A DNA stretch of 64,000 nucleotides from Eledone cirrhosa (Eukaryota): assembly GCA_964016885.1 (NCBI GenBank), contig OZ024743.1, positions 324,198,001 through 324,262,000 on the forward strand, written 5' to 3'. The number at the start of each line of letters is the position of its first letter. Within the stretch, counting starts at the first letter, position 1. The notes beneath the pieces were generated by a model. It had not been told where the DNA came from. It worked only from the letters and a program-made list of their open reading frames with translations, and searched no databases. A program made the position numbers and the translations under genes. Below are positions 1 to 64,000 of the stretch, in pieces.

Positions 1-262
1 GTTAGTTTAGTAACCGGATGGTTGTTTAATTGTCATATGTAGACAATTATACAGTTACTAAACTAACTGAGGAATCGATGGATTACTTTAGCTAATAATC
101 AGACCGAAGTGGAACTGCATGTATTTTTAGAGGCAACCTGACCCTCCTAAAGTACAATAATATCTCTTTCAACAGACAATTTCACATCAAGAATCTCGCA
201 AAACAAATACAAAAACGATATATATATATATCATCATTTAACGGCCATTTTCCACACTAATG

Positions 263-294
<32 letters not shown>

Positions 295-317
295 TACATA
301 TATATATATATATATTT

Positions 318-435
318 GTGAAGGCCCATGGCTGAGTGGTAAGAGAATTGGATTCACAATCGTGAGGTTGTGAGTTTCATTCCTGGACCGGGTGATGCTT
401 TTTGAGCAAGACGCTTTATTTCACGTTGCTCCTTC
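318..435 (+). mobile_element. tRNA-derived CORE-type SINE, 5' fragment
   Basis: A-box-like TGGCTGAGTGGT and B-box-like GTGAGTTTCATTCC, followed by the TTGAGCAAGACGCTTTATTTCAC block shared with copies at 23.3k, 62.1k and 63.5k. Confidence 0.6.
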
Positions 436-525
436 TACCTAGAGTTGCGACTGAAAGAGAGTATTAACAATTTGACGAGAGCTGATCGACTGTTGATATA
501 TATATGTATGTCAATATATATATAT

Positions 526-688
526 CATCATCATCATCGTTGTTTAATGTCTATTTTCCATGCTAGCATGGATAGGACATAGTGTCTTGTTGTGAGACAT
601 CCAGGGTGGAGGACCGTATTTTGTTCACACAACTGATTTTAGCTTCGTTTCTACGGTTGGATGTTCTTCCTAATGCCAACCACGTTTA
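526..688 (-). mobile_element. RTE-type 3' tail fragment
   Basis: (CAT)n tail plus TTTCCATGCTAGCATGG and GATGTTCTTCCTAATGCCAACCAC, matching RTE 3' UTRs elsewhere in the window. Confidence 0.6.
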
Positions 689-844
689 TATATATATATA
701 TATACATATGCACACAGACACACTACACACACATATATATATACACATACATATGCACACACACACACACTACACACACACATATATATATATACACATA
801 CATATGCACAAACACACACACATATATATATACACATACATATG

Positions 845-892
<48 letters not shown>

Positions 893-923
893 CAGACACA
901 CACACATATATATATATATATAC

Positions 924-1784
924 GTACAGTAGCCAGAGTCAGAACGGGATAGAAAAAGTTCAGAAAGCTTATACCACTATTGGCCGCTAAAGGTTTCTCT
1001 CTAAAAATGAAAGGCAGGCTGTATGGTGCCTGCATACAAACAGCTATGTTATATGGCAGTGAGACATGGGCATTGTGTGCAGGAGACCTGTGTGGACAGG
1101 AAAGGAGCGAAGCATGCATCCTCCATTGGATGTGTAATAGTAATATACATGAACGGCAAAGCATAAATGAACTAAGTGAGAAATTAGGAATAAGAGGGAT
1201 CAGATGCTGTTTACTCGAGAGAAGACTACGTTGGTATGGTCACGTGATGCGCATGAAAGATGACAGCTGCATAAAAAAGTGTAGGGCGATCAAAATTGAT
1301 GGAAGTTACGGAGTAGGTAGACTCAGAAAAACCTGGGATGATTTGATAAATTCCAACCTTACACACTTACACCTCTCCAAGACAATGTCACTGGACCGAG
1401 ATCTTTGGTGCCATGCAGTAATACATTAGACCTGCCTTGCCTATGTACAAAACGAAACCTACAGTCAGTATCACCTCTTAACCAAATATACACCCCACCC
1501 CACTACCCCCTACTCCACCCTTCCACTCCCACCAAAATCACCCTTTCTCTGTAAAGTTATGTTGGTACCACAATATCCAGTCCTAAATAAATGAGGTTGT
1601 GTAGGTGTCACAACTAAAAACTCACAGTCCACACTGTAATGTGGCCGTGTAGGTAACACGGTAAAAACCTGCCAGACAGTCCTATACTAGCAAGACACGG
1701 TCACCTCACTAATCTTGCCTCAAGTGGGACAATTCCGTCTAAACCCATGCTAGCGTGGAAGATAGACGTTAAACGATGATGATG
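924..1784 (+). mobile_element. RTE-clade LINE, subfamily A, 5'-truncated and degenerate
   Basis: ORF 980-1429 ([26 protein letters not shown]), 3' UTR and (GAT)n tail; starts immediately after a (TA/CA)n array. Confidence 0.9.
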
Positions 1785-1817
1785 CACACACACACATACA
1801 CACATATATATATATAT

Positions 1818-2360
1818 ATGGAAGGAGCTCATAATATACAATACCCTTCTGATCCCAATAGATACTGAATATTACCTTCTGTGGATACTGACCATCTTTT
1901 GAAATGATTGAAGGTGGTTTATTTCGTTTTCTCAAAGTTCTTTTGTGCTCCACTTTGTTGTAAACAATCCATTTTTCATCACCTATGATCATTCTTTTCA
2001 AAATTTTGTTTTGTTTGAGCAGAGAATTGCAGATCAAAATGCATTCTATTAAATTTGTTCCTGTTAAATTATGAGCCCCCCCCCCCCCCCCCCCCCCCCA
2101 CACACACACACATCATAGCGATTCATGTATCCAAGTGTTTTCAAATACCTTGTAACCCCCATAAGAGATATGTGAAGCATCTCAAAAATGCATCTCATTT
2201 CAAGTAAATAATCTGCACAATATTCAGATAGAAAAATGCATTGAGGTCTCCTCTTTCAGAAAATATATATATATGTCATATGTTTCTGTCACATGATCAA
2301 CTAAATCACATGATTAAAACAACCAATAGAAAAACGCTACAAACTTTTGTTTCAACCCAA
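1818..2360 (-). mobile_element. mariner (Mos1-like) transposon remnant
   Basis: Translation LKRMIIGDEKWIVY...PQKVIFSIYWDQKGIVYYELLP matches the mariner catalytic region; TTGGGTTGAAACAAAAG TIR-like end at ~2360. Confidence 0.85.
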
Positions 2361-2594
2361 CAGATAGATATACATCTCTAGACAGACAGACATAGATAAT
2401 GAGACAGACAGACAGACATTTCTAGAAGTGAAGATTATCAAGTGTTATGTAGTAGTGTGTTAGAAAATAGAAGTAGAGAAGATAATGGGTGGGGTGGAGG
2501 TGAAATGGGGGGGCAGGACTATTGTTGTATTGAGACGAACAAGGAAGATCAATAATAACAAGCAATCAAACAGCGTGGAGTTGGTGCATGCTGG

Positions 2595-2940
2595 ATGAGA
2601 CAACAGCAGCAATAAAAGCAGCAACAGCAGCAATAACAGCAACAATAACAGCAACTACAGCAGCAACAATAATAGCATCAACAGCAGTAGCAGCATTGAC
2701 AACAACAGCAGCAAAAACAACAATAATAGCAGCAGCAATAACAGCAGCAATAACAAACAACAATAACAACAGCAACAGCAGCAGCAGCCACAACAAACAA
2801 CAACAATAACAATAACAACAACAATAATAGCAACATCAATAACAGCAGCAACAACAACAGCAGCAACAATAACAAATGCAGCAACAGCAGCAATGAACAG
2901 CATGAACAGCAACAGCAATAAAGTGTTGCAACAGCAACTG
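2595..2940. repeat. (CAG/CAA/AAT)n trinucleotide-type low-complexity repeat
   Basis: Seen directly. Confidence 0.9.
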
Positions 2941-3396
2941 CTGTGCTATCAACAGATGCTATATATTTGCTATGGTGGTGGTGGGGGTGAGAATGGCAGA
3001 TTTAATGAAATAAGGGTTTACAATGAAGACCCCCAAGGAGAACAAGCATTTTGAATTACACACATACATAAATATACACATACACTTACATATATACACA
3101 CACATGCACATATAGATGTACATATAGATATATTCACATACATACACACACATATATGTATCTTTGTTTCATCCTCTCAATCCACGCTCTGATTTAATCT
3201 GTTTAGATGTCCAAATATTTATCTAGTTGCCTTCACTATCAGTATAGCAATCTATTTTATCTGTGTGTACATACACACATACATACATACATACACAAAT
3301 ACACATACATACATACACAAATACACATACATATATTCATACATATATGCATGCATATATACACATACATAAATTCATACTCACATATATATATAC

Positions 3397-3431
<35 letters not shown>

Positions 3432-3650
3432 AATACAGGCATATATACATATATATGTATGTAGAAGTAATAACAAAAATAACAAAACAAATGGCACAGT
3501 ACATGGAAGAAATATATTAGTTTAACGCTGGAAATAGCAGGAAGAGAGTCTTAACGTTTCAGATACAAGTCCTTCATCAAGATACATGTGTGTATTCAGT
3601 TGGCCATCTTGGTGAATGGAAATACAGCGTAAAAGAGGTTAAAAAAGCTT

Positions 3651-4921
3651 TTTATACTCAAATATAAGTCAATCTGAATATAAACCGATCCCCTATTTTA
3701 TGTCTGAGAAATAGATAAAATCCAAACCCTGTTTATAAGTCCAGGCAAGTAATCAACATATGTTTAGATGAAACAGTTTTGAAATTCTCATTAGTGGAGT
3801 ATAAGAAGTTTTAATATTTCGATATTTTTAAATGTTCTAAGTGCTGTTTAGAGTATAGTTTTAATTCACAACTCCATTACATAATGATTGTTTACTTATT
3901 TCCGATCATTTTGAAGGACATATTCATTCAAAACATACCAAAACAATGGGAAATTGAATTTTACATCAAATTCATCTCCAATGTGAAACAGGTGTAATAT
4001 TTACCTCTGTAATATTCACCTCCAAAGTAAAACCAGTGTAATATTTACCTCCAAAGTAAAACCAGTGTAATATTTACCTCCAAAGTAAAACCAGTGTAAT
4101 ATTCACCTCCAAAGTAAAACCAGTGTAATATTCACCTCCAAAGTAAAACCAGTGTAATATTTACCTCTAAAGTAAAACCAGTGTAATATTTACCTCCAAA
4201 GTAAAACCAGTGTAATATTTACCTCTAAAGTAAAACCAGTGTAATATTTACCTCCAAAGTAAAACCAGTGTAATATTTACCTCTAAAGTAAAACCAGTGT
4301 AATATTTACCTCCAAAGTAAAACCAGTGTAATATTTACCTCCAAAGTAAAACCAGTGTAATATTCACCTCCAAAGTAAAACCAGTGTAATATTTACCTCC
4401 AAAGTAAAACCAGTGTAATATTTACCTCTAAAGTAAAACCAGTGTAATATTCACCTCCAAAGTAAAACCAGTGTAATATTTACCTCTAAAGTAAAACCAG
4501 TGTAATATTTACCTCCAAAGTAAAACCAGTGTAATATTTACCTCTAAAGTAAAACCAGTGTAATATTTACCTCCAAAGTAAAACCAGTGTAATATTCACC
4601 TCTAAAGTAAAACCAGTGTAATATTTACCTCTAAAGTAAAACCAGTGTAATATTTACCTCTAAAGTAAAACCAGTGTAATATTTACCTCCAAAGTAAAAC
4701 CAGTGTAATATTTACCTCCAAAGTAAAACCAGTGTAATATTTACCTCCAAAGTAAAACCAGTGTAATATTTACCTCCAAAGCAAAAATACTTTAGCACCT
4801 CATTTACGTAAATTTTGAAGTTGGTGAAAAAGGGCAAAATATTGTTCTTGAATATAAGTCGACCTCATTTTATTATCCATTTTTGTCACATATTTCTTGG
4901 CTTATATACAAGTATATAGTA
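3651..4921. mobile_element. non-autonomous pogo/Tigger-like DNA element
   Basis: Imperfect TIRs TATACTCAAATATAAGTCAA / TTGGCTTATATACAAGTATA, plus subterminal GAATATAAGTCGA-type repeats resembling TATACTCGAGTATAAGCCGA Tigger ends. Confidence 0.6.
3970..4785. repeat. 29-bp minisatellite (AAAGTAAAACCAGTGTAATATTYACCTCY), ~26 copies
   Basis: Near-identical head-to-tail units with no spacers. Confidence 0.97.
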
Positions 4922-5164
4922 ATTAGTAAAATCCCAATGGAGTGGGTCTTCTGTAGGGATTTTCCTAATTACTATACCAACTCATATATTGAGCACTACA
5001 TATATTGATTACTAACTTGATCAGTGGTCTTCCTTAGTCTATGTACTTCAAACCCTTCATATATATATTTAAGTAATACATTCAAACATTTGTATATGAA
5101 GGCTTGTTTAACAATGTTAAACTTGGTGTGTGTGTGTATCTATATATATAATGATTTCTTATAT

Positions 5165-5258
5165 ATAATTGTTTCTACTTTTAGCACAAGGCCAACAATT
5201 ACCCCAATGCATTACTGGTGCTTTATTTTATTGACCCCGTAAGGACGAAAGGCAAAAA
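5165..5258 (-). mobile_element. Nin/Deu-domain tRNA-SINE, 3' fragment
   Basis: Reverse complement of GCCTTTC.TCCTTACGGGGTC.ATAAAATAAAG.ACCAG...AAAAGTAGAAACAATT. Confidence 0.75.
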
Positions 5259-5277
5259 CTACACACTCACATACACA

Positions 5278-5630
5278 CATCATCATCATCACCGTTTAAT
5301 GTCCATTTTTCCACACTTGCATTGGTTAGACGAGTTGCCTGTTGTGAAACAAGCCAGGTTGGGTCTTGCTCATACAGAACTGGTTTTGATTTGGTTTCTA
5401 CAGCTTGATGCCCTTCCTAATACCAACCACATATATATTGTGTGCTAGGTGCTTTTTGTTGTGACACCTATATGTCCACTTTACAGTGTGGGCTGGGTGC
5501 TTTTTCTCATGGCACCTACATGACCACTTTACAGTGTGGGCTGGGCGCTTTTTTTCGTGGCACCTACATGACCACTTTACAGTGTGGCCTGGGCACTTTT
5601 TGTTGTGTCACGCACACAACCACTTTACAC
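5278..5630 (-). mobile_element. RTE-type 3' UTR fragment with an internal 48-bp unit repeated ~3.5 times
   Basis: (CAT)n tail, GATGCCCTTCCTAATACCAACC, and units starting at 5461, 5509, 5557 and 5605. Confidence 0.7.
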
Positions 5631-6888
5631 ACACACATACACAATCACTTTACACTCACACATAGGCACGCACATACACACTCACACATGCACAATATGT
5701 TTTTTATTTCAGTCATGTTTCTACAATAAGCAATTTACTTTCCAATCACAAGATCCTAGGTTCTATTCTAACCCTGCATTTGTTTTTGTAAACAGTTATT
5801 ACCCATATATTTCATCCTCTATGTTATTTGTACTATGTGATGAACATTTATGTAATTATATCCTAGAAATAAATTATCAAAATATCAGTTTATATTTAAT
5901 CACTTCCACATGTAATCAACATAAACTATAGAGTTTCTCTTATGCAAACAATTAATTCATGAAAATACAAATTTCTCAGTTTGTATGATAGCTCATATAT
6001 CCAGTAATCCTAGTATATATGGCATATCAATCCAAGACTCCAAAACTTAAATATGTTCAACGTTATAGCCATCATAGTTGATGGTATGGGTCTAATAGTA
6101 TTATAATAACTGTATAACTTTCTTGTCCGTCTGTCACACATGAGGCAACGATATGTTGCGAACATTCAAAATATTTTTTAATTAAGAATTTATGAAACAC
6201 GAATGTAAAACAAAAAATGAGAGGATGAAAACTTTCTATAATGTACTCTGTTTATAGCGTTGTTTATCTGTCTGCCATTATCTCTCTATCTATCTATCTG
6301 TCTGTCTAGACTTCTTTTACACTGTATGTCTTTCTCTCTGGCTGACTAATAACATGTGTTCCTTCACCTCTCGACTTTTTACTCTTGTCTCTTTCCATCT
6401 TCCAATAAAAGACTAGCATCTGAAATGTTAAGACTGTTTTCCAACTATATCAAGTGTTAAACAAATATTCCATTATTGTATTGCCATTGTCCACTTTTGT
6501 TGTTTTTTTCCTATTGACTTTTCTTGTTGCCAACTAATTGAGATATAAATTCTGGCTATAAATTCAAGATATATTTTATTTTGAATTTTTGCCACTTTTA
6601 GCACAGTCTAATAGCAAGTGATGTCATTCTTCCACATGTGACGTTACTGTTTGCTGCCAACTACCAAACTCTAGCAGTAATTCTTTAAGGCTCAGTCTGG
6701 ATAAATGGCTTCTCTCTCTGTAATTATTGAGTCCGCTGATGAAGTTTTTGCCATAGTCACTTGCACTGTACAACCACTGTATTCTGCAAGTTACAAATTG
6801 CACACTTATAAAAACCTCGGTGTCTGGACAACCATGTGCAACTGCCAAATTATGAATATACATTTTGTTAGCACTCGAGCAATCGAGA

Positions 6889-8608
6889 CTGATGGACCAG
6901 GTCATGAAAGTAACGGAAAGAGTTATAGTACAGTTGATTAGGGACCGGGTAAAACTAGATGTGATGCAATTTGGGTTTGTACCAGGAAAAGGCACCACTG
7001 ATGCCCTCTTCCTTGTGAGGCAGTTACAGGAAGAGTACCTAGCTAAAAGTAAGCTGCTCTACCTAACATTCGTCGATCTGGAGAAAGCCTTCGACAGAGT
7101 CTCCCGTGCTATAATCTGGTGGGCTCTTAAAAAATTAGGAGTAGATGAATGGCTTGTGAAAGCTGTACAAGCCATGAATAGGGGAGCAGTCAGCAAAGTT
7201 AGGGTTAGCAATGACTATAGCGAGGAATTTAGCATACAGGTCGGTGTCCACCAGGGCTCTGTTCTTAGCCCTCTCCTGTTCATTATAGTTTTGCAGGCAA
7301 TAATGGAGAAGTTTAAGACCGGATGCCCATGGGAATTACTATATGCGGATGATCTCGCACTTATAGCTGAATCTATGGTGGAACTAGAGAAGAAATTCCA
7401 AACATGGAAGCAGGGACTAGAAAGAAAGGGTCTCAAAGTCAACCTGACAAAGACGAAGGTTCTTGTAAGTAGATGAGAAAACAGAACCCAGATCCCCTCA
7501 GGGAAATGGCCTTGCTCAGTATGTAGGAAAGGTGTAGGTAGGAACTCCATCCTCTTCCCCAAATGCAAACAATGGGTACACAAGAGATTTAGTGGGATCT
7601 CAAGAAGCTTAACTAAGAATGTAGGCTTCATATGTAGCAGCTGCGCTGGGACAGCAAGCAGCAAACAGCCACAGGAAACAAGCACCACCAAACTCTAGGA
7701 GGGCTCTGTAGAAACAGTAGACAGCTTCTGCTACTTAGGTGACCAAATTAGCAGTGGAGGTGGGTGTTCAGAAAGTACAATAACTAGGGTAAGAACGGGA
7801 TGGAAGAAGTTCAGGGAGCTACTGCCACTGTTAGCTGCAAAAGGCTTTTCCCTCAAAATGAAAGGCAGACTGTATGATGCGTGTATACGAACAGCAATGT
7901 TACATGGTAGTGAGACCTGGTCGCTGAAGGTGGAAGACTTGCGTATATTAGAAAGAAACGAAGCCTGTATGCTCCGATAGATGTGTAATAGTAATATACG
8001 CGAACGGCAAAGCATAAACGAACTGAGAGAGACCGAGCATAAGAGGAGTCAAATGCTGTGCAGGAGAGGAGGTTGCGTTCGTATGGACATGTGATGCATA
8101 TGAAGGATGACAGCTGCATAAAAAGGTGCAGAACACTAGAAGTCGATGGAAGCCGTGGAGTGGGGAGACCCAAGAAGACCTGGGATGAGGTGATAAAAGC
8201 CGACCTTACCCAATGGCACCTCTCAACGGCGATGACACACGACCGTGACCTCTGGCATCACGCAGTAATACAGAAAACCTGACTCCCCACAGATACAAGG
8301 CAAAACTTGAGCAATTAGACAATATGCCCCCCACCCCTTCCCACTGCAAAGTGGTCGTGGAGGTGCCACGGCAAAAAAGCACCCAACCCACACTGTAAAG
8401 TGGACATGTAGGCACCACAGAAAAAAAGCACCCAGCACTCACTTCAAATGAGGTTGGTGTTAGGAAGGGCATCCAGCTGTTGAAATCAAACCAGAATCAG
8501 TTCCTGTATGAGCAAGACAAGGTCAGCCGACTGGACACTGCCCGCAACAAGACAACCCGTCTAACCCATGCTAGCATGGAAGAACGGACGTAAAACGCTG
8601 ATGATGAT
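6889..8608 (+). mobile_element. RTE-clade LINE, subfamily B, 5'-truncated pseudogenised RT
   Basis: [21 protein letters not shown] and LLYADD motifs; stops near 7474, 7695 and 7978 and a frameshift near 8030; 3' UTR and (GAT)n tail. Confidence 0.95.
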
Positions 8609-8688
8609 ATTCCCTATAACCTCGTCAATGTGTGTATGTACACATATACATATCATTATAATTGTCATTTTACATGTTTTCTCTGCAG

Positions 8689-8780
8689 GCTCATTCTACA
8701 AACAGTTTTGTGACAATTTGGTAAAACAGAGTCTTAGGTTTATAGAGAAGAGGAAAGAAGGCTTACAAGATTTTCTCAAG
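8689..8780 (+). CDS. candidate host exon, PX-domain (sorting nexin-like) segment
   Basis: Acceptor TTTTCTCTGCAG, donor AAG|GTCATT (weak). Translation SFYKQFCDNLVKQSLRFIEKRKEGLQDFLK resembles the PX motif FIExRRxGLxxFL. Confidence 0.4.
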
Positions 8781-9504
8781 GTCATTAATAAAGTAACACA
8801 AGTGAAATAGCTACAAATATGAATGAAAAGTGGATATTATGGATTTATTGGAAGGAAATCTTGGCTTTTACAGCATTTACCAGAATATACTACTATATCA
8901 TATATATATATCATCATTTTATGTCCATTTTCCATGCTTACAGGGATTGAACAGATTGTGATATGCTTATGCATTTCATAGTACCCATGTCTGAATGCCC
9001 TTCTAACATCAACCATTTTACAGAGGCTACTGGGTGCATTTTATCACAGCACCTGCACTAGAAAGGCCATTATATTCTCAGTAGGATTAAAAGGGTCACC
9101 GTAACCCTACACTGTCACTATTTGAGCACTAAGAACTTTAAATGCATATTTAAACCACAGTGGTCTTCAATGATTGGGCTACATTATATTTTAATCATTT
9201 CAATATATCTATCTATGATGCAACAGGTAGCTGTAAGTGAACCAGGTAGCATTGCTTTGATCTAACCTCTTTTTATGTTATGTAGAATAACAACACACAC
9301 ATACACATTCACACAACCTTACACATGCACACACACATGCATGCGCACATAGACACATACATGTGCACAAACCTACATGCCTACACCTACATAGACAAAC
9401 ACACAATCTATAGCTTCCTTTAATGTTAGGTTTCTAGTTACAGTCTGTTTATACAGAGTTATTGTAGTGTTTTTGTCTTATTTTCTTTCCTTCTAGTTTA
9501 TCAA

Positions 9505-9900
9505 TATAGTGGGTGGGGCTGGTGGTGGTGGTGATGTTGGTGGTGATGATGTTGGTAATGTAGATGATAGTGATGGTGATGATGTTGGTAATGTAGATGA
9601 TAGTGATGGTGATGGTGATGATGTTGGTAATATAGGTGATAGTGATGGCTGTGATGATAGTAATGATAATGTTGGTGATGGTGCTGATGGTAATAATGGT
9701 TGTGATAATAGTGATAATGGTGGTGGTGATGGTGATGATGGTGATCATGTAAATGATGATGACTTTTTTTACTACATCACTATCAATATCATCATCACCC
9801 ATCTATCTCTACATCATCACCAACATCTCAACAAACACCACCATCTACATCTCCAATATGCCGCCGCCGCTGCAACCACCACCACCACCATCATCATCAT
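9505..9900. repeat. (GAT/GGT)n then (CAT/CAC)n low-complexity repeats
   Basis: Seen directly. Confidence 0.85.
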
Positions 9901-10044
9901 CTATATATATATCTCCAATACAACAACATCAAACAGTAGAAAATAATCAATATTCATTTTATAAAATTTCAAAAATCAAACAAATATACTGATTAAAAAA
10001 CAGTTTCATAGACATTTTGAAATGGAGCAACATTAAGATTGATG

Positions 10045-10825
10045 ATGGTGGTATAGAGTGGGTAGGGCTAGTGTGGGGAGCTGAGGGGAGTTAGTGAGGG
10101 GTAGATGGTGTAGGGGACCAGGGGGAGGTAGTGAGAGAGGAGGGAATAGGAAGAGATAGATAGGGTGGAGGTTGGAACAGAGGGGATATAGTGAAAGGAG
10201 AAGGGGTGGTGGATAGGGTGGAGGTTGGAGACAGGGTGGTGGTGAGAGGGGAGGGAGACGGGCAGGTGCATAGGGTGGAAGTTGGAGAGGGGGAAGTGGG
10301 GGGATAAGGGGGTAGGGGTGGTAGGGTGGGAAGGTGTGTGCACGCGTGTGCAAGAGGGGTGTGTGTGTGAAAGAAGTAGTGGAAAAGAGAGTTATTCAAA
10401 GAAATATAGAACAATAGAGATAGACACTAGAAGAGAGAGAGTGAGTAGAAATGAAAGAGTTATTCAGATAAAAATAGGGCAATAGGTAGAGATAGATGCT
10501 AGGAGAGAGAGAGAGAGAGGAGGGAGGGGTAAAAGGGGTTCTGAGAGAGAGAGGGAGACACAGAGGGAGGAGGTAGAGGGGAATCTGAGAGAGAGAGAGA
10601 GAGAAAGAGAGTTACACGGATATATAAAACTACAGATGGAGAGGAAAGACTAAGAGAAAGAAAGGAAGAGAATGAATAAGCAGTGAAAAGAGGGAGATGG
10701 GGTGAGAGGAATGAAACAGAGAGAGGGAGAAAGGAGAAGAGTGAAAGGAATGAAAGAGAGGAGAGAAAAGGGGGAGAGAGAGGGAGAAGGAGTGAGAGAG
10801 AAGGGGAGGGAAAAGAGAGGGAAAT
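10045..10825 (+). repeat. G-rich / GA-rich polypurine low-complexity tract
   Basis: Dense G3-G6 runs followed by (GA)n-rich sequence. Confidence 0.8.
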
Positions 10826-11009
10826 TTGGTTTTGACAAAGTCAAAAATGTTCAAACTGGGGATGATAGTGAAAAGCAAAAAGAAACAAATTGTAAAAGTA
10901 GATAATCAGATAAGAATATATCATCATCATCACCATATTCAACATCAACATGATCATCATCCAATGTCCATCCAGACACCAACTCATCCTTGATTTACAA
11001 GTATAATAT

Positions 11010-13226
11010 GTATCATCATCATCATCATCATCAACGTCCGTGTTCCACGCTTGCATGGGTTTGGACGGGGGTAGTCCCACTTGAGGCAAGAGTGATTGTC
11101 TTGCTCGCATAGGACTGTCTGGCAGGTTTTCTACAGTTGGATGCCCTTCCTAACACCAACCACATTTACAGTGTGGGTCTGGGAGGTTTTTACCGTGTTG
11201 CCTACACGGCCACATTACAGCGTGGACTGTGTGTTTTTTTGTCGTGACACCTACACGATCTCATTTGTTTCGGCCTGGATGGCGCGGCACCAACATAACT
11301 TTACATAGAATGGGGTGGTGTGGATGGGGTGGGGGTGGTGGGACGGGGTGTATTTTGTTAGAGATGCCTACTGGCTGGAGTAGGTTTTACTATATATTTA
11401 GGTAAGGCAGGTCTTCTCTGTTACTGAGTACCACCAAAGGTCTCGGTCCAGTGACATTGTCTTGGAGAGGTGTAAGTGTGTGATGTCTGAGTTTATCAGC
11501 TCGTCCCAGGTTTTTCTAGGTCTACCTATTCCGTGACTACCGTCTATCTTTATTGCCCTGCACTTTGTTATACAGCTATCGACTTTCATGCGCATCACGT
11601 GTCCATACCAACGTAGCCTTCTCTCGAGTAAACAACATCTGATCCCTCTTATCTCTAATTTTTTCCTTAGTCCGTTTATGCTTTGCCGTTCACGTATATT
11701 ACTGTTACACATCCAGCGGAGCATGCAAGCTTCGTTCCTCTCTAGTCTGCGTATATCCTCTGCACACAATGCCCAGGTCTCACTGCCATGCAACATTGCT
11801 GTTCGTATGCAGGCATCGTACAACCTGCCTTTCATTTTTAGGGAGAACCCTTTAGCAGCTAATAGTGGTATAAGCTCTCTGAACTTTTTCCAACCAGTTC
11901 TGACTCTAGCTACAGTACTTTCAGAGCACCCTCCCCCACTGCTGATTTTATTGCCCAGGTAACGGAAGCTGTCCACTATTTCTATAGAACCCTCTGCACA
12001 ATTGAAAGAGCTAGTATTTTGTGGGCACTTGCTGCTACTTATTGCACCAGAACACCGGCCACATGTAAAATCTATGTTCTTAGTTAGCTTACCTGTGATC
12101 CCACTACATCTTTTATGTACCCATACTTTGCATTTAGGACATAAAATGGAGTTTCTACCTACGCCTTTCCTACACACCGAGCACGACCATTTCCCAGAAG
12201 GGACCGCCGCCTTGTTTTCTTTCCTACAAACTAGAACTTTGGTCTTAGCCAGGTTAATTTTAAGTCCTTTTGACTCTAGGCCGTGCTTCCATGTTTGGAA
12301 TTTCTTCTCTAGCTCGGCCATTGATTCCGCTATGAGTGTCAGGTCGTCTGCGTATAGGAGTTCCCATGGGCAGCCTGTCTTGAACTCCTCTGTTATAGCC
12401 TGAAGGGCAATAATAAATAGTAGGGGACTGAGAACAGAGCCCTGATGGACGCCAACTTTTACGCTAAACTCTTCACTATATTCGTTGTTAATTCTAACCT
12501 TGCTGACTGTTTCTTTATACATGGCTTGTATAGCCCTCACAAGCCATTCGTCAACGCCTAGTTTTCTAAGAGCCCACCAGATAATGGAGCGGGGGACTCT
12601 GTCGAAGGCTTTCTCCAAGTCGACAAAAGCTAAGTAGAGGGGTTTACCTTTAGCTAGGAACTTCTCCTGTAGTTGTCGTACTATGAAAAGAGCGTCTGTG
12701 GTACTTTTGCCTGACACAAACCCGAACTGCATTTCATCTAGGTCAATTCTCTCTCTGATTAGTTGCGCTATTACTTTTTCCGTGACCTTCATGACCTGGT
12801 CGATTAATTTAATGCCTCTATAGTTACTCCTATCTAGGGCGTCTCCTTTACCCTTATAACAGTTAATGATGATGCTGCTATGCCAGTCCTTCGGAACAAC
12901 CCCATTCTGTACGACTTGGTTAACTATGCAAGTGACCATGGTGTGTCCCACCGTGCCAGATGCCTTCAGCATCTCAGCAACTATTTCCGAAGGCCCAGCC
13001 GCCTTACCCGTCTTCATATCCTTGATTGCCTTACTTATTATACTCCCCTCGACTAACACTGCTGGTCCCTCTATTGGGTCGATATGGGGGAGACTGTCTT
13101 TCTTCCATTTATTCTCCTCATTTAGTAACCTTTCATAGTGACACTTCCAAGCTACCTTCTTATCAGCGTCGGTGATGGCAAGTATGCCATCATCGTTAAG
13201 TACACACTTCTCCCCGACAATATCAC

Positions 13227-13227
<1 letters not shown>
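11010..13227 (-). mobile_element. RTE-clade LINE, subfamily A, 5'-truncated, open RT ORF (11398-13227)
   Basis: Uninterrupted frame from RDIVGEKCV through YKGKGD, NYRGIKL, DLEKAFD, QGSVLSP, YADD, a C4HC3 finger and RLRWYGH; (GAT)n tail; no APE endonuclease present. Confidence 0.97.
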
Positions 13228-13267
<40 letters not shown>

Positions 13268-13339
13268 GAGATTATATTTAATTTAAAAATTTAAAATTTT
13301 TTATAACTGATATAAAGCACTCAACAGATTAGTGGAGTA

Positions 13340-13596
13340 AATATACAATATATTAATAAATGGAAACTATATTTATAAAACCATATTTATTTTATTATAC
13401 ATATTTCAAGGACAACCAAGGCAAATTATGGTGCGCTTTCATCAGATAAAATACAGATTTGTTTATTTATTTATATTTATTTATAAAACAAATCTGTATT
13501 TTATCTGATGAAAGCGCACCATAATTTGCCTTGGTTGTATAATAAAATAAATATGGTTTTATAAATATAGTTTCCATTTATTAATATATTGTATAT
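13340..13596. repeat. ~120-bp-arm inverted repeat (fold-back) of a hammerhead-bearing repeat
   Basis: Arms are near-perfect reverse complements except for a ~13-nt deletion in the right arm; same family as 62900-63038. Confidence 0.9.
13388..13453 (-). ncRNA. candidate minimal type I hammerhead ribozyme
   Basis: TATTTTAT-CTGATGA-stem II (AAG..ACCA/TGGT..CTT)-GAAA-TATGTA-TA|ATAAAATA; 8-bp stem I. Confidence 0.65.
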
Positions 13597-14388
13597 CAAG
13601 TATGCATAGCTGATCTATTGGACTTTTACGAAGTGCAGAGGGATAAAGTGGATATAAAGAGTGGTGTACTCATGCACAGATACTATAAAATAGCTTATAA
13701 AATAGAGACAAAAAAAGTTGCTATTGGTCAAAAGCAACCTTTTTTTTCACTCAATTTTATAAGATATTTAATAGCATCTCCATGTATGAGCACACCACTC
13801 TTTATATTTAATATAGATATTTGTAGCTGTGAAGCTATACTAGTGACTCAAAGGCCTGGTATTTCAGGCCTAAGGACTTCATAACCCAAACTCCTGGCTT
13901 TAAAGTAACTGGCACAGCTTTACAGTTATAACATATATGACATAGAAATTGCACCCTCGATCATAAGATCATGGGCTAATTACTCTAAAAACCACTTAAA
14001 TTTGAATCAATCAGGGCATAAAACAGAACTGGGTGATAACAGAATGCATAACAAACGAATTTCAAATAAAATATTTTAAAATCTTCTTCAGATTAAATGG
14101 AAACTCTAGTAATTTGGATGTTTTACCTAAATGTTAAATTGAAAGCTATTACCATGCCAACAAAATTAAATAAACAAATAAGTAAAATTATGAATAAAGA
14201 CAAAACTATAAAAAGTTTGCCCTTGTGAAGTCTGTGTGATCTTTCCAAAATTAAATCTTAGTTAAAATGGTATTAGAACCAGCATACATATATATTGACC
14301 TTTCAAATACACATATCTTTTGATTTTGTGGATGGTGCCAAATTTTCCTGAAAACTAATCTCTATATATATATGTGTGTGTATTTATG

Positions 14389-14458
<70 letters not shown>

Positions 14459-14466
14459 ACCTACAG

Positions 14467-14544
14467 ATCATAAGCAACAAGTTCTCAGCAGATATATTGC
14501 AAATGTCAGAAGCTTTCGGATGGTTCCTGTTGATGTTATCTGAA
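14467..14544 (+). CDS. candidate host exon, possible C-terminal helix of a PX domain
   Basis: CTACAG|...GAA|GTAAAT, phase 0, compatible with 8689-8780. IISNKFSADILQMSEAFGWFLLMLSE resembles the PX end LxxSxxFxxFL. The polypyrimidine tract is poor and the opposite strand also has plausible splice sites. Confidence 0.3.
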
Positions 14545-17500
14545 GTAAATGGCAATTCAATGATTTACCAAAATGTCACACTTGAGTAGAATATCTCTTT
14601 TTGGGTAATAATTACATCAAATAATTTGGTAAATAGAAGAATCCAGCAAGAAATATTTTGGTGTCATTTTGCTGGTGTAAGTATTTGCAATGCATTAGCA
14701 TCATCGATTTAATATCTGCCTCAGCATGTTAACACAGGTTGAATAAGTTTATATAACAGTTTAGTCTCATTTAGGTCTATCCTTCATAGCATTAGTTCAT
14801 CTGCAGTTATGTAATGCAATGCTGAATGATAGTGAGATATGTACAGTGAATGCAACACTCTAGTGACTGTGAAAAATAAGATTATACAACTTTAAACTGC
14901 CCCTGGCCCTCTCATAAAAAACTGCTCATTTTAAAATGTTTATATTTATCTAAAAACGTAAAACGTATATTGTAATGTTATGTAAGAGCCATTGTTATGT
15001 TACACACATCAGCTTAAAAATGAAAATGTTAATTATATAACAAAATCCTTCAAAATTCTAATTTTTTCAAAATGATTTGAAAATCATAGGCAGTGTCTTT
15101 CATTAGAAATATGGTAATGAAAGGGTTAAAATACATAGATCAATAGTTACTACCCATCACAATATACCAAAAAAATTGATAGACTTGAAAAAGAATAGTT
15201 CTGGGGTCAATATAGTCAACTATATAAAAGCAATGTCCCAGCATGGCCACAGTCTAACAACTGAAACCAGTAAAAGATTAAAAGACATATTTCTCAGGAC
15301 TATGTCTGTCTTATTTGGAGCATCTAGAAAGGAGATATGTAGTGCAGACATACAACAATATTGTGTTTCTATCTGTGTATGGCAAGCATGTGAAAGACAA
15401 GGGTATCAGTGTTATGTCAATAGCAGTGGATAGAGAGGGTAGTTCTTGGTAGCGACATGTGCAGTGTATACACTGTTGTAGCATATATGTCTTGCTGTCT
15501 ACATACATACATGCCTACATACATACATACATACATACATATATACATATATACATACAGATCATCATCATTGTCATCAACACCACCATTACCATCATTA
15601 ACCTCTATATACACACAACGTCACCACCATCAACACCATCATCTTTTTTTGGCTTCTCTAAGTGTTTAGAATTTGATTCCATACTATTTATCTATGACAA
15701 TGATTTCAGATGAAGGGTATTCACCCCACAGGAAAAAAATTTGAATATTTTGTGGAGAATATTTTCTAAATTTTATATTATATATCTTTTTAATTCCCCA
15801 AAACATGTTTCTTATGTGGAAATGGGGCAGACTGTTTACCAAATTTCTCTCACATGGCATTGCTCAACCCATAGCTATAGTAGAAAATACTTTCAAAGGT
15901 ATCATGCAATGTGACTGAACATCAAACTATATTGTGGTAAAGAGAACTCCTTAACCAAACAACCATGCCATTGCCTGTTTTCTTATTTTAAAAAAATAGA
16001 GACCCCCATGGAATGAACTGGGTTCAAACAACAACAAACACTATATTCCTTGTGGGAGGCTTTCATCTCTTTTAAACTGAAATAACAACAAACTATTGTT
16101 TATATTTGAATTGTGTTTTCCAAACAATGGCAAATAATTACTTGTAATCTCCAAAGATTTCATACCCAAAAACTAAATTTAGTCTCTCCTCCTCAAACAG
16201 AGCTAACGATAAACTAGATCACAGTCACAAAAATCATTAGAACTCGTCCATTATCTATGATAATAATTGTGAATTTCTGTGCATGTATTCACAATGTTTT
16301 CTGGCGTTGTACTTAAGTATAAAAGTAAATAAACAACAAAATCAAATATTGCAAGTTCATATTGTTTTCCTGTATTGAAATAAATTTTGCCTTTTAATTG
16401 TAACTGATTTGCTAAACTGTGACTTAGAATAGAGGCTATGGAATATCATAGAATCAATAAAAAAGAATTGTATAATTTGAAAATCAGTACAGGTTCAAAT
16501 CTCATTGAAGATGGTTGGCTGAGATGATTCAATCATGCCTCTACAGGTTCATATTTGATCTTTGTTTTATTAAGTTGGGATATTTATATTCTAGGAGAGA
16601 GAGGAGGCAGGAGAGAGAAAGAGTGTGTGTGCGCGCACGTGTGAATGTTCTTTCTTTGTTTTGTAACATAGTACTTCAACAAATAGGGATTGATAACATA
16701 AATATTAGGTTGAGATATGTATAGAGATGGATACAATTGCTGAAATTCTCTAAGGTACTGTCCCAATATGACAACAATCTAGATGAATGACTAAAACCAA
16801 ATCACTGAAAGATCCGATTCATTTAAATTGTTATTATAACCACATTACAGAGTGTTCGGGGTGCCTTCTATCAACATTCGTACCATGATAGATTGAACCC
16901 AGTAGACTCTGTAAAGAGGCTGATGGTCAAACACAAAACATTTAGAATAGAGAGGAATTTTCAATTTGGCCATAAATGACAACCTTTCTTTCTAGTGTTG
17001 GTTTAGCAGCAGCTATGAGTGTTGGTTGCAAATGTAGTAATATTTACTAACCTGTCTTAGTAACATTCTCAGCTAGTGCTGATCCCAGCAAGACTCGCTA
17101 GCAAGTGTATGCAACAGTCTGTGTGGTGGCTACATTACAAGGCTGATGAAAACAAGCGATCTGTCTGTTGCAGAGTTGAAAAGACAAATGTGTCTGCTGT
17201 CAAAAATCTCTTATATATCAAAAGATTAGGCAGCCCTGTAAGAACTGTCCCTTTCTTAGATACTCTGACACTGTGAGCCTCTTAGAAGAGAACCGTTATC
17301 TAAGTTTGTGGCTCTGAGGTTGTAGGTCAGTCTTAAAGTAGTGGTGTGTGGCAGATCAAGAAAACCAACTCAGAAAAATGTGTCGAGATTTCGTTTCACT
17401 AGTGCCATGATAAAATACACCCAATATATCCAGTAAAGTGACAGTGCTGGAGACGTTATAAAATGCATCCAGTACACCTAGTAATGTGGTTGGTGATAGG

Positions 17501-18089
17501 AAGGGCATCCAACTATAAAAAACATGTCAAATATGGAACATATGAACAAGATGAGGTCTCTCTGACCTGTCAAGCCATGGACTGTAACAGCTTGTCCAAC
17601 CCATGTGAGGATGGAAGGCAGATGTAAAATGATGATAATGATAATGATGATTGTTCATTTGCTTTGATGATTATATACGTGTGGAACTATAAACATCAAC
17701 ACACCACACTTATTTAAACATGAGTAGCAGACAGTTTGAGACCTTGCAATTGTTCCAAATGCTTGGCTTCATTCTTACTGAGGGTCTCTCATAGCAAACA
17801 CACATCCTAAACATGGCTAGAGCTGCATCTAAATGACTGGCCCTGAGTATGTTGTGGTAGTTTTACCTGCATGTGTGTGTGCATGTGTGTGTGTGTGTGA
17901 GTATGTGTGGTTGCACAACTATCTATCTGTATATATAGCTTCATGGATTGTAACCTTACGTTACTGTAGGTCCCACCAACTTCAGCCACCGATGCATAGG
18001 TGGGTCCATTTAAGTCTAGTACAATGATATTCTGATACCTCCTTCCTACTATATATATATATATATATATATACATACATATATATATA

Positions 18090-18668
18090 TGGTGGCTGCC
18101 AACTCATTTTCGAGTACGGCCACTACTTTATATCCATGTAGGAGAACCCCTACCGATGCGCTGAACAAGTGTGACTTTTTAGTCCAGCCAGCGACTTGAA
18201 AACTCTGGTACAAACACTACACCTGTGACAATTATTGACACATAGTTCTGGGCCCATTGTACCATGTGACGAGAAATGCAGAGAGATCTCCAGATATAAA
18301 ACAATGCCTGTGCCATGAAGCTTTTATAGTGAGCAAAGGCACTGCACAAAGCCAGTCCCACTCTCTTAACCAAGATGATATTTACCAAAAAGAAGAACAA
18401 GTCAACATCATTGGATACCATCAGGGTTGCAGGTGTTATATCAGAGTTTTCCTTCTCCTAGAATTCTGCCTTGACAAAGGCTAAGGGGTCATCTCTCCCG
18501 GTGATTTTGGATGGCCATTGACTCTTAAGAGCTCCTTTGCCCTTTGACAGGTTTTGTTTTTAGTCCTGCAGGATGTCCAAAGTCACCCTCCTCACCAAGA
18601 AACCTTGGTGGGGTTGTCAGTTTAGTCGCTAACCATGGGACAGGTTGTACTGGGATACATGTTACGAG
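18090..18668 (-). mobile_element. short internally deleted RTE-like retroelement (putative 5' UTR joined to ORF end)
   Basis: 3' part translates CSVCTRVFKSLAGLKSH (C2H2-like finger as at RTE ORF ends); 5' part is homologous to 34393-34560; flanked by (TA)n and (TACA)n. Confidence 0.55.
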
Positions 18669-18786
18669 TATATATTTACATACATACATACATACATATA
18701 TGCGTGAACCCCATTCCATCGAGCTTTAAACCCTCTGGTAAAGTTTATACCCAATAATAACAACCCTATTATTATTAATATTATAT

Positions 18787-18948
18787 GGATTGGCAGTATC
18801 GGTAGAGGGTCGGACACCATGCTCTGCAGCAAAGAGTTACGGCCCTTTATGGTCGAAGTTCAAATCCCGCCGAAGTTAACTTTGCCTTTCATCCTTACGG
18901 GGTCGATAAAATAAAGTACCAGTAATGTACTGGGTAATTGCTGGCCTT
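18787..18948 (+). mobile_element. Nin/Deu-domain tRNA-SINE
   Basis: A box TGGCAGTATCGGT, B box GTTCAAATCC, GCCTTTCATCCTTACGGGGTCGATAAAATAAAGTACCAG. Confidence 0.85.
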
Positions 18949-18950
18949 TA

Positions 18951-18987
<37 letters not shown>

Positions 18988-18994
<7 letters not shown>

Positions 18995-19163
18995 TAAAAA
19001 TAGACCGAGAAACAAGAATGTCCTTCATCAGTAGTCTGCTGATTATCTCTGGTATTTCTTCACATTAAAGACTATTTAGTCTTTAATGCAAAGAAATACC
19101 AACGATAATCAGCAGACTACTGATGAAGGACATGCTTGTTTCTCGGTCTATTTTTATTCATAT
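18988..19163. repeat. ~85-bp-arm palindrome containing CTGATGAAGG
   Basis: TGAATAAAAATAGACCGAGAAACAAG...CTTGTTTCTCGGTCTATTTTTATTCA, centre AAAGACTA-TT-TAGTCTTT. Confidence 0.9.
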
Positions 19164-19412
19164 GTTCATATTCGCAACAACGCAGCGCACCATTTTTCAC
19201 TCACACATATATATATATATATATATACATATATATACATATATATACATATATATATATGTACATCAATATTCATCTTTTTCCATTTCTCCGAGGGTTC
19301 TAAACCCCACTATCAGGCTAAATAATTTCTTTAATTTCTTCAATCAAAATACGGCGATAGCTTATATCTATAATCTCAAACTCGCTCGCTGTTTCGAAAA
19401 TATTCTTACTTG

Positions 19413-19711
<299 letters not shown>

Positions 19712-19712
<1 letters not shown>

Positions 19713-21320
19713 ATGCCCTCTTCCTTGTGAGGCAATTACAGGAAAAGTACCTAGCTAAAAGTAAGCCACTCTACTTGGCATTTGTCGACCTTGAGAAAGC
19801 CTTTGACAGAGTTCCACGTGCAGTAATCTGGTGGGCTCTTAGAAAACTAGGAGTAGATGAATGGCTTGTGAAAGCGGTACAAGCCATGTATAGGGGAGCA
19901 GTCAGCAAAGTTAGGATTGGCAATGAGTATAGCGAGGAATTTAGCGTACAGGTTGGTGTCCACCAGGGCTCTGTTCTTAGCCCTCTCCTGTTCATCATAG
20001 TCCTGCAGGCAATAACGGAGGAGTTTAAGACCGGATGCCCATGGGAACTCCTGTATGCTGATGACCTCGCACTCATAGCTGAATCTATGGTAGAACTAGA
20101 GAATAAATTCCAAACCTGGAAGCAGGGACTAGAGAGAAAGGGCCTCAAAGTCAACATGACAAAGACTAAGGTCCTTATAAGTAGACGAGAAAACAGAACC
20201 CAGATCCCCTCAGGGAAATGGCCTTGCTCAGTATGTAGGAAAGGTGTAGGTAGGAACTCCATTCTCTGCCCCAAATGCAAACAATGGGTACACAAGAGAT
20301 GTAGCGGGATCTCAGGAAGCTTAATTAAGAATGTAGGATTCACATGCAGCAGCTGTGCTGAAACAGCAAGCAAACAGCCACAGGAAACAAGTACCACCAA
20401 TCTCTGGGAGGGCCCTGTAGAAACAGTAGACAGCTTCTGCTACCTAGGTGACCGAATTAGCAACGGAGGTGGGTGCTCAGAAAGTACAATAACTAGGGTA
20501 AGAACGGGATGGAAGAAGTTTAGGGAACTACTACCACTGCTAGCTGCAAAAGGCTTCTCCCTCAGAATGAAAGGCAGACTGTATGATGCGTGTATCCGAA
20601 CAGCGATGTTGCATGGTAGTGAGACCTGGGCGCTGAAGGTGGAAGACTTACGTAGATTAGAGAGAAACGAAGCCTGCATGCTCCGATGGATGTGTAACAG
20701 TAATATACGTGAACGACAAAGCATAAAGGAATTGAGAGAGAGACTGAGCATAAGAGGAATCAAATGCTGCGTGCAGGAGAGGCGGTTACGCTGGTATGGA
20801 CATGTGATGCGTATGAAGGATGACAGCTGCATAAAAAGGTGCAGAGCACTAGAAGTTGATGGAAACCGCGGAGTGGGGAGACCCAAGATGACTTGGGATG
20901 AGGTGATAAAAGCCGACCTTACCCAACTACACCTCTCAAAGTCAATGACACACGACCGTGACTTCTGGCGTCACGCAGTAATACAGGGTACCCGACCTCC
21001 CATGGGTACATGCTGAAGCATATAAACAATAAGCCCCCCCCCCCCCCCACCGCAAGGTGGTCGTGGAGGTGCCACGGCAAAAAAGCACCCAGCCCACACT
21101 GTAAAGTGGACGTGTAGGCGCCACGAAAAAGCACCCAGCACTCACTGTAAATGAGGTTGGTGTTAGGAAGGGCATCCAGCTGTAGAAATCAAGCCAGATC
21201 AGTTCCTGTATGAGCAAGGCATGGTCAGCCGACCAGACACTGCCCACAACAGGACAACCCGTCTAACCCATGCTAGCGTGGAAGAACGGACGTAAAACGG
21301 TGATGATGATGATGATGATG
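19712..21320 (+). mobile_element. RTE-clade LINE, subfamily B, 5'-truncated, open RT frame to 21016
   Basis: DLEKAFD, QGSVLSP, YADD, C4HC3 finger and RLRWYGH; 3' UTR; (GAT)n tail running into (TA)n. Confidence 0.97.
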
Positions 21321-21644
21321 ATATATATATATATACATATATATATATATGTATATATACATATATATATATGTGTGTGGTTGTCCATCCATCTATCTAT
21401 ATGCTTGTGTGCTAACATTACTCCCACTCTCAGTCAGCCATTGTTTCAGAAGTAAATGTTTGTTTCTATAGTAACCACAGATACAAATACACCCACATAT
21501 TATTGTGTTTCTTTTCTTTGTTGAAGGAAGTGGGGTGGTGGATGAAAAAAAAGGGTAGGGGAAGTTCATTTGTCTTCTCCCTCCCCCTACTATCACTTCT
21601 CAGCAAATACACCCTCCCACTACAAACTATTTTGTTTACATATG

Positions 21645-21696
<52 letters not shown>

Positions 21697-21917
21697 CACT
21701 GTTACTATTACTACTAGCACTAAATCCACCCTACTACTGCTATCATTACAATCACTATGCCTACAACTTTTACTACTACTACTACCATTACCACCAACAC
21801 CACTATTCCCACCACTACTACTACCACCACCACTATTACTACCACTACCAGTACCACCAACACCACTACCACCACAACTACTACCACCAATACCACTACT
21901 ACTACCACCACCACTAC
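21645..21917. repeat. (CTA/CCA)n trinucleotide repeat
   Basis: Seen directly. Confidence 0.9.
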
Positions 21918-23177
21918 TGGATGAAATCATTGGAAGATGATTTCCAAAGTTACCTGAGACAGAATTATTCATCTCAACAAGTATCTATTTTATTCAACAA
22001 AATTACTGTTTCCTGAGCTATTTTCAACAATATTAGAAAATCCAGAGGATTGGAATGCTTCAGAATTAGTGGAAGCAAAGGGATTCATTTCAATCTTAGA
22101 AGATTTTCAGTTTAAATCTTAATTAGTGGTTTATGAAACCATACGGAGTGGCTCAAAAATTCTGTTTTCAATTCTTCAAAAAGTTTTGCTTGATATTTCA
22201 AAGTGCATTCATGGGGTTGAAAACTTCAAGAAACGATTGATTGATATCAAGAACAAGTTTGAGGAATTTTACTGGTATCGCTGAATCACTGGAGAAGCGT
22301 GATCGATATCAAGAACCAGAAGCTGTTTTAAGAACTTTGTTTAACAACATTTTGGATGAAGTTATTGTTCACATTGAACAAAGATTTAAAACAATGAGAG
22401 AGTTCAGATTTGTTGAATTATTGAATCCAAAGCATTTTCACAGTTACAAAAAAAAAATTCTGATGGAAGCGATTTCATCCTTGGATGTCTATATAAACAT
22501 ATGGATTTGGATGGATTGAAATGAGAGCTGAAATCAGTTTATGCAGCAGATTTTGCAAAGCAAGCGTCAAGCATCCAGGAAGTCGCAGACATAATATGAG
22601 AACTTAAACTAAATCAATCTCTGGCAGAAGTAACAAAATTATTACGCCTGATTCTGACCATACCTGCCACATCTACTTCCTGTCAGAGATTGTTTTCCTC
22701 ATTAAAGTGATTAAATAATTATATGAGGTGTTCTCAAAGTGAAGACAGATTGTGTAATTTGGTCTTCCTTTCCATTAATAGAAACCTTTTGAAGAAGATG
22801 AAGGTAGAGCATGGTGCTGATACATTTTGTAGTAAAGTGATCGATGAATTTGCCAAAAAGAAACAAAGAATTGAATTGATTTAGAAATACATTTTAAACA
22901 ACTTATTAGAAGGTTTTATTATTTACTCAGATTTCTCTCATAACCAATAACGGTCATCATAGTAGGCTTGTCGCCAGGGTGTTACTAAAGGAGGGGACAT
23001 CAAGTCCAGTGGAGAGAGGTATCAAGTCTGAAGCATGTTGGTAGAAGTGCATTTTCTCACATCAAAATTAGCTCATATCACATTCAAAAATGGGGGAGAG
23101 GACAAAGAATAATTTTCTGATGATGGGGGGGGGGGGGGAGTAAGGCCCCACAACCCCACTCTCTGCCATAGCAATTG
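21918..23177 (+). mobile_element. hAT transposon, 3' half, degenerate transposase
   Basis: KLLRLILTIPATSTSCQRLFSSLK*LNNYMRCSQSEDRLCNL matches the hAT dimerisation domain; multiple stops and frameshifts; GC-rich TIR-like end near 23140-23177. Confidence 0.85.
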
Positions 23178-23215
23178 GATTGCATGCTCTGCTTTCCAAG
23201 TTACCCTTCACACTG

Positions 23216-23245
<30 letters not shown>

Positions 23246-23246
<1 letters not shown>

Positions 23247-23705
23247 GGAGGCACATGGCTTTTATATATATATATATATATATAAAAAAATGGAGGCACA
23301 TGGCCTTGCAATCGAAAGGTTGTGAGTTCAATTCTCAAACCAGGTGATGTGTTGTTTCCTTGAGCAAGACACTTTATTTCACACATTGCTCCAGTTTACT
23401 CAGCTGTAGAAATGAGATGATAGGGACCTGCTTGCAAGGGTGGGACAGGAACTGATTCTGGCTTGATTTCTACAGCTGGATGCCCTTCCTAACACCAACC
23501 TCATTTACAGTGAGTCCAGTCCCTATCATTCCACTGCAAAGTGCTCGTGGAGGTGCCACAGCAAAAAAGCACCCAGCACTCACTGTAAATGAGGTTGGTG
23601 TTAGGAAGGGCATCCAGCTGTAGAAATCAAGCCAGAATCAGTTCCCGTCCCACCCTTGCAAGCAGGGAAAAAGCGGACGTAAAATGAAATGATGAATGAT
23701 GATGA
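23246..23705 (+). mobile_element. CORE-type tRNA-SINE with RTE-derived tail and an internal inverted duplication
   Basis: CCTTGAGCAAGACACTT block; tail matches RTE-B 3' UTR blocks; 23428-23515 is the reverse complement of 23577-23665. Confidence 0.85.
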
Positions 23706-23958
23706 AAAACAACAACAGAAGGCTGGACTGGAAAATTTACTTTAGAATTTTAATTCCGCGAAAGCACTATACATATTTCGATAGCCCAGCTCTATCATCC
23801 AATTATGATGCAAGACTAGGCAATTTCATCAGGTGTTATTTGCAGAATTATGTAACAGGATTACGTTGAACCCAAACTTTGAATAGAAAATAGGAGATAG
23901 AAAAAATAGAAGTTAGAAAATAGAAAATTTGATTCGGGGATAGCCTGCTAATATGTGT

Positions 23959-24034
<76 letters not shown>

Positions 24035-24204
24035 TGCGTGTGTGTGTGTGTATACAGACACACACACATCACAACCTCGACCATTGGCACTACCAACACC
24101 AGTTGCTTCTGTTTTGTAGTGGTAGTGGATATGGGGTTGATTGTGGAAGTGGTCGAGGTTGTGGTGGTTTTGTATGACTGAGGTGGTGGGGTAGGGTTGC
24201 TGGA

Positions 24205-25020
24205 TGTAATAATTGTTTCTACTTTTGGCACAAGGCGAGCAATTACCCAGCTCCGCTGGATGTGTAATAGTAATATACGTGAACGGCAAAGCATAAACGA
24301 ACTAAAGGAGAAATTAGGAATAAGAGGGATCAGATGTTGTTTACTCGAGAGAAGACTACGTTGGTACGGTCACATGATGCGCATGAAAGACGACAGCTGT
24401 ATAAAAAAGTGCAGGGCGATAAAAATAGACGGTAGCCACGGAGTAGGCAGACCCAGAAAAACCTGGGATGACTTGATAAATTCCGACCTCACACACTTAC
24501 ACCTCTCCAAGACAATGTCACTGGACCGAGATCTTTGGCGCTACGCAGTTATACAGAAGACCCGCCTTGCCTAAGTACAAAGCGAAACCTAGTCAGTAGG
24601 CACCTCTAACAAAATACACCCCGGTCCCACTACCCCCACCCCATCCACACCACCCCTTTCGATGTAAAGCTATGTTGGTACCACAGCATCCAGTCCTAAA
24701 TAAATGAGGTCGTGTAGGTATCACGACAAAAAAACACACAGCCCACGCTGTAATGTGGCCATGTAGGTAACACGGTAAAAACCTCCCAGTCCACACTGTA
24801 AACGTGGTTGGTGTTAGGCAGGGCATCCAGCCATAGAAAACCCACCAGACAGTCCTATATGAGCAGGACAACAAATCTTGCCTCACGTGGGAAACCTCCC
24901 GTCCAAACCCATGCTAGCGTGGAAGATGGACGTTAAACGATGATGATGATGATTACTGGTACTTTATTTTATCGACCCCGTAAGGATGAAAGGCAAAGTT
25001 AACCTCGGCGGGATTTGAGT
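24205..25020 (-). mobile_element. Nin/Deu-domain SINE split by an RTE insertion (halves 24205-24250 and 24953-25020)
   Basis: The two halves join to match the intact copy at 61200-61385. Confidence 0.85.
24251..24952 (+). mobile_element. RTE-clade LINE, subfamily A, 3' fragment
   Basis: [14 protein letters not shown]...RLRWYGH, 3' UTR and (GAT)n tail. Confidence 0.95.
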
Positions 25021-25099
25021 GATGATGGAATGGCAGTGATGGCTGTGGTGTTGGTGCATGTGGTGGTGATGAAGGTGATGTTAGTAATGGCAATGGTAG

Positions 25100-26890
25100 T
25101 GATTGTGGTGGTAGTGGTATTAGTGGTGCTAATGCTAATAGTGGTGGTAGTGGTATTAGTGGTGGTGGTGGTATTAGTGGTGCTAATGCTAATAGTGGTG
25201 GTGGTGGTATTAGTGATGGTGGTGGTATTAGTGGTGCTAATGCTAATAGTGGTGGTAGTGGTATTAGTGGTGCTAATGCTAATAGTGGTGGTAGTGGTAT
25301 TAGTGGTGGTGGTGGTATTAGTGGTGCTAATGCTAATAGTGGTGGTAGTGGTATTAGTGGTGCTAATGCTAATAGTGGTGGTAGTGGTATTAGTGGTGCT
25401 AATGCTAATAGTGATGGTGGTGGTATTAGTGGTGCTAATGCTAATAGTGGTGGTGGTGGTATTAGTGGTGCTAATGCTAATAGTGGTGGTAGTGGTATTA
25501 GTGGTGCTAATGCTAATAGTGGTGGGGGTGGTATTAGTGGTGCTAATGCTAATAGTGGTGGTGGTGGTATTAGTGGTGCTAATGCTAATAGTGGTGGTAG
25601 TGGTATTAGTGGTGGTGGTGGTATTAGTGGTGCTAATGCTAATAGTGGTGGTGGTGGTATTAGTGGTGCTAATGCTAATAGTGGTGGTAGTGGTATTAGT
25701 GGTGGTGGTGGTATTAGTGGTGCTAATGCTAATAGTGGTGGTGGTGGTATTAGTGGTGCTAATGCTAATAGTGATGGTGGTGGTATTAGTGGTGCTAATG
25801 CTAATAGTGGTGGTGGTGGTATTAGTGGTGCTAATGCTAATAGTGGTGGTAGTGGTATTAGTGGTGCTAATGCTAATAGTGGTGGGGGTGGTATTAGTGG
25901 TGCTAATGCTAATAGTGGTGGTGGTGGTATTAGTGGTGCTAATGCTAATAGTGGTGGTAGTGGTATTAGTGGTGCTAATGCTAATAGTGATGGTGGTGGT
26001 ATTAGTGGTGCTAATGCTAATAGTGGTGGTGGTGGTATTAGTGGTGCTAATGCTAATAGTGGTGGTAGTGGTATTAGTGGTGCTAATGCTAATAGTGATG
26101 GTGGTGGTATTAGTGGTGCTAATGCTAATAGTGGTGGTGGTGGTATTAGTGGTGCTAATGCTAATAGTGGTGGTAGTGGTATTAGTGGTGCTAATGCTAA
26201 TAGTGGTGGGGGTGGTATTAGTGGTGCTAATGCTAATAGTGGTGGTGGTGGTATTAGTGGTGCTAATGCTAATAGTGGTGGTAGTGGTATTAGTGGTGGT
26301 GGTGGTATTAGTGGTGCTAATGCTAATAGTGGTGGTGGTGGTATTAGTGGTGCTAATGCTAATAGTGGTGGTAGTGGTATTAGTGGTGGTGGTGGTATTA
26401 GTGGTGCTAATGCTAATAGTGGTGGTAGTGGTATTAGTGGTGCTAATGCTAATAGTGGTGGTGGTGGTATTAGTGGTGCTAATGCTAATAGTGGTGGTAG
26501 TGGTATTAGTGGTGGTGGTGGTATTAGTGGTGCTAATGCTAATAGTGGTGGTGGTGGTATTAGTGGTGGTGGTGGTATTAGTGGTGCTAATGCTAATAGT
26601 GGTGGTGGTGGTATTAGTGGTGGTGGTGGTATTAGTGGTGGTGGTGGTATTAGTGGTGCTAATGCTAATAGTGGTGGTGGTGGTATTAGTGGTGCTAATG
26701 CTAATAGTGGTGGTAGTGGTATTAGTGGTGGTGGTGGTATTAGTGGTGCTAATGCTAATAGTGGTGGTGGTGGTATTAGTGGTGCTAATGCTAATAGTGG
26801 TGGTAGTGGTATTAGTGGTGGTGGTGGTATTAGTGGTGCTAATGCTAATAGTGGTGGTGGTGGTATTAGTGGTGCTAATGCTAATAGTGG
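25100..26890. repeat. minisatellite built from two 18-mers (GTGGTGGTRGTGGTATTA and GTGGTGCTAATGCTAATA)
   Basis: Seen directly; mostly 36-bp AB units with AAB and AAAB variants. Confidence 0.97.
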
Positions 26891-28149
26891 TAGTGGTGGT
26901 GGTGGTGGTGGTGGTGGTAGCAGTGGTAGTGATGGTGGTGATGACAGCTAATATTAGACTAAAGCAAATAACAAAGGCACCAAAAGAACTAAAGTGTTAA
27001 GGTGGATGGTAGACAACACCCCACCACCTCCCATCCTGGTTGGATGGTTGGTTGTTCGCTATCACTATCTACCCCCCCCCCCCTATACACAGACATACAT
27101 AACACCCCCACTCAGCCCACTTCCAGGTCAACATCATTACCAAAGTCCAATAATCCAAGGAATTCTGACTCATTTCTTCAGTCTTGTCTGATAGGTCTGC
27201 ATGTTTGCATGTCTGTCTGTTAAATTTCTCCATCCTTCCATCCCCCATCCCTCTATGTATCCTTCCATCCAACCCCCTCCATGATATATCTGTCAGTCTG
27301 ATTGTCTGTCTGTCAGTTAAATCTCTCTATCCCTCCTTCCACTCACCTACCAATCCACCCATTCCTCCATCCCTCTGATATTGCTGCATGTCTGCATGTC
27401 TGTATGTCTGCTAGTGAAATCTCTCTCTCCTTCCTTTCATGCCACCAGCCATCCCACCTTCCATTCATTCATTCATTCATCTATCCAACCATTCGCCCAC
27501 CTAACCACCCATCTAACCACCCATTCTCCTTCCATTCATTCATCCATCCTTAACCCTCTCCATCCAACCCAGCTTTACATCTGACAAGATAATATATTTT
27601 TTATTAGGCATGTGTTCAAACTCAGACATAGTAATACAGGAACACCTCGCCATCACCACCACCACCACCATTATAACCCTCATTATAATCATCACTATCA
27701 CCATCACCATCAACAGCCAGACCACAATATCACCACCACCTCTACAACAAGCACATCACCATCACCAAGACCACACCACCACCACCACTATGACCATCAT
27801 CCTAATCATAATCATCATTACCACCACCACTACCACCATCAACAGCAAGATCCCATCACCATCAACAGCAAGACCCTCCCCCATCACCATCAACAGCAAG
27901 ACCCTCCCCCATCACCATCAACAGCAAGACACCCACCATCACCACTGACAACAACATTATCACATTAATTCATTCATGGATGTAGGAATGCCGGAAAACC
28001 TGTAGAATATCCTGGAAATCAGGGATCGCCATGACAACAGCCAGGATAAAAGTGGGTTCTCTATGTTGTATATGTGCGTAGGGGAGAAGCGGATATTTTT
28101 ATTTGAAAATTCTGGGAAACGGGGGGGGGGGGGATAAAAATAAGGGACC

Positions 28150-28180
<31 letters not shown>

Positions 28181-28252
28181 TAAGGCTGGCAGGGGGAGGG
28201 TACAATGAATAAAAGGGAACAGTCTACCAAATATTATATCTTTTGAGGGCAG

Positions 28253-28440
28253 AGGATTGGCAGTACCAGTAGAGGGTCGGACGCCATGCTTTGACGCATA
28301 GAGTTACGGTCCTTGCCATTCTGAGTTCAAATCCCGCCGAGGTTAACTTTGCCTTTCATCCTTTCGGGGTCGATAAAATAAAGTACCAGTAATACACTGG
28401 GTTAATTGCTGGCCTTGTGCCAAAAGTAGAAACAATTATA
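28253..28440 (+). mobile_element. Nin/Deu-domain tRNA-SINE, full length
   Basis: A and B boxes, Nin-like domain, AAAAGTAGAAACAATT end. Confidence 0.9.
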
Positions 28441-28444
28441 TCTT

Positions 28445-28808
28445 TTGGTCTTGTTATTACTGTTGTTATTACTGTTGTTGTTATTGTTGTTATTACTGTT
28501 GTTACTGTTGTTGTTGTTGTTGTTGTTACTGTTATTATTACTGTTGTTGCTGTTATTACTGTAGTTGTTACCGTTGTTGTTGTTACTGTTGTTGTTGTTA
28601 CTGTTGTTGTTATTGTTGTTGTTGCTGTTACTGTTGTTATTACTGTTGTTGTTATTACTGTTGTTGCTGTTACTGTTGTTGTTATTACTGTTGTTGCTGT
28701 TACTGTTGTTGTTATTACTGTTGTTGCTGTTACTGTTGTTGTTATTACTGTTGTTGCTGTTACTGTTGTTGTTGTTATTATTGTTGTTGCTGTTACTGTT
28801 GTTGCTAT
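28445..28808. repeat. (GTT/ATT/ACT)n repeat with ~30-bp periodicity
   Basis: Seen directly. Confidence 0.9.
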
Positions 28809-29629
28809 TTTCACACACAACATAAGCACCATTACAATCCTCATCACAGAAACTACTACCACCACCACCACCACCACCACCACCAGCATATATGAGTATG
28901 TGTGAGGCAGGAGGTGTTTGAAACCCCAGGAAAAGATGATGGGGTGGAGAATAATGGTTATGAACAAAAGGGAACAGTCTTCTAAATATTTAGAATATGT
29001 TTATATGTTTATTTTATTTCTATCTTATGGTCTTTGTTGTAGTTGTTCTTGTGGTCATGGTGGAGATTGCTTTGTTGTTGTTGATGTTGTTCTTGTTGCT
29101 CTTGTTGCTTTGAATTTTTGTTTTTATTTTCACACACTTCACAAGCACCATTACCACCACCACAACCACCAGCACCACCACCGCCATCACTAGCACCACA
29201 ACAACAACAACCATAACCACCACAACCACCAGCACCACAACCACCACAACCACCATCACTAGCACCACAACCACAACCATCAGCATCACAGCCACCAGCA
29301 CCACAACCACAAGCACCACAACCTCAATCATCATCTCATTACACATCCGTGACTAAATAAAATATACAAAAAAAAAATTAATAAAGCCCACTTGTTTTCA
29401 TTCTAAAATTACATTGCATCAGAGATTTTTGAATAAAGCAGAAATATTTCTTTTATGTTATATATATATATATATATATATAAGTGTGTGTGCATGTGTG
29501 TGTATGTGTATAAATATATATATATATGTTTATATATGTATTGTTTATTTTTTTATTTTTGCCCCATGTAAAATCGAACATATTTGATTAAATTCCTCCC
29601 TTTACCCCTTCCCTTTATTATGTGGATCC

Positions 29630-30355
29630 AGTATGGCTGAATGGTTAAGAGATTTGCTTAGCAATCCAGGGGTCCTGGGTTTGATCCTACTGTGTGTTGT
29701 CTTGGGCAAGTGCCATTTACTATAGCCTCAGCTCAACTCAAGAATTGTGAGTGAATTTGGAGAGACAGAAACTGCTTCAGAAACCTATCAGATGGATTGT
29801 ACCTGTAATTTTAAGGGCCAGCCTGGGTCATGCTGAATCTCCCTGAGGATTATATTAAGGGTAAATGTGTCTATGGAATGCTTAGCCACTTACATAATAA
29901 TACAAGAGGAACTGTACATACCGTGTCACACTGAATCTTCCTGAGAATTACAGTATAGGGACACATGTTTATGGAATATTCAGCCATTTATGCTTTAGAT
30001 AGAGTACATGTAATTAAAAGAGCCAGCCTTATCACAGTGTCATACTGGATCCTCTTGAGGATTACAGTAAAAGTACACATCTGTGGAATACTCAACCAGT
30101 TACACTATAACATAAGATGGGTTGTACAGGCAATTCAAATGACTAGTCTAGTGTCACATTGAATCTCCCTGAGAATTACGCTAAGGGTACATGTGTGTGA
30201 AATACTCAGTCACATACACTATAATACAAGAAGGGTTGTACTTGTGATTGAAAGGTCCATTCTGTCACATACTGTGTCATACTGAATCTCCCCAAGAATG
30301 ACATTAACGATACACGTATCTGTAGAATATTCAGCAACTTATATGTTAATTTCCT
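29630..30355 (+). mobile_element. degenerate tRNA-SINE followed by ~5 diverged tandem copies of a tail-like module
   Basis: TGGCTGAATGGTTAAG head, CTTGGGCAAG block, recurring CTGAATCTCCCTGAGAATTAC...GGAATACTCAGCCA. Confidence 0.55.
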
Positions 30356-31399
30356 AATCAGACTGTTCCTTTAATTACCAACCCGGCCAAAACCGGCTCT
30401 GGTTCTATGAAATAAAGTCACCCATTTTAAAGGTTTCCAATTTAAATTAAAAAGAACCTTACATTAAGTTACTATCTTAGTAATGAAATAATTAATAATT
30501 AATTAATTAATTGAAACGAAATGTATTTCATTAGAAATCCAGTCATGAAAGGGTTAATAAAATATCTGGAAACTAATAGAGATCCATTCTATATTTCCCT
30601 TTATTCCAGCAATCTTTTAAAGAACTGTTGTAATAATAACAATAACAAATAAAATAATAAAAAAATAACTATTTTTATTGGTCCATTAGAGTCCTCTTAA
30701 ATCAATCGGGATAAAGATATTAAAGTAATGGTTGGTATTCAGACAAGCTCTCAGCTAAAATGGAATATTGCAACCAGAAGAAGGCAAAATCTATAAAAAT
30801 GTTCATAACATAGAGAATCTTCAGCTGAAGAGTTAAAGTCTACTCCAACCCATCAGGATCATCAGGCTGGTATTTATCCCTAGTTGTATTTTTCATCGGC
30901 ATTAAGCAACTGAGAGCACAAGACTCCCCTTTAGACATGATGCCTGTTTATTGAAAGGTTAATCGTCACTCCCTAGCTACTGCTGTTACTAATTTACAGC
31001 TGAATGTACTGAAGCAACATGAAATTAAGTATTTTGCTCAAGAACACAATGTGCATATGATCCAGGAATCAAACACATGACATTATGATCCAACACCTTA
31101 ACCACTAGGCCACATGCCTTCACTGAAGAGTTGGTCATTCATTATAAAACCGAGGGGATGTTTTTGTATAGCCACTGATTCTGCTAGAAATATCAGCTAC
31201 ACCTCATGTTCTATAAGGAGAACACATTGAATAATGTAATTCTAAATGTAGGTACTTTGGTCATAGCTGGAACATTTTGCATCATAGGTCTTCTTGATAA
31301 GGGCTAACCTAGGGTTAAACAACATCAAAGAGAATCAATGGCAGACTGCCTAATGATATATGTGTTAAAAGTATGATATAAAGAGTGTGGAGAAAAAAA

Positions 31400-31572
<173 letters not shown>

Positions 31573-31609
31573 CATAACCAAATACCACAAGGTATTTTGT
31601 CTGCTCTTT

Positions 31610-32085
31610 TAATAATAGTTTCTAATTTAGACACAAAGCCAGAAATTTAGTGAGAGGGGAATGTGGATTAAATAGATTCCAGTACTTCACTGGTATATTA
31701 TTTTATCAATCCCAATAGGATGAAAAGCTAAAGTCAACCTTTGTAGAATTTGAACTCAGAACCTAAAAAAACAAAAAAAATAAAAAATAAAACAAAAAAA
31801 AAAAAACAACTATTGTGCAAAGCCTTTTAAGCAGCACTCAATTCCTTCTATCGTCATTAACTGCTCTTTTAATAATTGTTTCTAATTTAGGCTCAAGGCT
31901 AGCAATTTGGCAAGACAGAGAAATTGATTAAATAAAATCATGTATTTCACTGGTACCTTATTTTATCAACCTGGAAGGATAAAAAACAAAGTTGACTTTC
32001 ACAGGATTTGAACTCAGAATGCAAAAGCAGAAACAACTACCATAAGGCATTTTATTCAAAGCTCCACTGACTATCAATCTACTTC
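31610..32085 (-). mobile_element. two degenerate tandem Nin-domain SINE copies
   Basis: CTGGTA..TTATTTTATCAA...GGATGAAA...ATTTGAACTCAGAA occurs twice. Confidence 0.55.
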
Positions 32086-32269
32086 CATTAATTGCCCTTT
32101 TAATCCTTTTGATATGAAACCACCTGAAACCACCCTGTGATACAAAACCATGTGTCTAAAAACCTAAGTTATATTCCAAAAACTAGTTAAGTCATAAGTT
32201 AGTTATATTCACTAACTTTTTCAAAATTCTTGATAACATAGAGTGTCTCTCTTGAGAAATATGCTTCTC

Positions 32270-32475
32270 CAAATATCAGTCGCTCTCCGACAGGTTTGTG
32301 GTTGAGCCTGTGGCAGTGAAGACTTCTGGTGTCCTTGGCCCTATGGCCACCTCCCTGTTCACCACCATTGACACAGAGTTGGCTACCCGCAGGTGTGAGC
32401 TACGCGAGCTAGAATGTCTTTTACCTCACCATCCTCCAAGGAAATGCCTGCTCTATTCTGTCCGCCGTGGCTGCA
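32270..32475 (+). mobile_element. CRE-like non-LTR retrotransposon, RLE C-terminal fragment
   Basis: SKYQSLSDRFVVEPVAVKTSGVLGP...RE...ILQGNACSIL resembles the CRE-clade KY..L..F.P.A.ET.G..G...QRGNA motif. Confidence 0.7.
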
Positions 32476-32963
32476 GGGTAGCCAATGCATGCCCCCCCCC
32501 CCATTTGCTCATAATAGTGAAAGATGGGGAGAGAGAGAAAGATGGAGGCAGTGACAGTGGGAGTTAGGTTCCTTTGTGTTCGGACCAGGTGTATATGTAT
32601 ATATTTCACAAATGGTAACTACATAAAATATATGAAGGTGGAGGAGCAAGAGGGATGGAAAGAAAGGAGAGAGGTGGGTATAGAATGAAGAGGAGGAGGA
32701 AGATAAGCAGGTAAGACAAGGGGGGGGGGTGTAGAATGAGAAGGGAAAGCAGATGTGATGGAAAGGAATGAAGAGTTAGAATTAACATTTTTATTCAATA
32801 TCTTAAGGATTGGAGAATTTCATTTGAATTTATTTTTTACTTAAAGTAGATAATCAAAAGTAACATTATATTTTGTATATTTTTTTTTTTTTTTTCCCCC
32901 TTTTTAGGCTTTTAGTAATATCAAAAATTTTAATCAATTTAACATCATATTTTTTTTTATTTT

Positions 32964-32998
<35 letters not shown>

Positions 32999-32999
32999 T

Positions 33000-33270
33000 G
33001 GGTTGGCAGTGTCAGTAGAGCATTGGACAACATGCTTTGCAGCATAGAGCTATGGCCCTTTACATTCTGAGTGCAAATCCTGGCAAGGGGGTCGATAAAA
33101 TAAAGTACCAGTCACGCACTGGAGTCGATTTAATCGACTTTCTCCCCTCAAATTGCCGGCCTTATTATCACCAGACCAATTGACACATTGTTACCTTAAG
33201 CAAGGAACTTCATATCACATTGCTCCAGTTCACTCTGCTGAAATGAGTACCAGCTGCAGCAGGGGAAGGT
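33000..33270 (+). mobile_element. degenerate SINE fragments (Nin-type then CORE-type)
   Basis: TTGGCAGTGTCAGTAGAG head, GGGGTCGATAAAATAAAGTACCAG, CACATTGCTCCAGTTCACTC. Confidence 0.6.
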
Positions 33271-34392
33271 TAGCCCTGCAAAGGACTGGGATATTTCTTT
33301 CAAACACTTAACCTCTTCCTTCCCATATTTTTAATAAAATGTACTCTCTCTGATTTTCAAATCATTTTCAAAATAACCAAGAATTTGGAGAGATTTAATA
33401 AAGTAACTAACTTTCTCATTGTTAAGCTGGAGTATAACTTAAAAAAGGTTCTTACATAAAATTATGATGAAAGGTTTTTAGATAAATATAAACACTTTAA
33501 AATAAAAAGCTCTGTGTCATAGAACTAGGAATGATTTCAGAGTTGATGCCAATGAATACTGTATAAGTTTTGAGCTTCATCTACCCTGTACCATCATGGA
33601 AAGATAACTTACAGCCTTGTTCCTATTTCAGTTAAAATATACCGAGAAAAAGATCTAATTAAATGAAGTGAGATGAGGGAAACTTAGAAAAGTTTAAAGT
33701 GAAGAAAACCAAAGAAAGACACTAGTAAAGATGTAAACATTTAAATTACCAAATCACATGATACTATATTAGCGCAACATTCTTGAAAAGTACAAGACAT
33801 TTCTGCTAAATCACTACAGTATATTAAATCATGTCAAATAGGGTATATAAGACCAAAATATGTTTAGACTGTGGTGGCCTATGAAACTTATGCCAACATG
33901 GAAAACATACGTAAAATGATGATGATGATAAAGAACAGAAGATAAATACATCTCTTATGAAGATTCAACAAGCTCCTATAAATTTAAATCAATTCATGTA
34001 GTAATTATAGTGAATTTTTTTGTTTTATTATTTACTCATTTTTCATCTATTTATTGATTTAAATTATTATCATACTTTTTTTTTTAAATTCAAGAGAATT
34101 TGTCTCTGTGGTAAAATCTGAAATCAATATGAGAGCTACAATTTAAAATAACAGACACGGTTTTGTTGTTTATCCACTAACATATTGTATATAAGTTGTA
34201 ATCATGACAACCAGATTTTAAAATATAAATAAATTACATAAAAGCGCAGTACTCCCTTAAACTATATGGCTACAACAATTTTTAAAAATTAACTTCTTGA
34301 TACCAATCCAATTAAAGCCAGATATGGTTCTATGAAACAAAAACCACACATTTAAATTAATTACTGTCAGGTCAGGCTTCTGCCTGCTATTG

Positions 34393-34560
34393 GTACCATG
34401 TAACCCAGTACAACCTGCTTCAGGGTCAAGTGGTTGGTGATAAAACTGGCTCTTCCACCAGATCCTGGTCTGGTGAGGAGGGTAAATGGAACTCCAACAG
34501 CACAAAAACAAGAACTGTTAAAGGGTGGATAAACACCTCAGAGTCAATGGCCATCCACCC
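34393..34560 (+). mobile_element. diverged homologue of the 5' part of the 18090-18668 element
   Basis: Shared CCCAGTACAACCTG, TGGTGAGGAGGGT, AAAAACAA..ACTGT.AAAGGG and AGAGTCAATGGCCATCCA. Confidence 0.6.
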
Positions 34561-35177
34561 CAACTATGTTGTAATTGCTTCACCAACCCACAATTGGCCA
34601 AGCAAGTTGAGTTCAGCTACATCTGTGAAGACATAACCAAAACCAAAAGTGGTGGAAGTCAATCAGGGAAGGGGTTCTTCCAATAGGACTGAGACGGCTC
34701 TAGATTGGATTGGATTGGATTTAAATTAAAATATTTCAATACATTTTATATATGAACCATATATAATGAGATAATACTTTTAGTAAATCCCTCAAAATTC
34801 TACATTAATTAATTTAAATACAGTGTAATTCGTTGACCTATTCCTTACCATGTTTCTAATGAAAGACATGGCATATGGTTTTCATTTTGAAAATAATAAA
34901 GAATTTTAACAATTTTATTGTTGATTTCAATGCTTTTGTTTTTGCTGTTGTTATTACCTTATTATTAATATGTCATTTTACCGATTCTGCCAATTAAAAT
35001 AATATTCATATAATATAACATCTATTGTTGTCTGATCAAGTGCGTGTGTGCAAATTAGAAGGGATTTAGAAATGTAGCTAACTCTCTCATTATGAAGTTA
35101 GCTGATGTTTGGAACATAACTTAAGAATGGATTGTACATAAAACTTTGATTGAAGATTTTTAGATAAATATTAACAC

Positions 35178-35441
35178 TTTAGCCCTTTTATTACCATATT
35201 TCTGATGAAAGACATTGTTTTTGATTTTCAAATAATTTTGAAAATTATCAAGAATTCCAAAAGATTTAGTAATGTAACTAGCTTTCTCATTATGAAACTA
35301 GTGTTTGGAACATAACTTAACAAATTTCTCATAAAAAATTGTGATGGAAGGTTTTTCGATAAATATAAAGACTATAAAATAACTAGTTTTGTATCAAAGA
35401 ACTAAGGGTAGCTTTAAGCAATTTGGTATGAAAGGGATTAA
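35178..35441. mobile_element. piggyBac-like MITE (related copies near 15040-15130, 30370-30558, 33308-33550, 38780-38841, 47964-48223)
   Basis: Ends resemble TTAA-CCCTTT...AAAGGG-TTAA; shared CCATATTTCT.ATGAAAGACA and GTTTGGAACATAACTTAA. Confidence 0.5.
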
Positions 35442-36152
35442 GCAGTTTAAGATACAAGTGACTGAGTCATCATGGCAATTCTAACTGGAAGAAAATATTC
35501 TACTCAGTGTAAAATCATTAGGTGGTTTTATATATCAGAAGGTTTCATATAATTATGATTCTTGCAGCAGTAGAATGGGTGGCAAGGAATAACATTTGAC
35601 CAAAATGACTTACCATAATGAATCGAGGAAGGAATTCTGAATGTCATTGCTTGTGACTCAGATTTCCTAAAACTGTCCTGACAGGAACATTTCTAATTAC
35701 CACTTATTCAAGTTAACCCCATTTTCATCGGAATAAAAAATATAAAAAATAGCATGGCCATGTGGTTAAGGAGTTGATTTCACAACCATGTAGATTTGGG
35801 TTCAGGCCTGTCGTACATCACCTTGGATAAGTGTCTTTTACTATAGCCTTAGTTGACCAATGTCTAATAGAAATATATATATATTCTACTCTGGAATAAG
35901 TAGGCTGATGAGCGATGATGAGTTATCATATTAGTTTCATAGTTTATAGGTGCAGTCTTGGCTGAGTAGTTAAGGAGTTAGCTTCACAACCATGTGGTTT
36001 CAAGTTCAGTCACATTTCATGGCACTTTGGGTAAATATTTACTATAGGCTCAGGTGGTGATGAGGATGATGATGATGATGTCAATAGTGGTGATGATGAC
36101 GATGGTGATGACAATGATGGTAATGGTGAGGATGATTATGATGCACTGATTA

Positions 36153-37710
36153 CACTGGTCAACAACCAAAATGCTTCTGAGACCAAAGTAGCAATTTCCA
36201 AATAACTTTAGGTCACTGATAGTGAATATCATGATTAAAATTGTTTGTTAGCTCTACTTTTCAACATTTTTGAAACTTATAATAAATATTCATTGAGCAA
36301 GCTATTGATATGCATGTGAGGCATTTTATATTAATTTGATTTTCCTATTGAATGATATAATTTTCCTGAAGCACACTCCTCTCGACCACATCAAATAACA
36401 CAAGGGCAACTCCATGACCTTGTCAGGGATCTACAACTATCTAAAAATGAGGCTGAGCTGCTAGGCTCTCATCTTCAACAGTGTAATCTAACAGCTGATG
36501 TAAAGATTTCAAAATTTCATGACTGTCAGCAGCAGTTCAGCAATTTCTTCATAAAGGAAGGCGATTTATTGGCCTGCAACAATATTAATGGTATGATGGA
36601 AGCACTTGGTATTGAATACGAAGCCAGTCACTGGAGGCTGTTCATAGATTCATCAAAACCTAATCTGAAAGGTGTCTTGTAGCATAATAGCAATAGTGAA
36701 CCATCAGTTCGTGTGGGATATGCATCACATATGAAAGAAACTTATGAGAATATAAAGCATATGTTGCAATGCATAAAATATGGTGAACATCAATGGTAGC
36801 TGTGTGTTGACTTAAAGGTTGTTGCTCTTGTGATGGGCTTGCAGGGCTGATACACCAAGTACTGCTGTTTTCTGTGTGAATAGGACTGCTGTGCAAGAGG
36901 TTCCCACTATATCAGGAGAGACTGGCCACCTCATCAATTATTGAAACCTGGGATGAAAAATGTTCAACATCTACCTCTCATTGCACCAAACAAAATTTTG
37001 CTACCGCCACTGCACCTAAAACTGGGGCTCATGAAAAACTTTATAAAAGCTATGGACAAAACCAGTCAGGGATTCAGTTTTTTAACATCAAAATTCCCCT
37101 CACTGAGCAATGCTAAGATAAAAGAGGGAGTCTTCATTGGTTCTCAGATTCAAGGGCTTCTTAAAGATGGTGACTTTAAATCAGCCCTTCATGGGGAGGA
37201 GAAGCTGCTTGGGAAGAATTCAAATTAGTGGTAAAGGGATTTATCGGAAACAGAAGGGCAGGAAACTATGGTGGAAAACCTCATCAAGGCTAAGAAGAAT
37301 ATGGGATGTAACATGTAACTTGAAATCCACTTTTTGGACTCCCATTTAGACTTTTTTTCCAGTGAACTGAAGAGTAGTTAGTAACAAACATGGTGATGGG
37401 TTTCACCAAGATATTTCAACCCTGGAAAAGCAGTACAATGCTTGCAGACTATTGCTGGACATTGGCAAGAGATGATTCTTCAGACCACTATAAGCATCAA
37501 GCAAAAAGGCAGAGAGTAGATATGGACGAGACCTTAAAACATGATATTGTACATTATAATAAAATAATCAAATATCACGTCATATATCTTTAAGCCTGTA
37601 ACTAATAAGCATTTATCAAGGTGATATTTGGATTCAGGACTTGAAAATACATAAGAATTAAATAATCTCATTTAAGAAGCACACAACTTTTCAAAGATTG
37701 TTCACCAGTG
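36153..37710 (+). mobile_element. Chapaev3-type (CMC) DNA transposon, both ends present, transposase decayed
   Basis: TIRs CACTGGTCAACAA / TTGTTCACCAGTG; TTA on both sides (TSD); motifs WRLFIDSSK, YTKYCCFLCE, LLPPLHLKLGLMKNFIKAM, KIKEGVF, MLADYCW. Confidence 0.88.
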
Positions 37711-37956
37711 TTATTGTCATTAAACAGAGATTACTCACTCTACCACATACTCCAATAAAAAATCATGACATGAATCAAGAGATATTGAAATGGTATGTAA
37801 TTCATTTTGTCCATAAATAAGAACCATGTAGAAGAATGTGGCTGCTATTTCTAGCAGATTCAACAGATATGCATTGGTTTCCTTTCAAGAATTGTTTTGA
37901 TCCATCTCTGATTTGCAGTGCTCCCTCTACAACTCAGGATTCCCTATATTATCAAC

Positions 37957-38062
37957 ATTGAATATGAAGTCAATCACTGGAGGCTGTTCATAGATTCATC
38001 AAAACCTAATCTGAAAGGTTTCTTGTTGCATAATGACAATAGTGAACCATCAGTTCCAGTGG
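37957..38062 (+). mobile_element. orphan ~105-bp Chapaev3 transposase fragment
   Basis: Matches 36611-36716 (CACTGGAGGCTGTTCATAGATTCATCAAAACCTAATCTGAAAGG). Confidence 0.85.
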
Positions 38063-38248
38063 ATTGGCAGTATCGGTAGAGGGTGAGACGCCATGCTCTG
38101 CATCATAGAGTTACGCCCCTTTATGGTCTGAGTGCAAATTGCGCTGAGGTTAACTTTGCCTTTCATCCTTATGGGATCGATAAAATAAAGTACCACTAAT
38201 GCACTGGGATAATTGCTGGCATTGTGCCAAAAATAGAAACAATTATTA
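38060..38248 (+). mobile_element. Nin/Deu-domain tRNA-SINE
   Basis: Full-length match to 28253-28440. Confidence 0.85.
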
Positions 38249-38477
38249 GAAATTTACCAGATTTAACTGCCAGTACTACCTGTCCCACAATGTTATTTAT
38301 GCCATGCTCCCAACCATTCCTACTTAGCTGAGGACAACAATCACATGAGTGTTGGTGCCACAACAGAATGTATCCAGTGCACTTTATTATTGGTAGATCT
38401 GACACCACATCAAAGCGCACTCAGTAAACTCTGTAAAGTGGTAATGCTATTTAGGGAAATATAAAAGCAAAGGATCT

Positions 38478-38660
38478 GATCATCAGATCAGACCAAAGAA
38501 ACAATGTTTCCATTGGTCTTTCCATTGTTGATATTATCTGCCAATCGCAACTTCTGGTAGAAGAAAGGAATTGATCCTCAGATTGGATCAAAGAAACAAT
38601 GCTTCCATTGGTCTTTCCATAACTCATACTATCAGCTGGTCATAACTTCTGCTAAAAGTA
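38478..38660. repeat. two-copy ~94-bp tandem duplication
   Basis: CAAAGAAACAATG.TTCCATTGGTCTTTCCAT occurs twice. Confidence 0.75.
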
Positions 38661-38964
38661 GTAATGTGAAATAAAGTAGTTTTTTAAACAACACAACATG
38701 CTGCCCAGGTGAGGAATCAAACTCACAACCATGTGATCATAAATCCAACAGCCTAACAATTAAGTCACATATTTCAAGACAAGCAGTTTTGTATCATAGA
38801 TACAGAGGCAGTTTCAAATGGTTTGATATCGAAAGGGTTAACAATATTTCTTACAAATGATACAAAATCAACTCAGAATTTCTTGCGTCAGAGTCATAGA
38901 GATTGCAATTATTACCAGAATTAAGCTGATAAAAGACATCGCCTTAAGCTAATAAAATTCCATC

Positions 38965-39000
<36 letters not shown>

Positions 39001-39559
39001 CTGCCAACCTGTTATATTCGTGTATATATATATACATATATATATACATACATATATAGATATAGATATATACATATATATACATATATATACATATATA
39101 TATATACATATACATATATACATATATATACATATATATACATATATATATATACATATACATATATATATATACATATATATACATATATATATATACA
39201 TATATATACATATATATATATACATATACATATATATATATACATATATATACATATATATATATACATATACATATATATATATACATATATATACATA
39301 TATATATATACATATATATACATATATATACATATATATACATATATATACATATATATATATACATATATATACATATATATACATATATATACATATA
39401 TATACATATATATACATATACATATATATATATACATATATATACATATATATATAGATATATATATATACATATATATATATATACAATTATATACATA
39501 TATATATAGATATATATATATACATATATATACATATATATATATACATATATATATAC

Positions 39560-39638
<79 letters not shown>

Positions 39639-39713
39639 CATATATATATATACATATATATATATATACATATATATATATACATATATATATATATACA
39701 TATATATATATAC

Positions 39714-39744
<31 letters not shown>

Positions 39745-39817
39745 CATATATATATATACATATATATATATATATGTATATATATACATATATATATATA
39801 CATATATATATATATAC

Positions 39818-39866
<49 letters not shown>

Positions 39867-39867
39867 C

Positions 39868-39902
<35 letters not shown>

Positions 39903-39915
39903 CATATATATATAC

Positions 39916-39966
<51 letters not shown>

Positions 39967-39967
39967 C

Positions 39968-40001
<34 letters not shown>
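38965..40001. repeat. (TA)n/(TACA) compound array
   Basis: Seen directly. Confidence 0.97.
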
Positions 40002-40002
<1 letters not shown>

Positions 40003-40760
40003 GGATATACGCAGACTAGAGAGGAACGAAGCTTGCATGCTCCGCTGGATGTGTAACAGTAATATACGTGAACGGCAAAGCATAAACGAACTAAGGAAAA
40101 AATTAGAGATAAGAGGGATCAGATGTTGTTTACTCGAGAGAAGGCTACGTTGGTATGGACACGTGATGCGCATGAAAGTCGATAGCTGTATAACAAAGTG
40201 CAGGGCAATAAAGATAGACGGTAGTCACGGAATAGGCAGACCTAGAAAAACCTGGGACGAGCTGATAAACTCCGACATCACACACTTACACCTCTCCAAG
40301 ACAATGTCACTGGACCGAGACCTTTGGCGGTACTCAGTAACAGAGAAGACCCGCCTTACCTAAATATATAGTAAAACCTACTCCAGCCAGTAGGCATCTC
40401 TAACAAAATACACCCCGTCCCACCACCACCACCCCCACCCGATCCACACCACCCCGTTCTATGTAAAGTTATGTTGGTGCCGCGCCATCGAGGCCGAAAC
40501 AAATGAGATCGTGTAGGTGTCACGACAAAAAAACACACAGTCCACGCTGTAATGTGGCCGTGTAGGCAACACGGTAAAAACCTCCCAGACCCACACTGTA
40601 AATGTGGTTGGTGTTAGGAAGGGCATCCAACTGTAGAAAACCTGCCAGACAGTCCTATGCGAGCAAGACAATCACTCTTGCCTCAAGTGGGATTACCCCC
40701 GTCCAAACCCATGCAAGCGTGGAACGCGGACGTTAAACGTTGATGATGATGATGATGATG
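40002..40760 (+). mobile_element. RTE-clade LINE, subfamily A, 3' fragment
   Basis: Near-identical to the reverse complement of 11010-11760. Confidence 0.95.
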
Positions 40761-40814
40761 ATATACATATATATATACATATATATATACATATATATAT
40801 ACATATATATATAC

Positions 40815-40915
<101 letters not shown>

Positions 40916-41092
40916 TATATATATACACATATATATATAGGTATATATATATACACATATATATATAGGTATATATATATACATATATATATATAGGTAT
41001 ATATATATAGATATATATATATACACATATATATATATATATATAGATATATATATATACACATATATATATATATATACACATATATATAT

Positions 41093-41139
<47 letters not shown>

Positions 41140-41165
41140 TATATATATATATACATATATATACA

Positions 41166-41323
41166 CCCAATTACACCTCTCAAACAGCTGTAGAAATCAA
41201 GCCAAATCAGTTCCTGTATGAGCAAGGCATGGTCAACCGACCAGACACTGCACACAACAGGACAACCCGTCTAACCCATGCTAGCGTGGAAGAACGGACG
41301 TAAAACGGTGATGATGATGATGA
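41166..41323 (+). mobile_element. RTE-B 3' end with ~235-bp internal deletion
   Basis: ACCCAATTACACCTCTCAAA (cf. 20921-20940) joined directly to CAGCTGTAGAAATC (cf. ~21177). Confidence 0.85.
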
Positions 41324-43467
<2,144 letters not shown>

Positions 43468-43579
43468 GGAACCAGTAAGACCCCGACAGCTGAGCTCAAG
43501 CCGTTTCGACGGCTAATTCTGGACTAAATGAACATTTATCCTGGTATTTAAATAGCCGATCTTCTCAAGGGGTAATTCC
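43468..43579 (-). ncRNA. type I hammerhead ribozyme with U3-A8 variant core
   Basis: GGAATT-ACCCC-TTGAGAA-GATCGGCTA...TAGCCGTC-GAAA-CGGCT(TGAGCTC)AGCTG-TC|GGGGT...GGTTCC; stems I, II and III all pair; GUC cleavage triplet. Confidence 0.8.
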
Positions 43580-44771
43580 ATATATGGTCAAAGTGATTGT
43601 CAAAAATCAGTAGTAATTCTGTGGTTGCAAATTAGTAGGGGAGATGGTGGCTAAACCTGCCAGTAGGAGAAAGAGGGGAGGGGGTGGAGTAGACCCAATC
43701 AAGCGTTGGTAGTGCCAGCTACAGCTGGGCATGAGGTCAAAGAAGATACAGGGGAGGGGGAGGGGGAGGAAGTCGGAACGGTAGGTAGAACAATGGGGGG
43801 TAGAAATAGGAAAGAAAAAATACTGAGAGTGAAGAAAAGCAAATAAGTGTAAAGAAAAAATTAAATTCTACGACCTAGGTGTCAGGCTATTGTTAGGCGA
43901 GAATAAAATAAAGAAAGAAAGAAAGAAGTAAATAAATGAATAAATAAATAAATAAGGAAATAAGTAAAAGAACTAGGTGGGACGAATTAGGCAAGGACCC
44001 TTTTAAGAGGTATAAGTACGTAAATGATACGGTGACTGGTCAACAAAAGGGGCCAAAATACTAAAGAGACTACCACGAAATAAACAATAAAGGTTTCCAT
44101 CCCGGGCCAGCAACGACCCAGTGCAGCAAAGTGAACTTGTACGACATAATAATTCTGAGTCCCGAGAAAAATATATACTAATGCTAACTCTAAAAGATCT
44201 AAAACAAGCTACATGAAAGTTCGTACGAAATAAAGGTAGAATACGGAGAAATAAGTTCAGAATCCACCCCGCCCAGAAGAAAAGCGAAGCAAGAAATACT
44301 GAAACGAAAAAATAAGGCATAAGTGCCACTAAGAAATATAGAGGGCACAGAGAATAGTGGGAGCGGTCGGAAAAGGGGGGCAAGTATCCGGGGTCTAAGC
44401 CAACTGCTATAAAGGGCGGAGTCCGCCAAATCTATCAAAGACTAGGGGAGGGGGGAGTGGGGGTACTAAGGCTACATGGGGCCAAAGGGCAGCCTCGGGT
44501 GGGCGAGAAAAGACGCCGACAAAGGAGAAGAGCTGGGGTAGAAGGACAAAGGAGAGAGGGGGGAAGGAAATAAAGGATGCGATAAAAGAATACAAAGAAG
44601 ATCTTACGTCTTCCTTGGCAAGCAGGGGTTACCCATTGCAAAATCGGCAACTGGGGTGTTATAGCCCTAGTCTACCCCCCCGGGTCATTATGGGGTTTGA
44701 GGGCGAGGTAAGTCCTACGCAATCTATGTTTACATGCAGTAACCAGTTCATCTTTCTTGTTTAGGAGTTGG
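43468..44771 (-). mobile_element. Penelope-like element (Naiad-type), 5'-truncated: ORF C-terminus plus ~1.2-kb 3' UTR
   Basis: 44672-44771 translates [15 protein letters not shown]..., resembling the LLNKRxExxxxCRH end of PLE GIY-YIG domains; terminal hammerhead; (TA)n arrays on both sides. Confidence 0.75.
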
Positions 44772-45233
<462 letters not shown>

Positions 45234-46387
45234 CAGACAGAGAGAGAGGTAGATAGATACATCAATACTACCAACAACTACAAAAGAAGGAAGGATCTTA
45301 TATCAAAACAAACCACCCCAACACCCAACCCAACCCATATCTACTTATGACAATGGCAGCATTACCTACTTAGTGAAACGGAAACTATTATTATTATCAT
45401 TATTATTATTTTTGTTGTTGTTATTATTATTTCCTCAGGATTTCATGTGATTCTGCTGCCATTTGGAATTTGGATTGTTTAGATATCAACTATCTTCTCC
45501 AAACTTAGGTATCCAACACCTTTCTTATGGTTCTTGCTGCTCTGCCACCACCAACAGTATTATTATTACTATTATTATTATTAATATTATCGTCATCATC
45601 TTCATGTAAATACATTGTTTTACTAATGTGAACCTATCCAGCTGGAATATATAGTATTTAACAGCACCACTACTTCAAGATAGAGGGCTGCTTCTACTTG
45701 AAATAACAAGATCATCATCAACACTACCACCAACACCACCACCACCACCACCACCACCACCACCACCACCACCACCACCATTTTATGGATCATCATCATC
45801 ACTACCACCACCATCATTATCATTTTAATGTGTAAGTGACTGAGCATTTCACAGCCACGTGTATGTACCCTTAATGTAATTTCTCATGGTGAATCAGTAT
45901 GACAGAGTGTGTGACAGGTTTGAACCTTTGAAATACAGATACAGACCATCCTACAGTCCCATTCCAAACACTTTCCATCAACCCAATTACATTCAAAAGG
46001 TTTCATAAATAATAACACTTGACTGATATGCCACACAGCAGGATCGAACTCAGAACCTAATGATCATGGAACAAACTCCTTAACCATGCGGTGATGGTGA
46101 ACTCACTATAAGCCCCTATTATAGAAATATATCCAGATAAGTTGGAGAAAATTCCTTTAGAGACAATAAAAAATATCCAAGATCTACATGTGATTAGCAG
46201 GAACCATGAATCATAGAGAAGTGAAAAGGTTGAATGGACAGTCCAAAGGGAGATCTGTTGATAGTTGAAGAAGGTCAATAGTATGAAAGTATATCATTAT
46301 TGTTGTTATTGTTAATATTGGTAGATTGGCTGACTTGTTACAGCATCAGACAAATTACTTTGTGGCATTTGTTCCAGCTATTTACAT

Positions 46388-47045
46388 TCATCATCATCAT
46401 CATCAATACCATTTTACGTCTGGTTTTGTTTTTGTTTTTTTTCCATGCTATCATGTTTTGGACAGATCTTTCCCAGCATAGCTTCCAACCACTTGTTACA
46501 TTTCTTCATCATCTCTTCTAAGAGGTTCAGCAATTTGAGATCCATGCTCACCATTTCAACCCTGACTTTTCTTGGTCTTCTATGATTTCATTTCACTGAA
46601 ATTTCTTGACCCTTGTTTATCCAATGATTATCATTCATACACATAACATGTCTATACCAGCGCAATCTTCTCTCCAGTATGCAATATCTGATTCCTCTTA
46701 TGCCCAGTTTTTTTCTCTCAGCTCATCCGTTTTTCGTCTTTCATGCACATTAACATTACACATCCATCAGAGCATGCTCACTTTCACTTCTCCTCAGCCA
46801 TCACATATCCTCTGCCTTCAATACCAATGTCACATTACCATGCAACATTGCACTTTGTACATAGGCATCATACAACCTACCTTTCACTCAGAGAAGAAAA
46901 AAACTCTTGTTGTCAACAATGGCAATAGATCCTTCAACCTTTTCCATTTGGTACATATTCTAGCCACTATGTTTTCAGAGCAACTTCCTCCACATCAAAT
47001 TTGATCATATAGGTAACAAAAGCTATCAACTGCTTCTTATGGAAT
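46388..47045 (-). mobile_element. old degenerate RTE LINE fragment
   Basis: Diverged match to the RT C-terminal region (TTACCATGCAACATTGC, ACATCCATCAGAGCATGC) and a (CAT)n tail. Confidence 0.75.
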
Positions 47046-47424
47046 CTTCTACTGGTGCACTTACTACCAGCTTTCTCTTCAAATCCTGCCAAGATGAACT
47101 TTACCTTTCATCCTTCCAGGGTTGATAAAATAAAATAGCAATCAAGTACCAGGGTCGATTTATCAACTTTCCTCTGGTGGAGATGATAGGGGTTATAGGG
47201 GGAAGGAGGGGGGGGGGGGCAATGACAACAATGATTTCATCAAAGAAAGAATGAGCAATGACTATCTATAGATTTTTTTTCCAGGCTGTCTCCTTAGCCT
47301 GGGGTAAGACAAGGATGGCTGGAAGTAGTAAATTCAGTTGATATACAATTTGAAACTATTGAAAGTCAATGGTGGAAGATGGAAGTGGGGGGATAACATA
47401 AAATATATTGATAAGCAGAAGCAT

Positions 47425-47762
47425 GTGGAGGTGGTGGTGCTGGTGCTGGTGGAGGTGGTGCTGGTGGTGGTGGTGCTGGTGGTATTGCTAGTAGTGGTGA
47501 TGGTGGTAGTAGTAGTGGTGCTGGTGCTGGTAGTGGTGGTGGTGGTAGCTGTAGTGGTGCTGGTGCTGGTGCTGGTGGTGCTGGTGATGATGGTGCTAGT
47601 GGTGGTGGTGCTGGTGGTGCTGGTAGTGACAGTGGTGGTGTTGGTGGTGGTGGTGATAGTGCTAGTGGTGGTGCTAGTGCTGGTAATGGTGGTGCTAGTG
47701 GTGCTGGTGATGGTGATGGTGCTGATGGTGGTGGTGGTGGTGGTGGTGGTGGTGCTGCTGGT
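47425..47762. repeat. (GGT/GCT)n repeat
   Basis: Seen directly. Confidence 0.9.
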
Positions 47763-48481
47763 TTCTGAAAGAGATTATCATTCTGCTGCAAAGGAAATAC
47801 TTACTTAACATGAGTCTGTGGTTAGTGAGACTCAATAGCGAGGAAGGGAAGGAGGAGGAGTTAGAATTGTATTAAAAGAAGCCACCAAGCCTCAATTACA
47901 CTGCTAATACCATAGGAATATAAATGAATATCGAAACATCATAACATCAGAAGTTGTGAGGCTTTTAACCCATTTATTTCCATATTTCTAAGAAAAAAAC
48001 ACTGCCTATGGTTTTCAAATAATAAAAAATTTGGATGGATCTAGCAATATAACTAACTTTCTAATCATGAAGCTGCTGTTTGGAACATAACTTAACAGAG
48101 GGCTTTCTTTTTATATAGAATTATGGAATGTTTTTCAATAAATATAAATACTTTAAAACAAATAAATATCTTTGTATCATAGAAACAGAGGTAATTGCAG
48201 GTGAGTTCTTATTAAATGGGCTAAAAAAACAAAGCTCACCTAGCATCATTTAAGTTACTAAAGCCACATGAAATAAATGCATAAATATGAGAGAATCATG
48301 ATATCAGAAGTTTTGAAGCTCTGAGGGTTTTAAGGTCTTGTGCCTGTGTATAGAAGGAAAATCAATATATGATTAGATTTGAAAACATTGTACCTTTTTT
48401 TTATGTGATGTGACTCATTCTTTACCTCACTGAATGAAGTTTATTGGCATATATAAATATACGTACCCCCCCTCTCTATCT

Positions 48482-48523
<42 letters not shown>

Positions 48524-48681
48524 TTGGCTTACACTGGTAAACATGACATGGACACATACACACTCTCCCAAACCAAGCAAGCATGGAAAAGCGGATGTAA
48601 AAACGATGATGATATATATATTATCAATAAAAACAAAAACATAGAAATGAAACTTCATATATATATATATATGAAGTTATA

Positions 48682-48933
48682 TGGAGGTGCCACGGCAAAA
48701 AAGCACCCAGCCCACACTGTAAAGTGGACGTGTAGGCGCCACGAAAAAGCACCCAGCACTCACTGTAAATGAGGTTGGTGTTAGGAAGGGCATCCAGCTG
48801 TAGAAATCAAGCCAGATCAGTTCCTGTATGAGCAAGGCATGGTCAGCCGACCAGACACTGCCCACAACAGGACAACCCGTCTAACCCATGCTAGCGTGGA
48901 AGAACGGACGTAAAACGGTGATGATGATGATGA

Positions 48934-48936
<3 letters not shown>
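48682..48936 (+). mobile_element. RTE-B 3' UTR-only insertion
   Basis: Appears identical by eye to 21064-21318. Confidence 0.92.
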
Positions 48937-48983
<47 letters not shown>

Positions 48984-48989
48984 GTATGT

Positions 48990-49606
48990 TATCTCTTTCT
49001 CTTAATTTCGAGTATATTTTTTTGACTGCCCACCTTCCTGGTGGCAAGGTTGTAAAAGAAAAGAAATTGTTATCCCTTGAATCGCAAGAATGTTTTGCAA
49101 ATTTTGAAGGTGCCAGCTATCGCAGCCATTTGTAGACTATGAATTAGGGAGCTGCGATTTTTGTCCGCAAATCCAAGTTCAGTCATACTTTGGTCCAAGC
49201 GGGTTGGTATATAACCCGTAGCACCAATAATGATGGGTATGAAGCTAAAGGTGTATCTTGGATACTGAATTTGTAAACTCCTCATCAATGGTCCGTAGAT
49301 GTCCTCCTTCTCCTGTATTTTTCTGACAACGTTTACATCAAGTGGGCAGCTGATCTCCACAACAGAACACGTTTTCAATGTGTGGTCCCAAACAACAATA
49401 TCAGGCCGGTTGTGCTTTAATTTGGTGGCAGTTTTTATTTTCAGGTTCTACCAGTATTCCTTAGTGCCATCTGTCTCAATATATTCTTCCTCGTTTGTTG
49501 TTAATTTTGTTTTCCGAAGTGCGTTCCAGATGGTTCTAGCTATCCCATCGTGTCTCATGGGGAGGTAGTAGCGAGATGACATTCTTTCGCAGCTGGCAAC
49601 AATGTG
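48990..49606 (-). mobile_element. R4/Dong-like non-LTR retrotransposon, RLE domain and 3' end
   Basis: HIVASC..MRHDGIA..W*N..KHNRPDIVVWD..VVEISCP..EKEDIYGPL..PIIIGATG; one stop at 49448-49450; (TATG)n on both flanks. Confidence 0.85.
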
Positions 49607-49645
49607 TATGTATGTATGTATGTATGTATGTATATATATATATAA

Positions 49646-49722
49646 TCATCATCATCATCATCATCATTTAACGTCCATCTTCCACGCTTGCATGGGTTTG
49701 GACGGGAGTTTTCCCACTTGAG
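49646..49722 (-). mobile_element. RTE-A extreme 3' end
   Basis: (CAT)n-TTTAACGTCCATCTTCCACGCTTGCATGGG. Confidence 0.85.
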
Positions 49723-49991
49723 TATTGTTATACTTTGGGAGGGTCATGTTGCCAATAAGAAACACATGCACCAGTTGCTTTCACTTCAATTTATTATAAA
49801 TTAAATTTATAAAGTTAGGAATTTATAAATTTTTGGTTGGTTGGTTGGTTCCACAACCAGACGATTGTTCATATATTGTCAAAGTTCTTTCGTCACACAT
49901 TCTGTGACCTCTTCAGTGACTGGGGATCCTTTTCTTTGTTTTTGTGCCTCTCCTTTGTTCTGTCCTACGCCATCTTGTTTTTGTGTGTGTT
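49723..49991 (-). mobile_element. dispersed repeat carrying a hammerhead-like motif (probably PLE-derived)
   Basis: Reverse complement of 63113-63368. Confidence 0.75.
49878..49920 (-). ncRNA. candidate minimal hammerhead ribozyme
   Basis: GTCA-CTGAAGA-G-GTCACA(GAATG)TGTGAC-GAAA-GAAC-TT|TGAC; one extra G before stem II and a very short stem III. Confidence 0.5.
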
Positions 49992-50377
49992 GTGTGCTTA
50001 GTTTGCGTATGTGTTACATCCGGGTGTCTGCGTGTGTTTATATTTGTTTATTTATTTGTTTATTTACATGTTACTGGTTGGTTGTTTGTTCTATGTGTGT
50101 GTGTGTTTTCATTTTATCCTTAATTGTAAGTTGTGATGTTGCTATTCCATTCATGCTTTCTATTTAATTTTGGTTGGAGTTCATTTATGTTTATTCATAT
50201 ATATATTATTTCTAAAAATATATATATATATGTATATATATGTATATATATATATATGTATATATCATCATCATCATCATCGTTTAACGTCCATCTTCCA
50301 ACTAGCATGGGTTTATATATGAGTATATATATATATATTTTCATATATTTATATATATGTATGTATATATATATATG

Positions 50378-50615
<238 letters not shown>

Positions 50616-50778
50616 TCATCATCATCATCGTTTAACGTCCATCTTCCACGCTTGCATGGGTTTGGACGGGAGTTTTCCCACTTGAGGCAAGATTGGTTGT
50701 CCTGCTCGTATAGGACTGTCTGGAGGGTTTTCTATGGCTGGATGCCCTTCCTAACACCAACCACGTTTACAGTGTGGA
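50616..50778 (-). mobile_element. RTE-A 3' end inside a (TA)n array
   Basis: Matches the reverse complement of 24790-24950. Confidence 0.9.
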
Positions 50779-52412
<1,634 letters not shown>

Positions 52413-52779
52413 GTGGGAGGATGTAAGATACTCAGATAAAGAAATAATTCCTTGCTAGAAATTATAGCTAAAAAATCATGGATGGAAAAAGTGGCCACCA
52501 TACACATACACACACATATATAAATAAGCTGTGCACTAAGTAGCTGAAGTATATGATAAATTTCATCTGTGTATATACAGTATAGTGGTAAACAAGATTA
52601 TGTAAATGTGAATATAAATTTACATATTCAGTAAATATGTCAAATATACATATTTCTCTGTAAATTGAACAAAAATTATAAATATCTATAATTGATTTTT
52701 TAACCCAATTGGGTTCCGATCAGAAGGTATGTATATCATATAAACAACCACAAGGAAATATGTAACCAAGGTGTTTACA

Positions 52780-53035
52780 CAGTCACTTATAGTAGTGTCC
52801 TGAGATGGATGTACTAATATTTCTATTATGGGCAAAACCAACCGGCAGGAGACCCAGGGGTAGACCCTGAGCAAGATGGTTAGATAAGATCCATGAGCTT
52901 GGCTGGTCTCGCTTGGGGATCCAAGTGGGTCAGTTGGAAACAGTTGCTGCTTACAGAACCCGCTGGAAGAAGTGTTTAACCAGAATACCCTCACAGCTTC
53001 CAGTTCAAATTGGCTGTAACTGGCCACTCATACTG
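52780..53035 (+). mobile_element. degenerate Expander/Rex3-like RTE C-terminus
   Basis: WAKPTGRRPRGRP*ARWLDKIHELGWSRLGI...RTRWKKCL. Confidence 0.7.
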
Positions 53036-53464
53036 ATGTTTAGGTATCATTCTCAAAATAAATATCAAAATTTCATAGATTCGATATTATGTGAAGATAA
53101 TTATGTGAAGTAAAGCCTTTACTGTGAAAATATAGTAGTATATATATAGAGTAATGTAAATGCTAAATAGTTAAGGACTCTGACCACACGACCCTCTCAG
53201 AAATAAGTGTGTGAAGAAGATATTTATAGAGGGGGGGGGGGGGTGTGGAATGCAAAAGTAGGTACAGAGTAAAGATTATATCAGTATTACTAGTATTATA
53301 ATAGTGGTGCTAGGATTTATTTAATATGTTTTGTGTGCATGTTTTGCTTTTCATTACTGTATACTTACTTTTGTAGCTCTTTGTACATACATACAATGCT
53401 TTTTAACACGAACAAGCTAACACAACTGATTTGATACTGAGAATAATAAATGGATATTGTAATG

Positions 53465-53568
53465 TGCTTGTTATTCCCAGGCTCATTAGAGATGTATATG
53501 TCACACACATACACACACGTGCTTGTATGTCACATTTACATCTCTAATGAGTCTGGGAATAACAAGCA
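53465..53568. repeat. 37-bp-arm inverted repeat
   Basis: TGCTTGTTATTCCCAGGCTCATTAGAGATGTA...TACATCTCTAATGAGTCTGGGAATAACAAGCA. Confidence 0.9.
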
Positions 53569-53768
53569 GACACAAACACACACATCCTTCGAGGAAAGAT
53601 CCTTCACAAATATTTCCTCATTTCCCTTGGTTAACAGTTGCAGTAACTTTATCCCGTTTAAGAAATCATTCTTAATGAGACTGCCACATCATCATCTTTA
53701 AGACATCAATAGAAACTTCACAAGATCCACTGTTAAGATAAAAATACAATTACTATTTACTTCTCTGT

Positions 53769-53811
<43 letters not shown>

Positions 53812-54059
53812 TGTCAAGTATTTCTACTTATAGGCATGTGTCTATCAAATAATTTTATTTATACACTTGAAGTTTCATTTACATGTATTTAGATATTCAT
53901 TGTGTATCAACATGTTACGCGTGTTTCGCAGGGGATTGGCTCATGGTCGCCCATAGAAGTTATGGACCCGACTCCACTATCGATCTGCTTTTCAGACTGG
54001 CGATTCGACAAAAAATATAGTCTTATATGTGTGTGTGTGTGGGAGTTTGTGTGTGTGTA

Positions 54060-54300
54060 CATAGGCGCCACAGTAAAAAGAAAGCACCCAGTACTCACTG
54101 TAAATGAGGTTGGTGTTAGGAAGGGCATCCAGCTGTAGAAATCAAGCCAAAATCAGTTCCCGTATGAGCAAGACAAGGTCACCCGACCTGGCATTGCCCA
54201 CAACAGGACAACCCGTCTAACCCATGCTAGTGTGGAAGAATGGACATAAAACAGTGATGATGATGATGACATACATATGATGATAATGATAATGATGATG
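54060..54300 (+). mobile_element. RTE-B 3' UTR fragment
   Basis: Matches 8410-8608. Confidence 0.85.
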
Positions 54301-54676
54301 ACTTCAACATCATCATGAACATTTTACATACATTTCTTCATGTTTGTATGGATTAGATAGGTTTTCTCCAGCATAGCTTCCTTCTGCTTGCTGTGCTCCT
54401 TTGTCATCTCCTCAGAGGTTCAGCATTTTGAGATCAACTCTCACCATTTCTGCATAGGTATTCCTCTCTTTTCATCTACTATGGCTTCCCTTTCACCCAA
54501 CCATTATCATTCATATGCACATCACATATCCATACCAATGCACATATATATATATATTTCCAATAGCCGAAATACGATTCTCGCTAATTTATATTTGTAT
54601 ATATATATATTTATATATATATATATACAATGATGATGATCCACACATATATATATTTATACAATGATGATGATGA

Positions 54677-54715
<39 letters not shown>

Positions 54716-55340
54716 TACACACACATATATATATATAGAGAGAGAGAGAGATCCTATCCAGTACATTCAAGACTTGTAAACAAGAAATTATAAATCTATG
54801 ACTACCAAAAGTAAATCCTTTTGAAATAAAAAAAAATATATATATTTTAATAATTGTTAATAAAAACAGACGTATTTTTTTTTTTATTTTCTATTAAAAT
54901 ATATCTTTATACCTTAATTTTCAAAATGTAGTTTAAAATTTCGATTTATTGAAATCGATGTACCATTGTTAATGCTAGAATCCATATATGAAAAATATAT
55001 TTAAAAAAACATGTATTAAACAATGTAGAGGAAAACTAACATGGATGTTAATGTTCATTTTGAGAAGAAAAGAAGTGTGTTTATTTAATAAAATTGATTT
55101 TTAGCTGAGACAACCAATGCAGTGAAGTAATTATTTTACATGTTCATAGGGTTTAATTCTTAATGTCCTGTACCATATGTAACTGCAATAGCAACCAGAG
55201 CCAGTTAGGCAGCTACATAGGGAACAGGTCCCAGGTAAGTGCATTACTGAACCTTAAATGATCAGTTTTATACAAATTTATAAATTAACTTAAATATATT
55301 TCTTATGATCATTCTTAAAAGGTGCAAAACTGCATGATGT

Positions 55341-55673
55341 CTGCATCACATTAAAAATTAAGATTTTTAATCTAATACATTAAATGTACACAGTGATATG
55401 TCCACTAGTAAGTATACTATAAACATTTGAATTAACAAACCAGTTTTTAGACATTTTCTACTAAATCGTTACAGAATGTTAAGTGGTAATTAACCACTTT
55501 GCATATTCAACATTACTTTTAGAAAAATTGACTGCATCACATTAATAATTAAAGTCTTTACTCTAATACAGCAAGTTTTCACAACAATCAGTCAAATAGT
55601 AAAAATATTATAGACATGAATTAACAATCCTGTTTTTAGACATTTTCTGATAAATCATTATAGGATGCTAAGA
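55341..55673. repeat. two diverged ~190-bp tandem copies
   Basis: CTGCATCACATTAA and GTTTTTAGACATTTTCT each recur ~190 bp apart. Confidence 0.7.
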
Positions 55674-55699
55674 ATTAAAAAAAGAGAAAACTTACATTA

Positions 55700-56000
55700 C
55701 ATCATCATCATCATCATCATCATCGTTTAACGTCCATGTTCCACGCTTGCATGGGTTTGGACGGGAGTTTTTCCACTTGAGGCAAGAGTGGTTGTCTTGC
55801 TCGCATAGGACTGTCTGGCGGGTTTTCTACAGCTGGATGCCCTTCCTAACACCAACCACATTTACAGTGTGGGGCTGGGAGGTTTTTACCGTGTTGCCTA
55901 CACGGCCACATTTACAGTGTGGACTGTGAGTTTTTTTTTTTTTGTCGTGACACCTACACGATCTCATTTGTTTCGGCCTGGATTTTGTGGTACCAAATAA
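55700..56000 (-). mobile_element. RTE-A 3' UTR fragment
   Basis: Matches 11010-11295. Confidence 0.9.
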
Positions 56001-57861
56001 AGACATTTTTCCATGCTGGCATGGATTGGATGAAACTTTTTTTTTCTGAAGCTGTATTCTATGGCCAGATACCACACTTAAAAATATGTAATGGTTGACA
56101 TTAGGAAGGGTAAGTAATGGCTGGTATTATGGTTTAAGTAAATACTCTCACCAGGAAGGGCATCCAGCTGTATAATACTGCTTCATAAAAGTCTCAACAA
56201 ATCCATGCCAACAAGGAAAATGGGATGTGATGATGATGAAGAGGAGGAGAAAGAGGAAGAGGTGGGTACATATTTCACAGATTTAAACATGGTTTCAGGT
56301 TCCATCCTACTGCGTGCCCCCACCTCTGTATTATAGCAAAAGGCTGGCCAATACCAGGTGATTATATTTGGTAGATGGAAGCTCAACATATGTGTGTGTG
56401 TGCATGTATGTGTATCCCATGTTTTAGAATAGATACACCGATTAAAAATTGTTTAAATCATAAACAAATCTATTTCAAATAAGAACACTGCAGATATTTA
56501 AAAACGGAAAATAAAGAGAAGGGCAAGGGCTCTGGGGGTCACATAAGAATGGGGGGGGGGGGGGGTAGGAGAGGGTCATGGGCTCTAGGCTTAATGCCCG
56601 GTGGTGTTGGAGCTGTGCCTTGCAGACTAGACCGCAAAAGCATGTTGTAAGAGGTGACAAAAGGGGTTGGCACCAGGAAAAGCATCTGGCTATAACACAT
56701 TGTCTCAAACCCTCCCCATCCAACCCATACCAGTATGGAAAAGTTAATGTAAAAATACTGCTGCTGATGATGATGATATATATATACCATCATCATCATC
56801 ATGTAATGTCTATTATCCCTGCTTGCAAGGGTTAGACAGATCAGCAGAGACTGAGTCAGTACTTAATTAGAGCCACAGACCTCTTGTGTGTGTTTGTGTG
56901 TGTACATGCATAAACCAAACATATAAATAATAAATGTGGTTGGCATTAGGAAGGACATCCAGCCATAGAAAAACACACTATGCTAGTGTGGAAAAGTGAA
57001 TCTAAAAACAGATGATGATGGTGGTGGTTAAGATGATGATGATGATGTTGATGAAGATGACAATGTTGAGGATAATGCTTGTGATGATGATGTCGAAGAT
57101 GATGATTATCACAATGCTGGTGATGATGGTGAAGGTGAAGATGGTCTAAGGTAGGATTACTGTAAATCTGATATCTCACAACAGATATAGATCTATTAAT
57201 AAAAATCAATAACCAGCTATATGTGCTCAATCATGTGTGAGTCACATGTTGACTACAGTGGAATATGTTTCGCTGTTTTAAGCATCCTTACTGATGAGTC
57301 AAAATATATTGATGAAACCAATTTTTGGCTCAAATGTAAAAGATATCCATATTGAATTTTGATATACATACATTTGGATATATGTTTGGATAGATGTGGT
57401 GAGAGACTGGAGTGTTTGGCAATTAAATGGGAACAATTTAGGGTCGGAGAGGAGCCTTCAGTCTGGATGAGAATAAAATTCCTCCAGTACACTATGTAAC
57501 ATGTTTGATGTTGATGCCATAATAAAATACGCCCAGTCCACTCTGTAAAGTGGTAGTGCTGGTGTTATGAAAAACACAGCCAGTACACTCTGTAAGGTGG
57601 TTGGCATTAGAAAAACCATCCAGTCACAGAAACCACGGAACGTAACGAGTAAGATGGGTTGCACTGATCTGTCTGGATTCAGATTGTGACAGCTCACCTA
57701 CCTCATGCCAGAGTGGAAAGCAAACATAAAATGATAAAGATCATGATGATGATTTTGTGTATAATATGAGAAATTAAATACAATATATATATATATATAT
57801 ATACATGCACACAAATCCATGCACATACACAAATGCATATACATACATACACATCTATGTA

Positions 57862-59197
57862 TCATCATCATCATCATCATCATCAGGTTTAGCGTCCGTG
57901 TTCCACGCTTGCATGGGTTTGGACGGGGGTTTTCCCACTTGAGGCAAGAGTGGTTGTCTTGCTCGCATAGGACTGTCTGGCGGGTTTTCTACAGTTGGAT
58001 GCCCTTCCTAACACCAACCACATTTACAGTGTGGGGCTGGGAGGTTTTTACCGTGTTGCCTACACGGCCACATTACAGCGTGGACTGTCTGGCGGGTTTT
58101 CTACAGCTGGATGCCCTTCCTAACACCAACCACATTTACAGTGTGGGGCTGGGAGGTTTTTACCGTGTTGCCTACACGGCCACATTTACAGCGTGGACTG
58201 TGTGTTTTTTGTCGTGACACCTACACGATCTCATTTGTTTCGGCTTGGATGTTGTGGGACCAACATAACTTTACATTGAAAGGGGCGGTGTGGGTGGGGT
58301 GGAGGTGGTGGGACAGGGGTGTGTTTTGATAGAGATGCCTACTGACTGTAGTAGGTTTTTACTTTGTATTTAGGTAAGGCGGGTCTTCTCTATTACTGAG
58401 TACCGCCAAAGGTCTCGGTCCAGTGACATTGTCTTGGAGAGGTGTAAGCGTGTGAGGTCGGAATTTATCAGCTCGTCCCATGTTTTTCTGGGTCTGCCTA
58501 CTCCGTGGCTACCGTCTATCTTTATTGCCCTGCACTTTGTTATACAGCTGTCGTCTTTCATGCGCATCACGTGACCGTACCAACGTAGCCTTCTCTCGAG
58601 TAAACAACATCTGATCCCTCTTATTTCTAATTTTTTCCTTAGTTCGTTTATGCTTTGCCGTTCACGTATATTACTATTGCACATCCAGCGGAGCATGCAA
58701 GCTTCGTTCCTCTCTAGTCTGCGTATATCCTCTGCACACAATGCCCAGGTCTCACTGCCATGCAGCATTGCTGTTCGTATGCAGGCATCGTATAACCTGC
58801 CTTTCATTTTTAGGGAGAACCCTCTAGCGGCTAATAGTGGTATAAGCTCTCTGAACTTTTTCCATCCAGTTCTGACTCTAGCTACTGTACTTTCAGAGCA
58901 CCCTCCCCCACTGCTGATTTTGTCACCCAGATAACGGAAGCTGTCCACTATTTCTATAGAACCCTCTGCGCAGTTGAAGGAGCTAGTATTTTGTGGGCAC
59001 TTGCTGCTACTTATTGCACCAGAGCACCGGCCACATGTAAAATCTATGTTCTTAGTTAGCTTACCTGTGATCCCACTACATCTTTTATGCACCCATACTT
59101 TGCATTTGGGACATAAAATGGAGTTTCTACCTACGCCTTTCCTACACACTGAGCATGGCCATTTCCCCGATGGGACCGCCGCCTTATTTTCTTTCCT
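57862..59197 (-). mobile_element. RTE-clade LINE, subfamily A, 5'-truncated, open frame to 58370
   Basis: C4HC3 finger, FRYLG and RLRWYGH; ~112-bp tandem duplication in the 3' UTR; (GAT)n tail. Confidence 0.97.
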
Positions 59198-59864
59198 AAA
59201 TACATTTATTCATGGATATAACTGTACATCTATGTATACTTATAAACATATATTATTCTTACACATATACATCCAATCAGATAAACACATTCACACACAC
59301 ACTCTCTCTCACACATAAACATACTTATATGCATACATCAATACAAGATATAAGTCAGATAAAATGCTAAACTTCCTTCTAAAATGCCAAAGCAGTAGAT
59401 AAATGCTAAAATTTTCTTTCCAAGATAGGGAATATGAGATTTAATCAAATAGGGATATAGGAACTACTCAGGGGTTTTTATAAATACTGAATCATCAATC
59501 ATAATTAAATTAAATGAATTATAGCATCATTTAACCGTTTTGTGACTATATTTCTAATGAAATACACTCTGTTTTGCTTTCTTACTGGTTGTAATTATTA
59601 GACAGTGGCTATGTTGGGTCCCCCATCTTAAAGGGATTTAGTCAATCATATTGAACTAAGTACATATTTTTCAAGTCTGGTACATATTTTATTGATCTCT
59701 TTTTGTCGAACTGCTAAGTCAGTAAATGTAAATGGAGATAGACATAGGCACACACACATATCCTTAAAAAAAACACATGAGAGAAATATAGGAAACAGAA
59801 AACGTGGAAGAGACAAGCACATGGATAATTCCCACTCTTCTGGGGATTGTTGTAGTGGTGAGCC

Positions 59865-59961
59865 TTGTTATTCTAGAGTTCCACCTGCGTACTTGCAGGA
59901 TCATCAGATAAGTCTTGTCTGATGATCCTGTGAATGCACAGGTGAAACTCTAGAGTAACAA
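59865..59961. repeat. palindrome made of two head-to-head hammerhead copies
   Basis: TTGTTATTCTAGAGTTCCACCTG...TCATCAGATAAG-T-CTTGTCTGATGA...CAGGTGAAACTCTAGAGTAACAA. Confidence 0.9.
59915..59961 (+). ncRNA. minimal type I hammerhead ribozyme with palindromic stem III
   Basis: TTGT-CTGATGA-TCCTGTG(AATG)CACAGGT-GAAA-CTCTAGAG-TA|ACAA; GUA triplet; U10.1-U11.1 mismatch. Confidence 0.75.
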
Positions 59962-60189
59962 CACCACTTAGCTATAATATATAAATATTTAAACTCTGCT
60001 TCAGTATACAGTAATCAAGTATTTTTTCTCACATCCGTCAATAACACACAGATAAATATATAAAACTTTATATTCAGACATGCATTGTACAAGTTACCGC
60101 ATGATTATATGGTCATTTGTTTCAAAAGTATAGCCTTTTGAAATCAAATGATACTTTTTTATACACCCTATATGCATATATGTATGTGC

Positions 60190-60228
<39 letters not shown>

Positions 60229-61199
60229 GATATATATATAGATATACATCATCATTTTTCCTGCTAGCAAGGGCTGGATGGGTCATCATAGATGAAGTCA
60301 GAACTTGATTGTAGCTACTGATGTCTCAGAGAGGGTGGGCATCAGCATCTCACATACATATGTGCTTGCACTCTATAGAATGCACAGGGTACATTTTATG
60401 ATGACAATAGCACTAGGGAGATTGTCATGTCTGCATCATAACTGAAGAGTCCTCCAGGCCTTTTGTTTAGCAAAATGTCTATGGTTGGATACCATTCCTA
60501 TAACCAACCACACTACAGAGTGTACTTACTGGGTAGGTTCATCATGTCAGTAACACTAGAGAGGTTGTCACGCCCTTCACACTACTGAAGAATTCTCTTG
60601 ATTCTTTTTTTAGCATAGTTTCCACAACTGGAAGCTCTTTCTAACACCAACAACTTTACAGGGTGTACTGGGTACATTTTATAATGGCACCAGCACTATA
60701 GGAGTTGCTGGTCATAGAAAGACTGAAAGGTCTTCTCTACTGTATGGGAGGATAGCAAAAGGTGGTAGACAATTAGCTTCTACAGTTTCTGACTACAAAA
60801 TTTCACTCACACAGCATTGGTCAACACAAGGCTATAGTAGAAAATATTTGCCCGAAGTGCCCCACAGGGGGAATGATCCCGAAACCATGTGGTTGCAAAG
60901 TAAACTCCTTAACCACACTGCCATGCCAGTACCTGTATGCATATGAATGCGTATATATGCATATGTGTGCATTACCTTCATAACTTAACCCTTCACCTTT
61001 ATCAGGATAGTCAGTAAAAGAGATTTTGATTAGTCAGCATACAGACAAATTGATTGGTTTGGGGGAAGGGTGGAGTACAGGGAGGCAGTAATATATGTGT
61101 GTGCTACATTTCTGACTGTATGTGTAGGTGCATACATATATGTAAATATATGCACACACACATATGCATATGTGTGTTTGTGCATGTGTGTATATGATG

Positions 61200-61385
61200 A
61201 TAATTGTTTCTACTTTTGGCACAAGACCAGCAATTACCCAGTGCATACTGGTACTTTATTTTATCGACCCCGTAAGGATGAAAGGCAAAGTTAACCTCGG
61301 CGGGATTTGAACTCAGATCATAAAGGGCCGTAACTCTTTGCTGCAAAGCATGGCGTCCGACCTTCTACTGATACTGCCAATCCAT
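61200..61385 (-). mobile_element. Nin/Deu-domain tRNA-SINE, full length
   Basis: Reverse complement of 28253-28440. Confidence 0.9.
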
Positions 61386-61390
61386 CGCCC

Positions 61391-61433
<43 letters not shown>

Positions 61434-61649
61434 TAATAATGAGTAGGAACGAGGTGTCAAAGTATCATCATTATATTATATATTTATTCATGTGTGATGC
61501 ACAATTCACGATTGATTAGCTCAAGGTACGATACGTATCGATCGCGCCAGATTCTGGAATCAATAGCTCATCAGACTCGTGGTTTCCTCAAGGGAACCAT
61601 GTATCTGATGAGCTATATAATATAATGAGGATACTGTGAAACCTCGTTT

Positions 61650-61936
61650 CTAACTTTGCCTTTCATCCTTACGGGGTCGATAAAATAAAGCACCAGTAAT
61701 GTACTGGGATAATTGCTGGCCTTGTGCCAAAAAGTAGAAACAATTATTATTATTGGCAGTATCGGTAGAGGGTCAGACGCCATGCTTTGCAGCACAGTTA
61801 CGTCCCTTTTTTGACTGAGTTTAAATCCCGGCAAGGTTGACTTTGCCTTTCATCCTTACGGGGTCGATAAAATAAAGTACCAGTAATGTACTGGGTGATT
61901 GCTGGCCTTGTGCCAAAAGTAGAAACAATTATTATT
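61650..61936 (+). mobile_element. tandem Nin-domain SINEs (partial 61650-61750 plus full 61752-61936)
   Basis: Nin-like domain and AAAAGTAGAAACAATT end occur twice. Confidence 0.85.
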
Positions 61937-62096
61937 AACACTCTGCTTATGAAAGAGACCAACCACAGTATAACAGCAAATGTACAATACCTCATAATAT
62001 ACTAAACCGGGACCACCTAGGGATCAGGTGCTCAAGTTGATGAAACAATAATAACTTTAAGTTACAAACCATTAATATATATATATATATATATAT

Positions 62097-62376
62097 GACC
62101 GGGTGATGTGTTGTTTCCTTGAGCAAGACACTTTATTTCACATTGCTCCAGTTTACTCAGCTGTAGAAATGAGATGATAGGGACCGGAGTCTCTATCATT
62201 CCACTGTAAAGTGGTCGTGGAGGTGCCACGGCAAAAAAGCACCCAGCACTCACTGTAAATGAGGTTGGTGTTAGGAAGGGCATCCAGCTGTAGAAATCAA
62301 GCCAGCATCAGTTCCCGTCCCACCCTTGCAAGCAGGGAAAAGCGGACGTAAAACGAAATGATGATGATGATGATGA
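62097..62376 (+). mobile_element. CORE-type SINE with RTE-derived tail, 5'-truncated
   Basis: Matches the 23340-23705 and 63475-63778 copies. Confidence 0.9.
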
Positions 62377-62380
62377 TATA

Positions 62381-62831
62381 TATATGAATGTATATATAGT
62401 GTATTTTGCAATACACTGTATGCTTAATTAAAAGCATTTTGAAGACAATACGCTATTGTTTTAAAGTAGCGACATTGTCGCTTACTTAAATTTTCGGCAA
62501 ACAGGGGAAGATAAGTTGACAGCTCTGTTTCGTACTTTTTGGTACTTATCAAAACTCACTACTCTCCCTGTCTGCCGAAAATTATGTGTGTTGGATTCTT
62601 ATAGAATTCCAGTAACAATCAGGAACTGATTATACAGAGCGGTCGCCGGTCCAGCAGAAATTGAAAATTAGAATTGGTGCTCTGAAATAGCGATATATAT
62701 ATATGAATGTATATACAGTGTATTTTGCAATACACTGTATGCTTCATTAAAAGCATTTTGAAGACCATACGCTTTTGTTTTAAAGTAGCAACATTGTTGC
62801 TTACTTAAATTTTCGGCAGACCCCCTGTCTG
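62381..62831 (-). mobile_element. ~319-bp hairpin-rich unit in partial tandem (retrozyme-like or PLE terminal repeat)
   Basis: 62381-62500 is repeated at 62700-62820; contains a hammerhead; 62621-62686 recurs at 63048-63113. Confidence 0.6.
62489..62583 (-). ncRNA. type I hammerhead ribozyme with U3-A8 variant core and long stem I
   Basis: AATTTTCGGCAGACAGGG..TGAGTT-TTGATAA-GTAC(CAAAAA)GTAC-GAAA-CAGAGCTG-TC|AACTTA..CCCTGTTTGCCGAAAATT. Confidence 0.82.
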
Positions 62832-62917
62832 GGAATAATCATACCTTATCAGTTGAATATTCATCTGATAAGGTATGATTATCCTTGGCTATGTCAAAAT
62901 TTATAAAACACTCTTTG

Positions 62918-62980
62918 TATTTTATCTGATGAAAGCATACCAAAGTTTTTTGGTACTCTTGAAATATATATAATAGAATA
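62918..62980 (+). ncRNA. candidate minimal type I hammerhead ribozyme
   Basis: TATTTTAT-CTGATGA-AAGCATACCAAAG(TTT)TTTGGTACTCTT-GAAA-TATATA-TA|ATAGAATA. Confidence 0.7.
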
Positions 62981-63112
62981 AATATGGTTTTATAAATATA
63001 GTTTCCATTTATTTAATATCATTGAATATTTACTCCAGAAATCTCTCAGGAACTGATTTTACAGAGCGGTCACCGGTCCAGCAGAAATTGAAAATTAGAA
63101 TTGGTGCTCTGA

Positions 63113-63368
63113 ACACACACAAAAACAAGATGGCGTAGGACAGAACAAAGGAGAGGCACAAAAACAAAGAAAAGAATCCCACATCACTGAAGAGGTCACA
63201 GAATGTGTGACAAAAGAACTTTGACAATATATGAACAACCGTCCAGTTGTGGAACCAACCAACCAACTGGAAATTTACAAATTTCTTAAATTTATAATAA
63301 ATTGGAGTGAAAGCAACTGGTGCGTGTGTTTCTTATTGGCAACATGACCCTCCCAAAGTATAACAATA
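63113..63368 (+). mobile_element. second copy of the 49723-49991 repeat; hammerhead GAAA mutated to AAAA
   Basis: CTGAAGAGGTCACAGAATGTGTGAC-AAAA-GAACTTTGAC. Confidence 0.75.
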
Positions 63369-63474
63369 TCGGTTTCAACACACGTTTTCAGATAAAGAAT
63401 CTTGCTAAACAAATTCAGAAACGATATATATATATATATATATGATGATGATGATGATGATGATGATATATATA

Positions 63475-63778
63475 TTGCAATCGAAAGGTTGTGCGTTCAA
63501 TACTCGGACCGGGTGATGTGTTGTTTCCTTGAGCAAGACACTTTATTTCACATTGCTCCAGTTTACTCAGCTGTAGAAATGAGATGATAGGGACTACGGT
63601 CCCTATCATTCCACTGCAAAGTGGTCGTGGAGGTGCCACAGAAAAGAGCACCCAGTACTCACTGTAAATGAGGTTGGTGTTAGGAAGGGCATTCAGCTGT
63701 AGAAATCAAGCCAGAATCAGTTCCTGTCCCACCCTTGCAAGCAGGGAAAAGCGGACATAAAATGATGATGATGATGAT
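63475..63778 (+). mobile_element. CORE-type SINE with RTE-derived tail
   Basis: B-box-like GTTCAATACTC, CCTTGAGCAAGACACTT, RTE-B-like tail, (GAT)n. Confidence 0.9.
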
Positions 63779-63784
63779 ATATAT

Positions 63785-63840
63785 ATGTTTAATATAGAAA
63801 TGGCTTCTAGTCCTGTAGAAGCCATTCCTATATTAAACAT
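63785..63840. repeat. ~25-bp-arm palindrome
   Basis: ATGTTTAATATAGAAATGGCTTCTA-GTCCTG-TAGAAGCCATTCCTATATTAAACAT. Confidence 0.85.
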
Positions 63841-64000
63841 TTATACTCTATGATGCATTGAGTACCTTACTTACTGTGGTTACCCCCGATTGAACCTGGG
63901 ATACACACATATATATAAAGAATAATAAACACCAAAGAGTCAAAAGTTGTCAAACTAACACATGAACCCTACTGCATTGAGCTTTAAACCTTCTGGTTAA

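What the first reader, a model, noticed from the sequence alone, without database searches (positions are those of the whole stretch)
43468..43579. Second, unrelated U3-A8 hammerhead at the 3' terminus of a Penelope-like element
Seen (minus strand): ACCCC/GGGGT stem I (plus GGAATT/GGTTCC), core UUGAGAA, long stem II (GA-CGGCTA/TAGCCG-TC with an inner GGA-TAAATG/CATTTA-TCC hairpin), GAAA, 6-bp stem III containing the self-complementary TGAGCTCA, and a GUC site ~17 nt from the element end. No primary similarity to the 62.5k ribozyme is visible, yet it has the same core variant. Known: PLEs carry type I hammerheads in their terminal repeats. Inference: a U3-A8 hammerhead class is shared among retroelement families in this genome.
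Basis: partly seen in the sequence, partly recalled or inferred. Interest (0 to 1): 0.85.

Follow-up and report, generated by a model that had tools for sequence, protein, structure and literature searches.

The report
Penelope hammerhead with a nested promoter
A hammerhead ribozyme fold with an already published U-A core swap sits at the end of a young Penelope-like jumping gene, and the points where its thousands of genomic copies break off suggest that it likely cuts some of its RNA in the animal and likely hides the element's own transcription start.

Summary
Confirmed. 43468-43579 (minus strand) is a type I U3-A8 hammerhead at the 3' end of a 1.3-kb, 5'-truncated copy of a young Hydra-clade Penelope-like element (3,531-nt unit, 717-aa RT/GIY-YIG ORF). 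What the copies add: their 5' breakpoints pile up exactly at the predicted scissile bond (22 of 88 breaks over 33 positions) and, far more, at A43525 inside stem II, where an extra G follows (51 of 67 non-reference letters), a cap signature. So the ribozyme likely cleaves about 4-5% of templates, and the capped mRNA likely starts inside it. Against: an older subfamily and two retrozymes show no cleavage-site peak; no RNA data or assay. Stem II covaries at two pairs. All five U3-A8 families use C17. Verdict: new variant of a known kind, with a testable handle on the open question of what PLE hammerheads do.

The parts
43466..44772 (-). 5'-truncated copy of a young Hydra-clade Penelope-like element, 1,307 nt, inserted in a (TA)n-type microsatellite
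   Evidence: 99.8% identical to positions 2225-3531 of the intact 3,531-nt unit in L031; flanks seen
44672..44770 (-). last 32 codons and stop of the RT/GIY-YIG ORF
   Evidence: tblastn 100% to residues 686-717 of the L031 ORF
43580..44671 (-). long pyrimidine-rich 3' UTR / pseudo-LTR
43468..43579 (-). type I hammerhead ribozyme, U3-A8 core, 54-nt stem II
43562..43568 (-). 5' core strand U3-U4-G5-A6-N7-A8-A9; N7 takes all four bases among subfamilies
43508..43561 (-). stem II: G10.1-C11.1, small internal loop, 6-9-bp helix with two compensatory pairs, weakly conserved inner hairpin
43547..43554 (-). TATA-like 8-mer 29 nt upstream of the inferred start; present in subfamilies A-C, absent in D, so doubtful
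   Evidence: TATA consensus recalled
43522..43527 (-). inferred capped transcription start at A43525 in an initiator-like hexamer, inside stem II
   Evidence: 5' breakpoint wall at -40/-41 and extra G; initiator consensus recalled
43486..43504 (-). stem III, 5 conserved pairs plus a sixth in subfamilies A/B, loop with a conserved 6-nt palindrome
   Evidence: self-dimer -26.3 kcal/mol
43484..43485 (-). predicted scissile bond C17/G1.1
   Evidence: hammerhead numbering; pile-up of copy 5' ends at G1.1
43465..43468 (-). proximal 3' terminus (inferred RT start 17-20 nt past the cut); the alternative terminus about 84 nt further on is not in this copy
   Evidence: 28 and 17 of 109 records end at the two sites

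Best explanation
This is the type I hammerhead of the pseudo-LTR of an active Hydra-clade Penelope-like retrotransposon; it likely cleaves a minority of read-through transcripts at 43485/43484, and the element's capped mRNA likely starts inside its stem II at A43525. Shown: the fold, its place about 190 nt before the ORF in head-to-tail 3,531-nt units, two 3' termini just past the cut site, and two pile-ups of copy 5' ends. Inferred: (1) Pol II starts at A43525, so the mRNA's 5' end carries only the 3' half of the ribozyme and cannot cut itself in cis; (2) after ORF and UTR the transcript reaches a complete ribozyme, which cuts some molecules, trimming the unit RNA and freeing a 5'-OH piece that begins at G1.1; (3) the RT nicks (TA)n DNA and starts at two internal sites 17-20 and about 100 nt past the cut, one per DNA strand, and runs to whatever 5' end the template has: the cap (most short copies), the cut (about 4-5% of arms), or on through an uncut or re-joined ribozyme (long copies such as this one). 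U3 likely forces C17, because U3 would pair with A17 and extend stem I.
For: Breaks at G1.1: 22 of 88 breakpoints over 33 positions (hand count of the first 100 of 2,311 rows, 12 rows were point changes only; p 2e-14 by rows, 2e-10 by about 60 loci); in 13 of 15 inverted insertions with one arm at G1.1 the other arm ends within 2 nt of it (hand count), as expected of a fixed template end; 59/58 exact palindromes centred there; A before G1.1 144 times against A before C17 63 times; 14,468 arms read through. A 7-G run elsewhere in the element shows no break at its edge in 35 rows. One of 21 ORF-bearing copies starts at the cut (L060). Cap: 86 of 99 breaks in -60..-27 fall in -45..-35, 37 at -41/-40, none in -46..-60 (first 100 of 5,988 rows); where A-41 meets (TA)n the extra letter is G 51, A 11, C 5, with 33 reference T (first 100 of 202); G precedes 15 of 20 breaks at -41 but 6 of 22 at +1 (p 0.005); untemplated 5' G as cap mark: PMC9341517 passages. 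Covariation: G-C in 32 of 33 A-C rows against A-U in 10 of 11 D rows; U-A in 14 of 15 C rows against G-C in 9 of 11 D rows. U3-A8 with C17 in 5 of 5 families, C3-G8 with C17 in 1 of 16 (p 3e-4).
Against: No cleavage assay and no RNA ends: the one RNA run laid covers only 3852-3985 of L031, not the ribozyme, and all runs are contigs. The +1 peak is not general: older subfamily C, with the same sequence at the site, shows about 3-4 of roughly 55 breaks there (hand count of 100 of 2,739 rows); the 62.5k retrozyme gave 1 match; the 592-nt repeat about 8 of 75 at +1, level with +2 and -5. The exact palindromes are ambiguous because C17-G1.1 offers 2 nt of microhomology. Among close subfamilies RNAalifold finds 0 of 16 pairs with a double change; the two compensatory pairs are single evolutionary events, and part of each alignment was fixed by the search pattern. 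The TATA-like box is absent in subfamily D. In the anole PLE, cleavage was dispensable in vitro and no RNA-seq ends were seen at the site (PMC11167929). The five U3-A8 families may not be independent.
Confidence: 0.63

Rival explanations
1. The fold is kept mainly as a structural or protein-binding landmark next to the RT start sites; it seldom or never cuts in vivo, and the +1 pile-up is an RT stall at the three-way junction or a minor second start site.
For: About 95% of arms read through the site; no peak in subfamily C; cleavage dispensable in the anole PLE in vitro; PLE hammerheads show low activity in vitro (PMC4209133).
Against: The peak is one base sharp, at G1.1 and not at helix entries (-2: 2 rows, -24: 2 rows); both arms stop together; no G excess as a capped start would give; subfamily C has the same local sequence yet no peak, which a sequence-driven stall would not predict; U3-C17 coupling fits selection on the catalytic fold.
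Confidence: 0.2
2. The ribozyme cuts efficiently and the unit RNA is re-ligated to a circle, which is the productive template; rolling-circle reverse transcription makes the tandem arrays and restores the promoter, and the +1 copies are unligated leftovers.
For: Exact 3,531-nt head-to-tail arrays with a partial first unit; RT starts downstream of the cut, so long copies need an intact junction; the model is proposed in PMC4209133; a copy made from a capped unit RNA alone would lack sequence upstream of A43525.
Against: Read-through transcripts of existing arrays explain the same structures; a re-ligated junction is identical to an uncut one, so DNA cannot show it; no RNA data.
Confidence: 0.15
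3. Chance resemblance to a hammerhead.
For: Ordinary folding energy; no Rfam hit.
Against: 67 real against 1-2 shuffled sites; hammerheads at the same place in related elements; covariation and free N7.
Confidence: 0.02

Closest known systems
Hammerheads of Hydra-clade Penelope-like elements (Craig et al. 2021, PMC8557442, section 11 and supplementary file S2)
   Same: Type I fold in the pseudo-LTR of a C-terminal GIY-YIG PLE with RW(K/R), DKT, CxCX5C, CxxC and CxH motifs; (TA)n target; tandem and inverted insertions with a tail.
   Different: All 26 Hydra rows of file S2 have C3-G8 and short stem II loops, C17 in 4; 16 of 16 same-strand hits in 77 metagenome relatives are C3-G8. Here: U3-A8, C17, a 54-nt stem II, an 84-nt tail (30-40 nt is usual) and a 3.5-kb unit (usually under 3 kb).
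U3-A8 minimal hammerheads of Schistosoma mansoni Cercyon PLEs (Cervera and De la Pena 2014, PMC4209133)
   Same: Same core covariation in a PLE terminal repeat.
   Different: Those are minimal motifs with little or no helix III, thought to work as dimers; this one has a full stem III and folds as a monomer by prediction.
Poseidon PAc of the green anole (Frangieh et al. 2024, PMC11167929)
   Same: Two internal RT start sites downstream of the hammerhead that define the tail; both DNA strands extended; AT-rich target.
   Different: C3-G8 minimal ribozyme overlapping the start codon, active only with protein; no RNA ends found at its site. Here genomic junctions pile up at the site.
Penelope of Drosophila virilis promoter (Schostak et al. 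2008, PMC2377424)
   Same: Start site inside the pseudo-LTR with an initiator element.
   Different: There the start lies upstream of an intron whose end meets helix I; here the inferred start lies inside stem II, and no intron was seen.
Metazoan non-LTR retrozymes (PMC7229834; bioRxiv 10.64898/2026.07.22.740005)
   Same: Type I hammerhead in tandem repeats, thought to be moved by PLEs; the 62.5k repeat is of this kind.
   Different: Non-coding and 170-600 nt; the present element is autonomous.

Membership tests
Type I hammerhead ribozyme | Three helices around the core, ends in helix I | tested here: met
Type I hammerhead ribozyme | Core N3-UGA-N7-N8-A9, G12-A13-A14, A15.1-U16.1, H17, with a Watson-Crick 3-8 pair | tested here: met
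   U3-A8, C17; N7 free, H17 is C in 40 of 44 rows and U in 4; subfamily D search left 3 and 8 open as Y/R and returned U3-A8 in most of 100 rows
Type I hammerhead ribozyme | Helix covariation among relatives | tested here: inconclusive
   two compensatory pairs in stem II; none in stems I and III, which hardly vary
Type I hammerhead ribozyme | Loop I-loop II tertiary contact | tested here: inconclusive
   a 5-bp match between the stem II loop and the stem I loop exists in the youngest subfamily but is broken in others
Type I hammerhead ribozyme | Self-cleavage at H17 | not testable with these tools
   indirect only: copy 5' ends at G1.1, absent in subfamily C
Penelope-like element | Single ORF with RT and GIY-YIG endonuclease | tested here: met
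   717-aa ORF, YRDD and YIG..R..H motifs conserved in 34-36 of 36 aligned relatives; Pfam and PDB sequence searches gave no relevant hit
Penelope-like element | Partial-tandem and inverted insertions, pseudo-LTR, optional tail | tested here: met
Hydra clade of PLEs | RWK motif, DKT, CxCX5C linker, CxxC and CxH around the conserved E and N, C-terminal endonuclease | tested here: met
   RWR (25 of 36 relatives RWK), DKT 117-119, CxCX5C 572-580, CxxC 670-673, CxH 698-700 against section 11 of PMC8557442
Hydra clade of PLEs | Insertion into (TA)n | tested here: met
Hydra clade of PLEs | Placement in an RT tree with reference Hydra families | not tested
   no tree with named references was built
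Minimal PLE hammerhead (min-HHR) | Helix III absent or 1-2 bp, obligate dimer | tested here: not met
   5-6-bp stem III, though the loop keeps a palindrome
Non-LTR retrozyme | Non-coding unit of a few hundred nt | tested here: not met
   the unit is 3,531 nt with an intact ORF

The most novel reading that the evidence does not exclude
A ribozyme and a Pol II start site are nested in one sequence: the mRNA starts inside stem II and so carries a disarmed half-ribozyme at its 5' end and a complete one only at its 3' end, and thousands of genomic junctions record both the cap and the in vivo cut. The youngest subfamily gained base pairs in stems II and III together with a cleavage footprint that an older subfamily lacks, which would make this a natural series for testing what hammerhead cleavage does for Penelope-like elements.
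Probability: 0.45. Interest if true: 0.75.

Novelty: new variant of a known kind. Interest (0 to 1): 0.55.

Why it matters
Hammerheads are near universal in canonical Penelope-like elements, yet their role is called unclear (PMC8557442) and the one reconstituted element needed no cleavage and showed no RNA ends at the site (PMC11167929). Here the 5' junctions of a very young, high-copy family act as a fossil 5' RACE: they point to a cut at the exact scissile bond in a few per cent of templates and to a capped start inside the ribozyme. That gives base-exact predictions for a cheap assay, a subfamily series with and without the footprint, and a method that any high-copy PLE genome allows. The U3-A8 core by itself matters little.

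Tried and rejected
Rfam scans of the window and of the pseudo-LTR: no hammerhead hit; the RF00163 search of the genome gave 74 matches, 19 over cut-off, none of them this family as far as the 30 loci were scanned. Pfam and PDB sequence searches of the ORF and its alignment: nothing relevant. Viral contigs: no relative. Protein searches of the own genome returned only the same young family, so older subfamilies were found by sampling and patterns. Sequencing runs: 7 listed, one RNA run with a small share; 4 laid, all contigs, no RNA over the ribozyme. Naiad or Nematis clade: rejected for Hydra on motifs. A splice acceptor as cause of the -41 wall: rejected, no shared upstream exon in 99 junctions. 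G-run as cause of the +1 peak: not supported. A pseudoknot between stem II loop and stem I loop: not conserved. Derivation of the 62.5k or 592-nt repeats from this element: no similarity. Cleavage footprint in two retrozymes: not found. Two of 23 descriptor families (one G3-C8, one A3-U8, single weak hits) were left out of the U3/C17 test. Earlier scan findings: none returned.

Full report
OBSERVATION. The motif is there as described (coordinates). On the minus strand a 5-bp stem I with a distal helix encloses the core U3-U4-G5-A6-G7-A8-A9 (43568-43562), a 54-nt stem II, G12-A13-A14, a 6-bp stem III and a GUC site whose scissile bond is 43485/43484, 17 nt from the element end. The lowest-energy fold is this junction, although its energy is no better than shuffles (z -0.39). 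A structure descriptor finds two sites in the window, this one and 62552, and 67 sites in 120 stretches of 10 kb from the genome against 1 and 2 in shuffles. Rfam does not see it. Small corrections: the inner hairpin has a 4-nt loop whose G is the one common polymorphism (43 of 109 records); the A10.2-U11.2 pair and the sixth pair of stem III are not kept in older subfamilies.

THE ELEMENT. The 295 nt at the end of the copy match 40 of 40 scored places of the 3.0-Gb own genome at 100% (406 candidates). An array on contig C1 has a period of 3,531 nt and an intact 717-aa ORF that starts about 190 nt after the cut site. The window holds the last 1,307 nt of that unit at 99.8% identity, between (TA)n tracts. 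All 150 scored matches to a 210-aa RT piece are 99-100% identical: the family is very young. Pfam and PDB sequence searches name nothing, but the ORF and 35 relatives (38-54% identity) carry RW(K/R), DKT, YRDD, CxCX5C, YIG, CxxC and CxH, the diagnostic set of the Hydra clade of PLEs (PMC8557442 section 11). No tree with named references was built. Copies end at two places, 17-20 nt and about 100 nt past the cut (28 and 17 of 109 records; 61 run on), which matches the two RT start sites and the tail shown for the anole PLE (PMC11167929).

IS U3-A8 NEW OR SHARED? It is published as a natural pair (PMC3088659) and in PLEs, with about 1,300 hits in Schistosoma (PMC4209133). It departs from its own clade: all 26 Hydra rows in supplementary file S2 of PMC8557442 and 16 of 16 same-strand hits in 77 metagenome relatives are C3-G8 with short stem II. 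In this genome 11 of 67 sampled sites and 5 of 23 families are U3-A8, 55 sites and 16 families C3-G8. The five are this PLE lineage, a second Hydra family at 43% protein identity (L215), the ~320-nt repeat at 62.5k, a 592-nt tandem repeat with an equally long stem II (L261) and one single hit; their flanks share nothing (best E 0.22). All five have C17, against 1 of 16 C3-G8 families (p 3e-4) and 4 of 26 published Hydra rows. A likely reason, by inference from the fold: U3 and A17 would pair and extend stem I, as C3 does with G17 (recalled). The families may not be independent.

COVARIATION. Older subfamilies are abundant (2,550 matches for B/C types; 126 for D). Among 32 close sequences no predicted pair shows a double change (0 of 16; 85.9% of cells paired, one weak double change). 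With subfamily D, stem II shows G-C (32 of 33 rows) against A-U (10 of 11) and U-A (14 of 15 C rows) against G-C (9 of 11 D rows); N7 takes all four bases; stems I and III hardly vary (44 rows). These are two events on one tree, and the patterns fixed part of each sequence, so support is real but thin.

WHERE COPIES BREAK OFF. Most insertions are short inverted pairs whose two arms begin at the two 3' termini. Their 5' ends mark where the RT left the template. In the window -28..+5 (G1.1 = +1), a pattern returned 2,311 arms; of the first 100 rows 12 were point changes or indels only, and of 88 breaks 22 lie at +1, 6 at C17 (5 of them ambiguous through a CG overlap), 8 at a palindrome at -25, and at most 6 elsewhere (hand count; p 2e-14 by rows, 2e-10 by about 60 loci). 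In 13 of 15 inverted insertions with one arm at +1 the other arm ends within 2 nt of it. Whole-genome counts agree: 59/58 exact palindromes centred on the bond, A before G1.1 144 times against A before C17 63 times (both include some point changes). With 14,468 arms reading through, about 4-5% stop at the cut. One of 21 ORF-bearing copies starts there. A 7-G run elsewhere shows no break at its edge (35 rows, 5 undecidable).

A much larger pile-up lies inside stem II. Of 5,988 arms broken in -60..-27, the first 100 rows give 86 of 99 breaks in -45..-35, 37 at -41/-40 and none in -46..-60 (hand count). Where A-41 (window 43525) joins the (TA)n target the letter between is G 51, A 11, C 5, reference T 33 (first 100 of 202 rows). 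An untemplated 5' G is read as a copied cap in L1 insertions (PMC9341517). G precedes 15 of 20 breaks at -41 but 6 of 22 at +1 (p 0.005), as expected of a capped and an uncapped end. A-41 sits in an initiator-like hexamer kept in all four subfamilies (consensus recalled). A TATA-like box 29 nt upstream exists in A-C but not D, and the Drosophila Penelope promoter is TATA-less (PMC2377424), so that box is doubtful.

RESULTS AGAINST. The +1 peak is not general. Subfamily C has the same sequence at the site but about 3-4 of roughly 55 breaks there (hand count, 100 of 2,739 rows). This speaks against a sequence-driven stall, but also means most templates of that subfamily were uncut or re-joined. 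The 62.5k repeat gave one match; the 592-nt repeat about 8 of 75 breaks at +1, level with +2 and -5 (93 rows). No RNA evidence was obtainable: of 7 runs listed 4 were laid, all contigs, and the RNA run does not cover the ribozyme.

MECHANISM. Shown: fold, position, tandem and inverted structure, two 3' termini, two 5' pile-ups. Inferred: Pol II starts at A43525, so the mRNA begins with the 3' half of the ribozyme and cannot cut its own 5' end in cis; it meets a whole ribozyme only after ORF and UTR, where a minority of molecules is cut, trimming the unit and freeing a piece that starts at G1.1; the RT starts 17-20 or about 100 nt past the cut, one start per DNA strand, and runs to the cap, to the cut, or through an uncut or re-joined site, as for the window's 1.3-kb copy. 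Rivals: a landmark that rarely cuts (0.2); efficient cut and circle as the productive template (0.15), which DNA cannot separate from read-through.

LITERATURE SEEN. PMC4209133 parts 1-2 of 4; PMC11167929 parts 1-2 of 4 and passages; PMC8557442 passages, section 11, supplement searches and part 2 of 59; bioRxiv 10.64898/2026.07.22.740005 part 1 of 5 (21; its supplements are closed); passages of PMC3088659, PMC7229834, PMC2377424, PMC9341517. Not seen: Arkhipova 2017 on Terminons, Luense 2017 on PLE hammerhead variants, Przybilski 2007 on the 3-8 pair (recalled only); they may already hold long-stem or U3-A8 PLE variants or the U3-C17 link. Ten searches of the open library showed no report of PLE copy ends at a hammerhead site or of a start site inside a PLE hammerhead; subscription papers are not covered.

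VERDICT. Real; a new variant of a known kind. The core swap is ordinary; the junction record of a likely in vivo cut and of a likely nested capped start makes an open question testable. Interest 0.55.

Noticed in passing
window 62390-62820, minus strand (hammerhead 62511-62559): About 320-nt non-coding partial-tandem repeat of retrozyme type with a compact U3-A8, C17 hammerhead; 2,233 candidates in the genome, best 40 at 93-100%.
   Followed up: partly
window about 63180-63230, plus strand: Degenerate member of a frequent C3-G8 hammerhead family (family 2); further C3-G8-type fragments near 62865 and 62925.
   Followed up: no
own genome, 120 stretches of 10 kb (L211-L290, L321-L360): 67 hammerhead-like sites in 1.2 Mb, at least 20 families; extrapolates to roughly 160,000 in the genome. 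Hydra-PLE ORF remnants in 19 of 120 stretches.
   Followed up: partly
L261:1080-2400 and L229:3560-3660: 592-nt tandem repeat with a U3-A8 hammerhead whose stem II is 57-59 nt and has the same 2-bp, bulge, helix start as the one studied, without sequence similarity; whether it also nests a start site was not tested.
   Followed up: partly
L215:7070-9950: Second Hydra-clade family (43% protein identity, broken ORF) preceded by a compact U3-A8 hammerhead.
   Followed up: partly
L153:2765 and 5268, minus strand: G3-C8 hammerhead, twice at 2,503-nt spacing, on the strand opposite the matched ORF in a marine metagenome contig.
   Followed up: no
window 11398-13290 (-), 58370-59209 (-), 6856-7476 (+): LINE-type RT frames; the first two carry a PHD finger after the RT.
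   Followed up: no
window 61200-61900: Several direct and inverted copies of a short SINE-like repeat.
   Followed up: no
L031:6590-6610 and copies: The G run at the end of the ORF varies from 7 to 20 or more among copies, changing the last codons.
   Followed up: no

What the first reader, a model, noticed from the sequence alone, without database searches (positions are those of the whole stretch)
62381..62831. ~319-bp non-coding hairpin-string unit in partial tandem: retrozyme-like candidate
Seen: next to the hammerhead are four consecutive hairpins (TAGTGTATT/AATACACTG, ATGCTT/AAGCAT, AAGACAATA/TATTGTTTT, GTAGCGACA/TGTCGCTTAC). This block repeats 319 bp later. In the second copy one hairpin has a paired change (GCGACA/TGTCGC to GCAACA/TGTTGC, which could also be CpG decay) and the hammerhead is deleted between the arms of its outer stem (CGGCAGAC^CCCCTGTCTG). 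Known: animal non-LTR retrozymes are tandem monomers of a few hundred bp with one type I hammerhead and yield circular RNAs. Inference: this may be such a family.
Basis: partly seen in the sequence, partly recalled or inferred. Interest (0 to 1): 0.72.

Follow-up and report, generated by a model that had tools for sequence, protein, structure and literature searches.

The report
Retrozyme-type hammerhead repeat, decayed dimer
A 319-base non-coding repeat carrying a hammerhead ribozyme motif with a rare paired change in its core occurs in many copies in this animal and a second one, and is most likely a retrozyme, a known kind of small parasite of Penelope-like retroelements; this particular copy is a broken pair, and no RNA circle has been shown.

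Summary
A minus-strand type I hammerhead (core 62552-62546, cleavage 62518/62517) has a U3-A8 core and HH9-like loops, inside a strongly folded 319-bp unit (z -7.7). Public runs show a multi-copy family in two organisms, a compensatory change in helix I, and one head-to-tail junction outside this locus. The unit is bounded by (AT)n with no room for an ORF. The paired change it cited is private to copy 2 and sits at CpGs. Best reading (0.65): a new animal non-LTR retrozyme family, likely mobilised by Penelope-like elements. This locus has one ribozyme and would not make a circle. Two intact ribozymes in tandem, cleavage and circular RNA are untested; no genome was held. The scan has reported hammerhead and retrozyme-like repeats in other genomes, nothing on this sequence. 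New member of a known kind.

The parts
62376..62385 (.). (AT)5 run at the 3' boundary (minus strand) of the array; likely insertion target
   Evidence: sequence
62387..62494 (-). Block A of copy 1: string of hairpins 3' of the ribozyme (arms 62397-62418, 62420-62437, 62442-62462, 62466-62485)
   Evidence: z -4.82; covered by many variant contigs and reads
62490..62582 (-). HHR1: canonical type I hammerhead with long closing stem. Core UUGAUAA 62552-62546 (U3-A8), helix II 62545-62532 with loop CAAAAA, GAAA 62531-62528, short helix III 62528-62519, predicted cleavage after GUC between 62518 and 62517
62583..62692 (-). 5' part of the monomer (spacer x and block B 62619-62686); non-coding, only weakly folded alone (z -1.47)
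62693..62704 (.). (AT)6 tract at the head-to-tail junction between block B and block A of the next copy
   Evidence: bridged in organism B by X4 record 12
62695..62821 (-). Block A' of copy 2 (94% to copy 1; 7 differences)
62822..62831 (-). Remnant of the closing stem of the deleted HHR1 in copy 2; junction close to locus-specific
   Evidence: depth at 62820-62839 near zero (X1 80, X4 0, X5 0, X6 0.5)
62833..63045 (+). Inserted fragment of another repeat family: palindromic head 62835-62882 plus HHR2, a minimal-type hammerhead (core CUGAUGA at 62926, long helix II, AU palindromic helix III, predicted cleavage after 62972), opposite to HHR1
   Evidence: relatives at 13326-13596
63046..63113 (-). 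Block B' of copy 2 (97% to 62619-62686; shares the rare letter at 62644/63071 with copy 1)
63112..63423 (+). Abutting third hammerhead family (decayed minimal core at 63187; intact relative at 49916 minus); neighbour, not part of the unit

Best explanation
This is a decayed two-copy insertion of a multi-copy, non-coding 319-bp repeat with one type I hammerhead motif per unit, most likely an animal non-LTR retrozyme family that borrows the enzymes of Penelope-like elements (PLEs). Shown: the motif, the fold, the multi-copy family, covariation in helix I, (AT)n boundaries, one head-to-tail junction in a second organism. Inferred: intact tandem loci are read through on the ribozyme strand, self-cleave at GUC (probably as dimers, given the short palindromic helix III), and monomers are ligated into circles. 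Inferred: a PLE reverse transcriptase primes at a nicked TA microsatellite and copies more than one turn, which would give an array that starts and ends at the (AT)n tract and runs through the cleavage site, as here. In copy 2 the ribozyme hairpin was skipped or deleted and a fragment of a second, PLE-type hammerhead family took its place, during or after insertion. This locus has one family ribozyme and would not release a monomer.
For: Canonical anatomy: helix II 4 bp with loop CAAAAA identical to the HH9 consensus loop, internal loop in helix I; the C of HH9's UAC is present in 185 of 313 and 171 of 325 X6 reads at 62559. Canonical ribozymes mark retrozymes and minimal ones PLE termini (PMC7229834 section 13; PMC4209133); the two neighbouring families are of the minimal type. 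U3-A8 is a natural, active covariation (PMC3088659 passage). Family: 7,794 contigs laid in X1, 76 in X4 (organism B), 567 in X5, 29,837 reads in X6 over the stretch (these totals include the HHR2 family). A-to-HHR1 joints in differing haplotypes in X1 and X6. Helix I U-A to C-G change (62554 with 62516) on one X5 contig, with 62554 changed in 273 of 315 and 290 of 333 X6 reads; not at a CpG. A second double change keeps hairpin 4 paired in X5 and X6. Helix III gains AG to a perfect 12-nt palindrome in the X5 contig and about 108 X6 joint reads (tables 4 and 5c). B-to-A junction bridged by X4 record 12 (62667-62773, 9 other letters, organism B). Few laid contigs run on into unlike sequence (0, 0.02, 0.04 in X1, X4, X5) and X4 and X5 records reach 62690, past block B. 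Copies 1 and 2 share C at 62644/63071 where 338 of 363 and 475 of 500 X6 reads have T, so they have one origin. Unit length and GC 35% within the reported 150-450 bp and under 50%.
Against: No record shows two intact ribozymes in tandem; only 1 of the 24 listed pieces (8,489 not shown) bridges B to A. In X1 the summed depth over HHR1 (9,000-23,000) is more than tenfold below blocks A (up to 515,000) and x-B (up to 344,000), so many copies may carry a more diverged ribozyme or none; U3-A8 is supported only for laid records, by absence from the 40 rows shown (119 not shown). Some listed changes break pairs (62557, 62566, 62576, 62593), and most changes are unphased. The active fold is 5.9 kcal/mol above the minimum-energy fold in the window copy. 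No target-site duplication other than microsatellite. No PLE protein was found in the window (20 of 140 ORFs scanned). In the preprint only 1 of 9 predicted Xenopus dimers cleaved in vitro.
Confidence: 0.65

Rival explanations
1. The unit is a dispersed non-autonomous PLE derivative or small satellite whose RNA is not circularised; short tandems come from PLE-type more-than-unit copying of linear RNA or DNA-level duplication, and the ribozyme is vestigial in most copies.
For: Low summed depth over HHR1 relative to blocks A and B in X1 and X4; decay in both local copies; monomer proportion of retrozyme families ranges from 0 to 1 and 8 of 9 tested dimers did not cleave (preprint).
Against: Compensatory helix I change and HH9-like loop letters in other copies suggest selection on a working ribozyme; junction shared with a second organism.
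Confidence: 0.18
2. The unit is the pseudo-LTR (3' end) of a coding PLE, and the locus is a partial tandem of 5'-truncated copies.
For: PLEs carry hammerheads in their terminal repeats, form partial tandems and favour TA microsatellites (PMC8557442 passages); U3-A8 is known from PLE hammerheads of Schistosoma; two PLE-type hammerhead families are nested here.
Against: Both local copies end at the same phase of block B; family records run on to 62690 like the window and no listed loose end leads from block B into other sequence (24 shown, 561 not shown); ribozyme is canonical, not minimal; no PLE ORF seen.
Confidence: 0.14
3. A one-off local duplication of an AT-rich palindromic stretch with a chance hammerhead.
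For: Only one copy of the unit pair in the 64-kb window; Rfam score below the gathering threshold.
Against: Multi-copy in two organisms with covariation; 0 motif hits in shuffles.
Confidence: 0.03

Closest known systems
Animal non-LTR retrozymes (Cervera and de la Pena 2020, PMC7229834; sections 13, 14, 17 and passages read)
   Same: Non-coding unit of about 320 bp, low GC, one canonical type I hammerhead, highly self-paired, head-to-tail junction, co-occurring with minimal-hammerhead elements.
   Different: U3-A8 core and an (AT)n tract at the unit junction are not described in the sections read; tandem intact ribozymes and circular RNA not shown here.
Vertebrate retrozymes as PLE derivatives (Li, Clavereau, Pollet, bioRxiv 10.64898/2026.07.22.740005; parts 1-3 of 5 read, supplements closed)
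   Same: Monomers, dimers and multimers of hammerhead repeats proposed as non-autonomous PLE derivatives; mean unit sizes near 310-340 bp in amphibians, insects and a coral.
   Different: No mollusc among the classes named; by its criterion (two consecutive complete ribozymes) this locus is not an active retrozyme.
Hammerheads in PLE pseudo-LTRs (Cervera and de la Pena 2014, PMC4209133; parts 1-2 of 4 read)
   Same: Type I topology, palindromic helix III, U3-A8 covariation reported for Schistosoma Cercyon elements; HHR2 and the third family fit this minimal type.
   Different: HHR1 has a 4-bp helix II and tertiary-contact loops, and no ORF is linked.
Rfam Hammerhead_HH9 (RF02275)
   Same: Full-length match, same loop II, 27.3 bits, E 3.3e-4.
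   Different: Below the gathering score of 52; U3-A8 core; repeat context.

Membership tests
Type I hammerhead ribozyme | Conserved core with three helices, helix I open | tested here: met
   all 12 constrained pairs valid; core has the U3-A8 covariation
Type I hammerhead ribozyme | Self-cleavage | not testable with these tools
   Needs in vitro transcription; U3-A8 reported active
Non-LTR retrozyme | Unit of 150-450 bp, GC under 50%, non-coding | tested here: met
   319 bp, GC 35%; no long open frame over the unit
Non-LTR retrozyme | Canonical (not minimal) type I hammerhead | tested here: met
   alignment; variant at 62559
Non-LTR retrozyme | Multi-copy family | tested here: met
   many variant contigs and reads in organisms A and B; no copy number obtainable
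Non-LTR retrozyme | Tandem units with two consecutive intact ribozymes | tested here: inconclusive
   Not met at this locus (copy 2 deleted); head-to-tail junction in one X4 record; no record long enough to show two ribozymes; RAD reads are cut at AATT sites before the junction
Non-LTR retrozyme | Expression as monomeric circular RNA | not testable with these tools
   No RNA run was available to lay
Pseudo-LTR of a coding Penelope-like element | Flanks an RT plus GIY-YIG ORF | tested here: inconclusive
   None in the window; no listed loose end beyond block B; genome not held
Pseudo-LTR of a coding Penelope-like element | Minimal hammerhead (long helix II, extra base after A9) | tested here: not met
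   HHR1 has a 4-bp helix II and no extra base; some PLEs do carry canonical forms
Pseudo-LTR of a coding Penelope-like element | Insertion at TA microsatellites, partial tandems | tested here: met
   (AT)n at 62376 and 62693; one locus only; shared with the retrozyme reading

The most novel reading that the evidence does not exclude
A retrozyme family, probably the first in a cephalopod (host recalled from repeat resemblance, not tested), whose canonical hammerhead is fixed for the rare U3-A8 core and whose circular RNA carries its own (AU)n tract that anneals to nicked TA microsatellites to prime a PLE reverse transcriptase. The chimeric second copy would then record a template switch between a retrozyme circle and a PLE RNA in one integration event, direct evidence for the proposed but unproven PLE-retrozyme partnership.
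Probability: 0.2. Interest if true: 0.65.

Novelty: new member of a known kind. Interest (0 to 1): 0.42.

Why it matters
Retrozymes are reported from many animal phyla, so one more family is expected. Two details add some value: a canonical hammerhead with the U3-A8 core spread through a repeat family, and an array phased on an internal (AT)n tract beside PLE-type elements, which offers a testable route for how animal retrozymes are primed and inserted, a step the papers read leave open.

Tried and rejected
No whole genome is held, so no genome-wide array count. Sequencing-run search: no RNA holder listed; this is no evidence on expression. X5 is of unknown kind and was not treated as RNA. RAD read ends in X6 (62605/62608, 62662, 62746, 62811, 62898) coincide with GAATTC and AATT sites, so they are library ends, not RNA ends, and X6 is a biased sample that cannot bridge the junction. 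X1 may be the sample the window came from. Pattern scans: viral contigs 0 hits in three scans; metagenome contigs 1 hit, L001, an unrelated contig with a single U3-A8 hammerhead-like motif; prokaryote genomes 4 hits without helix II pairing, taken as chance. The 38-aa frame of the neighbouring third family found 0 relatives, so its PLE identity rests on the ribozyme type and 7 synonymous against 6 non-synonymous codon changes, which is weak. Two protein searches with window LINE reverse transcriptases did not name the host beyond animal-like hits. An early guess that 61940-62070 is a GIY-YIG tail found no support. Other Rfam hits (microRNA and sRNA models) are hairpin-level chance. Literature searches: hammerhead ribozyme + octopus, cephalopod + hammerhead (20 of 129 listed, mostly sharks), octopus + Penelope + transposable elements + ribozyme, U3-A8 / U3A8 / C3U G8A, PLE + hammerhead + microsatellite showed no report of this family; the giant squid paper counts 235 hammerhead-1 hits without analysis (passage). 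Supplements of these papers were not read and may list such families; Repbase and Dfam could not be searched.

Full report
Observation. The block 62376-62502 recurs at 62695-62821, 94% identical, 319 bp on. The unit folds far better than shuffles on the minus strand (z -7.68, 0 of 100) and also on the plus strand (z -4.88). The hammerhead (HHR1) is on the minus strand: core UUGAUAA at 62552-62546, a 4-bp helix II with loop CAAAAA, GAAA, a short helix III, and predicted cleavage after GUC at 62518/62517, all closed by a long stem. A motif scan found 3 hammerheads in the window and none in 30 shuffles. Rfam gives HH9 at 27.3 bits, E 3.3e-4, below its gathering score. The core differs from the consensus at positions 3 and 8 together (U3-A8), a covariation reported as natural and active (PMC3088659 passage) and seen in Schistosoma PLE hammerheads (PMC4209133).

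Copy 2 is longer than stated. Block B (62619-62686) recurs at 63046-63113 (97%), so the locus is A-HHR1-x-B followed by A'-[deletion and insertion]-B'. The inserted 62833-63045 carries a different hammerhead (HHR2) on the plus strand with a long helix II and an AU palindrome for helix III, with relatives at 13326-13596. A third, minimal-type family abuts at 63112-63423, intact at 49916.

The family. No genome is held. The run search listed 8 runs, 5 holding the stretch or part of it, from 2 studies. I laid 4 of them on 62480-63050 at 80% likeness. Blocks A and x-B and HHR1 are covered by many variant contigs and reads in organism A (X1, X5, X6) and organism B (X4); the depths are not copy numbers. 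The junction from the deleted ribozyme into the insertion is nearly uncovered, and the HHR2 family mostly runs on into other sequence at 63010-63029, so the chimera looks locus-specific. A-to-HHR1 joints occur in several haplotypes. One X5 contig changes both sides of a helix I pair (62554 with 62516, U-A to C-G), and 273 of 315 and 290 of 333 X6 reads carry the 62554 change; several wobbles of the window copy are Watson-Crick pairs in other copies, while four listed changes break pairs. At 62559, 185 of 313 and 171 of 325 X6 reads match the HH9 consensus where the window does not. Helix III exists in two forms, the window's and one two bases longer that is a perfect palindrome, which fits dimeric cleavage. 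Positions 3 and 8 are not among the 40 variant rows shown (119 hidden), so U3-A8 appears general among laid records. Against this, summed depth over HHR1 in X1 is more than tenfold below blocks A and B, so many copies may have a more diverged ribozyme or none.

Tandem or PLE terminus. X4 record 12 bridges block B, the (AT)n tract and block A with 9 other letters in organism B, so the head-to-tail junction is not private to this locus; it is 1 of 24 pieces shown. X4 and X5 records follow the window to 62690, few contigs run on into unlike sequence, and none of the 24 loose ends shown leads from block B, so there is no sign of an ORF attached. The tool cut records at 62691-62718 and the RAD library is cut at AATT sites before the junction, so the junction's frequency is unmeasured. 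Copies 1 and 2 share a letter at 62644/63071 that over 90% of X6 reads lack, so they have one origin, and they have since diverged by 3-5%. No record shows two intact ribozymes in a row.

Mechanism. Following PMC7229834 (sections 13, 14, 17), I infer read-through transcription of intact tandem loci, self-cleavage, ligation to a circle of about 319 nt, and copying by a PLE reverse transcriptase. The array here begins and ends at the (AT)n phase and passes through the cleavage site, which needs a circular or multimeric template; priming by a nicked TA microsatellite on the unit's own (AU)n tract would explain this. That step is my inference from one locus. PLE bias for TA repeats and inverted or partial tandem insertions is described in PMC8557442 (passages). 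Loss of the ribozyme across its closing hairpin and capture of the HHR2 fragment could be a template switch or later damage; I cannot tell them apart. This locus has a single family ribozyme and would not release a monomer.

Comparison and verdict. It works like an animal non-LTR retrozyme and meets the size, GC, ribozyme-type and multi-copy criteria; tandem intact ribozymes are inconclusive and circular RNA is untestable here, so membership is likely (0.65), not shown. The host is an animal; the resemblance of its SINEs to octopus is recalled, not tested (searches did not name it). My searches showed no report of this family, but supplements and repeat databases were not seen. Earlier scan notes had nothing on this sequence or genome and several hammerhead or retrozyme-like repeats in other genomes, none checked here. 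Verdict: real, new member of a known kind, interest 0.42.

Noticed in passing
window 13326-13596: Second member of the HHR2 family: intact minimal hammerhead on the minus strand (core 13445) with an inverted partial copy beside it, an arrangement typical of PLE insertions.
   Followed up: partly
window 63112-63423, 49723-49991 (minus), 116-231: Third hammerhead family; intact core at 49916, decayed at 63187; its 3' part reads as a short conserved frame ending at a TA run, possibly a PLE ORF start; no protein relatives found.
   Followed up: partly
window 61444-61652: 39-nt inverted repeat (90%) with CTGATGAG on both strands (61605 plus, 61574 minus) around a palindromic centre; may be a further hammerhead-like or inverted element.
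   Followed up: no
window 62097-62356 and 63507-63765: Two 94%-identical copies of a SINE-like repeat frame the whole hammerhead cluster, and a 28-nt (ATG)n(AT)n run occurs at 62358 and 63448.
   Followed up: no
window 11398-13290 (minus), 19361-21016, 6856-7476, 58370-59209 (minus): LINE ORFs with reverse transcriptase and/or a PHD finger; an 80%-identical protein is filed under a bacterial MAG, probably host contamination.
   Followed up: partly
L001 2640-2715: Single hammerhead-like motif with U3-A8 core and CAAAAA loop in an otherwise unrelated metagenome contig, suggesting the variant occurs in other organisms.
   Followed up: partly
window 63780-63845 and 59865-59961: Long near-perfect hairpins (30-nt and 48-nt arms), not examined.
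   Followed up: no
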